From: a virus
Lineage: Duplodnaviria; Caudoviricetes
Length of the DNA: 64,000 bases
Virus record (IMG/VR): IMGVR_UViG_2816332268_000002
Span: 32,001-96,000 of that record
Strand: one strand, 5' to 3'
The position numbers and the translations under genes are program-made. This document shows, piece by piece, positions 1-64,000 of the stretch (its first letter is position 1; each line of letters begins with the position of its first letter). The notes below the pieces were generated by a model. The model did no database searches. It saw only the letters and a list, made by a program, of their open reading frames with translations, and had not been told where the DNA came from.

Positions 1-1
1 T

Positions 2-550
2 GTAGCTGCCGCTGCCGAGCACGCCGGCGCCAGCGCGGACACGGGCGCGATCATCGGAAGCGAGTTCGTTCGCCAGGAGCGTGCCGAGCTGCTGGGCGCG
101 CTGTCCGCTCTCGCGCAGAAGAACGCCGCGACGGCCGCGCGCCGCGTGCGCGACTTCGTGACGCGCGTCGACCTGGCTGTCATGGCCGGCAGGAACACGA
201 TGTCCGGCGCGCTGGTGGCGGCGCGCATCGTCGAAGGTCAGGCGCCGGTGTCGTTTCGCGTGCTCGACACGCTCGGGCGCAAATGGAAGACGACTGACTA
301 CGCGGCCGCGCTCGTCAAGGGGGCGATGCAGGGTATCTACGCCAACACGTTCGCGACGATTGCGGCCGAGGCAGGCGTCGATCTTGTCGAGGTGATCTAC
401 CCGGACGAGGTTCACGACAACCACGGCCTGCTGGTGTCGCTCTCAGGCGCCAAGGGCCGGCTGGGGTTCATGTCGGTGCGCGACGAGATCTTCCATCCGA
501 ACTCGGAAGCGCAGCTGCGTCCGTATGGGGGCGACGATGTTCCGGCCTAA
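2..550 (+). CDS. phage morphogenesis protein, 5'-truncated (head region)
   Basis: Frame is open from the window edge and lies directly upstream of head-tail completion genes. Confidence 0.55.
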   Translation, partial: VAAAAEHAGASADTGAIIGSEFVRQERAELLGALSALAQKNAATAARRVRDFVTRVDLAVMAGRNTMSGALVAARIVEGQAPVSFRVLDTLGRKWKTTDYAAALVKGAMQGIYANTFATIAAEAGVDLVEVIYPDEVHDNHGLLVSLSGAKGRLGFMSVRDEIFHPNSEAQLRPYGGDDVPA

Positions 551-878
551 CGCAATCTGCTCGATCTTTCCGCTGCTCGAGCACACCCTCTATGGCGAGT
601 CGATCGCCGGCAAGCCAGTTCAGGAGGGGTGCAATATCGTGCGCTCGCAGTCGAGTGTGAAACCCACCAACTCGCGGGCGATGATCTCGGGCTCGGGCGA
701 GCACGCAGAAGACGCCGCGGTCGTCGCGCGCATTCTGGTTGACCGTCGGACGTCGGCAGCGATCGGCGCGAAGCTCACGGCGCGCGACATCACAATTCGC
801 ATCACGTCGATCGAGCCGAAATACGACACTTTCGGTCGGCTCGACCATCACGTCATCGAGGGCACGCCATGGGTCTAG
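537..878 (+). CDS. putative head closure/head-tail joining protein
   Basis: ~113 aa beta-rich ORF in the canonical slot before the HK97 gp10-like gene. Confidence 0.55.
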   Translation: MFRPNAICSIFPLLEHTLYGESIAGKPVQEGCNIVRSQSSVKPTNSRAMISGSGEHAEDAAVVARILVDRRTSAAIGAKLTARDITIRITSIEPKYDTFGRLDHHVIEGTPWV

Positions 879-1330
879 TCAAAAGCAACTTCAGCACCGA
901 GCTGCTCGCCGCGCAGCTGGCCCAGCTCGGCGAGCGCTCAAGCCGGAAGATCCTGACCGTCATGCGCGACGAGGCGCAGACGATCGCGCGCCTCGCAAGG
1001 GAGAACGCGCCGCACAAGGATGGCGATCTCGAGGAGGCAATCCACGTTGTCGAGGACCGCGGCGGGATGAACAACCGCACGCAGGTCACGATCGAGGTCG
1101 ATCCGGCAGCAGTCGACGCACACGGCAAGCGGGTCGCCGAATACGCCGCGATCATGCACGAGGGGCTGGCGCCATACGGCACCGGTGCGTTCAAGCTCGA
1201 TGACGGCTCGGTCGCTAAGGACGCCGGCTCGGGCAAAGTTGGCGGCAAGTTCATGGAGCGCGCGGTGCGCTCACGGCTCGGTCCGATGGGAAAGAAGGTC
1301 AAGGCCATCATCGCCGAGGAGGGGCAGTGA
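869..1330 (+). CDS. HK97 gp10-family tail completion protein
   Basis: ARENAPHKDGDLEEAI...YAAIMHEG...KFMERA pattern. Confidence 0.75.
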   Translation: MGLVKSNFSTELLAAQLAQLGERSSRKILTVMRDEAQTIARLARENAPHKDGDLEEAIHVVEDRGGMNNRTQVTIEVDPAAVDAHGKRVAEYAAIMHEGLAPYGTGAFKLDDGSVAKDAGSGKVGGKFMERAVRSRLGPMGKKVKAIIAEEGQ

Positions 1331-1710
1331 ATCTGGAAATGTTCGTTCCTAAGCTGGTCGCGGCGGGGCTCGGCAAGCCGGGGGAGAGCATCTTCATCAA
1401 CGAGATGCGTGCAGGCTGCGACGGGATCATGCTCAAGGAGAGCTACAAGGGCACTGCAATCGATCCGAACCTCCCCAAGTTCTATAAGGGCGAGTTTGCG
1501 ATTGTCGTCCGCAAGAGCGGCTACACCACTGCGCGCGCGCTGGCGCACGATGCGATGAATGCGCTGGCGTCAATGCTCGAGGAAACGCTCGAGGATGGGA
1601 CGCAGATTAAACATGTGATTCCGCGTCATCTTCCCATCGGTTATCCGATCCCGCAGTCGGGCCTTCAGGAATTCGTAGTCAACATTGACTGCGCCTATGT
1701 TGTCGGCTAG
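1327..1710 (+). CDS. tail terminator / minor capsid-type protein
   Basis: 127 aa, between gp10-like and tail tube genes; overlapping GTGA start/stop. Confidence 0.65.
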   Translation: MNLEMFVPKLVAAGLGKPGESIFINEMRAGCDGIMLKESYKGTAIDPNLPKFYKGEFAIVVRKSGYTTARALAHDAMNALASMLEETLEDGTQIKHVIPRHLPIGYPIPQSGLQEFVVNIDCAYVVG

Positions 1711-1715
1711 AGTAA

Positions 1716-1733
1716 TAAATAAGCGATGACTTA
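1716..1733 (+). promoter_or_regulatory. palindromic phage box TAAATAA-GCGA-TGACTTA, overlapping TATCAT
   Basis: Matches the recurrent 18-bp consensus; upstream of the tail tube gene. Confidence 0.7.
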
Positions 1734-1763
1734 TCATCGCATCCTTTGCAAAGGAGTTTTTGA

Positions 1764-2609
1764 GTGGCAAGTGATACCAAAAACGTGAAGCTGGGCATCT
1801 GCACCATTTTCTACAAGGGGCAGGATCTCGGCTATACGCAAGGCGGCGTGACGGTCACGGTCCAGACGAACACCCACAAGGTCAACGTCGACCAGTTCGG
1901 CCAGAGCGCCATCAACGAAAACATCATGTCGCGCGATGTCACGGTCAAGGCGCCGCTGGCGGAAACGACGCTGGACAACCTCGTCGCCACGATGCCGGGC
2001 GCAACACTGACCACGACGGGCGGCGCGAAGGCGACGGGCTCGCTGACGGTCACGGCGCTGCCGGCGGCCAACGATACGATCTCTGTCAACGGCACTGTGT
2101 TCACGTTCAAGGCGAACGCAGCGTCGGCGACCGATATCGCGATCGCTGCTTCGACGGCAGCGCAGGCAACTGCGATTGCGACCGCGCTGGCCGCCTCGAC
2201 CGATTCGAAGGTCAAAGGCGCCACCTATACGGCCGCAGGCTCGGTGGTGACGGCGACCGCACAGGCGCAGGATGCCACCGGCAACGCAATCACGCTGGCG
2301 AGCGATGGCGCCGGCGTGACGGTGTCGGGCGCTACGCTCACCGGCGGCGCGGATCCGCAGAAGAGCGTGGTCGTGACGGATGGCGTCGGTCTGGACCTGC
2401 TGAGCCTGGCGGGCGAGCTCCGTCTGCACCCGCAGGCGAAGCCGGCAAACGACTATTCCGAGGACTTCGTTATTCCGCTGGCTGCAACGGCAGGTGGCAT
2501 GAACTACGCGTATCAGGTGGACAAGGAACGCGTGTTCGACACGACGTTCACGGGCTTCCCGGACCCGCTGTCGCGGAAGGTGTTCTCGATCGGCACCGCA
2601 CCCGCGTAA
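1764..2609 (+). CDS. major tail tube protein with internal Ala/Thr-rich domain
   Basis: DLGYTQGGV motif, AAGGAG RBS, position before chaperones and tape measure. Confidence 0.85.
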   Translation: MASDTKNVKLGICTIFYKGQDLGYTQGGVTVTVQTNTHKVNVDQFGQSAINENIMSRDVTVKAPLAETTLDNLVATMPGATLTTTGGAKATGSLTVTALPAANDTISVNGTVFTFKANAASATDIAIAASTAAQATAIATALAASTDSKVKGATYTAAGSVVTATAQAQDATGNAITLASDGAGVTVSGATLTGGADPQKSVVVTDGVGLDLLSLAGELRLHPQAKPANDYSEDFVIPLAATAGGMNYAYQVDKERVFDTTFTGFPDPLSRKVFSIGTAPA

Positions 2610-2626
2610 TAATACGCACCTCACGA

Positions 2627-2644
2627 TAAGTCATTAACGACTTA
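2627..2644 (+). promoter_or_regulatory. palindromic phage box TAAGTCA-TTAA-CGACTTA
   Basis: One mismatch from the perfect palindrome; intergenic. Confidence 0.8.
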
Positions 2645-2690
2645 ATGAGCCGGCGCAAGCCGGCTCACCCACATGAAAAAGCGAAAGAGC

Positions 2691-3071
2691 ATGAGCAAAA
2701 ACTCCGCAGTCAAGATTCTCGATCTCGACAACCTGCCGACGAGCCAGCCCCAGCGCCAGATCACTCTGGGCGGCAAGAGCTACGCAGTGCAGGACATGAC
2801 GGTCGAAATGTTTATCGACGCGCAACAGGCCGCCAAACGTCTCGAAGGCGAGACGGACATCCTCAAGCAGCTGGACGAGACGATCGTCGCGATCATGCGC
2901 GCGGTGCCGGACGTGCCCGAAGCTGAGCTGCGAAAGCTGACGTTCGAGAAGCTGTCGGTCGTCGGCGCGTTCATTCGCGGCATGTTCGACCCGGACCAAG
3001 CCGACGTCGAGGCGGCGGTCGCTGCTGCCGCGGCAGAGAGCGGCGAGGGGGCCGGCGACGCAAAAAAGTAA
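2691..3071 (+). CDS. tail assembly chaperone (lambda gpG-like)
   Basis: Between tube and tape measure; ends GCA AAA AAG TAA (slippery site). Confidence 0.8.
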   Translation: MSKNSAVKILDLDNLPTSQPQRQITLGGKSYAVQDMTVEMFIDAQQAAKRLEGETDILKQLDETIVAIMRAVPDVPEAELRKLTFEKLSVVGAFIRGMFDPDQADVEAAVAAAAAESGEGAGDAKK

Positions 3072-3412
3072 CTGCCGCTGATGCCGACGGGGAGGTCGAA
3101 ATCGACTTCCCCTTTCTGTTTTCGCGCGTCATGCGGCACTACAGCATGAGCTACAGGGAAGTCATGGTGCTTCCCATTCGCGCTTTCTGGGTGCTCAACC
3201 GCAACATCAATCGGCTGCTCGCGGAAGAAGACCTCCGTGCGTTCATGTTGCATGTATCCCGCCAGGCCGCAGAGCCCGCGCAGGAATACGAAACCAAGCT
3301 CCGAACCGAGATTTTCCCCGATCAGGGCAACGCGACGAACTCGCGCCTGAACGAGAAGCGCGATGACGCCGGCTTCGCAGAGCTAAAGATGATGGCGTCG
3401 CAACAATGGTAG
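3068..3412 (+). CDS. tail assembly chaperone frameshift extension (gpT-like, -1 frame)
   Basis: -1 frame is open from the A AAA AAG heptamer into ORF 3131-3412. Confidence 0.75.
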   Translation, partial: VTAADADGEVEIDFPFLFSRVMRHYSMSYREVMVLPIRAFWVLNRNINRLLAEEDLRAFMLHVSRQAAEPAQEYETKLRTEIFPDQGNATNSRLNEKRDDAGFAELKMMASQQW

Positions 3413-3419
3413 GAAAGGC

Positions 3420-6400
3420 ATGAACGGTCTGGGCGACATCGGTTACAACCTCATTCTGGATGACAGTGGTTTTCGCGTAACCGCGAGGGCCACGCATGCG
3501 CAGCTCCAGGCGCTCGAGCGCCAGTTCGCATCGACAGGGCAGGCAGTCGAGGCACTGCAGGGCAGTTTGTCGAAGGCGGGCGGCTCGTTCCACAGCTTCG
3601 TGGCAACCGTCGGCGCGGTGAAGTTCGCCATGCTCGACGTCCATGGGATCTTTCTCGCGCTTCCGGCCGGCATCATGGAGACGTCCGGCCAGATCGAGCG
3701 GCTGACGAAGGTGCTGGAGGGGCTGTCGACCGCCAGCACTGATGCGAAGCGCCAGCTCGACGCGCTGCGCGGTGTGGACTTCATTCTGGGCCTCGAGCAG
3801 CGCGTGCCGTTCAGCATGCAGTCGCTCACGGACATGTTCGTCAAGCTCAAGACGGTCGGCATCGACCCCGCGAAGGGCGCGGCCGAGGCGCTGACGAACG
3901 AAGTCGCGAAGTTCGGCGGCGGGTCGCTGCAATTGAAGGAAGCGTCGCTCGCTATCCAGCAGATGCTCGGCAAGGGCAGCGTGTCGCTGCAAGAGCTTCG
4001 CATGCAGCTGTCGCAGGCAGTCCCGAACGCGGCGCAGAAGATGGCCGACGCGATGGGCCTGTCGATGGATCAGCTCATCGGGAAGATCAAGAAGGGGTCG
4101 GTGGAAGCGTCGTCCGCCGTGGGCAAGATGCTCGCTGCCTTCAACCTGGATTCGCTGGGGGCCGGCGCCGCCCAGATGGAAACTTGGCTCGGCCTTCAGG
4201 AAAAGCTGGGCACGCAGTGGGAGTTGTGGAAGAAGTCCGTCGGCGATGCCGGGTTTTTCGATGCGGCGAAGAAGTCGCTGTCGGAAATGGTGGATGTCTT
4301 CCATACGTCCGAAGCAAAGCAGTGGGCGCACGACCTGAGCGATGGATTGGTCGGCGCGATCAAGGCCGGCAATTCGCTTGTCAGCACGGTTGTCGAATAC
4401 AAGGACCAGCTGAAGCTTGCCGCAGAGGCTGCCGCCGCTCTTGGTGCCGTAATGGCGACTAAGTGGGTGCTGGGCGGGGTTGCAGGCGCGGCTGGAAGCT
4501 TCGTCGGTTCGTTCCGGCAGTTCGCGACTGACTCACTCGCGACCGAGAATCTTGTCGCGCAAAAGCGCATTTCCCTGTCTGAGCAGATTCGGGCCGAGGA
4601 TGCGAAGCGTATCGCGATGATTCGGGAGGAGAGCGTCGCACGTCAGGAGGCGCTCGCCGCGGAAATCGCAGGCAACCAACGTCTCATCGTCGAAAATGAC
4701 AAGCGCTACGCAGCGATCGATGCGCGTCGCCAAGCCGAGATCGCGGGCGAGATCGCTGCCAACGAGCAGATTCTCGCGGCCAAGGTAACGTTGCTCGCTG
4801 AGCTCGAGGCGCGCGAGGTCGCGGCAACCGCATTCGTTGCGGCCGAGCAGGATAAGCGCCTTGCGATGTCGATGGCGTCCAATTCGGCGACGGCCGCGCA
4901 GTATGCGGCACAGGCAAAGTTCACTGAGGAAGTCGAGGGCCGGCTCGCGTCGATGCGCGCCGAGATTGCGCTTCTGACCGAAGAAGAGGCGCTGCTGCGT
5001 CAGCGCATCGCGACGCTCAACGCCGTGTCCGCGGCCGAGCGCGAAACCGCGATTGCCCAAGGGCAGCTCAACGCAGCGACGAGCGCAGAGAACGCGATCC
5101 TCGTCGAGAAGAACGCGATCCTCGCAGCGACCATTGCTGAAGAGCGTGTCGCGCTGACAGCGGTTCAGCAGATGACGACCGCGCAGGTTGCGTGGAAGGA
5201 GGCGACGCTCGGGCTGCAGTTCGCGTTCAACGCCCTCGGCGGCTGGCTCACGGTGCTGGCCGGCGCAATCATCGGCGGCATCGCGCTCTGGAACAGCTTC
5301 GCTGAAGCGGCCAAGCGTGCGGCAAACGCCGCGATCGACGCGGCCAACATCAAGCGCTCGATCGCGCAGGGTGCCGTTGCGCAGGGCGACCTGGACCGCC
5401 AGGACGGTCACATCACCGATCAGAAGAACAAGATCGCGGACCTGCAAAACCAGATCGCGATGGCACAGAAGGGGCGGCGCGTCGATTCGGGCTGGGAGGC
5501 CGCGGATCCGCAGCGCGTCCAACAGCTCAAGACGCAGCTTGCCCAAGAGCAGGCGGCGCTGAGCGAGCTCGTCAGCCAGCGCGCTGCCGCGAAGAAGGTT
5601 CTCGACGCGTCCGACCTCGACGCCAACACCTACAAGTATCAGACCGCATACCAGCGGGAGACGGACGCCAAGGTCGCGGCCATCGCGAAGTCGGGCCAGA
5701 ACGAAGTCTCGGCGATCAAGGACAAATACGACGCGATCAAGAAGGCGTCGGGCAAGGGGCTGTCCGAAGAGCAGCAGCAGGCGCAGGGCACCGAGGTTGC
5801 AGCGGCGATCAAGAAGGGCACTGAGGCGATCGCCAAGGCATATGAGGCGCGCGACGCCGAGCTGCGTCAGAGGATCAAATCGGTCACCGGGCCGGACGCC
5901 GAAATGCAGCGCGCAGCGCTGCAGAAGGAGCTTGAGCGCGTTCGCCAGGAGGGCGAGAACCAGCGTTCCACGTTCGTAGCGGCGATGAACTCGCCGAACG
6001 TATGGCTCGAAGCGAACAAGAAGAAGGGTGGCGCAGCCCGGCCACCCACCGACAAGCTCGCGAACCGGCTGGGCGACTTGAACGTCCAGATCGCAGACGC
6101 CAAGGCAAAGCTCGCGCAGGTCGTCGAGGGTGCCACCGAGTATGACCAGCTCCGCGCCCAGGCGCAGGAGAAGGTGTCGGCAATGATCGACGCCGGCCAA
6201 CTGAACTTCGTCACGCACGGCAAGGGCGGCACGAGCACGAAGGCCGACATCAACAGCGAAATGGCCCAGAAGCTCGTCGACCAGATGACGCTGCTGGAGA
6301 TCCTGAAGAATGGCCGGCAGCAGATGCAGCAGCTCAACGCACGGATCGCGCCGCTGAAGGCCGAATACGCGCAAGGCATGGATCAGATTGCGCAGGGCGA

Positions 6401-7826
6401 TTTCACGACGCCGACCGGGAAGAATGACAACTCGATGCTGTCGTTCCTCGAGAAGCTGTCGACGCGATCGCTGGAAGCCGCGAAGGATCTCGCACCCCTA
6501 ATCGACAAGATGAAGGAGGCGCAGCGGGTGGCCGATCAGGTCGACCTGATGAACTTTACCCGCAATGTCGGCAAGCAGATGCAAACCGACCAGCTGTCGT
6601 TGATCGACGGGCGCGCTGAGAAGCTCCAGGCGCAATGGGCAATCGAAGACGCGGCATGGCGACGCGAGGCAGCAGACCGCCTGAACAAGGTGGCGAAGCA
6701 GGGGCAGGACGTATCCGAAGAGCAGTCGATCATTGACGCGGCCGATTTGGTGCGGGCCAAGAAACACGCTAGGGATCTCGAGACGCCGATGCAGCAACTC
6801 GTGACCAAGTGGCAGCAGGCTACCGACACGATGCAGCAGGCGTCGATGAACTGGTCGAACAATACGATCGACGCGTTCGTCAATGCCGCCAAGACGGGTC
6901 GGTTCGAGTGGCAAAACTTGATGGAGGGCATCGTCGCCGACACCCTGAAGGCGTCGCTCCAGAAGAAGATCGGCTCGTCCCTTCAGGTCGGCTATGACTG
7001 GCTGGCGAACGGCATCGGCAAGCTGCTGGGCGGCAACGCTACGCCGGCGCCAATTACGACCCAGGGTTCGGCGGGCGCTGGTCTGGGCATGGCTGGCGGA
7101 CTCGAGCTGCAAACAAGCGTGTCGACCCTGGCCCGCGGCTTCACCAATCTCGCGATGAGCTCGGACAAGTGGGGCTTCTCACTCGCCGATAACGTGAAGG
7201 GCATGTTGACCGGGCAGACCGCACAGGTTACCGCCAACAACTCTTTGATGACGTTGGCGAACGCCGCCCAAATCGCATCGTCTGCGCTCGCGCAGATGGC
7301 GGGCGGTAGCGCCGGAGGAGGCGGGCTAGGCGGACTGTTCGGGGCGTTGGGGTCCGTGTTCGGTCTGGGCAGTTCGTCCGGCGCGTCGTCTGCCGCGGCC
7401 GGCTCCGCGAGCAGCTGGGGCGTGGGATCGAACAGCTTCGGCTTCACCATGCCCGCGTTCGCGAACGGCGGCGTGATGACGCAGTTCGGCGTGATGAACC
7501 TCCGGAAGTATGCGAATGGCGGTATCGCGAACTCACCACAGATGGCGATCTACGGGGAGGGCAGCTCTCCGGAAGCGTTCGTCCCGCTGCCTGATGGCCG
7601 CTCTATTCCTGTGACGATGCGCATTGCCGCGCAACAGCAGAGCGGGGGGCAAGGCGCTGGTGCCTCCCCGGTGACCGTCAACGTCATCAACCAGACGGGT
7701 CAGCAGGTGCAGGCGCAGCAGGGCAATACGCGCTTCGACGGCAAGCAGATGATTCTCGACGTAGTGCTGTCCGCAGCGACGACGCCGGGCGGGTTCCGTG
7801 ACCAGATGCGAGGAGCAATGAAGTGA
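3420..7826 (+). CDS. tail tape measure protein
   Basis: 1468 aa Ala-rich helical protein; N-terminal tape-measure domain, C-terminal FANGG..GEGSSPEAFVPL. Confidence 0.95.
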   Translation: MNGLGDIGYNLILDDSGFRVTARATHAQLQALERQFASTGQAVEALQGSLSKAGGSFHSFVATVGAVKFAMLDVHGIFLALPAGIMETSGQIERLTKVLEGLSTASTDAKRQLDALRGVDFILGLEQRVPFSMQSLTDMFVKLKTVGIDPAKGAAEALTNEVAKFGGGSLQLKEASLAIQQMLGKGSVSLQELRMQLSQAVPNAAQKMADAMGLSMDQLIGKIKKGSVEASSAVGKMLAAFNLDSLGAGAAQMETWLGLQEKLGTQWELWKKSVGDAGFFDAAKKSLSEMVDVFHTSEAKQWAHDLSDGLVGAIKAGNSLVSTVVEYKDQLKLAAEAAAALGAVMATKWVLGGVAGAAGSFVGSFRQFATDSLATENLVAQKRISLSEQIRAEDAKRIAMIREESVARQEALAAEIAGNQRLIVENDKRYAAIDARRQAEIAGEIAANEQILAAKVTLLAELEAREVAATAFVAAEQDKRLAMSMASNSATAAQYAAQAKFTEEVEGRLASMRAEIALLTEEEALLRQRIATLNAVSAAERETAIAQGQLNAATSAENAILVEKNAILAATIAEERVALTAVQQMTTAQVAWKEATLGLQFAFNALGGWLTVLAGAIIGGIALWNSFAEAAKRAANAAIDAANIKRSIAQGAVAQGDLDRQDGHITDQKNKIADLQNQIAMAQKGRRVDSGWEAADPQRVQQLKTQLAQEQAALSELVSQRAAAKKVLDASDLDANTYKYQTAYQRETDAKVAAIAKSGQNEVSAIKDKYDAIKKASGKGLSEEQQQAQGTEVAAAIKKGTEAIAKAYEARDAELRQRIKSVTGPDAEMQRAALQKELERVRQEGENQRSTFVAAMNSPNVWLEANKKKGGAARPPTDKLANRLGDLNVQIADAKAKLAQVVEGATEYDQLRAQAQEKVSAMIDAGQLNFVTHGKGGTSTKADINSEMAQKLVDQMTLLEILKNGRQQMQQLNARIAPLKAEYAQGMDQIAQGDFTTPTGKNDNSMLSFLEKLSTRSLEAAKDLAPLIDKMKEAQRVADQVDLMNFTRNVGKQMQTDQLSLIDGRAEKLQAQWAIEDAAWRREAADRLNKVAKQGQDVSEEQSIIDAADLVRAKKHARDLETPMQQLVTKWQQATDTMQQASMNWSNNTIDAFVNAAKTGRFEWQNLMEGIVADTLKASLQKKIGSSLQVGYDWLANGIGKLLGGNATPAPITTQGSAGAGLGMAGGLELQTSVSTLARGFTNLAMSSDKWGFSLADNVKGMLTGQTAQVTANNSLMTLANAAQIASSALAQMAGGSAGGGGLGGLFGALGSVFGLGSSSGASSAAAGSASSWGVGSNSFGFTMPAFANGGVMTQFGVMNLRKYANGGIANSPQMAIYGEGSSPEAFVPLPDGRSIPVTMRIAAQQQSGGQGAGASPVTVNVINQTGQQVQAQQGNTRFDGKQMILDVVLSAATTPGGFRDQMRGAMK

Positions 7827-8188
7827 CCTACACGACCATGCCGTTCTGCGACCAGCAGGACTCTTCCAAGTTTCAGCAGGCCAAGGAGAACCCGGCGATC
7901 GGTTCGAAGATGGACGGGGGCTACGTGGTGACGCGCCCCCGTCACACCCGCCGGCCGCGCCGCAAGTTTTCGACCGGCTTCACCAACATGAGCCAGGCAG
8001 ACAGGGACGCGTTCGACGTGTTCTTCGACTCCGTGCATGGCGGGTCGGTGATTTTTACGTATATCCACCCCACGACGAAGGAGCAGATTCTGGTGCGGTT
8101 TACGGCAGATACGGAACTCAGCTGGAAGTATTCGGGCGTCGGCAAGAACTTTCGTTGGGACGTGGACTTCAAGCTCGAGGAGGCTTAA
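7823..8188 (+). CDS. distal tail protein (lambda gpM-like)
   Basis: 121 aa immediately after the tape measure; MDGGYVVTRPR. Confidence 0.75.
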   Translation: MTYTTMPFCDQQDSSKFQQAKENPAIGSKMDGGYVVTRPRHTRRPRRKFSTGFTNMSQADRDAFDVFFDSVHGGSVIFTYIHPTTKEQILVRFTADTELSWKYSGVGKNFRWDVDFKLEEA

Positions 8189-8823
8189 TGGGAAACCGTC
8201 TTTCTGTCGCCAGCGTCATTGAGAAGAACAAGCTCGGCAGCGACGTTCCGTATCTGGCATTTCTTGAGATCGGCGTGCTGGACCGCACGACGGGCTCGAT
8301 CCTCGAGACGCTCCGTTTCGTGAACAACACCGAGGACATCAAGCGCAACGGTGCTACTTACACCGCGGCACAGTTCTCGCTTGAGCTCAAGGCGGAAACC
8401 GGCACGCAGCCACAGATCATGCTGTCGGTCCTGGACTACGCGCGTGTGCTCCTGCAGAAGATGCAGGACAACAGCGGTGGGACTGGATTCCCGGTGACCG
8501 TGATCGTGTGCTCGGCTGACAACCTGAACGGCACGCCGGAGGTGCAGGAGTATTTCGAAGTCGTCAACGCGACCGCGACCAACTACACGGTGTCGTGGAC
8601 TCTCGGTGCGGAGAACGGCCTGCAGAAGATGTTCCCGAAGCGGATCCAGCGGCGCGACTTCTGCCAGTGGATCTATCGCGACGGGAGCACCTGCCGCTAC
8701 AACGGCCCGATGCAGGTATGCGATCGAACGATGGAGGGAACGCTCGGCTGCCGAGCTCACGGCAATGTGATCAACTTCGGCGGATACCCGAACCTGGTTT
8801 CCTCGAATTCTGTTACCCGGTAG
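8188..8823 (+). CDS. minor tail tip protein (lambda gpL-like)
   Basis: C-terminal CQWIY..C.Y....C......C...NFGGYP Cys cluster. Confidence 0.85.
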   Translation: MGNRLSVASVIEKNKLGSDVPYLAFLEIGVLDRTTGSILETLRFVNNTEDIKRNGATYTAAQFSLELKAETGTQPQIMLSVLDYARVLLQKMQDNSGGTGFPVTVIVCSADNLNGTPEVQEYFEVVNATATNYTVSWTLGAENGLQKMFPKRIQRRDFCQWIYRDGSTCRYNGPMQVCDRTMEGTLGCRAHGNVINFGGYPNLVSSNSVTR

Positions 8824-8825
8824 AA

Positions 8826-8843
8826 TAAGTCACTTATGACTTA
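8826..8843 (+). promoter_or_regulatory. perfect palindromic phage box TAAGTCA-CTTA-TGACTTA
   Basis: Perfect ATAAGTCA-N4-TGACTTAT; overlaps the ATG at 8836. Confidence 0.85.
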
Positions 8844-9222
8844 TATTGACCTTCTCGGCGCCCCGTTTGAACTCGGTGGCCGCGGGCCTGATTCGTTTGA
8901 CTGCTACGGGCTCGTCATGCACCTCACGGAACAGGCGACCGGTAAGCGCCCGCCGGATTACGGGGTGTCAGGGGATGCAGCGCGTATCGGGGCAATGATG
9001 GCCTGCGCCCGTGTTTTCTGGAAAAAGCTCGACGGGCCGAAGCCTGGCTGCTGCGTGCTTTTCCGGATGGGGCGCCACATCAACCACTGCGGCTACGTCA
9101 TCGACGCAAACCGCTTTATCCACGCTTGGGACAAGACCGGCGGCGTGACGATTGAGCGGCTTTCGGATTGGGAAAAGAGCAAGAGGGTTTTCGGGTTCTA
9201 TGAGTATCAGCATGCAGAGTAG
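8836..9222 (+). CDS. NlpC/P60 tail assembly peptidase (lambda gpK-like)
   Basis: GRGPDSFDCYGL ... HCG ... FIHA catalytic motifs. Confidence 0.9.
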   Translation: MTYIDLLGAPFELGGRGPDSFDCYGLVMHLTEQATGKRPPDYGVSGDAARIGAMMACARVFWKKLDGPKPGCCVLFRMGRHINHCGYVIDANRFIHAWDKTGGVTIERLSDWEKSKRVFGFYEYQHAE

Positions 9223-12200
9223 CGAACTGGCGCAGGTCATCAACGTCCGGCGTATCGTCAACCCACTGGATCCACTCTACGAGATCGAGACGGAGCATTG
9301 GGCTTACCGGCCGGGTGCCACGCTTGCCGACTATTTGCCTCTGGTGCTGGTGGAAGAAGTAGTGGTGTCGCGCAACGGCGGCATCGTGGAGAGCAAGGAT
9401 TTCGGGCTGGTATTCCCGCAGCCGGACGACTTCATCGTGCTCTGCCCGATCCCGCGCGGTGGCGGCGGCTTCAAGGGCATCTTTCGCATGATTGCGATGG
9501 TTGCCGTCGCGATCGTCGCGCCCGAGTTGGCGGGCGCGCTTGTGTCGCTCGGCGGCATTGGCCTGGCAGCAGCAGTCGGCTCGGCCGGTTTAACCGCGAT
9601 CACCGCGGCAGTGACGGTTGGCATCGCGGTCGCTGGCTCGCTGTTGATCAACGCGATTATGCCGCCTCCCACGCCGACGAACAGCTCGAACAACAGTCTG
9701 TCTTCGAGCTCGACATACGGTGCCGATGGAGCAAAAAACACCAGCGCCGAGGGACTGCCGGTGCCGGTTTGCTATGGTGCGTTCCAGATGGCAGGCAACA
9801 TCATCGGCGCCTACACCGAGAACGTCGACAACAGCCAGATCCTCTACATGCTGATCAACGCCGGGGAAGGCCCGATCGCGTCGATCTCGAATATTCGCCT
9901 CAACGATCGGGACATCAGCGAGTTCAAGGAAGTCGCGGTGCAGACGCGTATGGGCGATCCGACCCAAGGAGTGATCGACTGGTTCTCCAAGGTCATCGTC
10001 CCGCACAGCAAGAGCCAGATTCTCCCGCACGATAGCAGCTACCTGCAGTTTTCCACGTCCGATTCGGTCGAACAGGTTCGCCTGGACTTCACGTTCCCCG
10101 CCGGCTTGTTTGCGCTCGATCGCAATTCGGGCGACATGCAGACCAACACCTGCGTCATTGAGGCAGATTATCGCCTCGTGGGTGCAACTGATTGGACGCC
10201 CTTCAGCGCGACCCAACCGTCCTACAAGAACGTCAAGATCCGACCGAAGATCTACCGAGGCGGCTTCCTCGGTAACGATTACCCCAGCGACCCCAGCGAC
10301 AAGATCACCGATTTCGCGATCGTGTATTCGGACACGAATACCGATGTCGATAGTTCGCTCGTCGCTGCGCTGAAAAACCAATACTGGAACTACGTCGGAC
10401 GTCCATACTCGACATGGCTGAGCGCCTTCGGCGGAATGTGGATCTCGACGTCGATCTCGATTCCCGGACGCGGCGGCGCGTTGATCGTGACGGAGAAGAT
10501 GCGTTCAACGGTGCGCCGATCCTACTTCACGCCGCAGCTGCCGCTCGGGAAGTATGAGGTTCGCGTTCGGCGCAACGAGAACTACACCGACTGGACCAGC
10601 GGCAACCCGCGCGTTATCCGCGGCCAGCCTATCACTGGTGACACGTCGCAATCCGAGTGCTATATCACGGACCTGAACGAGATCGTCTACGAGGGTGTCG
10701 CCTATAACCACACGGCGCTCGTGGCTCTGCGCGTTCAGATGGACAGTCAGCTGTCGGGCATCCCGTCGGTCACGTTCACGAACGGTGGTCGGCTTATCAC
10801 GACGATGACGCGCGACAAGGGTGTCATCCAGACGGCACAGTCGGCAAGCGCGAACCCGGCCTGGGTCTACTACGACATGGCGACGAACGGTCGCTATGGT
10901 CCGGGCTTCAGCCCGGATCGACTAGACATGGACTCGCTGTTCGAGTGGGCTGAGTTCTGCGACTCCAATGGCCTGACGTTCAACGCGGTTCTCGACCAGA
11001 CGATGAACTTCTGGGATGCGTCCGCGTATGTGCTGCGCGTTGGTCACGCTCAGGTCATCACGGTCGGCACGCGCTACTACATCGCGATCGAGCGCGCATC
11101 CGATCCCGTGATGATGTTCGGTATGGGCAACATCATGCAGGACACCTTCAAGCAGACGTGGCTGGGCACGGTCGATCGCGCGACCGAAGTCGATGTGACC
11201 TACTTCGACCGGACGGACGGCTACAGGGAAAAGACCGTCAAGGTCACCAACCCGGATTCAGTGCTTGAAGGGCAAAAGCAGAACGCGAGCGCGATCACGC
11301 TGTATGGCGTGGTCGACATCAAGCGCGCCTACATGGAGGGCGCCTTCCAGCTCAACCTGAATCGCTACCTGCAACTGACGTGCGAGTGGCAGTCCCCGGT
11401 CGAGTCCATCGCGTGTGCGCCGGGCGACGTGGTGCTGGTGCAGCACGACATGCCCGCATGGAGCGAGTCGGGTCGCACGGCCGCTGGCTCGAGCAACAGC
11501 GTCATTAAGCTCGACAAGCTCGTCACGATGGAGGCTGGCGGCCGCTATCGCCTGCTGGTTCTGAGCAACACGGTCACGCGCGGGACGTCGGTAATTCAGG
11601 CGATCACCGGGACTTTTGTGCAGGTCGCCAACGGCACGCCGTCGGGACGGCTGATGCGCCTGACGAACGGGGCGGGCGCCGACGTCGGCATCACCAACGT
11701 GCTGCCGGATGGAGTCTATGTCGAATCCACCGCTGGGCTCTCGGTCGGCCAGCCGGTCACCTTCATCGACACCGATGTCGTGGAGGAGCATGACGTCGTC
11801 CTGGCGCCGGGGCAAACCGACACCGTCCAGCTGGTGTCGCCGATGTCGTATGCGCCGGGTCCGTTCATCAACTATATGTTCGGGAAGACGGAGAAGGTCA
11901 AGAAGCCGTTCCGCATCAAGGGTGTGACGCTTGGATCGTCCGATTTCCATCGGACGATCACGGCAATCGAGTATCGGCCGGAAGTCTACGACCTGTCCCA
12001 ATACGAAGAGGTCTACGGCTCGCTCGAGGTGCCGTCTATCGATCCGTCGCAAGGCGTGATCAGTGCCGTCCAGAACCTCACGATCTACGAGGAGACGTTC
12101 GTCTCCGGCACGCAGATCCTTACGAACGTGCGGGCCGCATGGGCGAACCCGGTGGTTGGGGCGTATGCGGGCGCTGACATTCACCTGTCGATCAATGGGG

Positions 12201-15200
12201 CGACGCCGGTGCTCGCTGACACGGTCCGCGGGGATACGAGCTATCTCGTCAAAGGGCTGAACAAGGGTGACACGGTGACCGTGCGCGCGGTTGCGTATGA
12301 CATCTGGGGCAAGCGCGCGAGCTACGATCAATCGCCCACGGTGACCTACAAGGTGGTCGGCTCCGTCTCGAACCTAGCGGTCGCCGATGTAACCGGCGTG
12401 AACTTCATCTGGGCCGGCAAGGATCTGAAGCTGTTCTGGAACTACAACTCGACCACGCAGTCGTTCGAGTTTGGCTCCGAGCCGAACGGCGCGGACAGCG
12501 GTTCGCTGGACCCGCACTTCCTCGACTACGAGGTGCGCGTCTACGACCACAGCCACAAACTTCTGCGCGTCGAGCACACACGCGACAACAACTACATCTA
12601 CACCTACGAGAAGAACGTCGCCGACGGCACGCATCGCCGCGTGACCGTCGAAATCGCCGTGCGCGACGTCTTCAACAATGTCGGCCGGCCCGCCGTCATG
12701 GACGCCTATAACCCGCCCCCGACGGTGGTATCTGCGAACCAGAGCGCCGACTACGATCGCGTGACGATCTCCTACACGCACTCGGACGATACGGACTTCG
12801 CTGGCGCGGCGATCTATCTGAGTGATGATCCGAACTTTGTCGCGGACTCGACAACCCTGGTTTACCAAGGCCCGGACAGCTCTGTGCTGCTGCCGAACCT
12901 GATGTTCAACCACGACTACTACTACGTGCTCGTGCCGTTTGATGCGTTCGGAATGGACGAGACGATTCCGACGCCGAAGTTCAAGTTCCACACGCCGTTC
13001 ATGGACGTTAATGCGATTGCGGACGGTGTGCTGAATGGATCGAAGCTCATCCCCGAACTTCAACAGCGGATTGACCTCGTTGACGGGAACGGCCTCGGCT
13101 CGGTGAACCAGCGTGTGCAGGAGGCGATCGACACCGCGAACAAGGCGATCGCGGCGGCGAGCGCTACATCTGCGGCAGCGACTAAGGACGCGCTCGATGC
13201 GGAGGCGGCAGCCCGCAAGGTCGCAGAGGGCGCACTCACCGCGGCCATCACGACCGAGCAGCAGACGCGCCAAGCGGCTGACGATTCGCTCTCGAGCCAG
13301 GTCCAGTCGGTGACGGCGCGGGTCGATCAGAACGCGGCGGCCATCCAGACCGAACAGACTGCCCGTGCGAACGCTGACAGCTCCTTGTCGACCCGAATCG
13401 ATACCGTTGTCGCCACGACGAGCAACAACACTGCGGCCATTACCAGTGAGCAGAAAGCGCGCACCGATGCAGACTCGTCGCTGTCGACCCGAATCGACAC
13501 CGTGACTGCATCGGTTGCGAGCGCCAACGCCGCAATCGTGAACGAACAGACCGCGCGCGCAAACGCCGACAGTGCAAACGCGTCGAGCATCAGCTCAGTG
13601 CAAGCGCAGCTGGGCAACGCGCTCCTGTTCCGTGTCTCGAGCAACGGTGCATCGGCAGTGGGTGCCGCCGCCACGGGCCTTTACAACGCCGTGTCGGGCG
13701 TGAAGCTGCAGGGTGGTGCACGCAGCTACAACGTTGCGACGGTCGACGCAACCGGCGCCGTGACAGCGCGCGGATCATTCGACGTTTTCAGCAGCACGGC
13801 GGCGCGCGACAATCTGGTGACGCTGTTGAACGGCTTGCCGAACACGGTGACGGTGGTTGTGTGGACGTTCGACGAGCCACAAGGGAACCTCGCCGGCGCG
13901 CTTCAGAATGCGCTGGTGCGCTGCGGCGCGACCAATGCAGTTCTGTCGCAGGTTAAATATCGATCCGCCTACATTCTCGTAGGCGTGCCAGGCAGCAACG
14001 AGGGTTCTGGCACCGAGCTATACGCCGGCGCGGTCGACAGCGACACGAAGGCGTTCCTGACATACACCTTCCAGGTGCTCAACGGGAGGCCCGTGGCAAC
14101 GGCCGGCGGCCAGCTCCCGATGGTGATCCAGGCGAGTGTGACATCCGAGACGAATGCGCGCGTGGCGGCCGATGGCGCGCTGGGGTCGCGAATCGACGCG
14201 GTTGTGGCAAGTGCGGCCGGCAACACCGCGGCCATCACGACCGAACAGACCGCCCGTGCGAGCGCCGACTCCGCATTATCGACCCGCATAGACACGCTGT
14301 CGTCGACGGTAGGCAGCAACACAGCCGCGATCACGACCGAGCAGAAGACGCGCTCGGACGCTGATAGCGCGCTGTCGAGCCGAATCGACACACTCGCGAG
14401 CTCTGTGAGCTCGAACACCGCAGCGATTACGACCGAGCAGACGGCACGCGCGAACGGGGATAGTGCGAACGCGGCGTCGATCACGAACCTGACGACGACG
14501 GTCAACGGCCACACGACCACGATTCAGCAGCAGGCAAGCTCGATCAACGGCTTGAATGCGCAATACACCGTCAAGATCGACAACAACGGGTATGTGGCGG
14601 GCTTCGGCCTCGCGTCGACGACGGTAAACGGTGTGCCGACGAGTGAGTTCGCTGTCCGCACCGATACCTTCTCCGTGAACCTGCCGGGCTACGCGGGCGT
14701 GCATCCGTTCACGATCGGTGCAGTCTACGGTCAGCCGAAGGTGATCATCAGCAGTGCGCTGATTGGTGATGCGTCGATCGACAACGCGAAAATCGGCGAC
14801 TTGCAGGTGAACACTGCAAAGATTGCGGACGGCTCGATCAACAGCGCCAAGATCGGTTACGCTGCGATTCAGTCAGCACACATTGGCGAGGCGCAGATCG
14901 ACACCTTGCGGATCGGCCAGAACGCCGTGACGACCGGTGTGTATTGGGAAACAACAAGTGGATCCAACTACGGATCGGGCTTCACCTATCGGTCAACGGG
15001 CAATCCAGTGTTGTTTATCTTTGCTGGTTTGTCGACAAGCGCCTTTGGTGGCGTTCTCAGCGTCGACGGTAAGCAGCTTGGTGCATACATTGGCGGGCGA
15101 ACAAACCAACAAAACAATGTCGCCATGGGCCTCCCTCTGCCGACCTATGGATGCTGTTCGGCCAATCTTGCACCCGGCGATCACTCCGTGTCGATTACCG

Positions 15201-15244
15201 GTGACATCCATTACGTCATCTACGCAATCGAGTTCAAACGATAA
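9212..15244 (+). CDS. central tail tip/host specificity protein J with gpI-like N-terminus, coiled-coil repeats and ILEI domain
   Basis: ~2010 aa; PVPVCYG, SANPAWVYYD, PGDVV, C-terminal NGYVAGFGL and AKI repeats. Confidence 0.9.
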   Translation: MQSSELAQVINVRRIVNPLDPLYEIETEHWAYRPGATLADYLPLVLVEEVVVSRNGGIVESKDFGLVFPQPDDFIVLCPIPRGGGGFKGIFRMIAMVAVAIVAPELAGALVSLGGIGLAAAVGSAGLTAITAAVTVGIAVAGSLLINAIMPPPTPTNSSNNSLSSSSTYGADGAKNTSAEGLPVPVCYGAFQMAGNIIGAYTENVDNSQILYMLINAGEGPIASISNIRLNDRDISEFKEVAVQTRMGDPTQGVIDWFSKVIVPHSKSQILPHDSSYLQFSTSDSVEQVRLDFTFPAGLFALDRNSGDMQTNTCVIEADYRLVGATDWTPFSATQPSYKNVKIRPKIYRGGFLGNDYPSDPSDKITDFAIVYSDTNTDVDSSLVAALKNQYWNYVGRPYSTWLSAFGGMWISTSISIPGRGGALIVTEKMRSTVRRSYFTPQLPLGKYEVRVRRNENYTDWTSGNPRVIRGQPITGDTSQSECYITDLNEIVYEGVAYNHTALVALRVQMDSQLSGIPSVTFTNGGRLITTMTRDKGVIQTAQSASANPAWVYYDMATNGRYGPGFSPDRLDMDSLFEWAEFCDSNGLTFNAVLDQTMNFWDASAYVLRVGHAQVITVGTRYYIAIERASDPVMMFGMGNIMQDTFKQTWLGTVDRATEVDVTYFDRTDGYREKTVKVTNPDSVLEGQKQNASAITLYGVVDIKRAYMEGAFQLNLNRYLQLTCEWQSPVESIACAPGDVVLVQHDMPAWSESGRTAAGSSNSVIKLDKLVTMEAGGRYRLLVLSNTVTRGTSVIQAITGTFVQVANGTPSGRLMRLTNGAGADVGITNVLPDGVYVESTAGLSVGQPVTFIDTDVVEEHDVVLAPGQTDTVQLVSPMSYAPGPFINYMFGKTEKVKKPFRIKGVTLGSSDFHRTITAIEYRPEVYDLSQYEEVYGSLEVPSIDPSQGVISAVQNLTIYEETFVSGTQILTNVRAAWANPVVGAYAGADIHLSINGATPVLADTVRGDTSYLVKGLNKGDTVTVRAVAYDIWGKRASYDQSPTVTYKVVGSVSNLAVADVTGVNFIWAGKDLKLFWNYNSTTQSFEFGSEPNGADSGSLDPHFLDYEVRVYDHSHKLLRVEHTRDNNYIYTYEKNVADGTHRRVTVEIAVRDVFNNVGRPAVMDAYNPPPTVVSANQSADYDRVTISYTHSDDTDFAGAAIYLSDDPNFVADSTTLVYQGPDSSVLLPNLMFNHDYYYVLVPFDAFGMDETIPTPKFKFHTPFMDVNAIADGVLNGSKLIPELQQRIDLVDGNGLGSVNQRVQEAIDTANKAIAAASATSAAATKDALDAEAAARKVAEGALTAAITTEQQTRQAADDSLSSQVQSVTARVDQNAAAIQTEQTARANADSSLSTRIDTVVATTSNNTAAITSEQKARTDADSSLSTRIDTVTASVASANAAIVNEQTARANADSANASSISSVQAQLGNALLFRVSSNGASAVGAAATGLYNAVSGVKLQGGARSYNVATVDATGAVTARGSFDVFSSTAARDNLVTLLNGLPNTVTVVVWTFDEPQGNLAGALQNALVRCGATNAVLSQVKYRSAYILVGVPGSNEGSGTELYAGAVDSDTKAFLTYTFQVLNGRPVATAGGQLPMVIQASVTSETNARVAADGALGSRIDAVVASAAGNTAAITTEQTARASADSALSTRIDTLSSTVGSNTAAITTEQKTRSDADSALSSRIDTLASSVSSNTAAITTEQTARANGDSANAASITNLTTTVNGHTTTIQQQASSINGLNAQYTVKIDNNGYVAGFGLASTTVNGVPTSEFAVRTDTFSVNLPGYAGVHPFTIGAVYGQPKVIISSALIGDASIDNAKIGDLQVNTAKIADGSINSAKIGYAAIQSAHIGEAQIDTLRIGQNAVTTGVYWETTSGSNYGSGFTYRSTGNPVLFIFAGLSTSAFGGVLSVDGKQLGAYIGGRTNQQNNVAMGLPLPTYGCCSANLAPGDHSVSITGDIHYVIYAIEFKR
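13241..14515 (+). repeat. 96-bp (32-aa) coiled-coil tandem repeats, 4+4 units split by a globular insert
   Basis: Units AAITTEQTARANADSALSTRIDT start at 13241, 13337, 13433, 13529 and 14132, 14228, 14324, 14420. Confidence 0.85.
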
Positions 15245-15253
15245 GGAAGCAGC

Positions 15254-15613
15254 ATGCAGGACTATTTGATTTACGACAGCGATGGCCGAATCACGACGCG
15301 TGCCCGGATGCCGGACGCAATGATCGACATCCAAGTCGTGCCAGAGGGAGGCACGCTGCTGCGTGCACAGTGTGACATTGCTCTGGACTGGGTCGAGGCA
15401 GGCGAAGTTAAGCGTCGCCCGGCCAATCCGGCCACCATTGACGGGATGTCGCTCAAGAACCTGCCGGCGCGATGCACGATCGTCGTTAATGGCGAAGCGC
15501 ATGAATGCGCCGACAATAGCGCAACCCTGTCGTTCAGCCAGCCGGGCACCTATCCGGTGATCGTAAAGGCGTGGCCGATGCTCGATGCAATTTTCGAGGT
15601 GACACAAGCATGA
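15254..15613 (+). CDS. tail-associated hypothetical protein
   Basis: AAGGAAG RBS, follows J. Confidence 0.65.
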   Translation: MQDYLIYDSDGRITTRARMPDAMIDIQVVPEGGTLLRAQCDIALDWVEAGEVKRRPANPATIDGMSLKNLPARCTIVVNGEAHECADNSATLSFSQPGTYPVIVKAWPMLDAIFEVTQA

Positions 15614-15798
15614 AGATCCATCACGAGGTCGACCCGACCCCACTGCGGCAGGCCGACTACCAGGACGTCGGTGAGCAGCTCGACGCCATCATGAAGGGGT
15701 TCGACGCGCTGGCGCGGCAGGGCATCCAGCTCCCGGGCGAGACGCTCGAATGGATCCGACACTGCAACGAGGTGAAGGACCGCTACAAGAAGGAGTGA
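15610..15798 (+). CDS. small tail-associated protein
   Basis: ATGA overlap; RQADYQDVGEQLDAI..W..C..VKDRY pattern common next to tail fibres. Confidence 0.65.
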   Translation: MKIHHEVDPTPLRQADYQDVGEQLDAIMKGFDALARQGIQLPGETLEWIRHCNEVKDRYKKE

Positions 15799-15823
15799 AC
15801 TCGGCTTGTGCGTGCCTTGTAGA

Positions 15824-15841
15824 TAAGTCAGCAATGACTTA
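15824..15841 (+). promoter_or_regulatory. perfect palindromic phage box TAAGTCA-GCAA-TGACTTA, overlapping TATACT
   Basis: Perfect palindrome upstream of the tail fibre gene. Confidence 0.85.
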
Positions 15842-15880
15842 TACTCGCCGGAACTAGAAAGTCGGCAAGGGCACTCACGG

Positions 15881-18800
15881 ATGGCACAACTCAAGGTCAA
15901 ATGTTCGATCGACAACGGCGGTCAGACCGTGACGTTGCCCGGTCAGAACGTGGCATACCGCATTCGGGCGAACAATATTTTCCTGATCGTTGGAGAGTAT
16001 GTGCCCTATGTGGTTGCCGCCGACGCGACCTTCGATGGCACGAGCACGAAGTTCACGCTCGCTGGTGCCTATCAAGGGCAGGGTGGTGTCGGTCTTGATT
16101 GCGCTGTTGCGACGGACTTCACCGTGCCGGACAACCTCCCGACGCTTTCGCAGGGCGATGTCGGCACAGCCGCGATCTTCACGAAGGCGATGTATCAGAT
16201 CCAGGACATGATCAAAGAGGTCAGCCCGGAAGGTTTTGCCGCATCGATCAGTGAGATCCACGCCAGTCTGAACGGAGCGCAACAGGCACAGGCCGCTGCA
16301 GCCGGTTCGGCCGGCGCAGCCGCGGACAGCGCGGCGAACGCAGCCGGCAGTGCGACTGCAGCGGCAGGCAGCTCAAGCGCGGCTGCAGCGAGCAAGTCTG
16401 CCGCTGCAACGAGCGCGGCCAACGCAAAGACAAGTGAGACGAACGCGGCTGCATCAGCGACCGCGGCCGCGAACTCCGCCACGTCGTCCGCGAACAGCGC
16501 TTCGAACTCGGGTTCTTCTGCTTCTGCGTCCGCAGCAAGCTCTATCAGCGCAGCAAACAGCGCGACAAATGCGGCAAACTCGGCAAGCGCTGCGGCAGCA
16601 TCAGCAACGAACGCAAAGGCATCCGAGACAAATTCGAAGACGTCCGAGACGAACGCGAAGACCAGCGAGACGAATGCAAAGGCGTCGGAAACGAGCGCCG
16701 CGTCGTCGAAGGCTGCTGCGGCAACGAGCGCAACCAATGCTGCGAACTCGGCAACCGCTGCTGCGGGTTCGGCCACGGCCGCTGCCGGCTCGGCGAGCGC
16801 GGCGAGTGCATCGGCATCGAGCGCGAGCAGCGCGCTTACGCAGGTTCAGGGCATCCTGACCACAATGAACGCCCTGTATCTGGGCAAGCAGTCTGCCGAC
16901 CCGACCAAGGATAACAACGGTAACCCGCTCGTCGTGGGCTGCGAGTATTTCAACACGACGACGAACCAGATGCGGGTCTACACCAGCACTGGCTGGCAAG
17001 ACCAAGACGCGACTGCCGAAACGATGGCAGCGAACGCGACCGCGAGCGCATCCCAGGCTGCCGGATCGGCCACTGCCGCCGACAACAGCGCCGCAGCTGC
17101 CGCGAGCAGCGCATCGTCGGCCAGCTCGTCGAAGGCTGCAGCCGCAACCAGTGCCACCAACGCGGCGAATTCAGCCAGCGCCGCGGCCGCCTCGCAAACC
17201 AGCGCGGCGACGAGCGCAACGAATGCGGCAAACAGCGCAACGGCCGCGGCGAATAGTGCTGCGCAGGCCCAGACTGCAGTGAGCGGCTACGCCAAGCTTG
17301 ACGGAAGCTCGCCGTTCACGGGGCCGGTCAGTGTCAACAGCGCGCCTACTGCTACGAGCGCGCAGCTCTCCGTTAAGGGCGCGTCCGGCGCAAACGGCGT
17401 CGAAAGCAAGATGCGGTTTTGGGGCACGTTCGGTGGCACCAATACCGATACCGGGTCGCGTCTCATCGCCTCAGTTCGGGCAGGCTTCGACGGCGGAGCA
17501 TGGGGCAAGGAATACCTGGACTTCCTCGTAAACAATTCCGCAAATGATTCTCAGAGCGACGCCAATCAAGCGCGCGCGATGCGGCTGACGTTCGGCGGTC
17601 GAGTGCTTGTGGGTGATACGTCCGACGACGGTTATTCGGGCCTACAGGTCGCAGGAAGCGGGACGTTTGGCGGTGGTGTCACGTCTTCGGGTCTTGATCG
17701 CGGCGGTGCGAATTTCCGGCTGATGAACGGCAAGGACGTGCTGCTGCGAAATGATGGTTCGAACTTCTACTTCCTGCTTTCCAATGGAAGTGGCACCGGG
17801 GCATCGTGGAACAACTATCGGCCGCTTACGATCAATGTTGCCACGGGTGTCGTGTCAATTGACGACACGGGAGTAGGGACGTATGTCGGCGGTCAACTGA
17901 ACGTCAAGGGCATGCTCAACGTGAGCAACGGTCCTGCGGAGGGGCGCGCACTCTTCGGCCCGAGCGGTGGTTACTACTTCGGAAGCGCGACTCAGGCTGG
18001 GTTCTATCTCCCATCTTCCGGGGCGATGTTCGCGTTCGATTTCGCCAAGAAGAATCTGGTTATCGGCAGTGGGAGCGAGGTGTGGCATGCAGGGAACCTG
18101 TCGAGCCCGGCGCAAACGACCGGCATCACTATGTCTGGGCAGTTTCTGGCCGCTGAGGGTTCGGTAGGGACGCCGGGTATTGCGTTTGCGAACGATGGCG
18201 CGCCGGACACTGGCTTTTTTCACGTTGCTGACGGCGTATTTGCAATCACCAATAACAGCCGAGAAACGATGCGGTTTCTGGCTGCTGACGGAACCTATCA
18301 GAATAACCGCGTGCTCATCGGCACGACCGTCGACGACGGCAACATGTTGCAGGTCGGCGGTAACGCTGTTACTCGCGGACTCCACCGATTCGGCAGCGGC
18401 GCAACCACGGCGTGGGTAAACAGTGATGCCACATGGGGTTACTTTCGCTCCAACGGCAATGTGTCGGTCGGGAGTGAAGGTGCTACAGGCTCGCTGCAGC
18501 TGCTTGCAGGGAAAGCAGAGGCCGCGCGGCTGTATCCGGGCGGCCGGATGACGATCGGCGGAATCGCTGACGACGGCACTACGTCTCTCCAATCGAAGGG
18601 GGCGATCAAGGCGATAGGGTCGGTTGGCGCGTTCGTGGCGACGAACGGCGGCGGCGATAAGCAGACCTCGATCATCCTTCGTCGGGAAGCCGCCCCCACC
18701 GATCAAAAACAGTGGGAAGTTCTTCACGGCGGCGATGGCGCGTTCACAATTCGGGCCGTGAACGATGCCTATAGCCAGGCGCAGGACGCGTTCTATATTT

Positions 18801-20299
18801 CTCGAGGCGCTGGCATCGCGGCAGGCAATATCGGCCTGATGCCGAATGGTGGGCGAGTCCTCGTCGGCACGACGACTGACGACGGCACGAACCTGCTGCA
18901 AGTGGCCGGCACCGGCATGTTCTCGAACGCCGTTTCCGCCTACAGCAGCACGAACGACACGCAGGTTACGTTGTCGACGTCAAATTACAGCGGCGGCGCA
19001 ACGCTGGAGGCGTTCAACAAGGCCAACACGTCCAAAAAGAACATCGCATTGGCGCCTTGGGGTGGACGAGTCCTTATCGGGAGCGCGGCTGACGACGCCA
19101 CGTCTCTGCTGCAGGTGGGCGGGAAGGCGCGGTTCACCGGCGACGTGCGGACATCCGATTCGAACGGCTTCCGGGTTGTGTATGGCAACTACGGCGCTTT
19201 TCTGCGAAACGACGGCTCGGACGTTTATCTCCTGCAAACGGCGAGCGGGGATCAGTCTGGGCTGTGGAATAGCTATCGGCCGTTTGCGTGGAACCTCTCG
19301 AGCGGCTATGTCTCGATCGATAGCACGGGCTCGGGGGCTTCGTTCGGGGGCAATGTTGGAGTTTCGGGAACGCTGACGGTCAGCAAGGACGCCCGTGTCG
19401 CGACGACTGGTGGCAATCTGATGGTTGGCGGCCTTTCCTACGCAAGTGGCACGAACGCCACCATCGCGCCCGATGGAAACGTCTGGGGAACGCAGTGGGG
19501 CAGCCAGTGGCTCCGCACGTTCCTGGATACTACGTTCGTCCATAAGGCCGGAGACACGCTCACGAGCGATCTGCGTGTGCGCGCGCCGAACAACGCCACT
19601 GCCGCCGGCGCAGTGTTCGCTCGTCCGGATAACACCGCACTCGCATGGCTCCACGGCTCGATGAGCAACGGGGGCGCATACGGTTACTCGTCCTGGGCGA
19701 CGATGAACCCGGATGGCTCGTGGCGTGCGAACGTCATCACTGTGAATGGCACGGACAACTCCGCGACCATCATGAACTTGCGCGCCAACGGAGTGACGTA
19801 TCTCAGCGACCGAATCACTCTCGACCGCGCTGGCTGGCAGGCTGACATCGGGCTGCACAATAACCGGCAGGGGCAGGATTCGTGGACATACCTGCGCGCC
19901 CGTGACGGTGGCGGCCTCGAAGTCATCAACAGCGCTTACAACGGCGTGCCGTGGAACGTCAGCAACGACGGCCAGACGTGGCAAAACGGTAACCTGCACG
20001 TCGGCGGATCGACTTTGCAGACGGACGGGAATCTGTGGCAAGGCTATCGTAGCCGCTGGCTTTCCGACGACATGGGGAAGCTCGATGACGCATGGAATAA
20101 AGCGAACGACGCGCAAGTAAACCGGGCTGACCGGGGCGCGCAGTGCCAGATTGTGGCACTCGAAGAAGTTGGCCCCTACGATATGACCCAAGGCACGCAA
20201 TTTTGGATTCGTCGGGATAACCCGTGGGTCATGAATGGTATCGGGTTTGCGGGCGGTAACCGCTGCTGGGTCCGCTTCGCATGGCTCCGTAACAACTAG
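15881..20299 (+). CDS. long side tail fibre
   Basis: 1472 aa; Ala/Ser KTSETNA repeats as in lambda Stf; repeated GRVLIG..DDG..LQV.G and LRNDGS..YRP units. Confidence 0.9.
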   Translation: MAQLKVKCSIDNGGQTVTLPGQNVAYRIRANNIFLIVGEYVPYVVAADATFDGTSTKFTLAGAYQGQGGVGLDCAVATDFTVPDNLPTLSQGDVGTAAIFTKAMYQIQDMIKEVSPEGFAASISEIHASLNGAQQAQAAAAGSAGAAADSAANAAGSATAAAGSSSAAAASKSAAATSAANAKTSETNAAASATAAANSATSSANSASNSGSSASASAASSISAANSATNAANSASAAAASATNAKASETNSKTSETNAKTSETNAKASETSAASSKAAAATSATNAANSATAAAGSATAAAGSASAASASASSASSALTQVQGILTTMNALYLGKQSADPTKDNNGNPLVVGCEYFNTTTNQMRVYTSTGWQDQDATAETMAANATASASQAAGSATAADNSAAAAASSASSASSSKAAAATSATNAANSASAAAASQTSAATSATNAANSATAAANSAAQAQTAVSGYAKLDGSSPFTGPVSVNSAPTATSAQLSVKGASGANGVESKMRFWGTFGGTNTDTGSRLIASVRAGFDGGAWGKEYLDFLVNNSANDSQSDANQARAMRLTFGGRVLVGDTSDDGYSGLQVAGSGTFGGGVTSSGLDRGGANFRLMNGKDVLLRNDGSNFYFLLSNGSGTGASWNNYRPLTINVATGVVSIDDTGVGTYVGGQLNVKGMLNVSNGPAEGRALFGPSGGYYFGSATQAGFYLPSSGAMFAFDFAKKNLVIGSGSEVWHAGNLSSPAQTTGITMSGQFLAAEGSVGTPGIAFANDGAPDTGFFHVADGVFAITNNSRETMRFLAADGTYQNNRVLIGTTVDDGNMLQVGGNAVTRGLHRFGSGATTAWVNSDATWGYFRSNGNVSVGSEGATGSLQLLAGKAEAARLYPGGRMTIGGIADDGTTSLQSKGAIKAIGSVGAFVATNGGGDKQTSIILRREAAPTDQKQWEVLHGGDGAFTIRAVNDAYSQAQDAFYISRGAGIAAGNIGLMPNGGRVLVGTTTDDGTNLLQVAGTGMFSNAVSAYSSTNDTQVTLSTSNYSGGATLEAFNKANTSKKNIALAPWGGRVLIGSAADDATSLLQVGGKARFTGDVRTSDSNGFRVVYGNYGAFLRNDGSDVYLLQTASGDQSGLWNSYRPFAWNLSSGYVSIDSTGSGASFGGNVGVSGTLTVSKDARVATTGGNLMVGGLSYASGTNATIAPDGNVWGTQWGSQWLRTFLDTTFVHKAGDTLTSDLRVRAPNNATAAGAVFARPDNTALAWLHGSMSNGGAYGYSSWATMNPDGSWRANVITVNGTDNSATIMNLRANGVTYLSDRITLDRAGWQADIGLHNNRQGQDSWTYLRARDGGGLEVINSAYNGVPWNVSNDGQTWQNGNLHVGGSTLQTDGNLWQGYRSRWLSDDMGKLDDAWNKANDAQVNRADRGAQCQIVALEEVGPYDMTQGTQFWIRRDNPWVMNGIGFAGGNRCWVRFAWLRNN

Positions 20300-20310
20300 T
20301 AAGGATACCT

Positions 20311-20712
20311 ATGACTGAAGAATTTGTGACGTTGGATGAATTGCTGTTTGCCCTTCAGCAAGAGTATCCGGATTTGGTCGGAGGCAAGGATTACTTGCTT
20401 GCTCGGGCGCTCAATCCGGACGGCACGCCAAAGGAACATGCGCGAGTCCATAAGTGGCCTGACGGTATCGACAGGCCGGATGCAGACTGGATACAGGCGC
20501 ATGTCGCTGCGCACCGGAAAGCGTTCCAAGAAGCCCCAGTGCGTAATCAACGAGATCAGCTGTTGGCGCAGACGGATTGGACACAGGCAGCAGATGTGCC
20601 GGCGACCACCGCCGCACGATATGCAGCCTACAGGCAGGCGTTGCGAGATCTGCCGGAGCAGGCCGGCTGGCCGCTCGATGTTCAGTGGCCAACGCCACCG
20701 AATCGCACTTGA
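20311..20712 (+). CDS. tail fibre assembly chaperone (XkdW/APC-like)
   Basis: RNQRDQLLAQTDWTQAAD..YRQALRDLPEQ..WPTPP. Confidence 0.85.
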   Translation: MTEEFVTLDELLFALQQEYPDLVGGKDYLLARALNPDGTPKEHARVHKWPDGIDRPDADWIQAHVAAHRKAFQEAPVRNQRDQLLAQTDWTQAADVPATTAARYAAYRQALRDLPEQAGWPLDVQWPTPPNRT

Positions 20713-20754
20713 CACCGGGCCAGGCCCGATCACTTTCAACCACAGGAGCCAAAC

Positions 20755-21087
20755 ATGGCGATCAAGCAAGCAGTTGTTCTCGAATCCACCGGCGCTACTG
20801 CCGAGTATCACGTTGTCACTCAGGTGATGATCGATACGCTCAGCAAGACGACGAGCGCGACGATCATGAGCTACGTCTCGGCGGACACGCACACGTCGGG
20901 GAAGCAGCCGATTCAGGGCGCGACGACCATCTACATGCAGGGTATCCCCGATGCGAACGAGGGCGCGATTTCGTTCGCTGAAAAGCTGCTGATTATCAGC
21001 AAGCCGGAAGACGGTGATCAGACCGCCGGTGTGCTGCCGTATGGCGCGAACCGCTACATGCTCGCGGGAGGCACGATCGTCGAGTAA
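20755..21087 (+). CDS. phage hypothetical protein
   Basis: CAGGAG RBS, 110 aa. Confidence 0.65.
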   Translation: MAIKQAVVLESTGATAEYHVVTQVMIDTLSKTTSATIMSYVSADTHTSGKQPIQGATTIYMQGIPDANEGAISFAEKLLIISKPEDGDQTAGVLPYGANRYMLAGGTIVE

Positions 21088-21112
21088 TAGCCCGTTGATG
21101 TAGTCCATATAG

Positions 21113-21130
21113 TAAGTCACTAATGACTAT
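21113..21130 (+). promoter_or_regulatory. palindromic phage box TAAGTCA-CTAA-TGACTAT
   Basis: Matches consensus; upstream of the lysis cassette. Confidence 0.8.
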
Positions 21131-21200
21131 ACATCGTCGATGTTTGCGGATAACATCGGCGATGTTTTTATCCGCTGAGCGAGAGACTGCGAAGGGACTT

Positions 21201-21569
21201 ATGACCGCTGAAAAGGACAACGACGTGTCGGAGCTCGCCGCGCTGGGTAGCCAGATCAGGGACGTGCAGGGGCACGTCGCCGAAATCAAGACTGGGATGG
21301 GCCAAGTTGCGGACGCGATCGTCCGCCTGGCAGTGATCGAAGAGCGCCATCTGGCAACGCGTGCGCGCGTCGAGAAGCTCGAGGATCGCATGGTCGACGT
21401 ATCGAGCCGAACAACCGAGCTCGAGAAGTCGCACATCAAGTATGAAGCGCGGTTCGCCGGCGCCACATGGACGGCCAAGGCCGTATGGGCGCTGCTTGGA
21501 GGCGCTGCTCTGACTATCGCCGGCAAGCTGTTGATGATGGCAATGGCAGCTCCGGCCGCTACGCACTAA
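21201..21569 (+). CDS. coiled-coil membrane protein (holin/antiholin-like)
   Basis: Heptad coiled coil plus one C-terminal TM helix; precedes the endolysin. Confidence 0.6.
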   Translation: MTAEKDNDVSELAALGSQIRDVQGHVAEIKTGMGQVADAIVRLAVIEERHLATRARVEKLEDRMVDVSSRTTELEKSHIKYEARFAGATWTAKAVWALLGGAALTIAGKLLMMAMAAPAATH

Positions 21570-21581
21570 GGGGGCCGCGCC

Positions 21582-22124
21582 ATGAACATGACTTATTCCA
21601 AGACCGGACTGCAACTGACGGAGCACTTCGAGGGCTGCGTGCTTTACGCCTACCCGGATCCGAAGTCTCCGCTGGGGGTAGAGCTCCAACGCCGCGGGCT
21701 CTGGAAGAAAACGCTCGCCGGTGCGCCGATCGCTGCCGACCTACTCAACAAGTTGAGCGCGCGGCCGTGGACGATCGGCTACGGCCATACCGGGCCGGAA
21801 GTGCGTTACGGGCTGGTATGGACGCAAGCGCAAGCGGAGGCGGCACTGATGAAGGATGTGCAGGCTGCGGTCGACGCAGTCAACCGTCTCGTGAAGGTGC
21901 CGCTGAGCCAATGCCAGTTCGATGCGCTCGTCGATTTTGTCTTCAACCTCGGCGAAACGCGATTTGCGGGCTCCACCATGCTGCGTCTGCTGAACGCCGG
22001 TCTGTATGAGGCCGCCGCCAACGAATTCCAAAGGTGGGATATGGCAGGCGGCGTTCACGTTGCGGGCCTGCTGCGGCGCCGGCAAGCCGAAGCGCGGGAA
22101 TTCCGCTGCGAGGAGCCGGCATGA
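21582..22124 (+). CDS. endolysin, GH24 lysozyme
   Basis: FEG..L.AY.D...WTIGYGHT; QFDALVDFVFNLG; GLLRRRQAE. Confidence 0.95.
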   Translation: MNMTYSKTGLQLTEHFEGCVLYAYPDPKSPLGVELQRRGLWKKTLAGAPIAADLLNKLSARPWTIGYGHTGPEVRYGLVWTQAQAEAALMKDVQAAVDAVNRLVKVPLSQCQFDALVDFVFNLGETRFAGSTMLRLLNAGLYEAAANEFQRWDMAGGVHVAGLLRRRQAEAREFRCEEPA

Positions 22125-22390
22125 GCCTGCTTAAGCTGAAGATCTTCTTCCACCACTTGTTCACGGAAGTCGATAACGCGACGCCGGATCTGGCGAAATA
22201 CATGGCCGCGATCACGTCGCTGGACTTTGTGTTCACGCAGACGTGGGACACCGTCGTCAACAAGGTTCCGTTCAATGCTACGGCATTCGGCACAGGCGGC
22301 GCGGCTTTGTTCGCCGGCATCGGTGTGTGGATGGCTGTGAAGAAGGACTCCCCGATGAAGACCGACGATGAGACGAAGGAGGCAGGCTGA
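22121..22390 (+). CDS. putative holin
   Basis: 89 aa, two hydrophobic segments and a charged C-terminus, between lysin and spanin. Confidence 0.6.
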   Translation: MSLLKLKIFFHHLFTEVDNATPDLAKYMAAITSLDFVFTQTWDTVVNKVPFNATAFGTGGAALFAGIGVWMAVKKDSPMKTDDETKEAG

Positions 22391-22974
22391 TGAATCCGCT
22401 CGCGAAGATTGGTGTGCTTGCGCTTGCCTGCGCCATCGCCTTCGGCGCAGGCGCCTACGTCGACCGCCAGTTCGTGCTGGCATCGCGGGCAAAGCAGGAG
22501 GTGAAGGTTGTTGCGGGTGTAGCGACCGGCGTCGCAGTGGCGCAGACGAAGAGCAAGACGGTCGAGGCGGCAGTGACTGTCACTGCCGACAACATCGATC
22601 AGAACAAGGTCGCTATCCGTCATCGGGTTGCGGCGCAGATCAAGCGGGCCGTCGCGCCCGCGCCCACTCCCAGTGAGGAAGCACATGAAACGATGCGCGC
22701 TGCTTGCGGCGGCTTTTATCTTGATGTCGGCACTGTCCGCATGCTCAACGCAAGCCGCGCCGGAGTCGCTTTTCATTCCACCGCAAGCGGCGATGAAGCG
22801 GGCGACGCCGCTCCGGCCCTTTGCTTTACCGACTTCGTCGACGCCGACCAAGAACTGACGAAGCTCTACTTGGACCTGGCGCAGCGCCACGACGCGCTCG
22901 TCGATTCGGTGGAACAGTTTCAGAAGGAGCAGCGCGCGCGACTCGGTGTCGATGACACGCCGCTCGGCAAGTAG
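22390..22974 (+). CDS. inner-membrane spanin (Rz-like)
   Basis: N-terminal TM followed by a helical region; last gene of the lysis cassette. Confidence 0.75.
   Translation: MNPLAKIGVLALACAIAFGAGAYVDRQFVLASRAKQEVKVVAGVATGVAVAQTKSKTVEAAVTVTADNIDQNKVAIRHRVAAQIKRAVAPAPTPSEEAHETMRAACGGFYLDVGTVRMLNASRAGVAFHSTASGDEAGDAAPALCFTDFVDADQELTKLYLDLAQRHDALVDSVEQFQKEQRARLGVDDTPLGK
22685..22858 (+). CDS. outer-membrane lipoprotein spanin (Rz1-like), nested in Rz
   Basis: MKRCALLAAAFILMSALSA-C lipobox, Pro-rich mature part, GAGGAA RBS, +1 frame within Rz. Confidence 0.8.
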   Translation: MKRCALLAAAFILMSALSACSTQAAPESLFIPPQAAMKRATPLRPFALPTSSTPTKN

Positions 22975-22978
22975 GAAG

Positions 22979-23007
22979 CCTCCCCGAGCCGCATCTTCTC
23001 GGGGAGG
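22979..23007 (+). terminator. hairpin after lysis cassette
   Basis: CCTCCCCGAG-N9-CTCGGGGAGG; no clear U tract. Confidence 0.45.
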
Positions 23008-23128
23008 ATCTAGGATTGCTTGGGGCCAGGACCGCGCTCCCTCAATTTCTAACCTTTCTAAATTCCATGAACCTATACCTATAATTAATCTGAAACTTAT
23101 CAATAATGGAAATGAGAGGAAGCCCCAA

Positions 23129-23815
23129 GTGCTCCATGAATTTTTCGGCCAGTCGTTGACACCGGCGGATTGCGAAATGCTTGCGTTGTCTCGTATCGCG
23201 CCGTCGTCGCGGGCGGTGGAGGCGCTGCTATTTCTGCGTAAGTGGTTCGACTACCGCCATCTGCATCCCGTGCAAGCGACGTATCTATTCGCTCACGAGT
23301 ATCACGATGCAATCAAGCGGGCATACGCACGGCAGAAGGACATCCGCACTGTCGAGAAGATCAAGCCGATCGACGTAGCGGGGTTGTTCGATAGCCGGGA
23401 GCTGGCCGCCGTATGGCGAGCGAGGCAGGCGTTCGACGCGGTCGGATGCCGGTATGAGTTCGGCCTCGACTTCGTCGTGCGCCGGGCATGCGATCGCGGT
23501 TGGCGGACATTTCCCCGGCCCAACCAGCTCTATGCAGAAGAGGTGGCGCTGGATCTGCGCGACGCATGGATTGCCGAATGCAAGAAGTCAATCCAGCTGG
23601 CGCGTGACGAGCGTTTTCTGATTGAGAACTACCGCGGCCACCCTGACCAAATTGCATACCAAGCGTGGCAGATCGACCAGATCAAGAGCCGCGGTGGTAA
23701 CCGGGCAATGCTGCTTTCGCGGCTGCTGAGCGAGCGGGCCGTCTCTGAATCGGTGGCACGCGCGGCGTTCGGCGAGGTGACACTGCAGCAAGCGAAGCGT
23801 TTTTTTCTCAATTAG
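23129..23815 (+). CDS. phage hypothetical protein upstream of helicase (possible replication accessory)
   Basis: GTG start after GAGGAAG; KWFDYRHLHPVQATYLFA, PRPNQLY. Confidence 0.6.
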   Translation: MLHEFFGQSLTPADCEMLALSRIAPSSRAVEALLFLRKWFDYRHLHPVQATYLFAHEYHDAIKRAYARQKDIRTVEKIKPIDVAGLFDSRELAAVWRARQAFDAVGCRYEFGLDFVVRRACDRGWRTFPRPNQLYAEEVALDLRDAWIAECKKSIQLARDERFLIENYRGHPDQIAYQAWQIDQIKSRGGNRAMLLSRLLSERAVSESVARAAFGEVTLQQAKRFFLN

Positions 23816-23817
23816 AG

Positions 23818-23838
23818 TAAGTAAGCAATGACTATAAT
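23818..23838 (+). promoter_or_regulatory. phage box TAAGTAA-GCAA-TGACTAT fused to TATAAT; second half-site TAAGTCA at 23839
   Basis: A 24-mer here is identical at 26766; upstream of the Hfq-like gene. Confidence 0.85.
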
Positions 23839-23880
23839 TAAGTCATCGCTAATTTTTCATCAACTCACTGGAGTTCCAGC

Positions 23881-24264
23881 ATGACCCCCGAGCAAGCTCG
23901 CCAAGAACAGATCAACGCCGGCCGCCGAATGATTACGCTCGAGCATCGCACGCTCGAAAGCCGCACGGGCAGTGTCGCTCGTCCGCAGTATGGGGAACAG
24001 CGCCCGCGTGCCACCGCACGCCCGCCGAAGGGTCACGATGCCATCCTCAAGGCGATGCAGGAAGAACGTCAGCTCGCCACGATCATCACTACGGGTGACG
24101 TCACGTTCGAAGGGCTGGTGACCGGCCGCGACAAATATACGATCACGCTGCTGACCAAGCATCCGAAGGACTCGACGCGTCTGATTCGTCGCGTGTTCTA
24201 CAAGCATGCGATCGAACAGTTCTTCGGCGTGCCCCAGGACAGCGATACGTCGGCGGTGCAGTGA
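23881..24264 (+). CDS. hfq: Hfq-like (Sm-fold) RNA chaperone with N-terminal extension
   Basis: HDAILKAMQEER..ATIIT..FEG.V..RDKYTITL...VFYKHAI aligns with Hfq QDPFLNALRRER..VSIYL..LQG.I..FDQFVILL...MVYKHAI. Confidence 0.8.
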   Translation: MTPEQARQEQINAGRRMITLEHRTLESRTGSVARPQYGEQRPRATARPPKGHDAILKAMQEERQLATIITTGDVTFEGLVTGRDKYTITLLTKHPKDSTRLIRRVFYKHAIEQFFGVPQDSDTSAVQ

Positions 24265-25661
24265 TGAGCGTGGTGGCATTGTCAGCAGTGCCGTCGACGA
24301 CGCCGGCCGCAGAAGCGGCCGAGCCGCCGATGAGCAAGTTCCAGTTCGACGGTGACTTTCAGTCGCGTATTGCGGCCCTTACCCTGCGTGACACGTCCTT
24401 CAACCAGATGGTCGATGGGCTGGTCGAGCCGGGGCATTTCGAGTCTGAGATCGAGTCCTATCTTGTCAGCGTCGCGCTGCGCTACTGGAGCAAGTATCGC
24501 AAGGCACCGGCAAACATCGGCATCTACGCAATGCTATTGCGGGAAGACCTGGACGCCAAAGTGCTACCGAAAGCGCTCGGCGTTGCGGCGATCGCTCACC
24601 TGAAGAATCTGTTCGAGACGGACATTTCCGACCGCGACTTCGTGGTCGATCAGGTTGCGACGTTCGCTCGGCATCAGGCCATGCAGGCTGCGATGTTCAA
24701 GGCGATCCCGAAGCTCGACCGCAACGATTTCGACGGCATTTCGAAGCTCATGCAGACGGCGCTGAACGTCGGCGCGAACGCAGAGGGGGACACCTACGAT
24801 TTTGCGGCGTCGATTGACAACCGCACCGGCATCCGTCTGGAGCGCGCGTCGGGCAAGCTGCCGCCGCAAGGCATCACGACCGGCTACCGGGTGATCGACG
24901 ATCTGCTCTATCACCGCGGCTGGGGCCGCAAAGAGCTGTCGGTGCTACTGGGCGCTGCGAAGGCGGGCAAGACGACCGCGCTGATCGACTTCGGCATCGG
25001 TGCTTGGGCCGCCGGCCACAACGTCTACTACGCGTCGTGTGAAGTCTCGCGGGAGGTGATCTCCGACCGGATGGACGCCAACATCGCCGAGCAGGCAATG
25101 ATGGAGCTCGGGGCGCACACGCACGAAGTCCGCGACAAGGTTCGCCTGTTCGCAGACCGCGCGCGGCGCGCCGACGGCACGAACGCGAAGTTCATGATCG
25201 ACGAGTTCCCGACCGGCTCGCTGAAGGTGTCGGAGCTTCGTCGGCGTCTCGAGCGGTTCAAGCAGCAGGGCATCGTTTTCGATCTGGTCATCGTCGACTA
25301 CGCCGACATCATGTCGCCGGAGCGAGTCACGGACTCCGCGATCGAGAATTCCAAGTCGGTCTACGTTGACCTGCGCGGGTTGGCGATTCGAGAAGGGCTC
25401 GCAGTGCTGACCGCAACGCAGTCGAACCGGATCGGCGCGAACGCGAACGTCATCAAGGCCGAGCACGTCGCTGAAGACTTCAACAAGGTCCGTATCGCAG
25501 ACATCATCATTTCGATCAACCGCACCGAAGAAGAGCGCGCAGCGGGCCGGGCTCGGCTGTATTTCGCAGCGTCGCGAAACCAAGGCGGGGAATTCACGAT
25601 TGAGATCGAGCAGGCGATGGACCGGATGAAGTTCATTACCAAGGTGCTCGGCTTCGCATAA
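24264..25661 (+). CDS. dnaB: DnaB-like (SF4) replicative helicase
   Basis: Walker A GAAKAGKT, IVDYAD, TATQSNR. Confidence 0.9.
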   Translation: MSVVALSAVPSTTPAAEAAEPPMSKFQFDGDFQSRIAALTLRDTSFNQMVDGLVEPGHFESEIESYLVSVALRYWSKYRKAPANIGIYAMLLREDLDAKVLPKALGVAAIAHLKNLFETDISDRDFVVDQVATFARHQAMQAAMFKAIPKLDRNDFDGISKLMQTALNVGANAEGDTYDFAASIDNRTGIRLERASGKLPPQGITTGYRVIDDLLYHRGWGRKELSVLLGAAKAGKTTALIDFGIGAWAAGHNVYYASCEVSREVISDRMDANIAEQAMMELGAHTHEVRDKVRLFADRARRADGTNAKFMIDEFPTGSLKVSELRRRLERFKQQGIVFDLVIVDYADIMSPERVTDSAIENSKSVYVDLRGLAIREGLAVLTATQSNRIGANANVIKAEHVAEDFNKVRIADIIISINRTEEERAAGRARLYFAASRNQGGEFTIEIEQAMDRMKFITKVLGFA

Positions 25662-25670
25662 GGAGCAACA

Positions 25671-26774
25671 ATGGCGACTGACGATCTGTCAGAGCTGCTG
25701 GATACCATCGATATGCCCTCGTGGATGGATCGCGAGGGCATTTCTTATCGGCTCACGCACGGCCGATCGGGCCAGCAAATCAACGTGCGGGAATGCCCGA
25801 CGTGCGGCAACTCCGACTGGAAGGTCTACGTCAACGCCGACACCGGCGTCGGCAACTGCTTCGCCGGCTCGCACCCGGTCGAAGAGCGGATCTTCACCAA
25901 ATACCGGTTCATTCGCGACCATCTGGGTCGGCCGCACGGTTCGAAAGTCATCGAGCACATCAGGGCATACGCGCGCGAACAGGGCTGGCGGCCGGCGCGA
26001 CGTCAATCCGTCGAGGTCGAGAAGCATGTCGGCTGGGAGCTGCCGCAGCACATCGACCTACCTCATGAGGGGCGCAACCTCGCCTATCTCGAGAACCGCG
26101 GCATCACTGCGGACCTGTCTGCGTATTTTCACCTCGCCTACTGCCCGCGCGGTGCGCACTTCCGGTATCCGGCCGAGCGTGGTTGGGCCTACCAGGACTA
26201 CAGCGCACGCGTGCTGATCCCGGTGTTCGACATGGATGGGAAGCTCGCGACATTTCAGGGGCGCGACGTGACCGGCCATGCCGAGAAGAAGTATCTCTTC
26301 CCGCCGGGCATCGATGGATCGGGCGTGCATCTGTTCAACGGGCTCAACGTCCACGACACGAAGCGCATAGCGGTAGGTGAGGGCGCGTTCGACGTAGCGG
26401 CGATCAAGATCGCGCTCGACGCGGATCCGCAACTGCGCGACGTGGTTCCGGTGGGCACGTTCGGCAAGCACCTGTCGTCGGGCAGCGATAACAGTCAGCT
26501 CGCGAAGTTCATGTTGCTCAGGGAGCGCGGCGTCGAGGAGGTGACCTTCATGTGGGATGGGGAAGTTCAGGCGACCGACGACGCGGTCGAGGCCGGATTG
26601 ATGCTGCGCCAGCACGGGTTTCGCGTGCGTATCGCAATGCTTCCGCCCGAGAAAGATCCGAACGAGGTGCCTGCCGAGGTGGTGCGGCGCGCGTTCTATG
26701 GGGCGACGCTGCTGAACGGGGTGTCAGCGATGCAGCTCCGAATGAGTCGTCGTATTATGAATTCAAGTAAGTAA
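25671..26774 (+). CDS. DNA primase (Zn ribbon + TOPRIM)
   Basis: CPTCG..C...H zinc finger; FQGR; KYLFP; VGEGAFD; MWDGE; DPNE. Confidence 0.9.
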   Translation: MATDDLSELLDTIDMPSWMDREGISYRLTHGRSGQQINVRECPTCGNSDWKVYVNADTGVGNCFAGSHPVEERIFTKYRFIRDHLGRPHGSKVIEHIRAYAREQGWRPARRQSVEVEKHVGWELPQHIDLPHEGRNLAYLENRGITADLSAYFHLAYCPRGAHFRYPAERGWAYQDYSARVLIPVFDMDGKLATFQGRDVTGHAEKKYLFPPGIDGSGVHLFNGLNVHDTKRIAVGEGAFDVAAIKIALDADPQLRDVVPVGTFGKHLSSGSDNSQLAKFMLLRERGVEEVTFMWDGEVQATDDAVEAGLMLRQHGFRVRIAMLPPEKDPNEVPAEVVRRAFYGATLLNGVSAMQLRMSRRIMNSSK

Positions 26775-26788
26775 GCAATGACTATAAT
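26768..26788 (+). promoter_or_regulatory. phage box TAAGTAA-GCAA-TGACTAT fused to TATAAT
   Basis: Identical to the 23818 copy. Confidence 0.85.
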
Positions 26789-26815
26789 TCAGGTATCAGC
26801 AATTTCGGAGGTGTC

Positions 26816-27283
26816 ATGAAGCTACGGCGCAGCTTTTCCCAGCACGAGCTCGGCACGAAGGCATATCAGGTCATCGAGGTGGAGATCGATGACAAGTTCG
26901 CCGTCGTCAATCAATACGGCAAATTCAATCCTGGCGACTCGATAGAGGGGTGGAGCGCGAAGGTAGATCTGAGTGGGCCGTATTCGTGGACTAAGTCGCG
27001 CGATCTGCAGGACAAGAAGATCAACGAGAAGCGGCGGCGCGGCTACAAGGAGTGGGATGCGTCCGAATTGTCGTTTGGTTCGGAGCGCGAGCTGATGGAC
27101 GCGTTGAAGCGCCTCATCGGGCCATTCAAGGCCGAAGCAGTCCGGCAGCTTCTCGTCGGCGGGGCTTCCCGCGCGGTTTCCGATGACTCGCCAGTGGGCG
27201 CTCCCGAAAATGACACCAAGGGCAGCAAGAAAGTGCCCGCACCGCGAACCGAAGAATCGACGCCCGAATGGGCCACTTGGTAG
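26816..27283 (+). CDS. WGR-domain-like protein
   Basis: KAYQV..AVVNQYGK...KKINEKRRRGY matches the WGR fold pattern. Confidence 0.6.
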   Translation: MKLRRSFSQHELGTKAYQVIEVEIDDKFAVVNQYGKFNPGDSIEGWSAKVDLSGPYSWTKSRDLQDKKINEKRRRGYKEWDASELSFGSERELMDALKRLIGPFKAEAVRQLLVGGASRAVSDDSPVGAPENDTKGSKKVPAPRTEESTPEWATW

Positions 27284-27292
27284 GAGAAGGTA

Positions 27293-27946
27293 ATGACCGA
27301 ACAAGCAACGGCGCCCGCAGTCATGCCGCCGGCCACCTCTGCTGACGGCAAGCGCAATGCGTTCTACACGGACTGTCTGAGCCTGAAGGTGAAGAAGCCG
27401 TATGCGGCGTGTCAGCACATCGCGGATCACGCGAATGACGCGTCGATTCAGGCGATCTACGGCGACTGCCTGACCGAGATTCGCCAGTGCCGCTGCACTG
27501 CGCTCGACATGCGTCAGAAGGAGCAGCTGGAGGGGCGCGCGATCTACTTCATTGAGCGAGTGAAGGGCGAAGCGATCGTCGCGCATCAGCAGCAGGCATG
27601 GGTGTCGCCGCTGTCGACAAAGCGCTCCCGCACGCAGCGAAGCGCTGTGCCGGCGCCCGTATCGAAGCCCGCTGACATCCTGACTCAGCCGGCGATCGGC
27701 ATCGACATTCATGCGGCCGTGCTCAACCGGATGGTGGCGCAACGCTCGCAGCCGATTGCCGAAGCAGTAAACGCAACTAACGGTCAGATTGCGCCGACCC
27801 ATACACCCGCCGCTATCGCGGCGGCCGAAACCCCTGCCGCCACGAACGGGGCGCTTCCCAAGCTCGTTATCCGAGCAGGCGAGTCGCCGTTCGAGGCGAT
27901 CCAGCGCATGAAGCGCGAGCGTCAAAACCAACAGGCCCACGCATGA
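27293..27946 (+). CDS. Cys-rich phage hypothetical protein
   Basis: Five Cys in the N-terminal half, low-complexity C-terminus; AGGAG RBS. Confidence 0.65.
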   Translation: MTEQATAPAVMPPATSADGKRNAFYTDCLSLKVKKPYAACQHIADHANDASIQAIYGDCLTEIRQCRCTALDMRQKEQLEGRAIYFIERVKGEAIVAHQQQAWVSPLSTKRSRTQRSAVPAPVSKPADILTQPAIGIDIHAAVLNRMVAQRSQPIAEAVNATNGQIAPTHTPAAIAAAETPAATNGALPKLVIRAGESPFEAIQRMKRERQNQQAHA

Positions 27947-28223
27947 GCGACCCATCTACAAGCCGATCGAGCAGGTTGCGATCGGCCAGCAATTCATCGA
28001 CCTCGATACGCGCGCTCGCATGCTGCGCATCGGCAACATCATGTCGGGCCACCGGCCGTCGCTCGCTGAAGAATTCCAGCGTCAGGAGCTGCACAGCGTC
28101 GCGCTCGAGCCCGGAAAGCTGCTGGATGGCCGGCCGTTCCCGGCCGGCCAGGTCTTCACGATGCGTCGCAACGAGGCGGTGGAGGTCATCAACATCGAAC
28201 CCGAACATCACACAAAAGGATAA
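27943..28223 (+). pseudogene. small phage gene with an apparent 1-bp deletion near its start (or sequencing error)
   Basis: ATG AGC GAC at 27943 continues in plausible codons only after a -1 shift at CCC 27951 (PIYKPIEQVAIGQQFIDL..). Confidence 0.5.
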
Positions 28224-28238
28224 GTCACGAATGACTCA
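28221..28238 (+). promoter_or_regulatory. phage box TAAGTCA-CGAA-TGACTCA overlapping the ligase start
   Basis: Matches consensus with 1 mismatch. Confidence 0.75.
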
Positions 28239-29631
28239 CATGAACTCCGACCAAGCTTTCGCGGCGATCGAGAACATCGCAGCCACCTCCAGCAAGAACG
28301 ACAAGCAGGCGATGGTGAAGCAGTTCCTCGCGTTCGACACGTTCAAGCGCGTGCTCGTCGCAGCGCTCGACCCGCTGACCACCTACGGCATGACGCAGGT
28401 TCCCGGCCCGATCGAGAACGCGGCGCCCGGTGCGAACACGTTCGAGAACGCGCCGGTCTGGGACTGCCTGGACAAGATGGCGAAGCGCGAGCTCACCGGC
28501 AACGCGGCCCGCGACGAGGTGCAACGCCTCATGACGTTCCTGACGCCCAGCTCGGCCGAACTGTTCAAGCGGATCATTCGCAAGGATCTGCGCGCCGGCT
28601 TCTCCGAGTCGACGGTCAACAAGGCATGGAAGGGGCTGATTCCCGAATTCCCCTACATGCGTTGCGCGCTGCTGAAGGACGCGAAGCTCGATGCGTGGAC
28701 GTGGGGCGAGGGCGTTATCTCGCAGGAGAAGGCAGACGGCATGTTCATGAATGTCGACCACGAGACGGGCGGGGTGGTTCGCATCACCAGTCGCCAGGGC
28801 TCGCCGTTCCCTCTCGAGGCATTCGGTGGTTTCGTTGACCACGTCCGCGCCTTGTTCCCGGCCGGCACGCAGACGCACGGTGAAATGCTGGTGCTCGTCG
28901 ACGGCGCGATCGCCCCGCGCGAAATCAGCAACGGCATCCTGAACCGCATTTCCGCGGGCGGCGAGTTCGAAGCCAACGAAGTGCCCCGGTTCTTCGCATG
29001 GGATCAAATCCCGCTGAGCGTCGTCGCGCCGAAGGGCAAATACGAAGTCGGCTACTGCGAACGCATCAAGGCGCTGCTGCTCGGGCTGGCGGCCGGCGCA
29101 CGCGCGCTGCCGGGAATCGACCCGATGATTCAGCATATTCCGACTCGCATCGTGCATTCGCTCGAGGAGGCGCTCGCCCACTACCGCGAGCTCCTGGCGC
29201 AAGGCAAGGAAGGCACGATCATCAAGAACGGCAACGCGATCTGGAAGGACGGCACGAGCAAGGAGCAGATCAAGCTCAAGCTTGAGGTGGACGTCGACCT
29301 TAAGTGCATCGCGATCGTGGACGGCCGCACCGGCACGAAGAACGAGGGCCGTGCCGGTTCGCTGACCTGCACGTCGTCCTGCGGTCAGCTTCAAGTCGAC
29401 GTGACCGTGAAGAACGAGGCGCTGCGCGACTCGATCGACGCGAACCCGAACGACTTCATCGGCCGCATCTTCGCGGTGCGCGCGAACTCGATCATGAAGC
29501 CGTCCGAGAGCAACGCGTTGCACTCGCTGTTCCTCCCGCGCATGGTCGAGGCGAGCTATCGGATCGACAAGACCGAAGCCGACGACCTGGCCCGCGTCGA
29601 GCATCAGTTCGCATCGGCGGTGGCGGCATGA
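28231..29631 (+). CDS. ATP-dependent DNA ligase (T4-like)
   Basis: QEKADG adenylation motif, EGTIIK, KLK, SLFLPR; AAGGA RBS. Confidence 0.92.
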   Translation: MTHMNSDQAFAAIENIAATSSKNDKQAMVKQFLAFDTFKRVLVAALDPLTTYGMTQVPGPIENAAPGANTFENAPVWDCLDKMAKRELTGNAARDEVQRLMTFLTPSSAELFKRIIRKDLRAGFSESTVNKAWKGLIPEFPYMRCALLKDAKLDAWTWGEGVISQEKADGMFMNVDHETGGVVRITSRQGSPFPLEAFGGFVDHVRALFPAGTQTHGEMLVLVDGAIAPREISNGILNRISAGGEFEANEVPRFFAWDQIPLSVVAPKGKYEVGYCERIKALLLGLAAGARALPGIDPMIQHIPTRIVHSLEEALAHYRELLAQGKEGTIIKNGNAIWKDGTSKEQIKLKLEVDVDLKCIAIVDGRTGTKNEGRAGSLTCTSSCGQLQVDVTVKNEALRDSIDANPNDFIGRIFAVRANSIMKPSESNALHSLFLPRMVEASYRIDKTEADDLARVEHQFASAVAA

Positions 29632-29834
29632 GCGCGCAACTAACCGGAAAGCTGTTGAGCACCGTCGCTGAGCTGAAGGAGGCGATCAAGGACTTGCCGG
29701 ACGACATGCAGGTCGCGACGGTGATGTCGTCCGGCGTCATCATCCCGATCGGGCTTTCGATCGCTCGGCGAGGGAAGAGCAACAAGAACTACACCGTGAC
29801 GCGCGGCGGCGTCGAAATCCTCTGCATCCGGTAA
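29628..29834 (+). CDS. phage hypothetical protein
   Basis: ATGA overlap; TVAELKEAIKDLPDDMQV. Confidence 0.6.
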   Translation: MSAQLTGKLLSTVAELKEAIKDLPDDMQVATVMSSGVIIPIGLSIARRGKSNKNYTVTRGGVEILCIR

Positions 29835-29843
29835 AGGCCCGAC

Positions 29844-30050
29844 ATGAAAACCATCACGCTCAACGAGATCCGCGCGGCGTCGCCGTTCCCGTGGGTCACG
29901 CAGGTCAACTTCAACGGCATGGGTGGCGTTCGCATGCTCGATGCAACCGGCAAGGAAGTCCCGCTGCTGAACATCACGGCGCTGGCTGGAATTCTGACCA
30001 CAACGCTCGCGGCCGCGCCAGCGACCGCCCAAGCGGAGGGCGTCTCATGA
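29844..30050 (+). CDS. phage hypothetical protein
   Basis: Fills the operon, typical codon usage. Confidence 0.6.
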   Translation: MKTITLNEIRAASPFPWVTQVNFNGMGGVRMLDATGKEVPLLNITALAGILTTTLAAAPATAQAEGVS

Positions 30051-30391
30051 GGATGATCGAGCAGTGGCTCGTGCGGCTGGGGTTGATCGACCCGACGGTT
30101 AAAGCCCTCGCCGACCTGATGCGCGACGACCCCGACACGTTCACCGAGCATCACGAGCATGACTGGCGAACCGCGTGGCTGCTGCACCGATCGCGCGTGT
30201 TCTCGGTGATCTGCCATGCCCCGCGCGGGCGCAGTCCGCTTCCGCAATTCCGGGTGGCGAGCAAGAGAGGGTGGGAGTTCGCTGCCCACCTCAGCATCCT
30301 GAATCGCGTGCTCTTGACGCTGTCGTGGCCGAAGCACCTCAGGCCGAAGCGCATCAAGCATGACGAGCAGCACGGGCAGCGATTCGCGTAA
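30047..30391 (+). CDS. phage hypothetical protein
   Basis: GGAGG RBS, ATGA overlap. Confidence 0.55.
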   Translation: MRMIEQWLVRLGLIDPTVKALADLMRDDPDTFTEHHEHDWRTAWLLHRSRVFSVICHAPRGRSPLPQFRVASKRGWEFAAHLSILNRVLLTLSWPKHLRPKRIKHDEQHGQRFA

Positions 30392-30412
30392 CACCGCCTT
30401 ACCTGTCATAAC

Positions 30413-30436
30413 AAAGCCCGCAATTGCGGGCTTTTT
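30413..30436 (+). terminator. rho-independent terminator
   Basis: AAAGCCCGC-AATT-GCGGGCTTTTT. Confidence 0.85.
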
Positions 30437-30500
30437 CATGCAGGCGATCGACACCGGGTAAACCACGCCCGTATCATGTGCGGAATTTTTGGAGAAGCAC

Positions 30501-30896
30501 ATGAACAACAAGCACTTCACTCTCGGCGATCTGCGCGTCATGCTCGCCCCGCTCAGCATCGCGCGCCGCAGCGCTGTTCTTTTCGCGCTCGATACTCACA
30601 CCTCGATCGAAGACTCCGTCCTGCTCGGATGGAAAGAAGCGCTCCGCAGGAACTACAGCGAGTTCGCCAAGGAGATCGTGCGTGCGCAACCGCGTCACCT
30701 GCACTTGGACTACGTGTTTTGGGAATACCTCGACAATGGTGTCGCAGCGCCGTTGTTCGCGCTAGAAGATAGTGTGAAGTCGGTAGCGCTTGGTCGCAAC
30801 TTCGCTGAGTTACAGGCGCTCTACGATCGCATGGTGTGGATCGATACGCGCGCCGAAGCCGACGACTTCAAACGAGTTCTAAGCGAGGTGATGTGA
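30501..30896 (+). CDS. small protein resembling a degenerate tyrosine-recombinase catalytic fragment
   Basis: AVLFALDTHTSIEDSVLLGW and SEFAKEIVRAQPR...YVF resemble Int box I/patch III, without catalytic R/H/Y. Confidence 0.45.
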   Translation: MNNKHFTLGDLRVMLAPLSIARRSAVLFALDTHTSIEDSVLLGWKEALRRNYSEFAKEIVRAQPRHLHLDYVFWEYLDNGVAAPLFALEDSVKSVALGRNFAELQALYDRMVWIDTRAEADDFKRVLSEVM

Positions 30897-31351
30897 GCGA
30901 GAGATTTGTGTTCTGGATCGATTGGGGAGGGTGGTTCCTATCGAATGTAATTGTCGGTGCCTTTGCGCCACTTATCCTTCTCTGGGTCATCAAGTTCGGT
31001 CGCGCCATTGTGCACTCGACAACGTCGACCGACACCTTCGCGCCGTTTCGCGACGGTCAGTTGGGGTTCGTTGCGCTGGGTTGGGCCGCTGGCGCAGAAG
31101 CTGAAATCTTTAAATGGGCTGCGAGCGGACACTTGGCATTCTGGGAGCTTTGGGTCGGTCTGCTGATTCTGATCCCGGCCGGTGTCGGCGCGCTCGTCGC
31201 AGGCCTGGGTTCGATCGCAACATCCCACACGCCACCGCCGGCAGCTTCGGTGTGGGCTTGGATGCGGACCTACCTGGCGTTCACCGCGTCGGTGGTCGCG
31301 TGCGTGGTAGTATTAGTGATGGCTGCCGCAGTGCATTACGCTGCGAACTGA
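30893..31351 (+). CDS. 4-TM membrane protein (moron-like)
   Basis: GTGA overlap, four hydrophobic segments. Confidence 0.65.
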   Translation: MSERFVFWIDWGGWFLSNVIVGAFAPLILLWVIKFGRAIVHSTTSTDTFAPFRDGQLGFVALGWAAGAEAEIFKWAASGHLAFWELWVGLLILIPAGVGALVAGLGSIATSHTPPPAASVWAWMRTYLAFTASVVACVVVLVMAAAVHYAAN

Positions 31352-31360
31352 GGAGGGAGT

Positions 31361-31507
31361 ATGCAATTCCTGCAACAACATCGTCTGGACGATCCGCATA
31401 CGCTTCAGGCAAACCAGGAGCTTCTGCGTAAGGTCGCGAAGTTCGGCAGTGCCGTCTCATTGCTCGCCATGTTCGCGGCTGTGGCAATCATCCTGTTTGC
31501 GCGTTGA
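31361..31507 (+). CDS. 48-aa single-pass membrane protein (below ORF track cutoff)
   Basis: AGGAGG RBS; MQFLQQHRLDDPHTLQANQELLRKVAKFGSAVSLLAMFAAVAIILFAR. Confidence 0.65.
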   Translation: MQFLQQHRLDDPHTLQANQELLRKVAKFGSAVSLLAMFAAVAIILFAR

Positions 31508-31532
31508 TAGTTTAAGCCGCTACGTCGTATCG

Positions 31533-31562
31533 AAAAAAGCCCGCCACTGTGCGGGCTTTTTT
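31533..31562. terminator. bidirectional rho-independent terminator
   Basis: AAAAAAGCCCGC-N6-GCGGGCTTTTTT between convergent genes. Confidence 0.9.
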
Positions 31563-31638
31563 GTTTTCGTTAGGCGATCGACGAAGGCGAGGACACAGCG
31601 CAAAAGAAACCCCGCGCTCGGCGGGGGCTCGGCGGGGC

Positions 31639-32133
31639 TTACGAAGTCGTCTTCTGTGTCGAGCCCGGAGCCTTCTTCGGGACAGGTCCGCGTTTCACTT
31701 CTTTGCTCGCTAGATCAAGGCGCTCCTTGTTGCGTTCCGCGAACGAGCGAAACGCCTTGCCAAGATCATCGATAAGTTCTTGGTCAGCGAAATCAAGGTT
31801 CATCACGCCAAGTTCCGAGCGAGCATACTCAACAAGGGCAAATTCCGAACGTGTGATCGTCGAATTCCTGCCGATGATGTCTTCCAGGATCTCCCAAACT
31901 TCCGGAGTCTTTTCAATCATCACCATGCGGAGCAGGTGGACGGGATCGATGCCCAACGACTTTGCAAGCAGCTTGACCTTGTTGAGCGGAACCTGCGTGC
32001 GGCCCTGCTTGAGCATCGTAATCATGTTCGGGTTTTCGTAACCGATCTCCGCCGCGATCTGTCGCTGCGGTTTGCCCGACAGTCCGATCACGCCAGAAAT
32101 GTAGTCGGCTACTGAAATTTGTTTGGTTGCCAT
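31639..32133 (-). CDS. XRE-family HTH repressor
   Basis: KPQRQIAAEIGYENPNMITMLKQGRTQVPLNKV.LLAKSLGID HTH; GGAGG RBS; divergent orientation. Confidence 0.88.
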   Translation of the reverse strand: MATKQISVADYISGVIGLSGKPQRQIAAEIGYENPNMITMLKQGRTQVPLNKVKLLAKSLGIDPVHLLRMVMIEKTPEVWEILEDIIGRNSTITRSEFALVEYARSELGVMNLDFADQELIDDLGKAFRSFAERNKERLDLASKEVKRGPVPKKAPGSTQKTTS

Positions 32134-32187
32134 TGATGAGCCTCCCCAAAAATTCTTGAATGTTCGGTGATTCTAGCACCGAAGAAA

Positions 32188-32211
32188 TTAGTTACAGATG
32201 ACTTTATTATA
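32188..32211 (-). promoter_or_regulatory. repressor promoter -10 (TATAAT, minus strand) followed by a phage box
   Basis: Minus strand reads TATAAT-AAAGTCA-TCTG-TAACTAA. Confidence 0.65.
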
Positions 32212-32320
32212 GTGGGTCTAGTAGCGCCCAACGAAGGAACTATCGGCAGTCGTTTCGGTGCCCTGGCTTCCCATGTAACTGGAGCGTCACAAAACTTGTC
32301 TGATCCTGACTGTATCGGTC

Positions 32321-32345
32321 TATAATATAAGTAACCGCTTATCAA
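32321..32345 (+). promoter_or_regulatory. rightward -10 TATAAT followed by degenerate box TAAGTAA-CCGC-TTATCAA
   Basis: Mirror arrangement of the leftward promoter. Confidence 0.55.
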
Positions 32346-32388
32346 CATACGGACGATACAAAGAACTCAATCATTCAAGGAACGCTTC

Positions 32389-32616
32389 ATGTTGGAGAAC
32401 CTCACCCTCATCCGTGCACCGTATTCGGCCATGATCGACCTCAAGGTCGACTTGCGTTTGATTGCAAGCATGGACGCGGGTTCCACGCAAACGGAGATCG
32501 GCGAGCACCCGGACTTCGGGCATCTGATCCTGATCGATTCGTCGATTGGCGACTCCACAATCGCGGTGGCCAGCAATGGCGCGGAAAAGCTCAACAAATG
32601 GTTATCCGCAAGATGA
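32389..32616 (+). CDS. small hypothetical protein divergent from the repressor
   Basis: AAGGAA RBS, 75 aa. Confidence 0.6.
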   Translation: MLENLTLIRAPYSAMIDLKVDLRLIASMDAGSTQTEIGEHPDFGHLILIDSSIGDSTIAVASNGAEKLNKWLSAR

Positions 32617-32698
32617 TGTGCTGACTTGCCATAAGTGCGTGCTGATAATTGAAATTCGATGAGTTGATAGCCCAAATTGTGGGTCTGAGGGAAGCCTG

Positions 32699-34873
32699 AT
32701 GCGCGTAAACAACAACGTTCTGATACTGCGGGAAGCGATCACCAAGATCGTTCCGATGTTAACTCAGCGTTCAGTGAAGGTTACACAACAGGGGACGCGT
32801 GCTTACGTGGCATACAGCCGCAAGACGCACGCGATCGAGCGCGTGAACCTTCCCTATATTCCTGACGACGCGGACGATCAGTTGCTCGCTGCGACGCAGG
32901 GCTTTCTCGATCATGAAGTCGGCCACATCCTCTTTACGGACCAGAAGGCGGTCGTGAAGGCAGAGAAGCTGGGGATCCACTGGCTGCACAACTTGGTCGA
33001 GGACACCTACGTTGAGCGCAAGATGGGCGAGCGCTTTCCGGGCTCGGGCGGCCACCTCAGTCGGATGCATAGCTTCTTCTTGCGCGAATACATCGATAGC
33101 CAGCTCCGCGAGGCGCCAGAGCAGGCGAAGAACATCCTGCTGGTCCCCGCGTTCCGCGCCCTGGCAGGGCAGCCGGCGTTCATCGACTACATGGCAGGCA
33201 AGTGGGATCAAGTCGGCGATGTCGTCGACAAGCTCGGCAAGGACTTCGGGAAGCTGTTGAGGGGCATCAACAGCTCGTGGGACAGCCTGAAGGTTGCGGA
33301 GGAGGCGAAGAAGCGCCTGTCGGCCCCGACGCCGAAACCCAAAGCGCCGCCGCCGCCCGCTGCGCCACCCGAGCCGCCGGAGCCCGGCATGTCGGGCGAC
33401 GAAAGCGAACCGGATGAAGCGGCTGCGGGCGATCCCAGCGGCGGTAGCGAGCCGCTGTCAGAAGCAGAGCCGCTGCCAGAAGCAGGGCTGGTGGAAGAGC
33501 AAGACCTGGAGCCGACGGCCGAGTCCGAGAGTGGGTCGAGCGGCGCACCCGAAGGTGAGGATATTCGGGATGAGCCCGCGCCGGAAGGTGATGGCGAACA
33601 GGGCGACACTGACGCAAGCGCAGAGGCGGGAGAGGGCGCCGACTCGGCGGCCGACGAAGACCAGGACGACCCGAGCGACGAGCAGGGCGACGGCATGCTG
33701 GGTGGCGATGCCGCTCAGGGCGATCAGCCGTCCGAAGACGGCGAAGAGCAGGAGCAAACCGAGAATAGCTCTGGCGAGACGGGCGCGTCTGGTGCAGAAG
33801 GCGAAGACGAGGGCGATGCCGGCGAGCAGGGCACGATGCCAGCTGGTGGCGCCCCTGCAGAGAACGAAGAGTCGACGACGTCGCTGTTCGATGAGTTGAA
33901 CGAGTCGCCGGCGCCTGACTTCGACGAGGCAGCTGCAGAGGCGCTGTCGAAGAATGCGCGCACCGCCACGAAGGGTTCGCAGTATTCCCTGTTCTCGCGG
34001 GACTATGACGACGTGTCGCTTCTGGAGGTCGATGAGGGGTTCAACCAGGATCTCGTGACTCGTATGCAGAAGGAAGTCGATCACATGATCGGGCCGCTCC
34101 AGAAGACGCTCGAGCGTGCAGTTGCTGCGCGTTCGGCCGCGGTATGGACTGGCGGTCACAAGACGGGCCGGCTGCATGGACCGTCGCTCGCGCGGATCAG
34201 CGTCGGACGCTCGGACGTGTTTCGACGCAAGCAGACCAATAAGACGAAGGACGTCGCGGTCGAGCTGCTCGTGGACTGCTCCGGGTCGATGTGGTCGCAT
34301 CGCAAGATGGTGATCGCCGCGTATTCGGCATATGCGCTGTCTTCGGTCCTGGATCAGCTGAGCATCCCGAACGAAGTGCTTGCCTTCACGACGAAGGATT
34401 ATCCGCGCGAGGCGCTCGAGCAGTTGGTCCGCGAAGAGCAGGAGGGCGGTTTCGTCTACACGCGCCGCTCAGCCCTGCGTCTCGCAATCGTGAAGGGGTT
34501 CAACGAGCGCATGACGCCCGACATTCGTCGCCGATTCGCGCAGTTGGCGCACTGCGACGACATGATGGCCGAGAACGTCGACGGTGAATCAGTGCAGATC
34601 GCCGCCCGCCGCCTGATGCAGCAGCGCGCAGAGCGGAAGATCCTCAAGGTGCTGTCGGATGGCATGCCGGCGTGCAACGGGATGAGCGCCGCACTGAACG
34701 AGCACCTGAAGGAGGTCGTTCGCAAGGTCGAGGCATCCGGCGTCGACGTCATCGGCTTGGGGATCGTCTCGGATGCGGTGGAGGCGTTCTACCGCTCGCA
34801 CGTCGTGCTGAACGACGTCAAGGATCTGCCGACCACTGTCATGAAGGAGTTGCACCGACTCCTCTTGAAGTGA
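32699..34873 (+). CDS. CobT-like vWA protein (HEXXH N-domain, acidic linker, MIDAS vWA)
   Basis: LDHEVGH, ~200-aa Asp/Glu/Pro linker, LLVDCSGSM, LSDGMP. Confidence 0.85.
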   Translation: MRVNNNVLILREAITKIVPMLTQRSVKVTQQGTRAYVAYSRKTHAIERVNLPYIPDDADDQLLAATQGFLDHEVGHILFTDQKAVVKAEKLGIHWLHNLVEDTYVERKMGERFPGSGGHLSRMHSFFLREYIDSQLREAPEQAKNILLVPAFRALAGQPAFIDYMAGKWDQVGDVVDKLGKDFGKLLRGINSSWDSLKVAEEAKKRLSAPTPKPKAPPPPAAPPEPPEPGMSGDESEPDEAAAGDPSGGSEPLSEAEPLPEAGLVEEQDLEPTAESESGSSGAPEGEDIRDEPAPEGDGEQGDTDASAEAGEGADSAADEDQDDPSDEQGDGMLGGDAAQGDQPSEDGEEQEQTENSSGETGASGAEGEDEGDAGEQGTMPAGGAPAENEESTTSLFDELNESPAPDFDEAAAEALSKNARTATKGSQYSLFSRDYDDVSLLEVDEGFNQDLVTRMQKEVDHMIGPLQKTLERAVAARSAAVWTGGHKTGRLHGPSLARISVGRSDVFRRKQTNKTKDVAVELLVDCSGSMWSHRKMVIAAYSAYALSSVLDQLSIPNEVLAFTTKDYPREALEQLVREEQEGGFVYTRRSALRLAIVKGFNERMTPDIRRRFAQLAHCDDMMAENVDGESVQIAARRLMQQRAERKILKVLSDGMPACNGMSAALNEHLKEVVRKVEASGVDVIGLGIVSDAVEAFYRSHVVLNDVKDLPTTVMKELHRLLLK

Positions 34874-34893
34874 TTTTTTTACGCCCGAAAGGA

Positions 34894-34911
34894 TAAGTAA
34901 AAAGTGACTTT
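34894..34911 (+). promoter_or_regulatory. phage box TAAGTAA-AAAG-TGACTTT overlapping a -35-like TTTACA (TATTAT at 34933)
   Basis: Consensus match upstream of the AAA ATPase. Confidence 0.75.
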
Positions 34912-34989
34912 ACAAAGCCAAGCGGGCACCTCTATTATTCACCAATCGCTTAATTTCTTGAATTTTTCGTGTTGAACACGGGGGAACGA

Positions 34990-36180
34990 ATGAACGAGTC
35001 CAACGGCAAGATCGCGTGCGCCATCTGCGGCGCGATGATCCATTCGGTTGAGCTGCACCTGAAGGACAAGCATGAAGACATGACGCTTCACCAATATCAG
35101 GCTCAGTATCCGAATGCGCCGGTTCTGTCTGAGGTCGCAAAGTCTGCGATCGCAAAGCGCCTGGCAGAGCAGGGCAGCGCCGCGCCGGCGGTCGCTATGG
35201 CCGGCAGCGCAATGCCGGCGAATGTCACCGCGCTCAATCCGAACGGGGAGACGACAGGCGCTCTGCATGAAGTCTTTGGGCTCGGTGACGCGCCGGCCGG
35301 CAAGAATGGACGCGGTCAGCCGATCCCCGTGACGGTCTTTGCCAACCCGTCGAATCCCGAATTTGTGCCCGCTGTCGACAGCGGCTTCATCTTCGACGTG
35401 GACAACCTCAAGAACGCCTTGATGGCGATCGAACTCGGAAAGAACCTGTTTGTCTGGGGCCACGCTGGGACGGGCAAGACGACGCTCGTCGAGCAGATCG
35501 CGGCACGCACCGGGCGTCCCGTCGTTCGCATTCAGCACTCGATCGGCACCGAAGAAGCGCATGTGCTCGGCCAGTGGGTCGTGCGTAACGGTGAAACCGT
35601 CTTCGAGCCCGGCCTGCTGCCGCTCGCGATGCGTCATGGCTGGATCTATCTCGCCGACGAATACGACTTCGGGTTGCCGGCCGTCCTCGCCGTGTATCAG
35701 CCTATTCTCGAATATGGTAAGTCACTAATTATTAAAGATGCGTCGCCGGAGTGGCGCGTCGTGAAGCCACACCCGAACTTCCGATTCGTTGCGACAGGCA
35801 ACACGAACGGCTCCGGTGACGACACGGGCCTGTATCAGGGCACGCAGATTCAGAACGCTGCGAACTTCGACCGGTTTGGCATGGTCATTGAGGCGACCTA
35901 CATGAAGCCTGAGCTCGAGCAATTGATCCTCGTGAACCGGTCGAAGATCAAGTCGGACCAGGCACAAAAACTGGTGCAGTTCGCGAACATGGTGCGCGAT
36001 TCGTATCGGTCGAAGGAAATCAGCAACACGATCTCGCCGCGCTGCCTGATCGATGCGGCCGATATCGGGCTGCGCAAGGGCAGCTGGCGCGCAGGCCTGA
36101 CGCTCGCCTTCATCAACAAACTTTCGCCCGTTGATCGTCAAGTCGTCGACGGCGTCGCATCGCGCATCTTCACCAGCTAA
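34990..36180 (+). CDS. CobS/MoxR-like AAA+ ATPase with N-terminal C2H2-like finger
   Basis: CAIC..H...H; GHAGTGKT; LADEYD; HPNFRFVATGN; AANFDRF. Confidence 0.9.
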   Translation: MNESNGKIACAICGAMIHSVELHLKDKHEDMTLHQYQAQYPNAPVLSEVAKSAIAKRLAEQGSAAPAVAMAGSAMPANVTALNPNGETTGALHEVFGLGDAPAGKNGRGQPIPVTVFANPSNPEFVPAVDSGFIFDVDNLKNALMAIELGKNLFVWGHAGTGKTTLVEQIAARTGRPVVRIQHSIGTEEAHVLGQWVVRNGETVFEPGLLPLAMRHGWIYLADEYDFGLPAVLAVYQPILEYGKSLIIKDASPEWRVVKPHPNFRFVATGNTNGSGDDTGLYQGTQIQNAANFDRFGMVIEATYMKPELEQLILVNRSKIKSDQAQKLVQFANMVRDSYRSKEISNTISPRCLIDAADIGLRKGSWRAGLTLAFINKLSPVDRQVVDGVASRIFTS

Positions 36181-36189
36181 GGACCGGCC

Positions 36190-36846
36190 ATGCTTGCCCA
36201 CGCAGAAACGGGGGCGGCTACGGCCGCCCGCAGTGCCTACTACACCGACAACATCGGTCTTCTCCATAAGTTCGCGAAGAAGGGGTTCGGCCGACTCGCG
36301 GAAGCAGGTGTCTCGGTTGATTACGAGGACGTCTATCAGCAGATGACCGAAAGCCTCGTGCGCTGTATCTCCACCTTTGATCCGACCAAGGGCTGGAAAT
36401 TCTCTGCCTACTTCGGTCAGTCGTGCTGGAACAACTTCAACAAGTGGGCCGAGCGCATGATCGAAGAGCGAACGAGACTCGGTCTGGTGAGCACCGAGGC
36501 GCTGGCAGGCGACGGGCTCGACGAGGGCGGTAGCGGCGACAGCTACGAGTTCCTCTCGTCCCAGGATGAAGAGGAAGACGCAGACACGCCCGAGAGCCTG
36601 CTCGAGCGTCGCCAGTCGCGGTTGGCAAACATTGCGATGCTCACCCCGAATGCGAAGCGCGTTGTGGCGTTGCTGCTGCACCAGACGCCCGAATTCATGG
36701 CGTTCTTCGAAGAGACGTGCGAGCGCATGGTGCTGCCGCCGAAGGACATCACGCTGCGCATGATCTTTCGGTTCCTGAGCCTGAAGAAGTCGGAGTGCGA
36801 TCGCGTCCGGGCCGAGCTCGAGCGCGTCTATGGGGTTGCGCTGTAA
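36190..36846 (+). CDS. phage sigma70-like RNA polymerase sigma factor
   Basis: NIGLLHKFAK..DYEDVYQ...FDPTKGWKFSAY (region 2); degenerate region 4. Confidence 0.75.
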   Translation: MLAHAETGAATAARSAYYTDNIGLLHKFAKKGFGRLAEAGVSVDYEDVYQQMTESLVRCISTFDPTKGWKFSAYFGQSCWNNFNKWAERMIEERTRLGLVSTEALAGDGLDEGGSGDSYEFLSSQDEEEDADTPESLLERRQSRLANIAMLTPNAKRVVALLLHQTPEFMAFFEETCERMVLPPKDITLRMIFRFLSLKKSECDRVRAELERVYGVAL

Positions 36847-37469
36847 TGGCTTCGCCGAGCTGCTACGGTTTGCCGTCGGTTTTCGTCGCTGAATCCAAGA
36901 CGTGTTCCGCATGCGGTGAGAAGGGCGGTTGCGTGTCCGCTTGTCACGGGATGCTCATGTCCCTGGCGAAGAAGATGGACGTCACGACGAACCTCGCATA
37001 CCTGGAACGCACGGCAAAAGTCGTAACTGCTCAGTCGACACCCGCATCGAACCCGATGACAACGATCGCGGCGCCCGCGATGGCGTCGCTCAAAGTCAAT
37101 CTCACGATGGGTGCACGGGAAGAAGCTCTGCTCGCCTCTGTCCCGGTGCGCGTCGCCAAGGTGTTGAAGCCGATGCTCAAGCGCGGCTTGGACGCGCGGG
37201 CGCGCTACCGGGTCGCGAACGGCGAGAACCCCTTCGGCAACGGGAGCGCACCGTGGCTGCGGCTCGCGGGCGACATGCTGCTCGCCGGCGGGTTCACCAA
37301 AGCAAAGCTGCGCGCGGAGTATGTCCGCGTTTATGGTTGGTCCGAGGGCACCGCGTTTTCGCGCGTGTCGATTGTGGTGGCGCTTTTCCCTGCGCTCGGT
37401 ATCGCGCGACTGGCGGGTGACCGCATCGTGTGCGCGCCGGGCGCGGTCGGGAAAACTGCTGTTTGTTAA
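36846..37469 (+). CDS. Cys-rich zinc-binding protein with possible C-terminal winged helix
   Basis: SCYG..CSAC...C..AC; TAATG coupling. Confidence 0.6.
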   Translation: MASPSCYGLPSVFVAESKTCSACGEKGGCVSACHGMLMSLAKKMDVTTNLAYLERTAKVVTAQSTPASNPMTTIAAPAMASLKVNLTMGAREEALLASVPVRVAKVLKPMLKRGLDARARYRVANGENPFGNGSAPWLRLAGDMLLAGGFTKAKLRAEYVRVYGWSEGTAFSRVSIVVALFPALGIARLAGDRIVCAPGAVGKTAVC

Positions 37470-37484
37470 CCAGGAACCCTTTAT

Positions 37485-40400
37485 ATGAGTGTATCAACGA
37501 GTCTGCAACGGCACTTTCTGAATGCGCGATCCGACTTCTCGATGGGGCAGTCGATCCTGCAGGTCGACAAGATGGTGGATCGCGCAAAGGAGCTGGGCTA
37601 CGCCTCGCTCGCGCTGGTCGACACCATGACCGTTTCCAACATGGTCACCTTCGCCGGCAAGGCGCAGAAAGCGGGAGTCAAGCCGATCATCGGCTGCACG
37701 CTGCGCGTCTACGAGGATCCGACCTACCGCAAGCCCGCGAAGTCGAGCGGTGAGGCTGAAAAGCCCAACCCGTTCTTCATGGTGAAAGCCTATGTGAAGA
37801 ACGACAACGGCATGCGCAGCCTCATGAAGCTGCTGTCGAAGGCCAACAGCGCGGAATACTTCTACTACCACTCGCGTATCGGCTTGCACGAGCTCTACGA
37901 GCTCGAGGACTGCATCATTTCGACTGGCGACTTCTACGGGCTGTTCCATTACCCGAAATACGAGGAAGTGTTGGTCGACCTGTTTCGCCGCATGCCGGTG
38001 TTCGTGGAGCTCGTGCCGCTCAACACGCCGCTGTATCGCACGATCAACCAGCGCGCGACGGAAATGATCAACAAGCACGGGATGAGCGCGATTCTGTCTT
38101 GGCCCGCGCTCTACCCGAACGAAGAGCACGCCGACACGCTCGATGTTATGCGAGTCATCATCGAGGCGCGGGACGTCAAGATGGGCGATCGCCGCGTCAT
38201 GCGGCCGCATGCCCGTGACTTCTGCATGAAGCCGATGACGGATATCGTCGTTGCCGCGCGGGATCTGGACCTTCCGGTGATGCACGCGATGAAGGGCAAC
38301 CAGGAGCTCGCCGATGCCTGCACTTACGAGTTCAAGAAGCTGGATCCGTGTCTGCCCAAGATGGCCGACGACGAGTTCAAGGCGCTGATGGAGGCATGCG
38401 CGGTGGGCTGGCGGCAGCGATTCTCTGCGCCGGTGCTGGGCCACAAGCCCGACGCGTCCGAGCTGCCAGCATACAAGCAACGGCTCGCGTATGAGCTCGA
38501 TACCTTGCGCAAGCTGGGTTTTTCCGGCTACTTCTTGCTGACGCAGCATATCGTCCAGTGGGCGAAGCAGGCCGGCATCATCGTCGGGCCAGGCCGCGGT
38601 TCGGTGGGTGGCTCGCTCGTCGCGTATCTGATGGGTATCACCGACGTCGATCCTATTCGGTTCGATCTGCTGTTCGAGCGCTTTATCAACCCGGAGCGTC
38701 TCGATTTGCCCGACGCCGACCTGGACTTCATGTCGAAGCGCCGTCACGAGGTCATTGAATACATCGTGGAGCACTTCGGGCGAGAGAACGTCGCAGGCAT
38801 TTCCAACTACAACACGCTGGGCGCAGCATCGTCGCTTCGTGATTGCGGGCGTGTCCATGACCTGTCGCCGTTCGACTATGCCTGCTCGAAGCAGATGGAA
38901 AGCACGCATGGAGTGTCCGCGTCGCTCGAAGAGTCGGCCGCGGTGGTCCCCGAGATCGACAAATTCCGAAACAAGTTCCCCGAGGTCTGGAAGCACGCTG
39001 TGAACCTTGAGGGCGCAGCGCGCGGCCTCGGTCAGCACGCAGCGGGCGTCGTTGTGGCCGGTGAGCCGATCGTGAACCGCGCGGTCGTCGAAACCCGCAC
39101 GGGCGGCCCGGTGTGCAATTGGGACAAGCGATCGGTCGAGGATTGGGGGTTGATCAAAATGGACATCTTGGGTTTGACGAACCTCGACGTCCTGAAGCTC
39201 GCGTCCGACTACATCAAGGAGCGTCACGGCAAGGCCATTGACCTGCTGAAGCTGTCGCTCGACGACGCCAAGGTTATGAAGGCGTTCGGGCAGGGCGACA
39301 CGACTGGCGTGTTCCAGTTCGAATCGCCCGGTATGCGTCGCATTCTGCGCGAAATGGCACTCGCCGGCGACGTCACGTTCGATGACTTGGTCGCAGCAGT
39401 CGCGCTGTATCGTCCGGGTCCGCTCGATGCCGGCCTGTGCGACGACTATATCGCCATCAAGCAGGGGAAGAAGCATCCGTATTACGAGCATCCGAACATG
39501 GCGCCCGCGCTGAAGGACACGTTCGGCGTGATCGTGTATCAGGAACAGGTGATGCAGGTCGCCCGCGACGTTGCCGGCTTCACGCTTGCCCAAGCAGACC
39601 ACCTGCGGAAAGCAATGGGCAAGAAGGACAAGGAGAAGATGGCCGAAATGCGCGAGAAATTCGTGTCGGGCTGCGTCTCCGTGTCCGGCATGGACGAGCG
39701 CGCCGCAGGAATGCTCTGGGACAAAATCGAGGTCTTCGCCGGCTATGCCTTCAACAAATCGCACTCCGTAGAGTATGCGGTGATCTCGTTCTGGACGATG
39801 TGGCTCAAGGTCTACTTCCCGGCGGAGTTCTTCGCCGCGTCGCTGACGGAGCTCGACAAGGAAGAAAAGCGCGAGTTGCTGGTGACCGAGGCCCGCCGGA
39901 TGAACATTCACGTCCTGCCGCCGGATATCAATCATTCGAGCGCGCGTGTCGAGATCGTCGGAGAAGACAAGCTGTATGCGCCGTTTCAGGCGCTCAAGGG
40001 CATGTCGGAGAATGCAGCAGGCTATGTCGTCGACGCGCGCGCGAAGTGGGGGCGGCCGTTCGAGAACCGCACCGACTTTGATGCGGCGCTGAAGTCTGCC
40101 GGCTATACCGGCCGGCACATCAACTCCGCGGTGAAGGAGAAGCTCGCGCGCATCGGTGCGTTCGCTGAGTGCGAAGGCGATCGCGTAACGGCTATGCACC
40201 CTGACCGGCAGAAAGACCGAATTGAGCTCTTGCCGGGTTTTGCGGTCGAAACTGTGAAAGCTGACCGCGCGCTGAACGCCGAGAAGCTCGCCCTGCTGCA
40301 AATCGTGCGGCTCGCTGAGGAAACACGCAGCTGCGATAAATGCTCGCTGTCGGGCGGTTGCCACCCGATGCCGCGCGTGGGTAAGACGCCGAAGTTCATG

Positions 40401-40844
40401 GTGGTCGCCGACAACCCGAACTGGCAGGAGGAAAAGGCGGGCAAGTTGCTCGAGGGCGACAACGCGGCGATGCTCATCAACGCACTGAAGGAGGCAGGGC
40501 TGTCGCCGCAGGACGGCTACTTCACGGCGCTGGTGAAGAGCGGCAAGCCGAAGGACCACAAGACGCTCAAGAACGAGCAGATCAATGCCTGCAGTGAATT
40601 CCTGCAGCGTGAGCTCGACATCCTGAAACCGCCCGTTATCGTGACGCTCGGGAGCAATTCAGCGCGATTCTTCGCGCCGAGCGTGAAGGGGGCAACCGCC
40701 GAGCTCGCAGGGAAGGTCGTGTATGACCCGAAGCGCGATGCGTCGATCGTGTTCGGCATCAACCCGGCGCAGATCTATCACGATCCGGGCAAGTATTCCG
40801 TATTGCAAACCGTGGCGGCGAAAACCGCCGAACTTATCTCGTAA
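37485..40844 (+). CDS. dnaE: DNA polymerase III alpha (DnaE) fused to a C-terminal family-4 UDG-like domain
   Basis: PHP domain, GPGRGSVGGSL, FERFINPER.DLPDADLDF, GYAFNKSH; C-terminal CDKC..MVVADNP..PPVIVTLG. Confidence 0.95.
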   Translation: MSVSTSLQRHFLNARSDFSMGQSILQVDKMVDRAKELGYASLALVDTMTVSNMVTFAGKAQKAGVKPIIGCTLRVYEDPTYRKPAKSSGEAEKPNPFFMVKAYVKNDNGMRSLMKLLSKANSAEYFYYHSRIGLHELYELEDCIISTGDFYGLFHYPKYEEVLVDLFRRMPVFVELVPLNTPLYRTINQRATEMINKHGMSAILSWPALYPNEEHADTLDVMRVIIEARDVKMGDRRVMRPHARDFCMKPMTDIVVAARDLDLPVMHAMKGNQELADACTYEFKKLDPCLPKMADDEFKALMEACAVGWRQRFSAPVLGHKPDASELPAYKQRLAYELDTLRKLGFSGYFLLTQHIVQWAKQAGIIVGPGRGSVGGSLVAYLMGITDVDPIRFDLLFERFINPERLDLPDADLDFMSKRRHEVIEYIVEHFGRENVAGISNYNTLGAASSLRDCGRVHDLSPFDYACSKQMESTHGVSASLEESAAVVPEIDKFRNKFPEVWKHAVNLEGAARGLGQHAAGVVVAGEPIVNRAVVETRTGGPVCNWDKRSVEDWGLIKMDILGLTNLDVLKLASDYIKERHGKAIDLLKLSLDDAKVMKAFGQGDTTGVFQFESPGMRRILREMALAGDVTFDDLVAAVALYRPGPLDAGLCDDYIAIKQGKKHPYYEHPNMAPALKDTFGVIVYQEQVMQVARDVAGFTLAQADHLRKAMGKKDKEKMAEMREKFVSGCVSVSGMDERAAGMLWDKIEVFAGYAFNKSHSVEYAVISFWTMWLKVYFPAEFFAASLTELDKEEKRELLVTEARRMNIHVLPPDINHSSARVEIVGEDKLYAPFQALKGMSENAAGYVVDARAKWGRPFENRTDFDAALKSAGYTGRHINSAVKEKLARIGAFAECEGDRVTAMHPDRQKDRIELLPGFAVETVKADRALNAEKLALLQIVRLAEETRSCDKCSLSGGCHPMPRVGKTPKFMVVADNPNWQEEKAGKLLEGDNAAMLINALKEAGLSPQDGYFTALVKSGKPKDHKTLKNEQINACSEFLQRELDILKPPVIVTLGSNSARFFAPSVKGATAELAGKVVYDPKRDASIVFGINPAQIYHDPGKYSVLQTVAAKTAELIS

Positions 40845-40858
40845 CAGAAGGAACGATC

Positions 40859-41500
40859 ATGACTCAGACCGCCGCAATGACCGTCAATCAGATGGCGCAG
40901 ATGGTGGGCAATATCGACAAGCCGGCCGTCGAAGGTGCTGTCGAACAACTGGCTCCGGCTGCGCCCGTGCCGGCAGACCAACCGAACGAACATGGACTGC
41001 GCGTGTTCGTCGACGCGGGTCAGCTCAAGAAGGACCTTCAGGTCAACCCTAACGACCTGGACGATGCCGTCACCAGTCAGGCGCCGATGTTCGTGCATTA
41101 CGCGCAGCAGGCAGCGTTGGCGAGGCGCCAGTGGGAGAAGTGCAAGTTGGCAGCCGACGTGATGGAGTCGACGCTCGATTCCGCGTGGCGCAAGAAGTTC
41201 GTTCTGGACGGCCAGAAGGCGACCGAGAAGATGGTCGAGAACGCGGTGAAGTCCGATCCGCGCATGATTGCGGCCCAAACCAAGGTGATCGAGGCCCGCG
41301 CGCTCTACGACATAGCGAACGATGCCCGAGAAGCCTACATGCAGCGCAAGGACATGATCGTGCAGGTATCGGTGGATCGCCGGCGCGAGCGCGAGGGCCA
41401 GCTGCGGATCATGCAGGCGCGTGAAGCCGACAACGCGACGACCAGCGCTCGCGACCGCGCGCTCGCCGCAGAGCAGGCTCGGATGCAGCAAGCATCCTAA
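40859..41500 (+). CDS. UvsY-like recombination mediator
   Basis: Helical; KATEKMVENAVKSDPR pattern; precedes SSB. Confidence 0.55.
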   Translation: MTQTAAMTVNQMAQMVGNIDKPAVEGAVEQLAPAAPVPADQPNEHGLRVFVDAGQLKKDLQVNPNDLDDAVTSQAPMFVHYAQQAALARRQWEKCKLAADVMESTLDSAWRKKFVLDGQKATEKMVENAVKSDPRMIAAQTKVIEARALYDIANDAREAYMQRKDMIVQVSVDRRREREGQLRIMQAREADNATTSARDRALAAEQARMQQAS

Positions 41501-41527
41501 TGGATGTCTTCGTTTTAACCTCTAAAG

Positions 41528-41548
41528 TAAGTCACAACTGACTATAAT
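41528..41548 (+). promoter_or_regulatory. phage box TAAGTCA-CAAC-TGACTAT fused to TATAAT
   Basis: Consensus match upstream of SSB. Confidence 0.85.
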
Positions 41549-41644
41549 TGTGATGTGAGATGGGCAGATTAAAACTCCGCCCGTCAATCAAACTGTTCGT
41601 AACTTCCGACTTAACTGTCACTGAAACTGTTCAAGGAAACTTGC

Positions 41645-42607
41645 ATGAGCACCGCAGCACTGATGGAACTCCTCCAAAAGCGTAAGGCCGAGACGGGTGG
41701 TCAAAAGACCATCAAGCCGAAGGCCGGTCGCAACCGTTACCGCATCCTGCCCGGTTGGCGCGGGAACGGTGATCCGCTCTTCTATCACGACTTCGGTCAG
41801 CACTTCATCAAGGATGCTGCGGGCCAGGTGAAGGCGGTTTACATCTGCACGGATCGCACGTTCGGTCGCCCGTGCGAGGTGTGCGATGCAGTCGCGACCG
41901 CGATGGCGTCGACGACGGACGACGTGACGAAGAAGCGCATCGAAGAATCGAAGGCAAGCGGCCGCGTGCTGCTGAACGTCCTCGAACTCGACGGCACGAA
42001 CGCCGGCGTGCCGCAGATCCTCGAAATCCCGCCGACCGTGTTCAACGGCAACAAGGGCGTGGGCGGCATCATCAGCCTGTTCGACGAGTGGCCGAACCTG
42101 CTGGATCCGAACACGGGCTGCGACATCATCATCGAGAAGTCGGGCGCCGGTAAGGACACCCGCTACGGTGTGCAGGTTGCGGGCGGTTCGAAGCCGGTTC
42201 CGGCAGACGCGCTGACGAAGCTGAACAACCTGGACGACTTCGTGAAGCAGGAAAGCGAAGCGGCCGCACAGCGCGCACTGACGCAGGTTCGTGCGATCGC
42301 TGGTCTGCCGGCCCCGACGGGTGCGGCGCTGGGCTACTCGCCGGCCGCCATCGCGGCGAACCCGTATGCGGCACAGCCGGCACCGGCTGCGTGGGAGGTC
42401 GACGAGACGCAACTGATCGGCGGTGTGGGCGCTGCGGCCGCTCAACCGGCTGTCGCAGCCGTTGCGCAGCCCGCAGTCGCAGCAGCGGTGGTCCAGCCGG
42501 CAGTCGTCCAGCCGGCTGCAGCGGTTGCTCAACCGGCAGCACCGGCTGTTGCGGGCGCCTCGACGGGCGACGCTGAGCTGGACGCACTTCTCGCCGGTCT
42601 GCAGTAA
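41645..42607 (+). CDS. single-stranded DNA-binding protein (T4 gp32-like)
   Basis: GRNRYRILP, H..C......C..C zinc site, G.DIIIEK.G.GKDTRY, acidic DAELDALL tail. Confidence 0.75.
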   Translation: MSTAALMELLQKRKAETGGQKTIKPKAGRNRYRILPGWRGNGDPLFYHDFGQHFIKDAAGQVKAVYICTDRTFGRPCEVCDAVATAMASTTDDVTKKRIEESKASGRVLLNVLELDGTNAGVPQILEIPPTVFNGNKGVGGIISLFDEWPNLLDPNTGCDIIIEKSGAGKDTRYGVQVAGGSKPVPADALTKLNNLDDFVKQESEAAAQRALTQVRAIAGLPAPTGAALGYSPAAIAANPYAAQPAPAAWEVDETQLIGGVGAAAAQPAVAAVAQPAVAAAVVQPAVVQPAAAVAQPAAPAVAGASTGDAELDALLAGLQ

Positions 42608-42628
42608 GCGGTAGGTAGGTCGAAACTT

Positions 42629-42656
42629 GCGGCGGGTCACAAGCCCGCCGCTTTTT
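42629..42656 (+). terminator. rho-independent terminator
   Basis: GCGGCGGG-N7-CCCGCCGC-TTTTT. Confidence 0.85.
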
Positions 42657-42672
42657 CATTCAGGGGTGAGAA

Positions 42673-43719
42673 GTGGCGAACACTGTTCTTATCGACGCCA
42701 ACTCGATCGGTCGTGCTGCGCATGCAGCGACCAAGCTGACAATCGGGCGGTTCCAGACCCAGGCGATTTACAACTTCCTGCGCACGATGTCGGCAGTGGG
42801 GCGTGAATACCGCGGCTGGAACTTGCTGGTTCTGTGGGACGGTCGCGCCGACCATCGATACGCGATCTATCCCGACTACAAGGGCAAGCGCAAGGACGCC
42901 CTTGCCGACCCCGAGAAAGCAGCAGACCGCGCGGCCTATGACGCGCAAGTCCCGTTCATCAAGAAGTCGCTGGAGTATCTGGCGATCCCCCAAATGACGA
43001 ATTCTGCGCTCGAGGCCGACGACCTGGCCGGCTACTTCGTGCCGCGCCTCACCGCGCGTGGGCATGTCCAGCTCATCACGGGTGACTCGGACTGGCTTCA
43101 GCTGGTGAACGAGCGCTGCGCATGGTTCGATCCACGCAATGATGGGAAGCGCGTGACGCACCTGGACTTCTTCGAGAAAACAGGGTTCTTCAGCCCGCGC
43201 GAATACCTCGAAGGGAAGGCGCTGATCGGGGATACGTCCGACAGCATCACGCCGGCGGGTGGCATCGGTGAGAAGGGCGCACCGGAGTTCATGGCTCAGT
43301 TCCGATCGATGGCCGAATTCTGGCGCCAGTGCGATGAGGGCGAGTTCGTTCCGCGCCTGAAGTCTCACAAGCGGCTCTGGCAGGGCACTTGCCCTTACAC
43401 GAAGGAAGAGTGGGACGCGCAGTTTCAGGTCGATCCGGAATGGGACGAGAAGGCACTGAACCGGGCGCAGAAGAAGCATGCGGACGCCTGGCCCGGCCAA
43501 GCTCGGGCGAACTGGATTCGGAATATGCGTCTCATGAACCTCCTTGAGCAGCCGCATCCCGATCCGACGAAGACAACGATCACGCAGGGCGCGCTGAATG
43601 AAGAAGCGTTCCAAGCCCTGTGCGACAGGTTGGTGTTCGCGTCGATTCGACGTGAATACGGGCATTTCATCGAACCGTTCCGCGAACGCTGGGCGGCACG
43701 ACAGCAGCGGGCGGCGTAA
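42673..43719 (+). CDS. 5'-3' exonuclease / flap endonuclease (T4 RNase H-like)
   Basis: LIDAN, YPDYKGKR, EADDL, TGDSDWLQL, LIGDTSDSI..GGIGEK. Confidence 0.92.
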   Translation: MANTVLIDANSIGRAAHAATKLTIGRFQTQAIYNFLRTMSAVGREYRGWNLLVLWDGRADHRYAIYPDYKGKRKDALADPEKAADRAAYDAQVPFIKKSLEYLAIPQMTNSALEADDLAGYFVPRLTARGHVQLITGDSDWLQLVNERCAWFDPRNDGKRVTHLDFFEKTGFFSPREYLEGKALIGDTSDSITPAGGIGEKGAPEFMAQFRSMAEFWRQCDEGEFVPRLKSHKRLWQGTCPYTKEEWDAQFQVDPEWDEKALNRAQKKHADAWPGQARANWIRNMRLMNLLEQPHPDPTKTTITQGALNEEAFQALCDRLVFASIRREYGHFIEPFRERWAARQQRAA

Positions 43720-43732
43720 AGGGGTTTCGACA

Positions 43733-43972
43733 GTGGAAGAGATTGTGATTCGAAAGGATGTTCCGATGCCGCAGCGAAAGGTGGTGTGGTCGAACTACCT
43801 GAAGCAGCTCGACGTGGGGCATTCGTTCCTGATACCCGACGACGTTGACTTCGAGAGGGCGAGCAGCGCGATCCGCGTAGCAGCACATCGCCTCGGTATC
43901 AGGGTGTCAATCCGAAAAGACGAAGAAGGCCGCACCGGAGTGTGGCGTGTTAAAGACGACAGCAAGGAGTAA
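43733..43972 (+). CDS. small putative DNA-binding protein
   Basis: IRKDVPMP...LDVGHSFLIP...GVWRV pattern. Confidence 0.6.
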   Translation: MEEIVIRKDVPMPQRKVVWSNYLKQLDVGHSFLIPDDVDFERASSAIRVAAHRLGIRVSIRKDEEGRTGVWRVKDDSKE

Positions 43973-43975
43973 GAC

Positions 43976-45043
43976 ATGAGTTTGGCAGACGATCTGGCGA
44001 AGGCAATTCTGGGCGCGGTTGGCGAGAACGACGAAGAGCTGGAGGTTCCCGGCTACATCGACACCGGCTATGAGCCGCTGAACGAGATCCTCTCGGGTAA
44101 TCCGAAGGACGGCGGTATTCCGATGGGTCGCATCATCGAAATTTTCGGGCCGTCGAGCTCGGGCAAGACCTGGCTCGCCACGCAGATCATGCGCCGCTCG
44201 CAGGAAATGGGCGGCGTCGCGCTGTTCATGGATCACGAGCTCACGTTCCAGGTTCCGTTTGCGGTGCGCAGCGGCCTGAACGATCAGTTCCCGTTCTTCA
44301 TCTACAAGCGTCCGGATACGTGGGAAGCGTCGAATACGATGGCGTTGCAAGCTGCTGAAGCGATCCGCAAGAGCAAGAAGCTCGACCCGCTCGCGCCGAT
44401 CGTGGTTGTGTTCGATTCGGTCGCCGCGATGATCCCGCAGTCCGTGTTCGAGAAGGGCATCACGGACTACAACATGAACGACACGACTGCGCTCGCCCGC
44501 GTGTCGTCCACGACGCTGAAGGCGATCAACCAGCAGGCGGCGAAGATGAACATCACGATCATCTACCTGAACCAAATCCGCACGACGCCGGGTGTGGTGT
44601 ATGGCGACCCGACGCGCACGCCGGGTGGTTCGGCGTTCGAGTTCTACGCGACCCACCGCCTCGCGCTCGGGAAGAAGTTCATCTATCAAAAGGTGGGCGG
44701 CAAGAACGAGATCGTCGGACAGCTGATGGGCATCGAAACCAAGAAGAACAAGCTGGCGCGTCCGCGTCAGGAGGTCGATCTTCGCCTGCAGTTCGAGGAT
44801 GACGGCATGACGACGGTGAATCTGACGCTCTCCCTGATCGAGCACGCAATCGCGGTCGGAAAGCTCAAGAAGCTCACCACCGGTCGTGTCGAATGGGTCA
44901 ACGGCAATAGCTACCCGCCGAAGCAGCTCGCCGAAATTATCGATACGGGCGGCCTGAAGCCGGTTCTGCTGCACATGCTGTATCCGAGCCACTACCCGGC
45001 GCCGGCCGCAGCACCGGCGGTTCCTGCACCGGCAGCAGCGTAA
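43976..45043 (+). CDS. recA: RecA-like recombinase
   Basis: GRIIEIFGPSSSGKT, VFDSVAAM, LNQIR, TPGGSAFEFYA, KKNKL. Confidence 0.93.
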   Translation: MSLADDLAKAILGAVGENDEELEVPGYIDTGYEPLNEILSGNPKDGGIPMGRIIEIFGPSSSGKTWLATQIMRRSQEMGGVALFMDHELTFQVPFAVRSGLNDQFPFFIYKRPDTWEASNTMALQAAEAIRKSKKLDPLAPIVVVFDSVAAMIPQSVFEKGITDYNMNDTTALARVSSTTLKAINQQAAKMNITIIYLNQIRTTPGVVYGDPTRTPGGSAFEFYATHRLALGKKFIYQKVGGKNEIVGQLMGIETKKNKLARPRQEVDLRLQFEDDGMTTVNLTLSLIEHAIAVGKLKKLTTGRVEWVNGNSYPPKQLAEIIDTGGLKPVLLHMLYPSHYPAPAAAPAVPAPAAA

Positions 45044-45099
45044 AGCGCGGAGCGCCTCACTACATTCAAGGTATCTCGAACCTGAATGAGTGAGGCGCT

Positions 45100-45504
45100 A
45101 TGAACCACCACGTAATCGAATTTGCGCCGCCGGCCGAAGGGCTCGACGGCGTTTTGCCGTTCAACACCTTCCGCATCGGCAAGGTGTGGGCGACGCGCGT
45201 GAAGGACGGCGACACCGTCTACCTGATGGACAAAAGGAAGATGCTGATCTTCGGAAGCGCCATAGTCGGCGCCGTCTTCACGGGCAAGCTGCGCGAGCTC
45301 GCCGAAACGCACGCGGTATTCAACCACAACCAGATCGACAACCCCGACGTGGAGAGCGCACCCGCGCGTCTGATCGCGAACATGCAGAAGCGCTACGGGC
45401 CGCACATCGCCCACGACAATAAGCTCACCACCGTCATTTACCTGAGACGAATCGCTGATGAAACCGAATATTCCGATCGCCCTTCCCGAAGGCTGGACTG
45501 CTGA
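45100..45504 (+). CDS. putative ASCH/PUA-like protein
   Basis: NTFRIG...GDTVYL...FGSAIV..V..L.EL..HA pattern. Confidence 0.45.
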   Translation: MNHHVIEFAPPAEGLDGVLPFNTFRIGKVWATRVKDGDTVYLMDKRKMLIFGSAIVGAVFTGKLRELAETHAVFNHNQIDNPDVESAPARLIANMQKRYGPHIAHDNKLTTVIYLRRIADETEYSDRPSRRLDC

Positions 45505-45754
45505 GCCTTACGGCACTGAGGACGCGATCATTCTTGTCGCGCCTGGCCGTGCCGGCTATGTCACCGTGTCCGAAAAGCGTCGCAACTATATTCTCGGGAT
45601 GGGCCTGCCGCGTCGCAGTGCGCTCGGCCCTGTCGCTTACGGTGGTCGCGGCTGGAGGCAGAAGCTGTTCACCACGGCAGTCGAGGCTCTGAAGCGAGGG
45701 CTCCAGAGCGCTGGCGAGAATGACGAAACGCGCCGAGCGCTGTATGGCGGGTGA
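45458..45754 (+). CDS. phage hypothetical protein
   Basis: Operon-filling ORF. Confidence 0.5.
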   Translation: MKPNIPIALPEGWTAEPYGTEDAIILVAPGRAGYVTVSEKRRNYILGMGLPRRSALGPVAYGGRGWRQKLFTTAVEALKRGLQSAGENDETRRALYGG

Positions 45755-46190
45755 AACGAAGGTCAAAGACTACGCGCCGTCGCCCTGCGGCACGTATCAG
45801 GCTGCCAAGGTGAAAAAGGGCAGGGCGCTCTTCGGCGAGATCCGCAAGTATCCGAACGGGATGACGATCTATTGGGCATTCCGTAAGCCCGACGAGGTCT
45901 TCCTCGAGCTCGACGCGTGGGCGATCGACACCGAGACGATTCGTGTCATCAAGTCGAAAGGCTGCACGCACGTCGGTGTCCTCGTCACGAACGGGGATCG
46001 ATATCTGACCACCATCGAGCGCATGACCGACAAAGACGCGGGCGCTGTCGTTCTCAACTACAGCAACCACGTAGGGCGACAAGGCAAGGTCGGTGCGCGG
46101 CAGTGGTATTTGCCGCGCTCTCAGTTCGTCCAATCACTCGCGCCGGCGGAGGCAACGATCGACCTAATGCGGATTCGCGGGCGACGGTAG
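45744..46190 (+). CDS. phage hypothetical protein
   Basis: Operon-filling ORF, typical codon usage; start uncertain (45720 or 45744). Confidence 0.6.
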   Translation: MAGETKVKDYAPSPCGTYQAAKVKKGRALFGEIRKYPNGMTIYWAFRKPDEVFLELDAWAIDTETIRVIKSKGCTHVGVLVTNGDRYLTTIERMTDKDAGAVVLNYSNHVGRQGKVGARQWYLPRSQFVQSLAPAEATIDLMRIRGRR

Positions 46191-46191
46191 A

Positions 46192-46209
46192 TAAGTCGCC
46201 AGTGATCTA
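46192..46209 (+). promoter_or_regulatory. degenerate phage box TAAGTCG-CCAG-TGATCTA (TACAAT at 46215)
   Basis: Partial consensus match, intergenic. Confidence 0.55.
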
Positions 46210-46252
46210 TTTGATACAATTCACCATTGTCAATCAACACAAGGGAACGCGA

Positions 46253-46660
46253 ATGGTTTTAGCGTCCGCACTTTTGTGCCTGGCACTCAATGTGTATTAC
46301 GAGAGCCGCTCTGAACCCATCCTGGGCCAATACGCCGTTGCTGCGGTCACAATGAACCGCGCGGATGGCGACAAGAGCAAGGTATGTGAGGTCGTCACGA
46401 AGCCGCACCAGTTCAGCTGGACCACGCGCCGTGTTCGTCGCAAGGGCGATAGCTATACGCTGGTCAGGTCGGCTGCTCCGAAGGATGAGGAGGCTTGGGA
46501 AGTAGCGAAGAAGGTTGCGTGGCAGACCCTGCACGGTCACAAGATCGACGTCACGCATGGCGCCACCTTTTACCACGCGAACTATGTGCGCCCAGCTTGG
46601 AGGAAGGGGGTCAAGCGCTCAGCTGTCATCGGGAAGCATATTTTTTATACCCAAACATAA
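46253..46660 (+). CDS. SleB-like cell wall hydrolase (Hydrolase_2)
   Basis: CLALNVYYESRSE..GQ.AVA.V.MNR, QFSW, GATFYHA.YV.P.W, IGKHIFY. Confidence 0.9.
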   Translation: MVLASALLCLALNVYYESRSEPILGQYAVAAVTMNRADGDKSKVCEVVTKPHQFSWTTRRVRRKGDSYTLVRSAAPKDEEAWEVAKKVAWQTLHGHKIDVTHGATFYHANYVRPAWRKGVKRSAVIGKHIFYTQT

Positions 46661-46678
46661 GTCAGTAGTGACTATAAT
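46658..46678 (+). promoter_or_regulatory. phage box TAAGTCA-GTAG-TGACTAT fused to TATAAT
   Basis: Consensus match. Confidence 0.85.
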
Positions 46679-46724
46679 AAATTCGCAGCACCCGTATTCA
46701 ACCTACCAATACTCCAGGAACACC

Positions 46725-47231
46725 ATGAAGGCAACTTCGTTTCTCTCCTTTCTCTTCTGCATCGTGATGCTGCTCGCGTTTCCGTTTGCTCCGCTGATCG
46801 GGGCACATCAGGCAGGCGCCGAGAGCTTCGCCGCGTATCTCTGCGGCTGCGTCGCGGTTCTGTCGATCGTCCGCATGTTCGCCCGCGGTGGCGTCAAGGC
46901 GATCGAAGTTCCCGCGCCGGGCTTCCGCAGATATCTGTCGGTCCTGTATCGAATGCTCGATGCGGTGCTGTTCCTGACGCTCGCCTACCACGGTCACTTC
47001 GTTGTCGCCTCGCTCGTCGGGATCGTCTTGACGATGCAGTTGAGTGCGCTGTTCGTTGTGATCGGTATCGAGACGGACATCAAGGAATCGTTCCGAAAGG
47101 GCATTCCGGAATTCAACGACGTGCAGGGTGAATCCGGCCTGACCGTGACCGGCCAGAACCCGATTACCGGTGCGGATACGCGCATTTCGACGGTGAATCC
47201 GGGCTCGATACCGCAAGCCCAGCCGGCATAA
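46725..47231 (+). CDS. multi-pass membrane protein
   Basis: CAGGAA RBS; about 4 hydrophobic segments. Confidence 0.65.
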   Translation: MKATSFLSFLFCIVMLLAFPFAPLIGAHQAGAESFAAYLCGCVAVLSIVRMFARGGVKAIEVPAPGFRRYLSVLYRMLDAVLFLTLAYHGHFVVASLVGIVLTMQLSALFVVIGIETDIKESFRKGIPEFNDVQGESGLTVTGQNPITGADTRISTVNPGSIPQAQPA

Positions 47232-47246
47232 GCCAGCACGACTGAG

Positions 47247-47271
47247 AACCGGGGCCGAGCGCCCCGGTTTT
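47247..47271 (+). terminator. probable rho-independent terminator
   Basis: AACCGGGGC-N5-GCCCCGGTT-TT. Confidence 0.7.
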
Positions 47272-47326
47272 GTATCCGCGTATCGAAATTCAGAATGCCC
47301 GCATGGGCGCAATCAACGAGGTAAAA

Positions 47327-48394
47327 ATGAAGCCATACGGCGTCATCAGCGATACACACAACCACAACTGGAACGCCTTCTCGCACGTCGACGGGGATCT
47401 GGTGAACAACCGCCTGAAGATGATCCTGGACGACACCGAGCGCTGCGCCCGTGAAGTGGCCGCTGCGGGCGGTGACACGGTCTACCACGGGGGCGATCTG
47501 TTCCACGTTCGCGGCTCGATCGAGCCGAGCGTGCTGAACCCGACGCGTGATCGCTATCAAGCGATTCGCGAGCAATACGGCGTGAAGTTCCGCCTGCTGC
47601 CCGGTAACCACGACCTCGAGCACCGCCATTCGAACCGCGTCGGGAACGCGGTCGAGGCGATGCGAAGCGATTGGGTCGAGGTTGACCATGAGGCGCAGGT
47701 CTATCACGAGCACAACGTCCTCATGGTGCCCTGGATCGAGCGGGTCGAAGACCTGAAGGCGGCACTGTTGACGCAGCGTGACAACCTGCTGATTGCCGGC
47801 CACGGTGACCCGTCGAACTTCGACCTCATCATCCACGCGCCGATCGACGGCGTCATCGCCGGGCTGCCGGATCACGGGCTGACGGGCGAATGGCTCGCGG
47901 ATCTGGGATTCAAGCGCGTGTTCTCCGGCCACTATCACAACCACAAGGAAATCGTGCCGGGCAAGGTCTGGTCGATCGGCGCGCTGACACACCAGACGTG
48001 GGGCGATGTCGGCTCGAAGGCCGGCTTCCTCGTCGTGACCGAAAACGAGGTGAAGTGGCACAGCACCAATGCACCGGAGTTCGTCGACATCGAAGCGGGC
48101 ATGGACCCTGTCGAAGTGCAGCTGCGGTGTGACGGCAATTACGTCCGCGTGAAGGTCGTCGACGCGAAGCCGTCCGAGGTGTCGGCGATCCGTGATGCGC
48201 TCATGAAAGCGGGCGCGCTGGGCGTGCAGGTCAACGTGGTGAAGTCGGCCAGCACGACTCGCGCTACGGCAAGCACCGTGAAAGCGGGCGCGTCGGTCGA
48301 GGTGTCGGTGACGAGCTACATCAAGGGCGGCAGCTTCGAGCACGCCGATCTGGTGGCTCAGGAAGCAATCAAGGTTCTGGCGGAGGCTCTCTAA
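47327..48394 (+). CDS. sbcD: SbcD/Mre11-like nuclease
   Basis: ISDTH, GGDLFH, PGNHD, FSGHYH metallophosphoesterase motifs. Confidence 0.9.
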   Translation: MKPYGVISDTHNHNWNAFSHVDGDLVNNRLKMILDDTERCAREVAAAGGDTVYHGGDLFHVRGSIEPSVLNPTRDRYQAIREQYGVKFRLLPGNHDLEHRHSNRVGNAVEAMRSDWVEVDHEAQVYHEHNVLMVPWIERVEDLKAALLTQRDNLLIAGHGDPSNFDLIIHAPIDGVIAGLPDHGLTGEWLADLGFKRVFSGHYHNHKEIVPGKVWSIGALTHQTWGDVGSKAGFLVVTENEVKWHSTNAPEFVDIEAGMDPVEVQLRCDGNYVRVKVVDAKPSEVSAIRDALMKAGALGVQVNVVKSASTTRATASTVKAGASVEVSVTSYIKGGSFEHADLVAQEAIKVLAEAL

Positions 48395-50359
48395 ATGGAT
48401 TTTCTGAAACTGCGTGCGGTCAACTTCCTGACGCTGGGCGACACAGGTGACATGCCGCTCAAGGACCGCGGTCTGATCGCGATCATGGGCGAGAACAAGG
48501 ACGACTCGTCGGCGAAATCGAACGGTTCGGGCAAGTCCTCGATCGCTGACGCGTTGTGCTGGGCGCTCTTCGGGACGACGGCCCGTGGCGAGTCTGGGGA
48601 CTCGATCATCAACCGGAAGGCTAAGAAGAACACCTACGCCGCGGTGACCGTGCAGGATGGCGAGTCCATCTACGAGATCCGTCGCCACCGCAAGGATAAG
48701 CAGTTCAAGAACGGGACGACCATCACGGTCTGGAACCCGGCCGATCACTACTTCAACAGCGGCGCAGGCGAGCGGATCGAGAAGGGCACCGAGAAGGAGA
48801 TCCAGGCTCAGATCAACGAAATCGTCGGCTGCACCTACGAGGTGTTCAAGGCGGCGATCTATGCCGGGCAGGAGGATATGCCTGATTTGCCGAAGATGAC
48901 CGACAAACCGCTCAAGATGCTGATCGAGAAGGCGGCCGGCATCGAGCGTCTCGAGAAAGCCTACGAGATTGCGGGCAAGAAGCGGGATGCCGCGGTGGCG
49001 GCTGTCGAGTCGTCGAAGAAGCAGATCGAGAACGCCGAAGCCCACATCATCAACTGGAAGGTGTCGCTTCAGCAGGCGGAACAGCAGCACGCTCAGTTCG
49101 AGGCCGCGCGGCCGGACGTGCAGAAGGGGTGGGTCGAGCGTCAGGATGCGATCGCAGATGCGATGCGCAAGAACTTTACGACCTATCAGAACATGAAGGA
49201 GCCGGAGCTGATAGCGGAGCGTGATTCGCTCCAAGCGCAGCTGGCCGACCACAACAAGCTCCTTCAGCAGCGTGACGCGCTGATCCGCGACGAGAACAAC
49301 GCGCGATCCGAGCTGCGAGTGGCGCAGGCAGAGTTGGGTGCGATGCGGACCAAGGTTGTCACGTTGACCGATGCGATCAAGAACGCGCCGGAAGCGATGT
49401 CGAAACCGTGCGGCGAGTGCGGCAAGCCTCACACGCCGGACGAGCTGGACACCTTCATCACGCATCAGAAGACGAAGGCAGCCGAGGTCGCGACGGAATA
49501 CCAGGCAAAGCGCGCTGAGGTCGATGCGCTGGAAGCAAAGGTCACGGCGGCCAGCAAGGCGGTGACGGACTTCGCAGCGACGATCCCGGACGTGTCCGCG
49601 GTGTCGGCGCGCGTCGCGGACCTCAATTCGCACATCGGCTCGGCGCAGCACCTGAAGAGTGTCCTGCAGCAACAGAAGACCGAGCACGACCGTTGCTCGA
49701 CCCAAGCTGCGGCTGCGCTGACGGCGGTCAATCCCCACCAGTCGGCCGTCGACATGGGCAAGCAGCAGATCGAAGCGCTCGAGAAACAGGTGGCAGACGT
49801 CAAGGCGGCGCAGGCACCGCTTCTGCAGGCGGCCGAGGTCGCGGAGAGCGTCGTGAAGGTGTTCGGGCCGGCGGGCGTGCGCGCTCAGATCCTCGATACG
49901 GTGACGCCGTTCCTGAACGACCGCACGTCCGATTACCTGTCGGCTCTGTCGGACGGGAACATCAGCGCGGTCTGGTCGACGCTCGCGAGCACGACGAAGG
50001 GCGAGGCCCGCGAGAAGTTCCACATCGACGTGGAGAACGCAGAGGGAGCGGACAACTTCGGCGGGCTGTCGGGCGGTGAGAAGCGCAAGGTTCGACTCGC
50101 GACCATGCTCGCGCTGCAAGACCTCGTGGCATCCCGCGCTGCCAAGCCCATTTCCCTGTGGGTTGGTGACGAAATCGACGACGCGCTCGACAACTCGGGC
50201 CTCGAACGCCTCATGACCGTGCTGGAGCAGAAGGCGCGGGAGAAGGGCACGGTCCTCATCATCAGTCACGAATCACTGTCGGATTGGTGTGACCAGACTG
50301 CGACCGTCACGAAAAGCGGAGGCGTATCGACGGTATCGGGGGCGCTGTGTCACGCGTGA
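48395..50359 (+). CDS. sbcC: SbcC/Rad50-like ATPase
   Basis: NGSGKSS, coiled coil with CGEC hook, LSGGEK, DEIDDALD, ISH. Confidence 0.92.
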   Translation: MDFLKLRAVNFLTLGDTGDMPLKDRGLIAIMGENKDDSSAKSNGSGKSSIADALCWALFGTTARGESGDSIINRKAKKNTYAAVTVQDGESIYEIRRHRKDKQFKNGTTITVWNPADHYFNSGAGERIEKGTEKEIQAQINEIVGCTYEVFKAAIYAGQEDMPDLPKMTDKPLKMLIEKAAGIERLEKAYEIAGKKRDAAVAAVESSKKQIENAEAHIINWKVSLQQAEQQHAQFEAARPDVQKGWVERQDAIADAMRKNFTTYQNMKEPELIAERDSLQAQLADHNKLLQQRDALIRDENNARSELRVAQAELGAMRTKVVTLTDAIKNAPEAMSKPCGECGKPHTPDELDTFITHQKTKAAEVATEYQAKRAEVDALEAKVTAASKAVTDFAATIPDVSAVSARVADLNSHIGSAQHLKSVLQQQKTEHDRCSTQAAAALTAVNPHQSAVDMGKQQIEALEKQVADVKAAQAPLLQAAEVAESVVKVFGPAGVRAQILDTVTPFLNDRTSDYLSALSDGNISAVWSTLASTTKGEAREKFHIDVENAEGADNFGGLSGGEKRKVRLATMLALQDLVASRAAKPISLWVGDEIDDALDNSGLERLMTVLEQKAREKGTVLIISHESLSDWCDQTATVTKSGGVSTVSGALCHA

Positions 50360-50928
50360 TCCCGTTCGGCGCGACGGCGCCGACTGCGCCCACCCATTCA
50401 ACGAAGGCTCCGACGCTCGACGGGATTGTTGCGGCGATGGAGAAGCTGAAAGCCACTAGACACGATGGTGTAGAGCTTGCAGCTAAGGAGAAGCAACAGA
50501 TGGAAGACAAGCAAGCACAGGCAGTGAAATTGGCCGCGATGTTTTGTGACGAGGCTCGACGGGTATTCCAACCCGCAGACGGCTTCAAGCTATCCGGGCC
50601 GGCGACGCTGACGATCAAGACGCGTCAGGGGCAATACAAGAAGAAGGCATTCATTGGCGACGAGGCGTTCTCGTTCTCGTCGGCCTACGCGGGAAAGCGT
50701 GGCGACGTGATTGGGGTGTTCAAGTCACGTGTGCCGGTCGACTGGTCGTTTATGGAAATGCCGATCAACGAAGCGTGCGACAGCCTGAATGGCTTCAGGG
50801 CGTTCGCCGACTCATGCGCGGGCGGCAGCATCGGCGAGGCAATCGAAAACATGGACGCAGCGGTCGTTGCCGCGAAGGCGGCTGAGCGCAGTGCTCAGAT
50901 GGCCGACCCTGCGTTCGCAAGCTGGTAA
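50347..50928 (+). CDS. phage hypothetical protein ending DPAFASW
   Basis: Overlaps the sbcC end; typical codon usage. Confidence 0.65.
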   Translation: MSRVIPFGATAPTAPTHSTKAPTLDGIVAAMEKLKATRHDGVELAAKEKQQMEDKQAQAVKLAAMFCDEARRVFQPADGFKLSGPATLTIKTRQGQYKKKAFIGDEAFSFSSAYAGKRGDVIGVFKSRVPVDWSFMEMPINEACDSLNGFRAFADSCAGGSIGEAIENMDAAVVAAKAAERSAQMADPAFASW

Positions 50929-50948
50929 CTCACTCAGAAGGAATCACC

Positions 50949-51530
50949 ATGAGCAGCATCATCAAGGTGGCGGGACTGGACCCGTCAATGAGCAACTTCG
51001 GGGTCGCCCTTGCGGACCTTGACGTCGACAGCATGGAGCTGAAGGTCATCGACCTGATCCTGATCGAGACGGAACCCGACCAGACCAAGCAGGTCAAGAA
51101 GGTGTCGGACGACCTGCGGCGGGCGTATGAGGTGCGTGAGGGCATGCTCAAAGCACTGCAAGGGCGCGCGCACGTCGCGTTTTCTGAAATCCCGCTTGGC
51201 AGCGCCGCCAAATACAACAACGCGATCTTCAACGCCGGCTTCGTCATCGGCGTGCTCGCGAGCTGTCCGATCCCGATCATCGAGGTCTTCCCGATGGACG
51301 TGAAAATGGCTGCAGTGGGGCACCGGCAAGCCGCGAAGGAGGAAATGATCGAGTGGGCGGTCACGAAGTATCCGACTGCACCCTGGAAGACCCGCACGCT
51401 GCGCGGTAAGCCCGTGCTCACGAAGAGCAACGAGCACCTGGCGGACGCGGTTGCCGCGATTCATGCGGGCATCGAGACGCGGGACTTCGAACAGATGATC
51501 GCGATGCGTCGCTCGTTACTCGCCGCTTAG
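50949..51530 (+). CDS. RuvC-like Holliday junction resolvase
   Basis: AGLDPSMSNFG, SEIP, AAKEEMI, EHLADAVAA. Confidence 0.85.
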   Translation: MSSIIKVAGLDPSMSNFGVALADLDVDSMELKVIDLILIETEPDQTKQVKKVSDDLRRAYEVREGMLKALQGRAHVAFSEIPLGSAAKYNNAIFNAGFVIGVLASCPIPIIEVFPMDVKMAAVGHRQAAKEEMIEWAVTKYPTAPWKTRTLRGKPVLTKSNEHLADAVAAIHAGIETRDFEQMIAMRRSLLAA

Positions 51531-52747
51531 AGCAGGTCGTGACCGTCGGCGTATGGGTCGTCGTCTTTGGGGTCTGGTGATAGCCCGAGCAGGTCGATCG
51601 CTTCATCCATGAGATCAGGATCGACCTGCGATACATATCGCGAGAACAGGAACATGTAAAACTCGTTTACATCGTTGTCTGAAATAATCCAGCCGACCTG
51701 ACTGTTATCGATAGCTGCTCGAAACAGCTTGGTCACTTCATCAGCGGTGAAGCTATCCCTAAATTTATTGAGTGTTGGAATCAGTGAATGTGTTGTGGCA
51801 AACGAACCGCTTGCTTGAAGCGCCGCAATCGCTGCAATCTTTGCGGCCTGTTGCTCTGGACTAAGCGCCACCAACTCCGGCTGAATGTAGTCATTCCTTG
51901 CCTGCTCCGCAGGCTGGTCTACTTCGACTTGAACGGGTTGGTTTGCTTCTCGATTCTCAGGTTGTGCGAGCTCTTCCGCAGGCTGCTCGGCCGGTGCTTG
52001 CTGCGCAGCCTGATTCGCCAGTGTTTTCTTGTAGTGCTTCAGTAACGCCTTGATGCTGTCGAATGTATAAAGGTTCGATTTGCCCTTAAAATGTGCCCAT
52101 TCTCGCTTCAAGAACGGATTTGGATAGGGCATGCCGCGTTCGTCTTTTCCATCGAGCGCAGACACGAAATCGCCATCTTTTGTGACGACGTAGAGGTCCT
52201 CATCGGGCAATCTGCTGAGAAGCATTTCCCAATTGTATTGATCTCCGACGCTTCCGGGCTTGCCCGGTGGGTTGCCCAACTCCGCGCGCAATCGTCCTTT
52301 TGCGAGGATGGCCGGATCATGATTGTGATATTTCGCAGCGTCAAAAATCAGCTCGAGCTTCCTGTCGACGTCAAGCTGGAACGAGCGAGCCTTTGCTAGT
52401 GACTCTGCAATCAAATGGTCGCGCGCTCGCTTCGCTTCATTTGTGGCATCGATGTATGACTTAGCCATCGCTAGACCCTGCATGTGACGCGGAATCTCGC
52501 TCGAAAAGAAATTCTTCTGGAACTCCTTGGCTGCTGCGCTGAGGCGAGCCTCGCGATTGCGTTCCAATTCGTCGTCAACTTGTTCCGGGATGTGCAGAAT
52601 AATTCTGTCGTAGAACACCTCTTCGAGCAGCTCGTCAAGATCACGAACGTCATCTTTGGAGTGCTGGTAGAAGCTCAGATAGATATTGGTGTCGATGAAT
52701 AATTGCATCGCCATGGTTGTTCCATTCCCATTGTCAGCGATCGCCAC
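51527..52747 (-). CDS. PIN-like domain protein (DUF4935-type); likely start 52714
   Basis: LFIDTNIYL, DELERNR, GDQYNWE.LL, VVTKDGDF; AT-richer, opposite strand. Confidence 0.75.
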   Translation of the reverse strand: MAIADNGNGTTMAMQLFIDTNIYLSFYQHSKDDVRDLDELLEEVFYDRIILHIPEQVDDELERNREARLSAAAKEFQKNFFSSEIPRHMQGLAMAKSYIDATNEAKRARDHLIAESLAKARSFQLDVDRKLELIFDAAKYHNHDPAILAKGRLRAELGNPPGKPGSVGDQYNWEMLLSRLPDEDLYVVTKDGDFVSALDGKDERGMPYPNPFLKREWAHFKGKSNLYTFDSIKALLKHYKKTLANQAAQQAPAEQPAEELAQPENREANQPVQVEVDQPAEQARNDYIQPELVALSPEQQAAKIAAIAALQASGSFATTHSLIPTLNKFRDSFTADEVTKLFRAAIDNSQVGWIISDNDVNEFYMFLFSRYVSQVDPDLMDEAIDLLGLSPDPKDDDPYADGHDLL

Positions 52748-52838
52748 TATTTTGCGGGAAGTGGTCGAGTGTTGGTCTAGCCTGACTATACTTCAAAATG
52801 GGCGTCGAGCAGGGCGCTCATTTTTTTGCTCTGGATGA

Positions 52839-52856
52839 TAAGTTGGTAGTTACTTA
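52839..52856 (+). promoter_or_regulatory. phage box TAAGTTG-GTAG-TTACTTA overlapping TATCAT
   Basis: Consensus variant upstream of nrdA. Confidence 0.65.
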
Positions 52857-52893
52857 TCATCAGGACCTTCCTTCACCACCAAACAGATACAGC

Positions 52894-55155
<2,262 letters not shown>

Positions 55156-55201
55156 CCCAGAAGGGCCGGGCAACCGGCCCTGTTCGACTCCCAAAGTGAA
55201 C

Positions 55202-56194
55202 ATGAGCAACCACGCACAAATCATCAACGATCGCCGACTGGCGTTCGGTCCCCGCAGTGACCTGATGGCGATCTCGCCCGCAAAGCACAAGTGGGCGCGC
55301 GACCTCTGGCGGAAGATGAAAGCCAACAATTGGGATTTGCACGAAACCGACCTCACCGATGACGGTCCGTGCTATCGCAATCGACTGACCGAGGGCGAGC
55401 GGTTCGCTTACGACAGCGCGTTGTCGTTTGCGTCGAACCTCGACGGCATTCAGCTGCACAACCTCGCGAACATCGAGGCGTGCATCACTAGCCCGGAAGT
55501 CGAAATGTGCATCAAGCGCCAGATGTATGAGGAGGCCCTGCACGTCGACGCCTACAGCGAAATGGTGGAGACGGTGTCGGCTGACCCGATGTCGGTCTAC
55601 ATGCGCTTCGAACGTGACGGGATGTTGGCAGCCAAGAACGAGCACATTCTGCGTCAGGCCCGCATCCTCGCCGGCGAGAAGACGCCCGCGCAGTTCGCCC
55701 GATCGATCGTCGCCAACGTCGCGCTCGAGGGCATTTACTTCTACAGCGCGTTCCTCGTCTTCTACGCACTCGCACGCAACGGGAAGATGATCGGCTCGGC
55801 CGACAGCGTGAAGCTGATTCACCGCGACGAGCGGACGCACCTGGACCTGTTCGCGAAGATGCACGAAACGATGAAGCAGGAACGCCCGGAGCTCTACGAC
55901 GCTCAGTTCTACCGCGATGCCGAGCTGCTGCTGCGCGACGCGGTAGAGCTCGAATCGAAGTGGGGCGCCTACATCACGAGCAAGGGCGTGCTGGGCCTCA
56001 CCGCGCCGATCGTGGCCGGCTTTCTTCAGGAGCGCGCGAATGAGTGCGCGAAGCTCATCGGCATGCCGGAACTGTATCCGGGCGTGAAAACGCCGGTGCC
56101 GTGGTTCGTGCCGTTCTCCCAAGGCGAGGAGGTCAACTTCTTTGAGGGGAAGGTGGCCGACTACGCGGTGGGGACGCTGACGGATTGGGACTGA
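55202..56194 (+). CDS. nrdB: ribonucleotide reductase class Ia beta subunit
   Basis: EEALHVDAY, LEGIYFYSAF, IHRDERTH, NFFE...Y. Confidence 0.96.
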   Translation: MSNHAQIINDRRLAFGPRSDLMAISPAKHKWARDLWRKMKANNWDLHETDLTDDGPCYRNRLTEGERFAYDSALSFASNLDGIQLHNLANIEACITSPEVEMCIKRQMYEEALHVDAYSEMVETVSADPMSVYMRFERDGMLAAKNEHILRQARILAGEKTPAQFARSIVANVALEGIYFYSAFLVFYALARNGKMIGSADSVKLIHRDERTHLDLFAKMHETMKQERPELYDAQFYRDAELLLRDAVELESKWGAYITSKGVLGLTAPIVAGFLQERANECAKLIGMPELYPGVKTPVPWFVPFSQGEEVNFFEGKVADYAVGTLTDWD

Positions 56195-56217
56195 ATCCCT
56201 CATTTTGTCGCTAAAAA

Positions 56218-56238
56218 TAAGTAAGCACCGACTATACT
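56218..56238 (+). promoter_or_regulatory. phage box TAAGTAA-GCAC-CGACTAT fused to TATACT
   Basis: Consensus match. Confidence 0.8.
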
Positions 56239-56244
56239 AGATCG

Positions 56245-56412
56245 TGTAACTCTCGCCCTAACAGCGGGATTCGCCGCCGATAGTCGGTCCATCGACGCGA
56301 ATTGAGAATCAAGGTCGGGCGCTATGCCCGACCCAACCTGAAGTCATTGAAACCGTTTCGATATCGAGTAGCGCACCGGCGCCCGTCTCCGGTAGCGGCC
56401 TCAATGCCTTCA
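56245..56412 (+). ncRNA. candidate structured leader/ncRNA
   Basis: Three stem domains: 56269-74/56297-302, 56313-20/56326-33, 56339-50/56401-12. Confidence 0.45.
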
Positions 56413-56429
56413 CCACACAGGAGAAACAC

Positions 56430-56615
56430 ATGCCGAAGGGGCGAATCACCGTCACGTTCGACTACGACATCCACCCGCAGCACTATGACGGGTGCAACAC
56501 GCCGCAAGAAATGGTCGCGATGGACGCTGCCGGCTACGACCAGCAGCCGGACATGCTTCTCGAGGCGATCGCATCGTCGAGCTACGCGGTCACCGGCACG
56601 GTCGTCGAAGAGTAA
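56430..56615 (+). CDS. small acidic hypothetical protein
   Basis: CAGGAG RBS, 61 aa. Confidence 0.65.
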   Translation: MPKGRITVTFDYDIHPQHYDGCNTPQEMVAMDAAGYDQQPDMLLEAIASSSYAVTGTVVEE

Positions 56616-56625
56616 GGAGGGGCGA

Positions 56626-57579
56626 ATGATCGAATTGAACGGAAAGGGCTGCCGCGTGCGCGTGATCGCGGACAGCGTCGCGAATATGATGAACAACCGC
56701 TCGCGCATCACTACGCTGGAGCTGCGCTACTGGCGGGCTATTCACGCCGAGTTCATGACACATCGCGTGTTCAGCCGCAACGCCGGCTCTTCCCGCGCCA
56801 TCCCGGTCGCGAAGATCATCGAGCAGGTGCGCAACGATCCGGCCGGCCCGATTCATTGGGGAGCGAACCAGCGCGGCATGCAGGCCGGCGCCGAAATCGA
56901 CTCGCCGGTTCTGGTTGGCGTATACGACGAATTCGACAACCCGTCCGACGAGCCGCTGTTTCGCTTCGGCACGGCCGAAGTCTCCCCGCAGGAAGCGTGG
57001 CGTCTTGCCGCTCTCGACGCTGCGGCAAACGCGGAAGCCTTCATGAAGGCTGGCTATCACAAGCAGCTGGTGAACCGCCTGCTCGAGCCGTTCCAATACA
57101 TCAACGTGCTGGTCACCGCGACCGACTGGCACAACTTCTTCGAGCTGCGCGACCACGCGGACGCACAACCGGAGATTCAAGACCTCGCTCGCACGATGAA
57201 GGCGGCGATGGATCAGTCGACTCCCATCGTTCGCTCGGGCAATGCGGGCGATCCCGATGCGTGGCACCTGCCGTATGTGCTCGATTCGGAGCGTGAACTG
57301 ATCCGACTCGACGTGCTGAAGAAAATCTCGACCGCGCGCTGCGCCCGCGTGTCCTACGAGCCGTTCGACGGCAACGCAGCACTCGAGAAGGAGCTGGAGC
57401 GCTACGACCTGCTCGTCGGCAGCAAGCCGCTGCATGCGAGTCCGACCGAGCACCAGGCGCACCCGATGGCAAATGGCTCCGATCGCAACCGCAACTTCCG
57501 GGGCTGGAAGCAGTATCGGGAAGACGTCGAGGTCCGCATGGCCCGCGAATCGGCGCAAGCATTGGCACGCAAGGCATGA
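56626..57579 (+). CDS. thyX: flavin-dependent thymidylate synthase
   Basis: HAEFMTHRVFSRNAGSSRAIP, HKQ..NRLLEP, NFFELR..AQPEI. Confidence 0.9.
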   Translation: MIELNGKGCRVRVIADSVANMMNNRSRITTLELRYWRAIHAEFMTHRVFSRNAGSSRAIPVAKIIEQVRNDPAGPIHWGANQRGMQAGAEIDSPVLVGVYDEFDNPSDEPLFRFGTAEVSPQEAWRLAALDAAANAEAFMKAGYHKQLVNRLLEPFQYINVLVTATDWHNFFELRDHADAQPEIQDLARTMKAAMDQSTPIVRSGNAGDPDAWHLPYVLDSERELIRLDVLKKISTARCARVSYEPFDGNAALEKELERYDLLVGSKPLHASPTEHQAHPMANGSDRNRNFRGWKQYREDVEVRMARESAQALARKA

Positions 57580-57896
57580 GCAACTTCCTGAAGTGGATCA
57601 AAGGCGCGCGGTGGCGAATGTCGCTGTCGCACTGCTTCGAGGGGCTGCTGATCCAGGCCCCGGTCACGCTGCTGGCCGGCAACGAATGGTTCGGTGCGCT
57701 CGGCGTGGTCATTTGGTATTGGTCGCGCAAGAAGCTGGAAGCTGAGACTCGCATTGAGAAGGACGGACAGACCCATGTCGATACGTGGGCGGCCGGCTGG
57801 TTCCCGTGGCAGTGGGATGCCTGCATGGTCCTCGACGTCGTGCTGCCCGCGATGACTTCCTTCCTGATCGCTTACCTGATAGCGATCTGGGCCTGA
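57576..57896 (+). CDS. Trp-rich membrane protein
   Basis: ATGA overlap; hydrophobic segments. Confidence 0.6.
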   Translation: MSNFLKWIKGARWRMSLSHCFEGLLIQAPVTLLAGNEWFGALGVVIWYWSRKKLEAETRIEKDGQTHVDTWAAGWFPWQWDACMVLDVVLPAMTSFLIAYLIAIWA

Positions 57897-57938
57897 CTAC
57901 AAACAAGTAACACCTTTCTCTGACACAAGGAGCAACAC

Positions 57939-58577
57939 ATGGACAACACGACCTACCGTAGCCGCGTTCTCGAAACCGAATCGAAGCCGCGCTCGCTCGA
58001 CTTCGGCCCGGCAACGCTGCTGGTCGCCCTGAACATGGCCGTCGCGGCGACGATGGTGCTGGATCAGGTCAAGCGCGCGATCTACTACGGCAAGGAAATG
58101 GACCCGAACAAAACGCTCGATTCGCTCGGAGTCATGCAGAGCGCGGGGGAGTCGCTGAAGTTCACGATCGGCACCGGCCGCTACCGCGACCCGATGGACG
58201 TCCACTTCTTCATGGACAAGCTGCCGAAGGAGGTCGTCCAGCAGATCAACCCGCAAAACGTCGACATGCGCCTGCTGCATGCGGCGCTGGGCAGCTTCAC
58301 CGAGTCGGGCGAACTGATCGAAGCGCTGCTGCCGACGCTGCTGGGCAAGCCGGTCGACCGCGTGAACGTCGCGGAAGAGCTGGGTGACGCGAACTGGTAT
58401 GGCGAAATCGCGCTCGACGCGCTGGGCCTGACCCGCGAGGAGGTCAACGCGGCGAACATCAAGAAGCTGCAGGACAAGAAGGCGGGCCGCTACAAGGCCG
58501 GCACTTTCCTCTCGGACGACGCGGTGAACCGCGACACGGGCGCCGAACGCGCGGTGCTGGAGGCAGCGGTTGCATGA
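57939..58577 (+). CDS. MazG-like nucleotide pyrophosphohydrolase
   Basis: LLHAALG..TESGEL, EELGD..WY, NIKKL..RY. Confidence 0.8.
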   Translation: MDNTTYRSRVLETESKPRSLDFGPATLLVALNMAVAATMVLDQVKRAIYYGKEMDPNKTLDSLGVMQSAGESLKFTIGTGRYRDPMDVHFFMDKLPKEVVQQINPQNVDMRLLHAALGSFTESGELIEALLPTLLGKPVDRVNVAEELGDANWYGEIALDALGLTREEVNAANIKKLQDKKAGRYKAGTFLSDDAVNRDTGAERAVLEAAVA

Positions 58578-58759
58578 AACGTAAGGCCCTGTTCGACATA
58601 GTTTTCTATGTCGTCATGGTCATCGCGCTCCTGGTCGCTATCGCGGCTGGGAGCGTTTTTGTTCGTGTCATCGCGAAGTGGTGGCAAACCGACTTCCCGA
58701 CCAACGGCACCTACACCGTGACGATCCAGCACTACAGCACCAACAAGGAGGTGGAATGA
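58574..58759 (+). CDS. small membrane protein
   Basis: One TM helix; ATGA overlaps at both ends. Confidence 0.6.
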   Translation: MKRKALFDIVFYVVMVIALLVAIAAGSVFVRVIAKWWQTDFPTNGTYTVTIQHYSTNKEVE

Positions 58760-59382
58760 TCAGTTTGCTCGGGGCGCAACGAACCGGAAAGACCACGCTG
58801 GCAAAGGCCTATGCGGAGGCGGCCGGTATCAAGTTCGTGCCCACCAGTGCCTCGGCGACGTTCGAGCGACTCGGTTACAGCCCGAAAGCCGACTACCCGT
58901 TCGAGGCGCGGCTCATGATCCAGCGGGAGATCCTGCGCGACGTGAACCGCCTCTACGAGCGCAGCGGCGTGAAGTTCATCACCGACCGCTCGCCCATCGA
59001 CCTGCTGGGCTACACGCTCGCCGACGTGCAGCGCAATAACGTTCCCTACGAACTCGCTGCGGAGGTCGAGCGGTATGCAAACGACTGCTACGAGTGCGCC
59101 AACCGACACTTCACTGCGCTGATTCTGGTGCAGCCGGGCATCCGACCGGTTGAAGAGGAAGGGAAGGCTCCGGCCAATCCGTCCTACATGGAGCACCTGA
59201 ACGCGCTGATGCTCGGCCTGCTGACCGACGACCGGCTACAGGCCGACCACTTCCTGATCCCGCGCCGCTACACGAGCGTCGAGAAGCGGATCGAGGCGAT
59301 CACGTATGCGCTCGGGAAGTCGACGGAGCGGCACCAGGCGAAGATGGATTCAATGCTGGATCGGGGGATGATGATTCACTAG
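58756..59382 (+). CDS. P-loop nucleotide kinase-like ATPase (AAA_28/NadR-type)
   Basis: GAQRTGKTTL, ITDRSPIDLLGY. Confidence 0.75.
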   Translation: MISLLGAQRTGKTTLAKAYAEAAGIKFVPTSASATFERLGYSPKADYPFEARLMIQREILRDVNRLYERSGVKFITDRSPIDLLGYTLADVQRNNVPYELAAEVERYANDCYECANRHFTALILVQPGIRPVEEEGKAPANPSYMEHLNALMLGLLTDDRLQADHFLIPRRYTSVEKRIEAITYALGKSTERHQAKMDSMLDRGMMIH

Positions 59383-59386
59383 TAAG

Positions 59387-59404
59387 TAAGTAAATAGTGA
59401 TCGA
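59387..59404 (+). promoter_or_regulatory. degenerate phage box TAAGTAA-ATAG-TGATCGA (TATACT at 59423)
   Basis: Left arm exact, right arm degenerate. Confidence 0.5.
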
Positions 59405-59476
59405 AATCCGAGAGGTGAACACTATACTTCACTGCATAGAGGTTCACTTCTCAATCAACCAATTTTGGGGATCGCA

Positions 59477-60100
59477 ATGTCGACCAACGTCAAGCTGAGC
59501 AACCACGTCCGTGATCAGATCATTTCGAATGCAATGAAGGGCGCTTTCGAGAAAGAGAAGAAGGCGGTGGCGAAGCAACTTCAGGATCTCGCGATGGCGT
59601 GCTACCGCTCGCAAGTGAGCGCGGAAGAAGAGGCAGCGGCACGTCGCGCCCCGGAAGAGTTTCTCACGCTGTCGAACACGATCACGCTGGCTTTCCGTGA
59701 CGAGAATGGTAGCCGCACTGCCTACTATAGCAGCGTCGACCTGCCGAAAATCGTTCCGTTCAAGCGCGGTGGCGGCACCTATCTGACTATCTCGGACAAG
59801 AAGCTCAACGCGAAGAAGGACGCCTACGAGAAGGCACATGCTGAGCTCGAAGGGAAATTCGACGAACTCCGGAATTCGATCCGCGGGATGGTCTACTCCG
59901 CAACCACGGTCAAGAAGCTGCTTGATATCTGGCCGGAGTCGGTGAACTTCCTGCCGGATAACTTGGAGAAGCCTGCGCCGGCTCTCCCGGCGGTCATCGC
60001 AACTGACCTGAACAACGCGCTGAAGAAAGCCGGCGTGAAGGTCGGTGTCATCAAGCGGGCCGCACAACCGACGGGCGGCCTCGTTGCCGTTGCGGCATGA
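59477..60100 (+). CDS. Nmad5-like protein
   Basis: KLSNHVRDQII.NA ... TTVKKLLDIWPE..FLP..LPAV. Confidence 0.7.
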   Translation: MSTNVKLSNHVRDQIISNAMKGAFEKEKKAVAKQLQDLAMACYRSQVSAEEEAAARRAPEEFLTLSNTITLAFRDENGSRTAYYSSVDLPKIVPFKRGGGTYLTISDKKLNAKKDAYEKAHAELEGKFDELRNSIRGMVYSATTVKKLLDIWPESVNFLPDNLEKPAPALPAVIATDLNNALKKAGVKVGVIKRAAQPTGGLVAVAA

Positions 60101-60513
60101 GCGCGCCGAGTGAGTTTCCGACGCTCCGCGACGAGCTGGAGCGCAAGGTCACGGAAGAAGTCGAGCGCTTGGTCTTGGCCGTGCAGCAGGGCAAGCTGAG
60201 CGCGTATGGCTATCAGATGGCGCTGGACGGGCTCTGGGGCGGCGTAGCGGGCATCGTGAGCAAGGAATCGATGGAACTGCTGACTGCGGCCAAGCAAAGC
60301 TACCAAGGAGAGCATGTGCTGGTGCGCGTGTTTAAGCGAGGCGAGGCCGTTGTCAAGCTGACGTGGGCTTTCGGTGCCGCGTTCTTCACGATAACCGGTG
60401 CGACACGCTCACAGCAGCGACGGAGCGCGGCGGACGGCATGGCAAGCACGTCGATGCGCGAGTTCTCGGCTTTCGCGGCCGGGATGCTCAAACAAGGCTG
60501 GGAGGCGGTATGA
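60097..60513 (+). CDS. phage hypothetical protein
   Basis: ATGA overlap. Confidence 0.6.
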   Translation: MSAPSEFPTLRDELERKVTEEVERLVLAVQQGKLSAYGYQMALDGLWGGVAGIVSKESMELLTAAKQSYQGEHVLVRVFKRGEAVVKLTWAFGAAFFTITGATRSQQRRSAADGMASTSMREFSAFAAGMLKQGWEAV

Positions 60514-60577
60514 CCTATTCGAAAGTAGACATGTCGCAGACGGGCTGAAGTCCGAAGATTTTCTGTAACCATAGCAA

Positions 60578-60595
60578 TAAGTCACCAACGACTTA
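60578..60595 (+). promoter_or_regulatory. phage box TAAGTCA-CCAA-CGACTTA
   Basis: One mismatch from the perfect palindrome. Confidence 0.8.
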
Positions 60596-60610
60596 TCACA
60601 AGGGGAAGCA

Positions 60611-61075
60611 ATGCAACGAAACGAAGTGATCCGCGCCGACGTTCAGGCTCTGCTGAATCGCACCGACGAGATTCGCCTCAAGAGCGACGAGGACAAGCTC
60701 TTCACGATTCTCGGTGAAATCGAGAAGCTGTCGGACGCCGAGAAGGCACCGTTCTTCGCGCAGTCGCGAAAGGGCGGTGGCGTGTTCCTGTTCGAGAGCC
60801 GCCACTTCCCCGGCCACATCGTCGAATACATCCCCGGCGTGATGGTGAACGACTCGATCTCCTGCATGTTCGAGCCGCATCCCGTGTTCGCCAGTCCGTC
60901 GACGCTGCTGAAGCTCCGCGAGGAACTTGTCGGCGAGCTCGAGCGTATCCACCACGCGATTCCGGGCGCGCTCCACAAGGCCGATCCGGCACGCCACAGG
61001 CCGGTGATGCTGATCGAAATGTCGACGCTTCAGCTCGCCGACACCCTGCGCGAAACCGCTCGCGTGAAGCTGTAA
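60611..61075 (+). CDS. phage hypothetical protein
   Basis: AGGGGAAG RBS. Confidence 0.65.
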   Translation: MQRNEVIRADVQALLNRTDEIRLKSDEDKLFTILGEIEKLSDAEKAPFFAQSRKGGGVFLFESRHFPGHIVEYIPGVMVNDSISCMFEPHPVFASPSTLLKLREELVGELERIHHAIPGALHKADPARHRPVMLIEMSTLQLADTLRETARVKL

Positions 61076-61150
61076 CGAATCCAGCGGGGCGCCGTAGGGC
61101 GCTCTGCACACTGTCTGTCACACCAACATCACCACTGAAAGGAACACACC

Positions 61151-61546
61151 ATGACGAACCTCAAGCGTATCGCTGCATACCAGACCACCGACGGCCAAAC
61201 CTTCGACGACAAGGACGTGGCGAAGAAGCACCAGGCGGAGCTGGATCGTATGGCGAAGGTGAAGGAACTCGTCGCGAATGGCATGGGCACCGTCGACATG
61301 ACGGAAGGCGATGACCTCTACACCGTGATCGCGAACATGATCGTCACGAACGCAGACGCGCTGCGCGAGATTCTGCCGAAAAAGGCGAAGGCTGCGAAGG
61401 CACAAGATCCGGTGAAGCCGGAAGTCGAACAGGGCGCGGCACCCACCGCCGCGGTCGAGCCGCCGGTGATCGAGTCGCCGGCGGCGGAGTTCGCGTGGCC
61501 CGCTGGCCTGTCTGCTTCGCTCAACACGACGCAAGCAGCAGCGTAA
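61151..61546 (+). CDS. phage hypothetical protein
   Basis: AAGGAA RBS; AYQTTDGQTF..K..A..H N-terminus. Confidence 0.65.
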   Translation: MTNLKRIAAYQTTDGQTFDDKDVAKKHQAELDRMAKVKELVANGMGTVDMTEGDDLYTVIANMIVTNADALREILPKKAKAAKAQDPVKPEVEQGAAPTAAVEPPVIESPAAEFAWPAGLSASLNTTQAAA

Positions 61547-61564
61547 CGCCATCAGGTGAGCACG

Positions 61565-61593
61565 GCCCGGTTACGCACGTAACCGGGCTTTTT
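61565..61593 (+). terminator. rho-independent terminator
   Basis: GCCCGGTTAC-GCAC-GTAACCGGGC-TTTTT. Confidence 0.88.
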
Positions 61594-61691
61594 CTTGGCT
61601 GCCTGGATCGCGATTGGATGCGTTACGCATCCGAGAGAGCGCCACTCCCCGATTGGGAGAATGACTACATCACAACAGAGAAGCAAAGACC

Positions 61692-62147
61692 ATGAAACCG
61701 AACTTCGAATTGCTCCGCGACGCGTTCGCGATTCTCGACGGGATTCCGGAACACATCTTCAACCTCGACGCATGGACCGTGCAGCAAGGAGAGAGCCTGA
61801 GCTGCGGGACGATCGCATGTGCCGGCGGCTGGCTTGCGCGCCATCCCAAGTTTGCAGAGCTCGGGCTCGGTATCTCCAGGGGCGGCGATGTATGCCTGCG
61901 AACCGATGCGAATGAATCGTCCTTCGGCGCACTGTCGAAAATCTTCTCGCTGCGTGGCGACGAGGACGAAATCTTCATGCCAAGCGGTGCCGGCTACAGC
62001 GATCACGAGCTGAGTTTTGAAGTGCGCCAGGCAATGACCGACAAGCAGCTTTGGAAGCGCCGTGTGCTTCGTCTGTTCCAGGAATACGACGAGCCCTTCG
62101 ATCCGAAAGTCGCGGATGGTCTTCACCTCGACGCAAGGAGACAGTGA
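61692..62147 (+). CDS. phage hypothetical protein
   Basis: CGTIACAGGW motif typical of phage proteins. Confidence 0.65.
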   Translation: MKPNFELLRDAFAILDGIPEHIFNLDAWTVQQGESLSCGTIACAGGWLARHPKFAELGLGISRGGDVCLRTDANESSFGALSKIFSLRGDEDEIFMPSGAGYSDHELSFEVRQAMTDKQLWKRRVLRLFQEYDEPFDPKVADGLHLDARRQ

Positions 62148-62148
62148 C

Positions 62149-62613
62149 ATGCCGAAACTCCACATTCCGCGCTTGGGTGCGGACCTCGTCCTCTTGAGCG
62201 ACTGGTCGTTCCGCCTGTTTCACGAGCACCGCAACTCCGGTCTGCAATCGGCGGTTGGGCTGGCGAACCCCTTCAGCGGCCTTCAGGACTTCTGGGGCGC
62301 GAAGCCGGCAGAGCGATTCGCCGCGCTCGAGAAGTCGCAGTGGCGTGAGGCAGACGGGTCGCTGAGCACGGTGAAGGAGCGCTACTTCAATGGCGAGCTC
62401 CAGCACCCGCTGACGATCCCGACCGGCGCACTCCTGACGATTGATCGCATCTTCATTCGTAGGGGCGCCGCTGATTACGACAGCGTGACCTTCTGGCTTA
62501 AGGCGTCGAAGGTGCCGGTAACGATCAACAGTCGACAGGTGAAGAAGAGCGTTCGCTTCTGGGCAAAGCTGGACGACGTGAACCACATCGAATTCGAGGA
62601 ACAGAGCGTATGA
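62149..62613 (+). CDS. phage hypothetical protein
   Basis: AAGGAG RBS; IDRIFIRRG...SVTF...RFWAKL. Confidence 0.65.
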   Translation: MPKLHIPRLGADLVLLSDWSFRLFHEHRNSGLQSAVGLANPFSGLQDFWGAKPAERFAALEKSQWREADGSLSTVKERYFNGELQHPLTIPTGALLTIDRIFIRRGAADYDSVTFWLKASKVPVTINSRQVKKSVRFWAKLDDVNHIEFEEQSV

Positions 62614-63821
62614 AGCAAGTCATCAGCGAGCAGGGTTCGCGCCCGATCAAAATCTGGACGAACGATATCGAGGACGAGGCACTGACGCAGGCGAAGAATC
62701 TCGCGCGCCTCCCGTTCATCGCCAGCAACGGCGTCGCTCTCATGCCCGACGTGCATGCCGGAAAGGGTTCGACGATCGGCTCGGTCATCGCGACCGAGAA
62801 GGCGATCATCCCCGCCGCGGTTGGTGTGGACATAGGCTGCGGCATGAACGCAGTGCGCCTGTCGTTGAAGGCGAGCGACCTCCCGGAAAGTCTCACCTCG
62901 ATTCGCCATCAGATCGAGCGGGACGTGCCGCTGGGTGCCGGCGGCCGGCATCAACGGGACAGTGACGTCCACGCGAACACCATGCGCCTGCCGGCGATGC
63001 CGAGCGATCGCGTTGAGGCCGTGCTCGCTGACGAGATCGTCGGCTCCAGGCACAAGGTCTACGAGAAGGCAGCCAACCAACTCGGCACGCTCGGCTCGGG
63101 CAACCACTTCATCGAGCTTTGCATCGACGAGAATCAGGACGTGTGGGTGATGCTCCACTCCGGCTCGCGCGGCATCGGCAACATGATCGGCAGCTACTTC
63201 ATCGAGAAGGCGAAGAAGCGCATGGAGCTGCACTTCATCAACCTGCCCGATGGTGACCTCGCCTATATCCCGGAGGACACCGACGACTTCCGTGATTACA
63301 TGGCCGCGGTCCAGTGGGCGCAGGACTACGCGCTCGAAAACCGCAAGGTGATGATGCAGTCCGTCATCGCGGCGCTGCGCCGACACATTCCGATCGAGTT
63401 CGCGATCACGCAGGAGGCGATCAACTGTCACCACAACTACGTCGCGCGCGAGAACCACTTCGGCCGCAACCTGTGGGTGACGCGCAAGGGGGCTATTCGC
63501 GCCCGCGAAGGTGACCTCGGCATCATCCCCGGTTCGATGGGCCAGCGCAGCTACATCGTGCGCGGGAAGGGCAACCCGCAGTCCTACTGCTCGTGCTCGC
63601 ACGGTGCCGGCCGCGTGATGAGCCGCGCCAAAGCGAAACGGATGTTCAACCTCGACGACCTCGCGGCCCAGACCGAGGGCGTGGAGTGCCGCAAGGACGC
63701 AGACGTGCTGGACGAGATTCCGGGCGCCTACAAAAACCTGGACGTCGTCATGGGCAACCAGACGGATCTGGTCGAAGTCGTCCACACGCTGAAAGCGATC
63801 ATGTGCGTGAAGGGGGCGTGA
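62610..63821 (+). CDS. rtcB: RtcB RNA ligase
   Basis: MPDVHAG, VGVDIGCG, GTLGSGNHFIE, HSGSRG, HHN, RKGA, PGSMG, SCSHGAGR, DEIPGAYK. Confidence 0.96.
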   Translation: MKQVISEQGSRPIKIWTNDIEDEALTQAKNLARLPFIASNGVALMPDVHAGKGSTIGSVIATEKAIIPAAVGVDIGCGMNAVRLSLKASDLPESLTSIRHQIERDVPLGAGGRHQRDSDVHANTMRLPAMPSDRVEAVLADEIVGSRHKVYEKAANQLGTLGSGNHFIELCIDENQDVWVMLHSGSRGIGNMIGSYFIEKAKKRMELHFINLPDGDLAYIPEDTDDFRDYMAAVQWAQDYALENRKVMMQSVIAALRRHIPIEFAITQEAINCHHNYVARENHFGRNLWVTRKGAIRAREGDLGIIPGSMGQRSYIVRGKGNPQSYCSCSHGAGRVMSRAKAKRMFNLDDLAAQTEGVECRKDADVLDEIPGAYKNLDVVMGNQTDLVEVVHTLKAIMCVKGA

Positions 63822-64000
63822 TGGCAAAGAAAGTCGGAACCTACGATATCCCGTTCGACAACGTTGGCAACCAACTCGACTATCCGGGGCACGCGTCCGA
63901 AATGAAAGCGAACCACGAATTCGAGGATACGTTGACGTATCACTCGTGTGGACGTGGGCGCAGTTCCGTTGGTTTCACGTTCAAGCGTTCGGACGGCCGC
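63821..64000 (+). CDS. phage hypothetical protein, 3'-truncated
   Basis: TGATG coupling to rtcB; frame open to the window end. Confidence 0.6.
   Translation, partial: MAKKVGTYDIPFDNVGNQLDYPGHASEMKANHEFEDTLTYHSCGRGRSSVGFTFKRSDGR

Follow-up and report, generated by a model that had tools for sequence, protein, structure and literature searches.

A predicted Hfq-like protein encoded ahead of the replicative helicase gene in ~105-kb phages keeps the proximal face of Hfq but not the distal face or the rim

The window (the whole stretch of 64,000 nucleotides analysed here) was taken from a 104,464-bp provirus record (94% complete, with a tyrosine integrase at one end), in which no ParA (AAA_31) match was found. 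The record represents an integrated provirus, many relatives of which are phage-plasmids, and its nearest named proteins are those of Burkholderia cepacia and B. vietnamiensis. The ~105-kb size and the block of phrog_2500, dnaB and primase genes are common to the lineage related to the SSU5 and AB groups of phage-plasmids (PMC7969092), and the same block also ties the element to Nickievirus and Rhizobium phages. The following features were assigned at the locus.

22946-23815, + strand: conserved all-helical protein, phrog_2500 (start likely near 23130)
23818-23838, + strand: palindromic box TAAGT(A/C)A-N4-TGACT(A/T) overlapping a TATAAT -10 hexamer (pattern search)
23839-23856: weaker second copy of the box
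23881-24264, + strand: Hfq-like (Sm-fold) phage gene, 127 aa (ORF, Pfam, AlphaFold2 and fold matches)
23881-24030, + strand: N-terminal arm, residues 1-50 (helix predicted at 3-18, followed by a basic linker modelled with low confidence)
24031-24228, + strand: Sm core, residues 51-116 (family motifs GHD, RDK(Y/F)TIT and (Y/F)K(H/S)AIE)
24199-24213, + strand: Sm2 motif YKHAI, residues 107-111
24264-25661, + strand: DnaB-like replicative helicase (Pfam DnaB_C 1e-13, phrog_19 3e-71)
25671-26774, + strand: DNA primase (phrog_47 3e-47)

The ribosome-binding site of the Hfq-like gene is GGAG at 23870-23873, and its stop codon is overlapped by 1 nt by the helicase ATG at 24264. An in-frame GTG at 24261 is an alternative helicase start; because close relatives have only TGATG or TAATG, ATG is the likelier one, so that of the coupling through GTGATG described in the initial annotation the stop-start overlap stands and the GTG start is disfavoured. 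The phage box fused to TATAAT, described in the same annotation, is present at 23818-23838 and is retained with its -10 hexamer before the Hfq-like gene in close relatives; no sigma-70 -35 element was found at this promoter (23818-23838 region). The box and hexamer are a probable operator/promoter of an operon consisting of the Hfq-like, dnaB and primase genes. Since the pattern gave 16 strict matches in the 104-kb element against 0.22 expected, the Hfq-like gene heads one of many co-regulated operons, which are most plausibly repressed in the prophage. In the form TAAGT(A/C)A-N4-TGACT(T/A)A the box precedes many operons from 1677 to 46680 of the window and beyond, often fused to a -10 hexamer (examples at 8828, 15826, 21115, 23820, 26770, 28223, 34896, 41530, 46660 and 56218), and it is probably the operator of one phage regulator.

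The phrog_2500 gene always lies upstream of the Hfq-like gene, or of dnaB where the Hfq-like gene is missing. Its product (~220 aa), encoded ahead of dnaB in Nickievirus and Rhizobium phages and in over 900 plasmid records of the SSU5/AB type, was modelled confidently (pLDDT 94) with no clear structural match (best Z 4.5), and is a candidate replication initiator, helicase loader or regulator. A phoH gene stands just before phrog_2500 in most relatives and is absent from that place here. Over 23165-25661, dS against a close relative was 0.60 for the upstream gene, 0.78 for the Hfq-like gene and 0.24 for dnaB, and this inequality suggests recombination at the dnaB start between close relatives.

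The coding sequence was compared with that of a Burkholderia cepacia relative, giving a dN/dS of 0.08 for the Hfq-like gene overall, 0.13 for the N-terminal arm and 0.018 for the Sm core (22 synonymous and 2 non-synonymous differences), the last being comparably low to that of the helicase (0.027). The gene is under strong purifying selection, and a chance ORF or a decayed gene was ruled out by dN/dS and by a codon-position GC resembling that of the neighbours. The arginine-rich arm of ~50 aa and the loop insertion ahead of the Sm2 motif, both pointed out previously, were found again: the arm has 9 R and 1 K against 5 E over 51 residues, and the insertion is real, lineage-specific and located at about residues 92-100 of the Sm core. 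Across the family the arm has a median length of 42 and a net positive charge in 99% of members. The protein contains no cysteine and is thus without an N-terminal C2H2 zinc finger.

The AlphaFold2 model has an alpha1-beta1-5 Sm topology with a core pLDDT >90. The top fold matches of this monomer model by Foldseek and VIA-align were all Hfq structures, S. aureus Hfq (1KQ1) being superimposed with Z 10.6 and an rmsd of 1.1 Å over 60 residues, and LSm/SmAP structures scored below them (Z 9.3 or less). Structure prediction, which had been suggested as a check on the Sm fold, thereby supports it, and the predicted fold of the 23881-24264 product is of the Hfq type. The family profile matches B. 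subtilis Hfq at 5e-12 and S. aureus Hfq at 8e-12, and atlas look-alikes are Hfq/Hfq_1 clusters, mostly of Acidobacteriota. The Pfam Hfq model PF17209 was matched at E=4.5e-6, with 26.6 bits in one search and 27.1 in another at a gathering cut-off of 27; members from Cupriavidus (43.5 bits) and Aeromonas (36.9 bits) pass this cut-off, and those of nickie and Acinetobacter fall below it. The score against the TIGR02383 equivalog was 21.3 bits (cut-off 61.7; E. coli Hfq control 99.6) and that against PRK00395 was 14.3 bits (cut-off 95; E. coli Hfq control 148.5). The protein belongs to the Sm/Hfq superfamily but lies outside the canonical Hfq equivalog.

Residues were numbered against Hfq of E. 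coli MG1655, with an offset of 44 between Hfq and phage numbering. D9, L12, A14, E18, R19, G34, D40, Y42, K56 and H57 match the E. coli protein, Y25, K31, R16 and R17 are replaced by I, T, Q and E, respectively, and the exact YKHAI lies at 24199-24213 (residues 107-111), all as listed in the initial annotation; the matches at A14, E18 and R19 are of little weight, however, because these positions are not conserved in the family (41%, 10% and 14%). Exact YKHAI occurs in 79 of 156 members, and the nearest metagenomic relatives have YKSAI. A family signature absent from that list comprises Q8 to H (99%), Q41 to K/R (94%) and F39 to R (77%), together with D/E9, D40 (100%), aromatic 42 (99%), K56 (100%) and H/S57; T43 (96%), T/S45 (99%) and an acidic residue at 60 (79%) are family-specific conserved residues near the subunit interface.

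The proximal uridine pocket, formed here by H52, D53, K85, Y86, K108 and H109, is present with the Q8-to-H change, and all six residue classes are retained in 147 of 156 members. The distal A-rich site (Y25, G29, K31, Q33 and Q52) is absent, its positions being occupied by I69, D73, T75, E77 and R104, and so is the rim arginine patch of the Gram-negative type (R16/R17/R19), replaced by Q60, E61 and R63. Position 25 is aromatic in 6% and position 31 basic in 12% of members, and rim positions 16, 17 and 19 are basic in 8%, 7% and 40%. Mean entropy over the 156 members, a set gathered with a profile favouring these positions so that the conservation figures are inflated, was 0.59 bits for the proximal pocket, 0.67 for the structural core, 2.09 for the rim and 2.87 for the distal face. 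The proposal of a kept proximal face with loss of the distal face and rim is thus borne out by the residue comparison and the family entropies, and the protein would work at most like the proximal half of Hfq. K56, H57, D40 and position 8 contribute to ring assembly in Hfq as well, and part of the pocket conservation may be structural. Both Acinetobacter subgroups, which were found by gene order, carry Glu instead of the uridine-stacking aromatic 42 and retain D40, K56 and H57; to judge from these members, the gene can persist without the stacking aromatic. For Hfq itself, recognition of U-rich RNA ending in a free 3'-OH is assigned to Q8, 41, 42, K56 and H57; the proximal face is reported to accept no nucleic acid but RNA, DNA being bound in addition by the distal face and the edge, and annealing is driven by the rim arginines (PMC10628458, PMC4963395).

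When 1.84 billion representatives were searched with a profile, 550 clusters reached E<=0.001 and 208 reached E<=1e-10; the best 150 of the 550 were examined, and the weaker tail may include ordinary Hfq. Synteny of hfq and dnaB in relatives, for which a survey had been suggested, was the same throughout with few exceptions: the order phrog_2500, Hfq-like gene, dnaB was found at 17 of 17 viral loci (close alignment; two from one contig), and among 11 members looked up across the tree ten have a confirmed DnaB downstream, one of them with a 77-aa gene between, and the eleventh has a cut, unannotated 441-aa gene in the place of dnaB. A stop/start overlap or a gap of <=36 nt to dnaB is maintained across deep divergence. 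By way of the upstream gene, members were found in the phage-plasmids of Cupriavidus, of Aeromonas and of both Acinetobacter subgroups and in Pseudomonas phage nickie (CNR34_00048); 154 Acinetobacter plasmid records have a member, and Burkholderia is also among the carriers. SSU5, pHCM2, a Klebsiella element and three Rhizobium elements have nothing in this slot, and searching their whole genomes with the profile, which did detect the nickie and E. coli hfq controls, found no member in any of them. Neither a species-genome scan with the close alignment nor a tblastn search of cultured phages with the protein gave a match, even though there is a member in nickie. Stenotrophomonas phage BUCTxx99 and Xanthomonas phage JGB6 have genes of 68-69 aa at this position that look by eye like minimal Sm folds lacking the Hfq pocket; these were rejected as members, since their hhalign probability was 2-3% and they gave no Pfam match and no genome-wide match.

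In the PHROG scan of the protein, phrog_5258 and phrog_19781 were the sole matches. Both come from Acinetobacter AB-group phage-plasmids, where they occupy the same gene slot with Glu at 42 and arms longer than in this phage protein, and a family profile matches the phrog_5258 protein at 5e-12. Both are divergent members of the Hfq-like family, and two PHROG families without an assigned function thereby gain a fold.

Members are 18-37% identical to canonical Hfq (median 28%), which is itself 89-100% identical across the hosts' phylum. In a tree of 57 columns, built with proteobacterial Hfq and leaving aside the Firmicute and alphaproteobacterial proteins, the 17 proteobacterial Hfq sequences group together in a separate clade (0.987) that includes no phage protein. 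Identity between pairs of Sm cores tracks identity between the neighbouring helicases (Mantel rho 0.87, p 0.0005, n 22), and this co-divergence shows long vertical inheritance but is no sign of physical contact. Recent capture of a host hfq was ruled out by the separate clade, the helicase-tracking divergence and the 28% median identity. As the best explanation of these comparisons, the gene appears to be ancient and vertically inherited in ~105-kb phages related to SSU5, AB and Nickievirus. RefSeq automatically labels many members 'RNA chaperone Hfq', a misleading name that is corrected here. A literature search that left most subscription journals outside its reach turned up no description of these proteins, of their synteny or of their altered faces, and the family is apparently undescribed.

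The RNA of 56245-56412, which had been offered as a possible client of the protein, was analysed separately. It is a structured non-coding leader that follows a box/-10 promoter and leads up to a 61-aa ORF. A GGTCGGGC/GCCCGACC hairpin is conserved in it, a CATTGA/TCAATG stem immediately precedes the ribosome-binding site of the ORF, and its folding is modest (z -2.3). It is present in 5 of 5 close relatives in differing gene contexts and in just 7 viral stretches, all from close relatives. No Rfam match was obtained, and BLASTN, at its limited sensitivity, found no copy in the Cupriavidus, Acinetobacter, Aeromonas and nickie genomes. On the transcribed strand there is no U-rich 3' tail, and the element looks like a 5' leader. 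The client proposal is not upheld by this restriction to the closest relatives, the missing tail and the leader-like organisation, and the confinement to close relatives led to rejection of the element as a family-wide partner. No U-tailed sRNA of the phage was identified as a partner, which counts against the transcript-binding ring proposed below.

The protein was compared with known systems, the Hfq set comprising Pfam PF17209 and TIGR02383 and the structures of E. coli (1HK9), S. aureus (1KQ1/1KQ2) and B. subtilis (3AHU) Hfq. It shares with bacterial Hfq the alpha1-beta1-5 Sm fold, D9, G34, D40, aromatic 42 and Y55-K56-H57, and with Gram-positive Hfq the D-K-Y run at 40-42 and an arginine-poor rim. 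It differs from bacterial Hfq in its low identity (about 25%), in H8, R39, T43, T45 and E60, in the lack of the Y25/K31 distal site and of R16/R17, in having a basic N-terminal arm of 40-50 residues where bacterial Hfq has a long C-terminal tail, and in standing in a replication operon rather than in miaA-hfq-hflX. The GoF/MotB.1/Frd.2 proteins of T4 and other Tevenvirinae (Kim et al. 2025, PMC12152347) likewise have a phage Sm-like fold, prereplicative expression and a link to helicase expression; they were recognised by structure prediction alone, however, with the fold N-terminal and FeoA-type SH3 domains nearest, whereas the present family can be recognised as Hfq from its sequence, retains the uridine pocket and adjoins the helicase gene. 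Proteins of Thermococcus and Methanocaldococcus plasmids (Krupovic et al. 2013, PMC3543421) are similar in that a mobile element encodes an Hfq-like domain directly next to a helicase gene and probably co-transcribed with it, and a role of these Hfq-like proteins in replication was proposed; they are mostly fused to an N-terminal C2H2 zinc finger, unlike the cysteine-free phage protein, and are encoded downstream rather than upstream of the helicase gene. Hfq3 of Bacillus anthracis pXO1 and other Bacillus plasmid Hfq (PMC5348863) are also extra copies on mobile elements in hosts with their own Hfq, but Hfq3 is near-canonical, requires the distal face for its effects and has no link to replication genes.

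From the observed fold, surfaces, selection and gene context we infer an oligomer, RNA binding, its timing and its targets as follows. The explanation we prefer, tentatively, is a homo-ring of the early lytic phase to which phage transcripts bind by their U-rich 3' ends and which does none of the matchmaking typical of Hfq. The protein would be made along with the helicase on derepression of the lytic replication programme and would assemble into its own homo-ring, probably a hexamer, the proximal pore of which could bind single-stranded U-rich RNA, most likely at 3' ends. The basic arms and R39 may make up for the missing rim arginines through non-specific contacts to the backbone. With neither an A-rich distal site nor an arginine patch, such a ring would hold and protect early and replication transcripts of the phage, or time their decay or translation, rather than pair sRNAs with mRNAs. 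A precedent is T4 GoF, of which the D25Y form stabilises the mRNA of helicase gene 41 independently of Hfq (PMC12152347). An RNA-protecting role alone does not explain the fixed place beside dnaB, and the enterobacterial and Rhizobium relatives lacking the gene count against the reading, as the Acinetobacter members with Glu42 also appear to do. The name 'Hfq-like RNA chaperone' given initially therefore holds for the Hfq fold, the kept proximal face and the coupling to dnaB; chaperone activity in the Hfq sense, that is, annealing of sRNA to mRNA, is not supported because both annealing surfaces are not conserved and the equivalog cut-off was missed. It is accordingly very improbable that the protein is a canonical Hfq, taking over from the host chaperone or adding to it and annealing sRNAs such as the 56245-56412 RNA to mRNAs: the Hfq fold with its Sm2 motif and the RefSeq name 'RNA chaperone Hfq' on many members would suit this reading, and basic arms could substitute for the rim, but TIGR02383 gives 21.3 bits against 61.7, residue 25 is aromatic in 6%, residue 31 basic in 12% and residues 16/17 basic in 8%/7% of members, and the 56245 element, limited to the nearest relatives, reads as a 5' leader.

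The position of the gene is better accounted for, and the kept face less well, if the protein is an accessory of the helicase or primase, which would also fit the Acinetobacter variants better than an RNA-binding ring does. This alternative, in which the six-fold ring or the N-terminal helix binds helicase or primase, or else ssDNA or primer RNA at the origin or fork, and so helps to load or regulate the helicase, is possible but distinctly less probable than the transcript-binding ring. It draws on the overlap or gap of <=36 nt to dnaB across deep divergence, the divergence of the Sm core in step with the helicase (Mantel rho 0.87), the keeping of the gene in Acinetobacter elements despite loss of aromatic 42, the Hfq-like genes directly beside helicase genes in unrelated Thermococcus plasmids (PMC3543421) and the use of host Hfq as a structural ring in the T4 neck (PMC12929587). 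Co-inherited neighbours co-diverge without touching, however, and binding cannot be read from the Mantel result; in one relative the 77-aa gene separates the Hfq-like gene from dnaB, homologous helicases function without the protein in SSU5, pHCM2, the Klebsiella element and Rhizobium phages, and the face that is kept is the RNA-specific one whereas the DNA-binding distal face and edge are lost. In a narrower form, rather doubtful, the Sm ring would be a dedicated replisome partner, a hexamer docked on helicase or primase and handling primer or origin RNA; these phages and archaeal plasmids would then have put the Hfq fold to such a use independently. Takeover of the host, by a homo-ring that sponges host sRNAs through their U-tails or by subunits that poison host Hfq rings, is unlikely. 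A ring with a proximal site only has the chemistry of a sponge, the known hosts, all of them Proteobacteria, possess Hfq, subunits at Sm interfaces touch largely through their backbones and Y55, K56, I59 and L12 are kept, T2 infection disturbs the pairing of RNAs by Hfq (bioRxiv 10.64898/2026.06.19.733364), and overexpressed pXO1 Hfq3 is toxic (PMC5348863); that toxicity requires the distal face lost here, though, and the gene heads a replication operon and not a moron or takeover cluster. At 18-37% identity to canonical Hfq, against 89-100% within the hosts' phylum, the members do not mimic a host subunit, and T43, T/S45 and acidic 60 beside the interface suggest a private ring. The dominant-negative subunit appears the weakest of the three functions first proposed, given that the family diverges along with the phage helicase, conserves interface residues of its own and gives no indication of rapid change. 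A structural use independent of RNA, for instance as a transient plug in virion assembly, scarcely comes into consideration: host Hfq hexamer does seal the T4 neck (PMC12929587; PDB 9LU5), but T4 gp14 binds Hfq K31, Q33, R19, T49 and S65 (PMC12929587), which are freely variable positions here, and the gene lies in the replication operon and not in the morphogenesis region.

Hfq is usually seen as a host factor that phages borrow or disturb, and here a large lineage, including Acinetobacter baumannii and Aeromonas phage-plasmids and a culturable Pseudomonas phage, has long kept its own version. With one RNA face preserved and two discarded, it amounts to a natural separation-of-function Hfq, and the question raised in 2013, why mobile elements place Hfq-like genes beside helicases, is now testable in a bacterial phage that can be grown. 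Further genes for RNA and nucleotide handling in the window are those of an RtcB RNA ligase (62610-63821), a MazG-like pyrophosphatase (57939-58577) and a class Ia ribonucleotide reductase (52798-56194).
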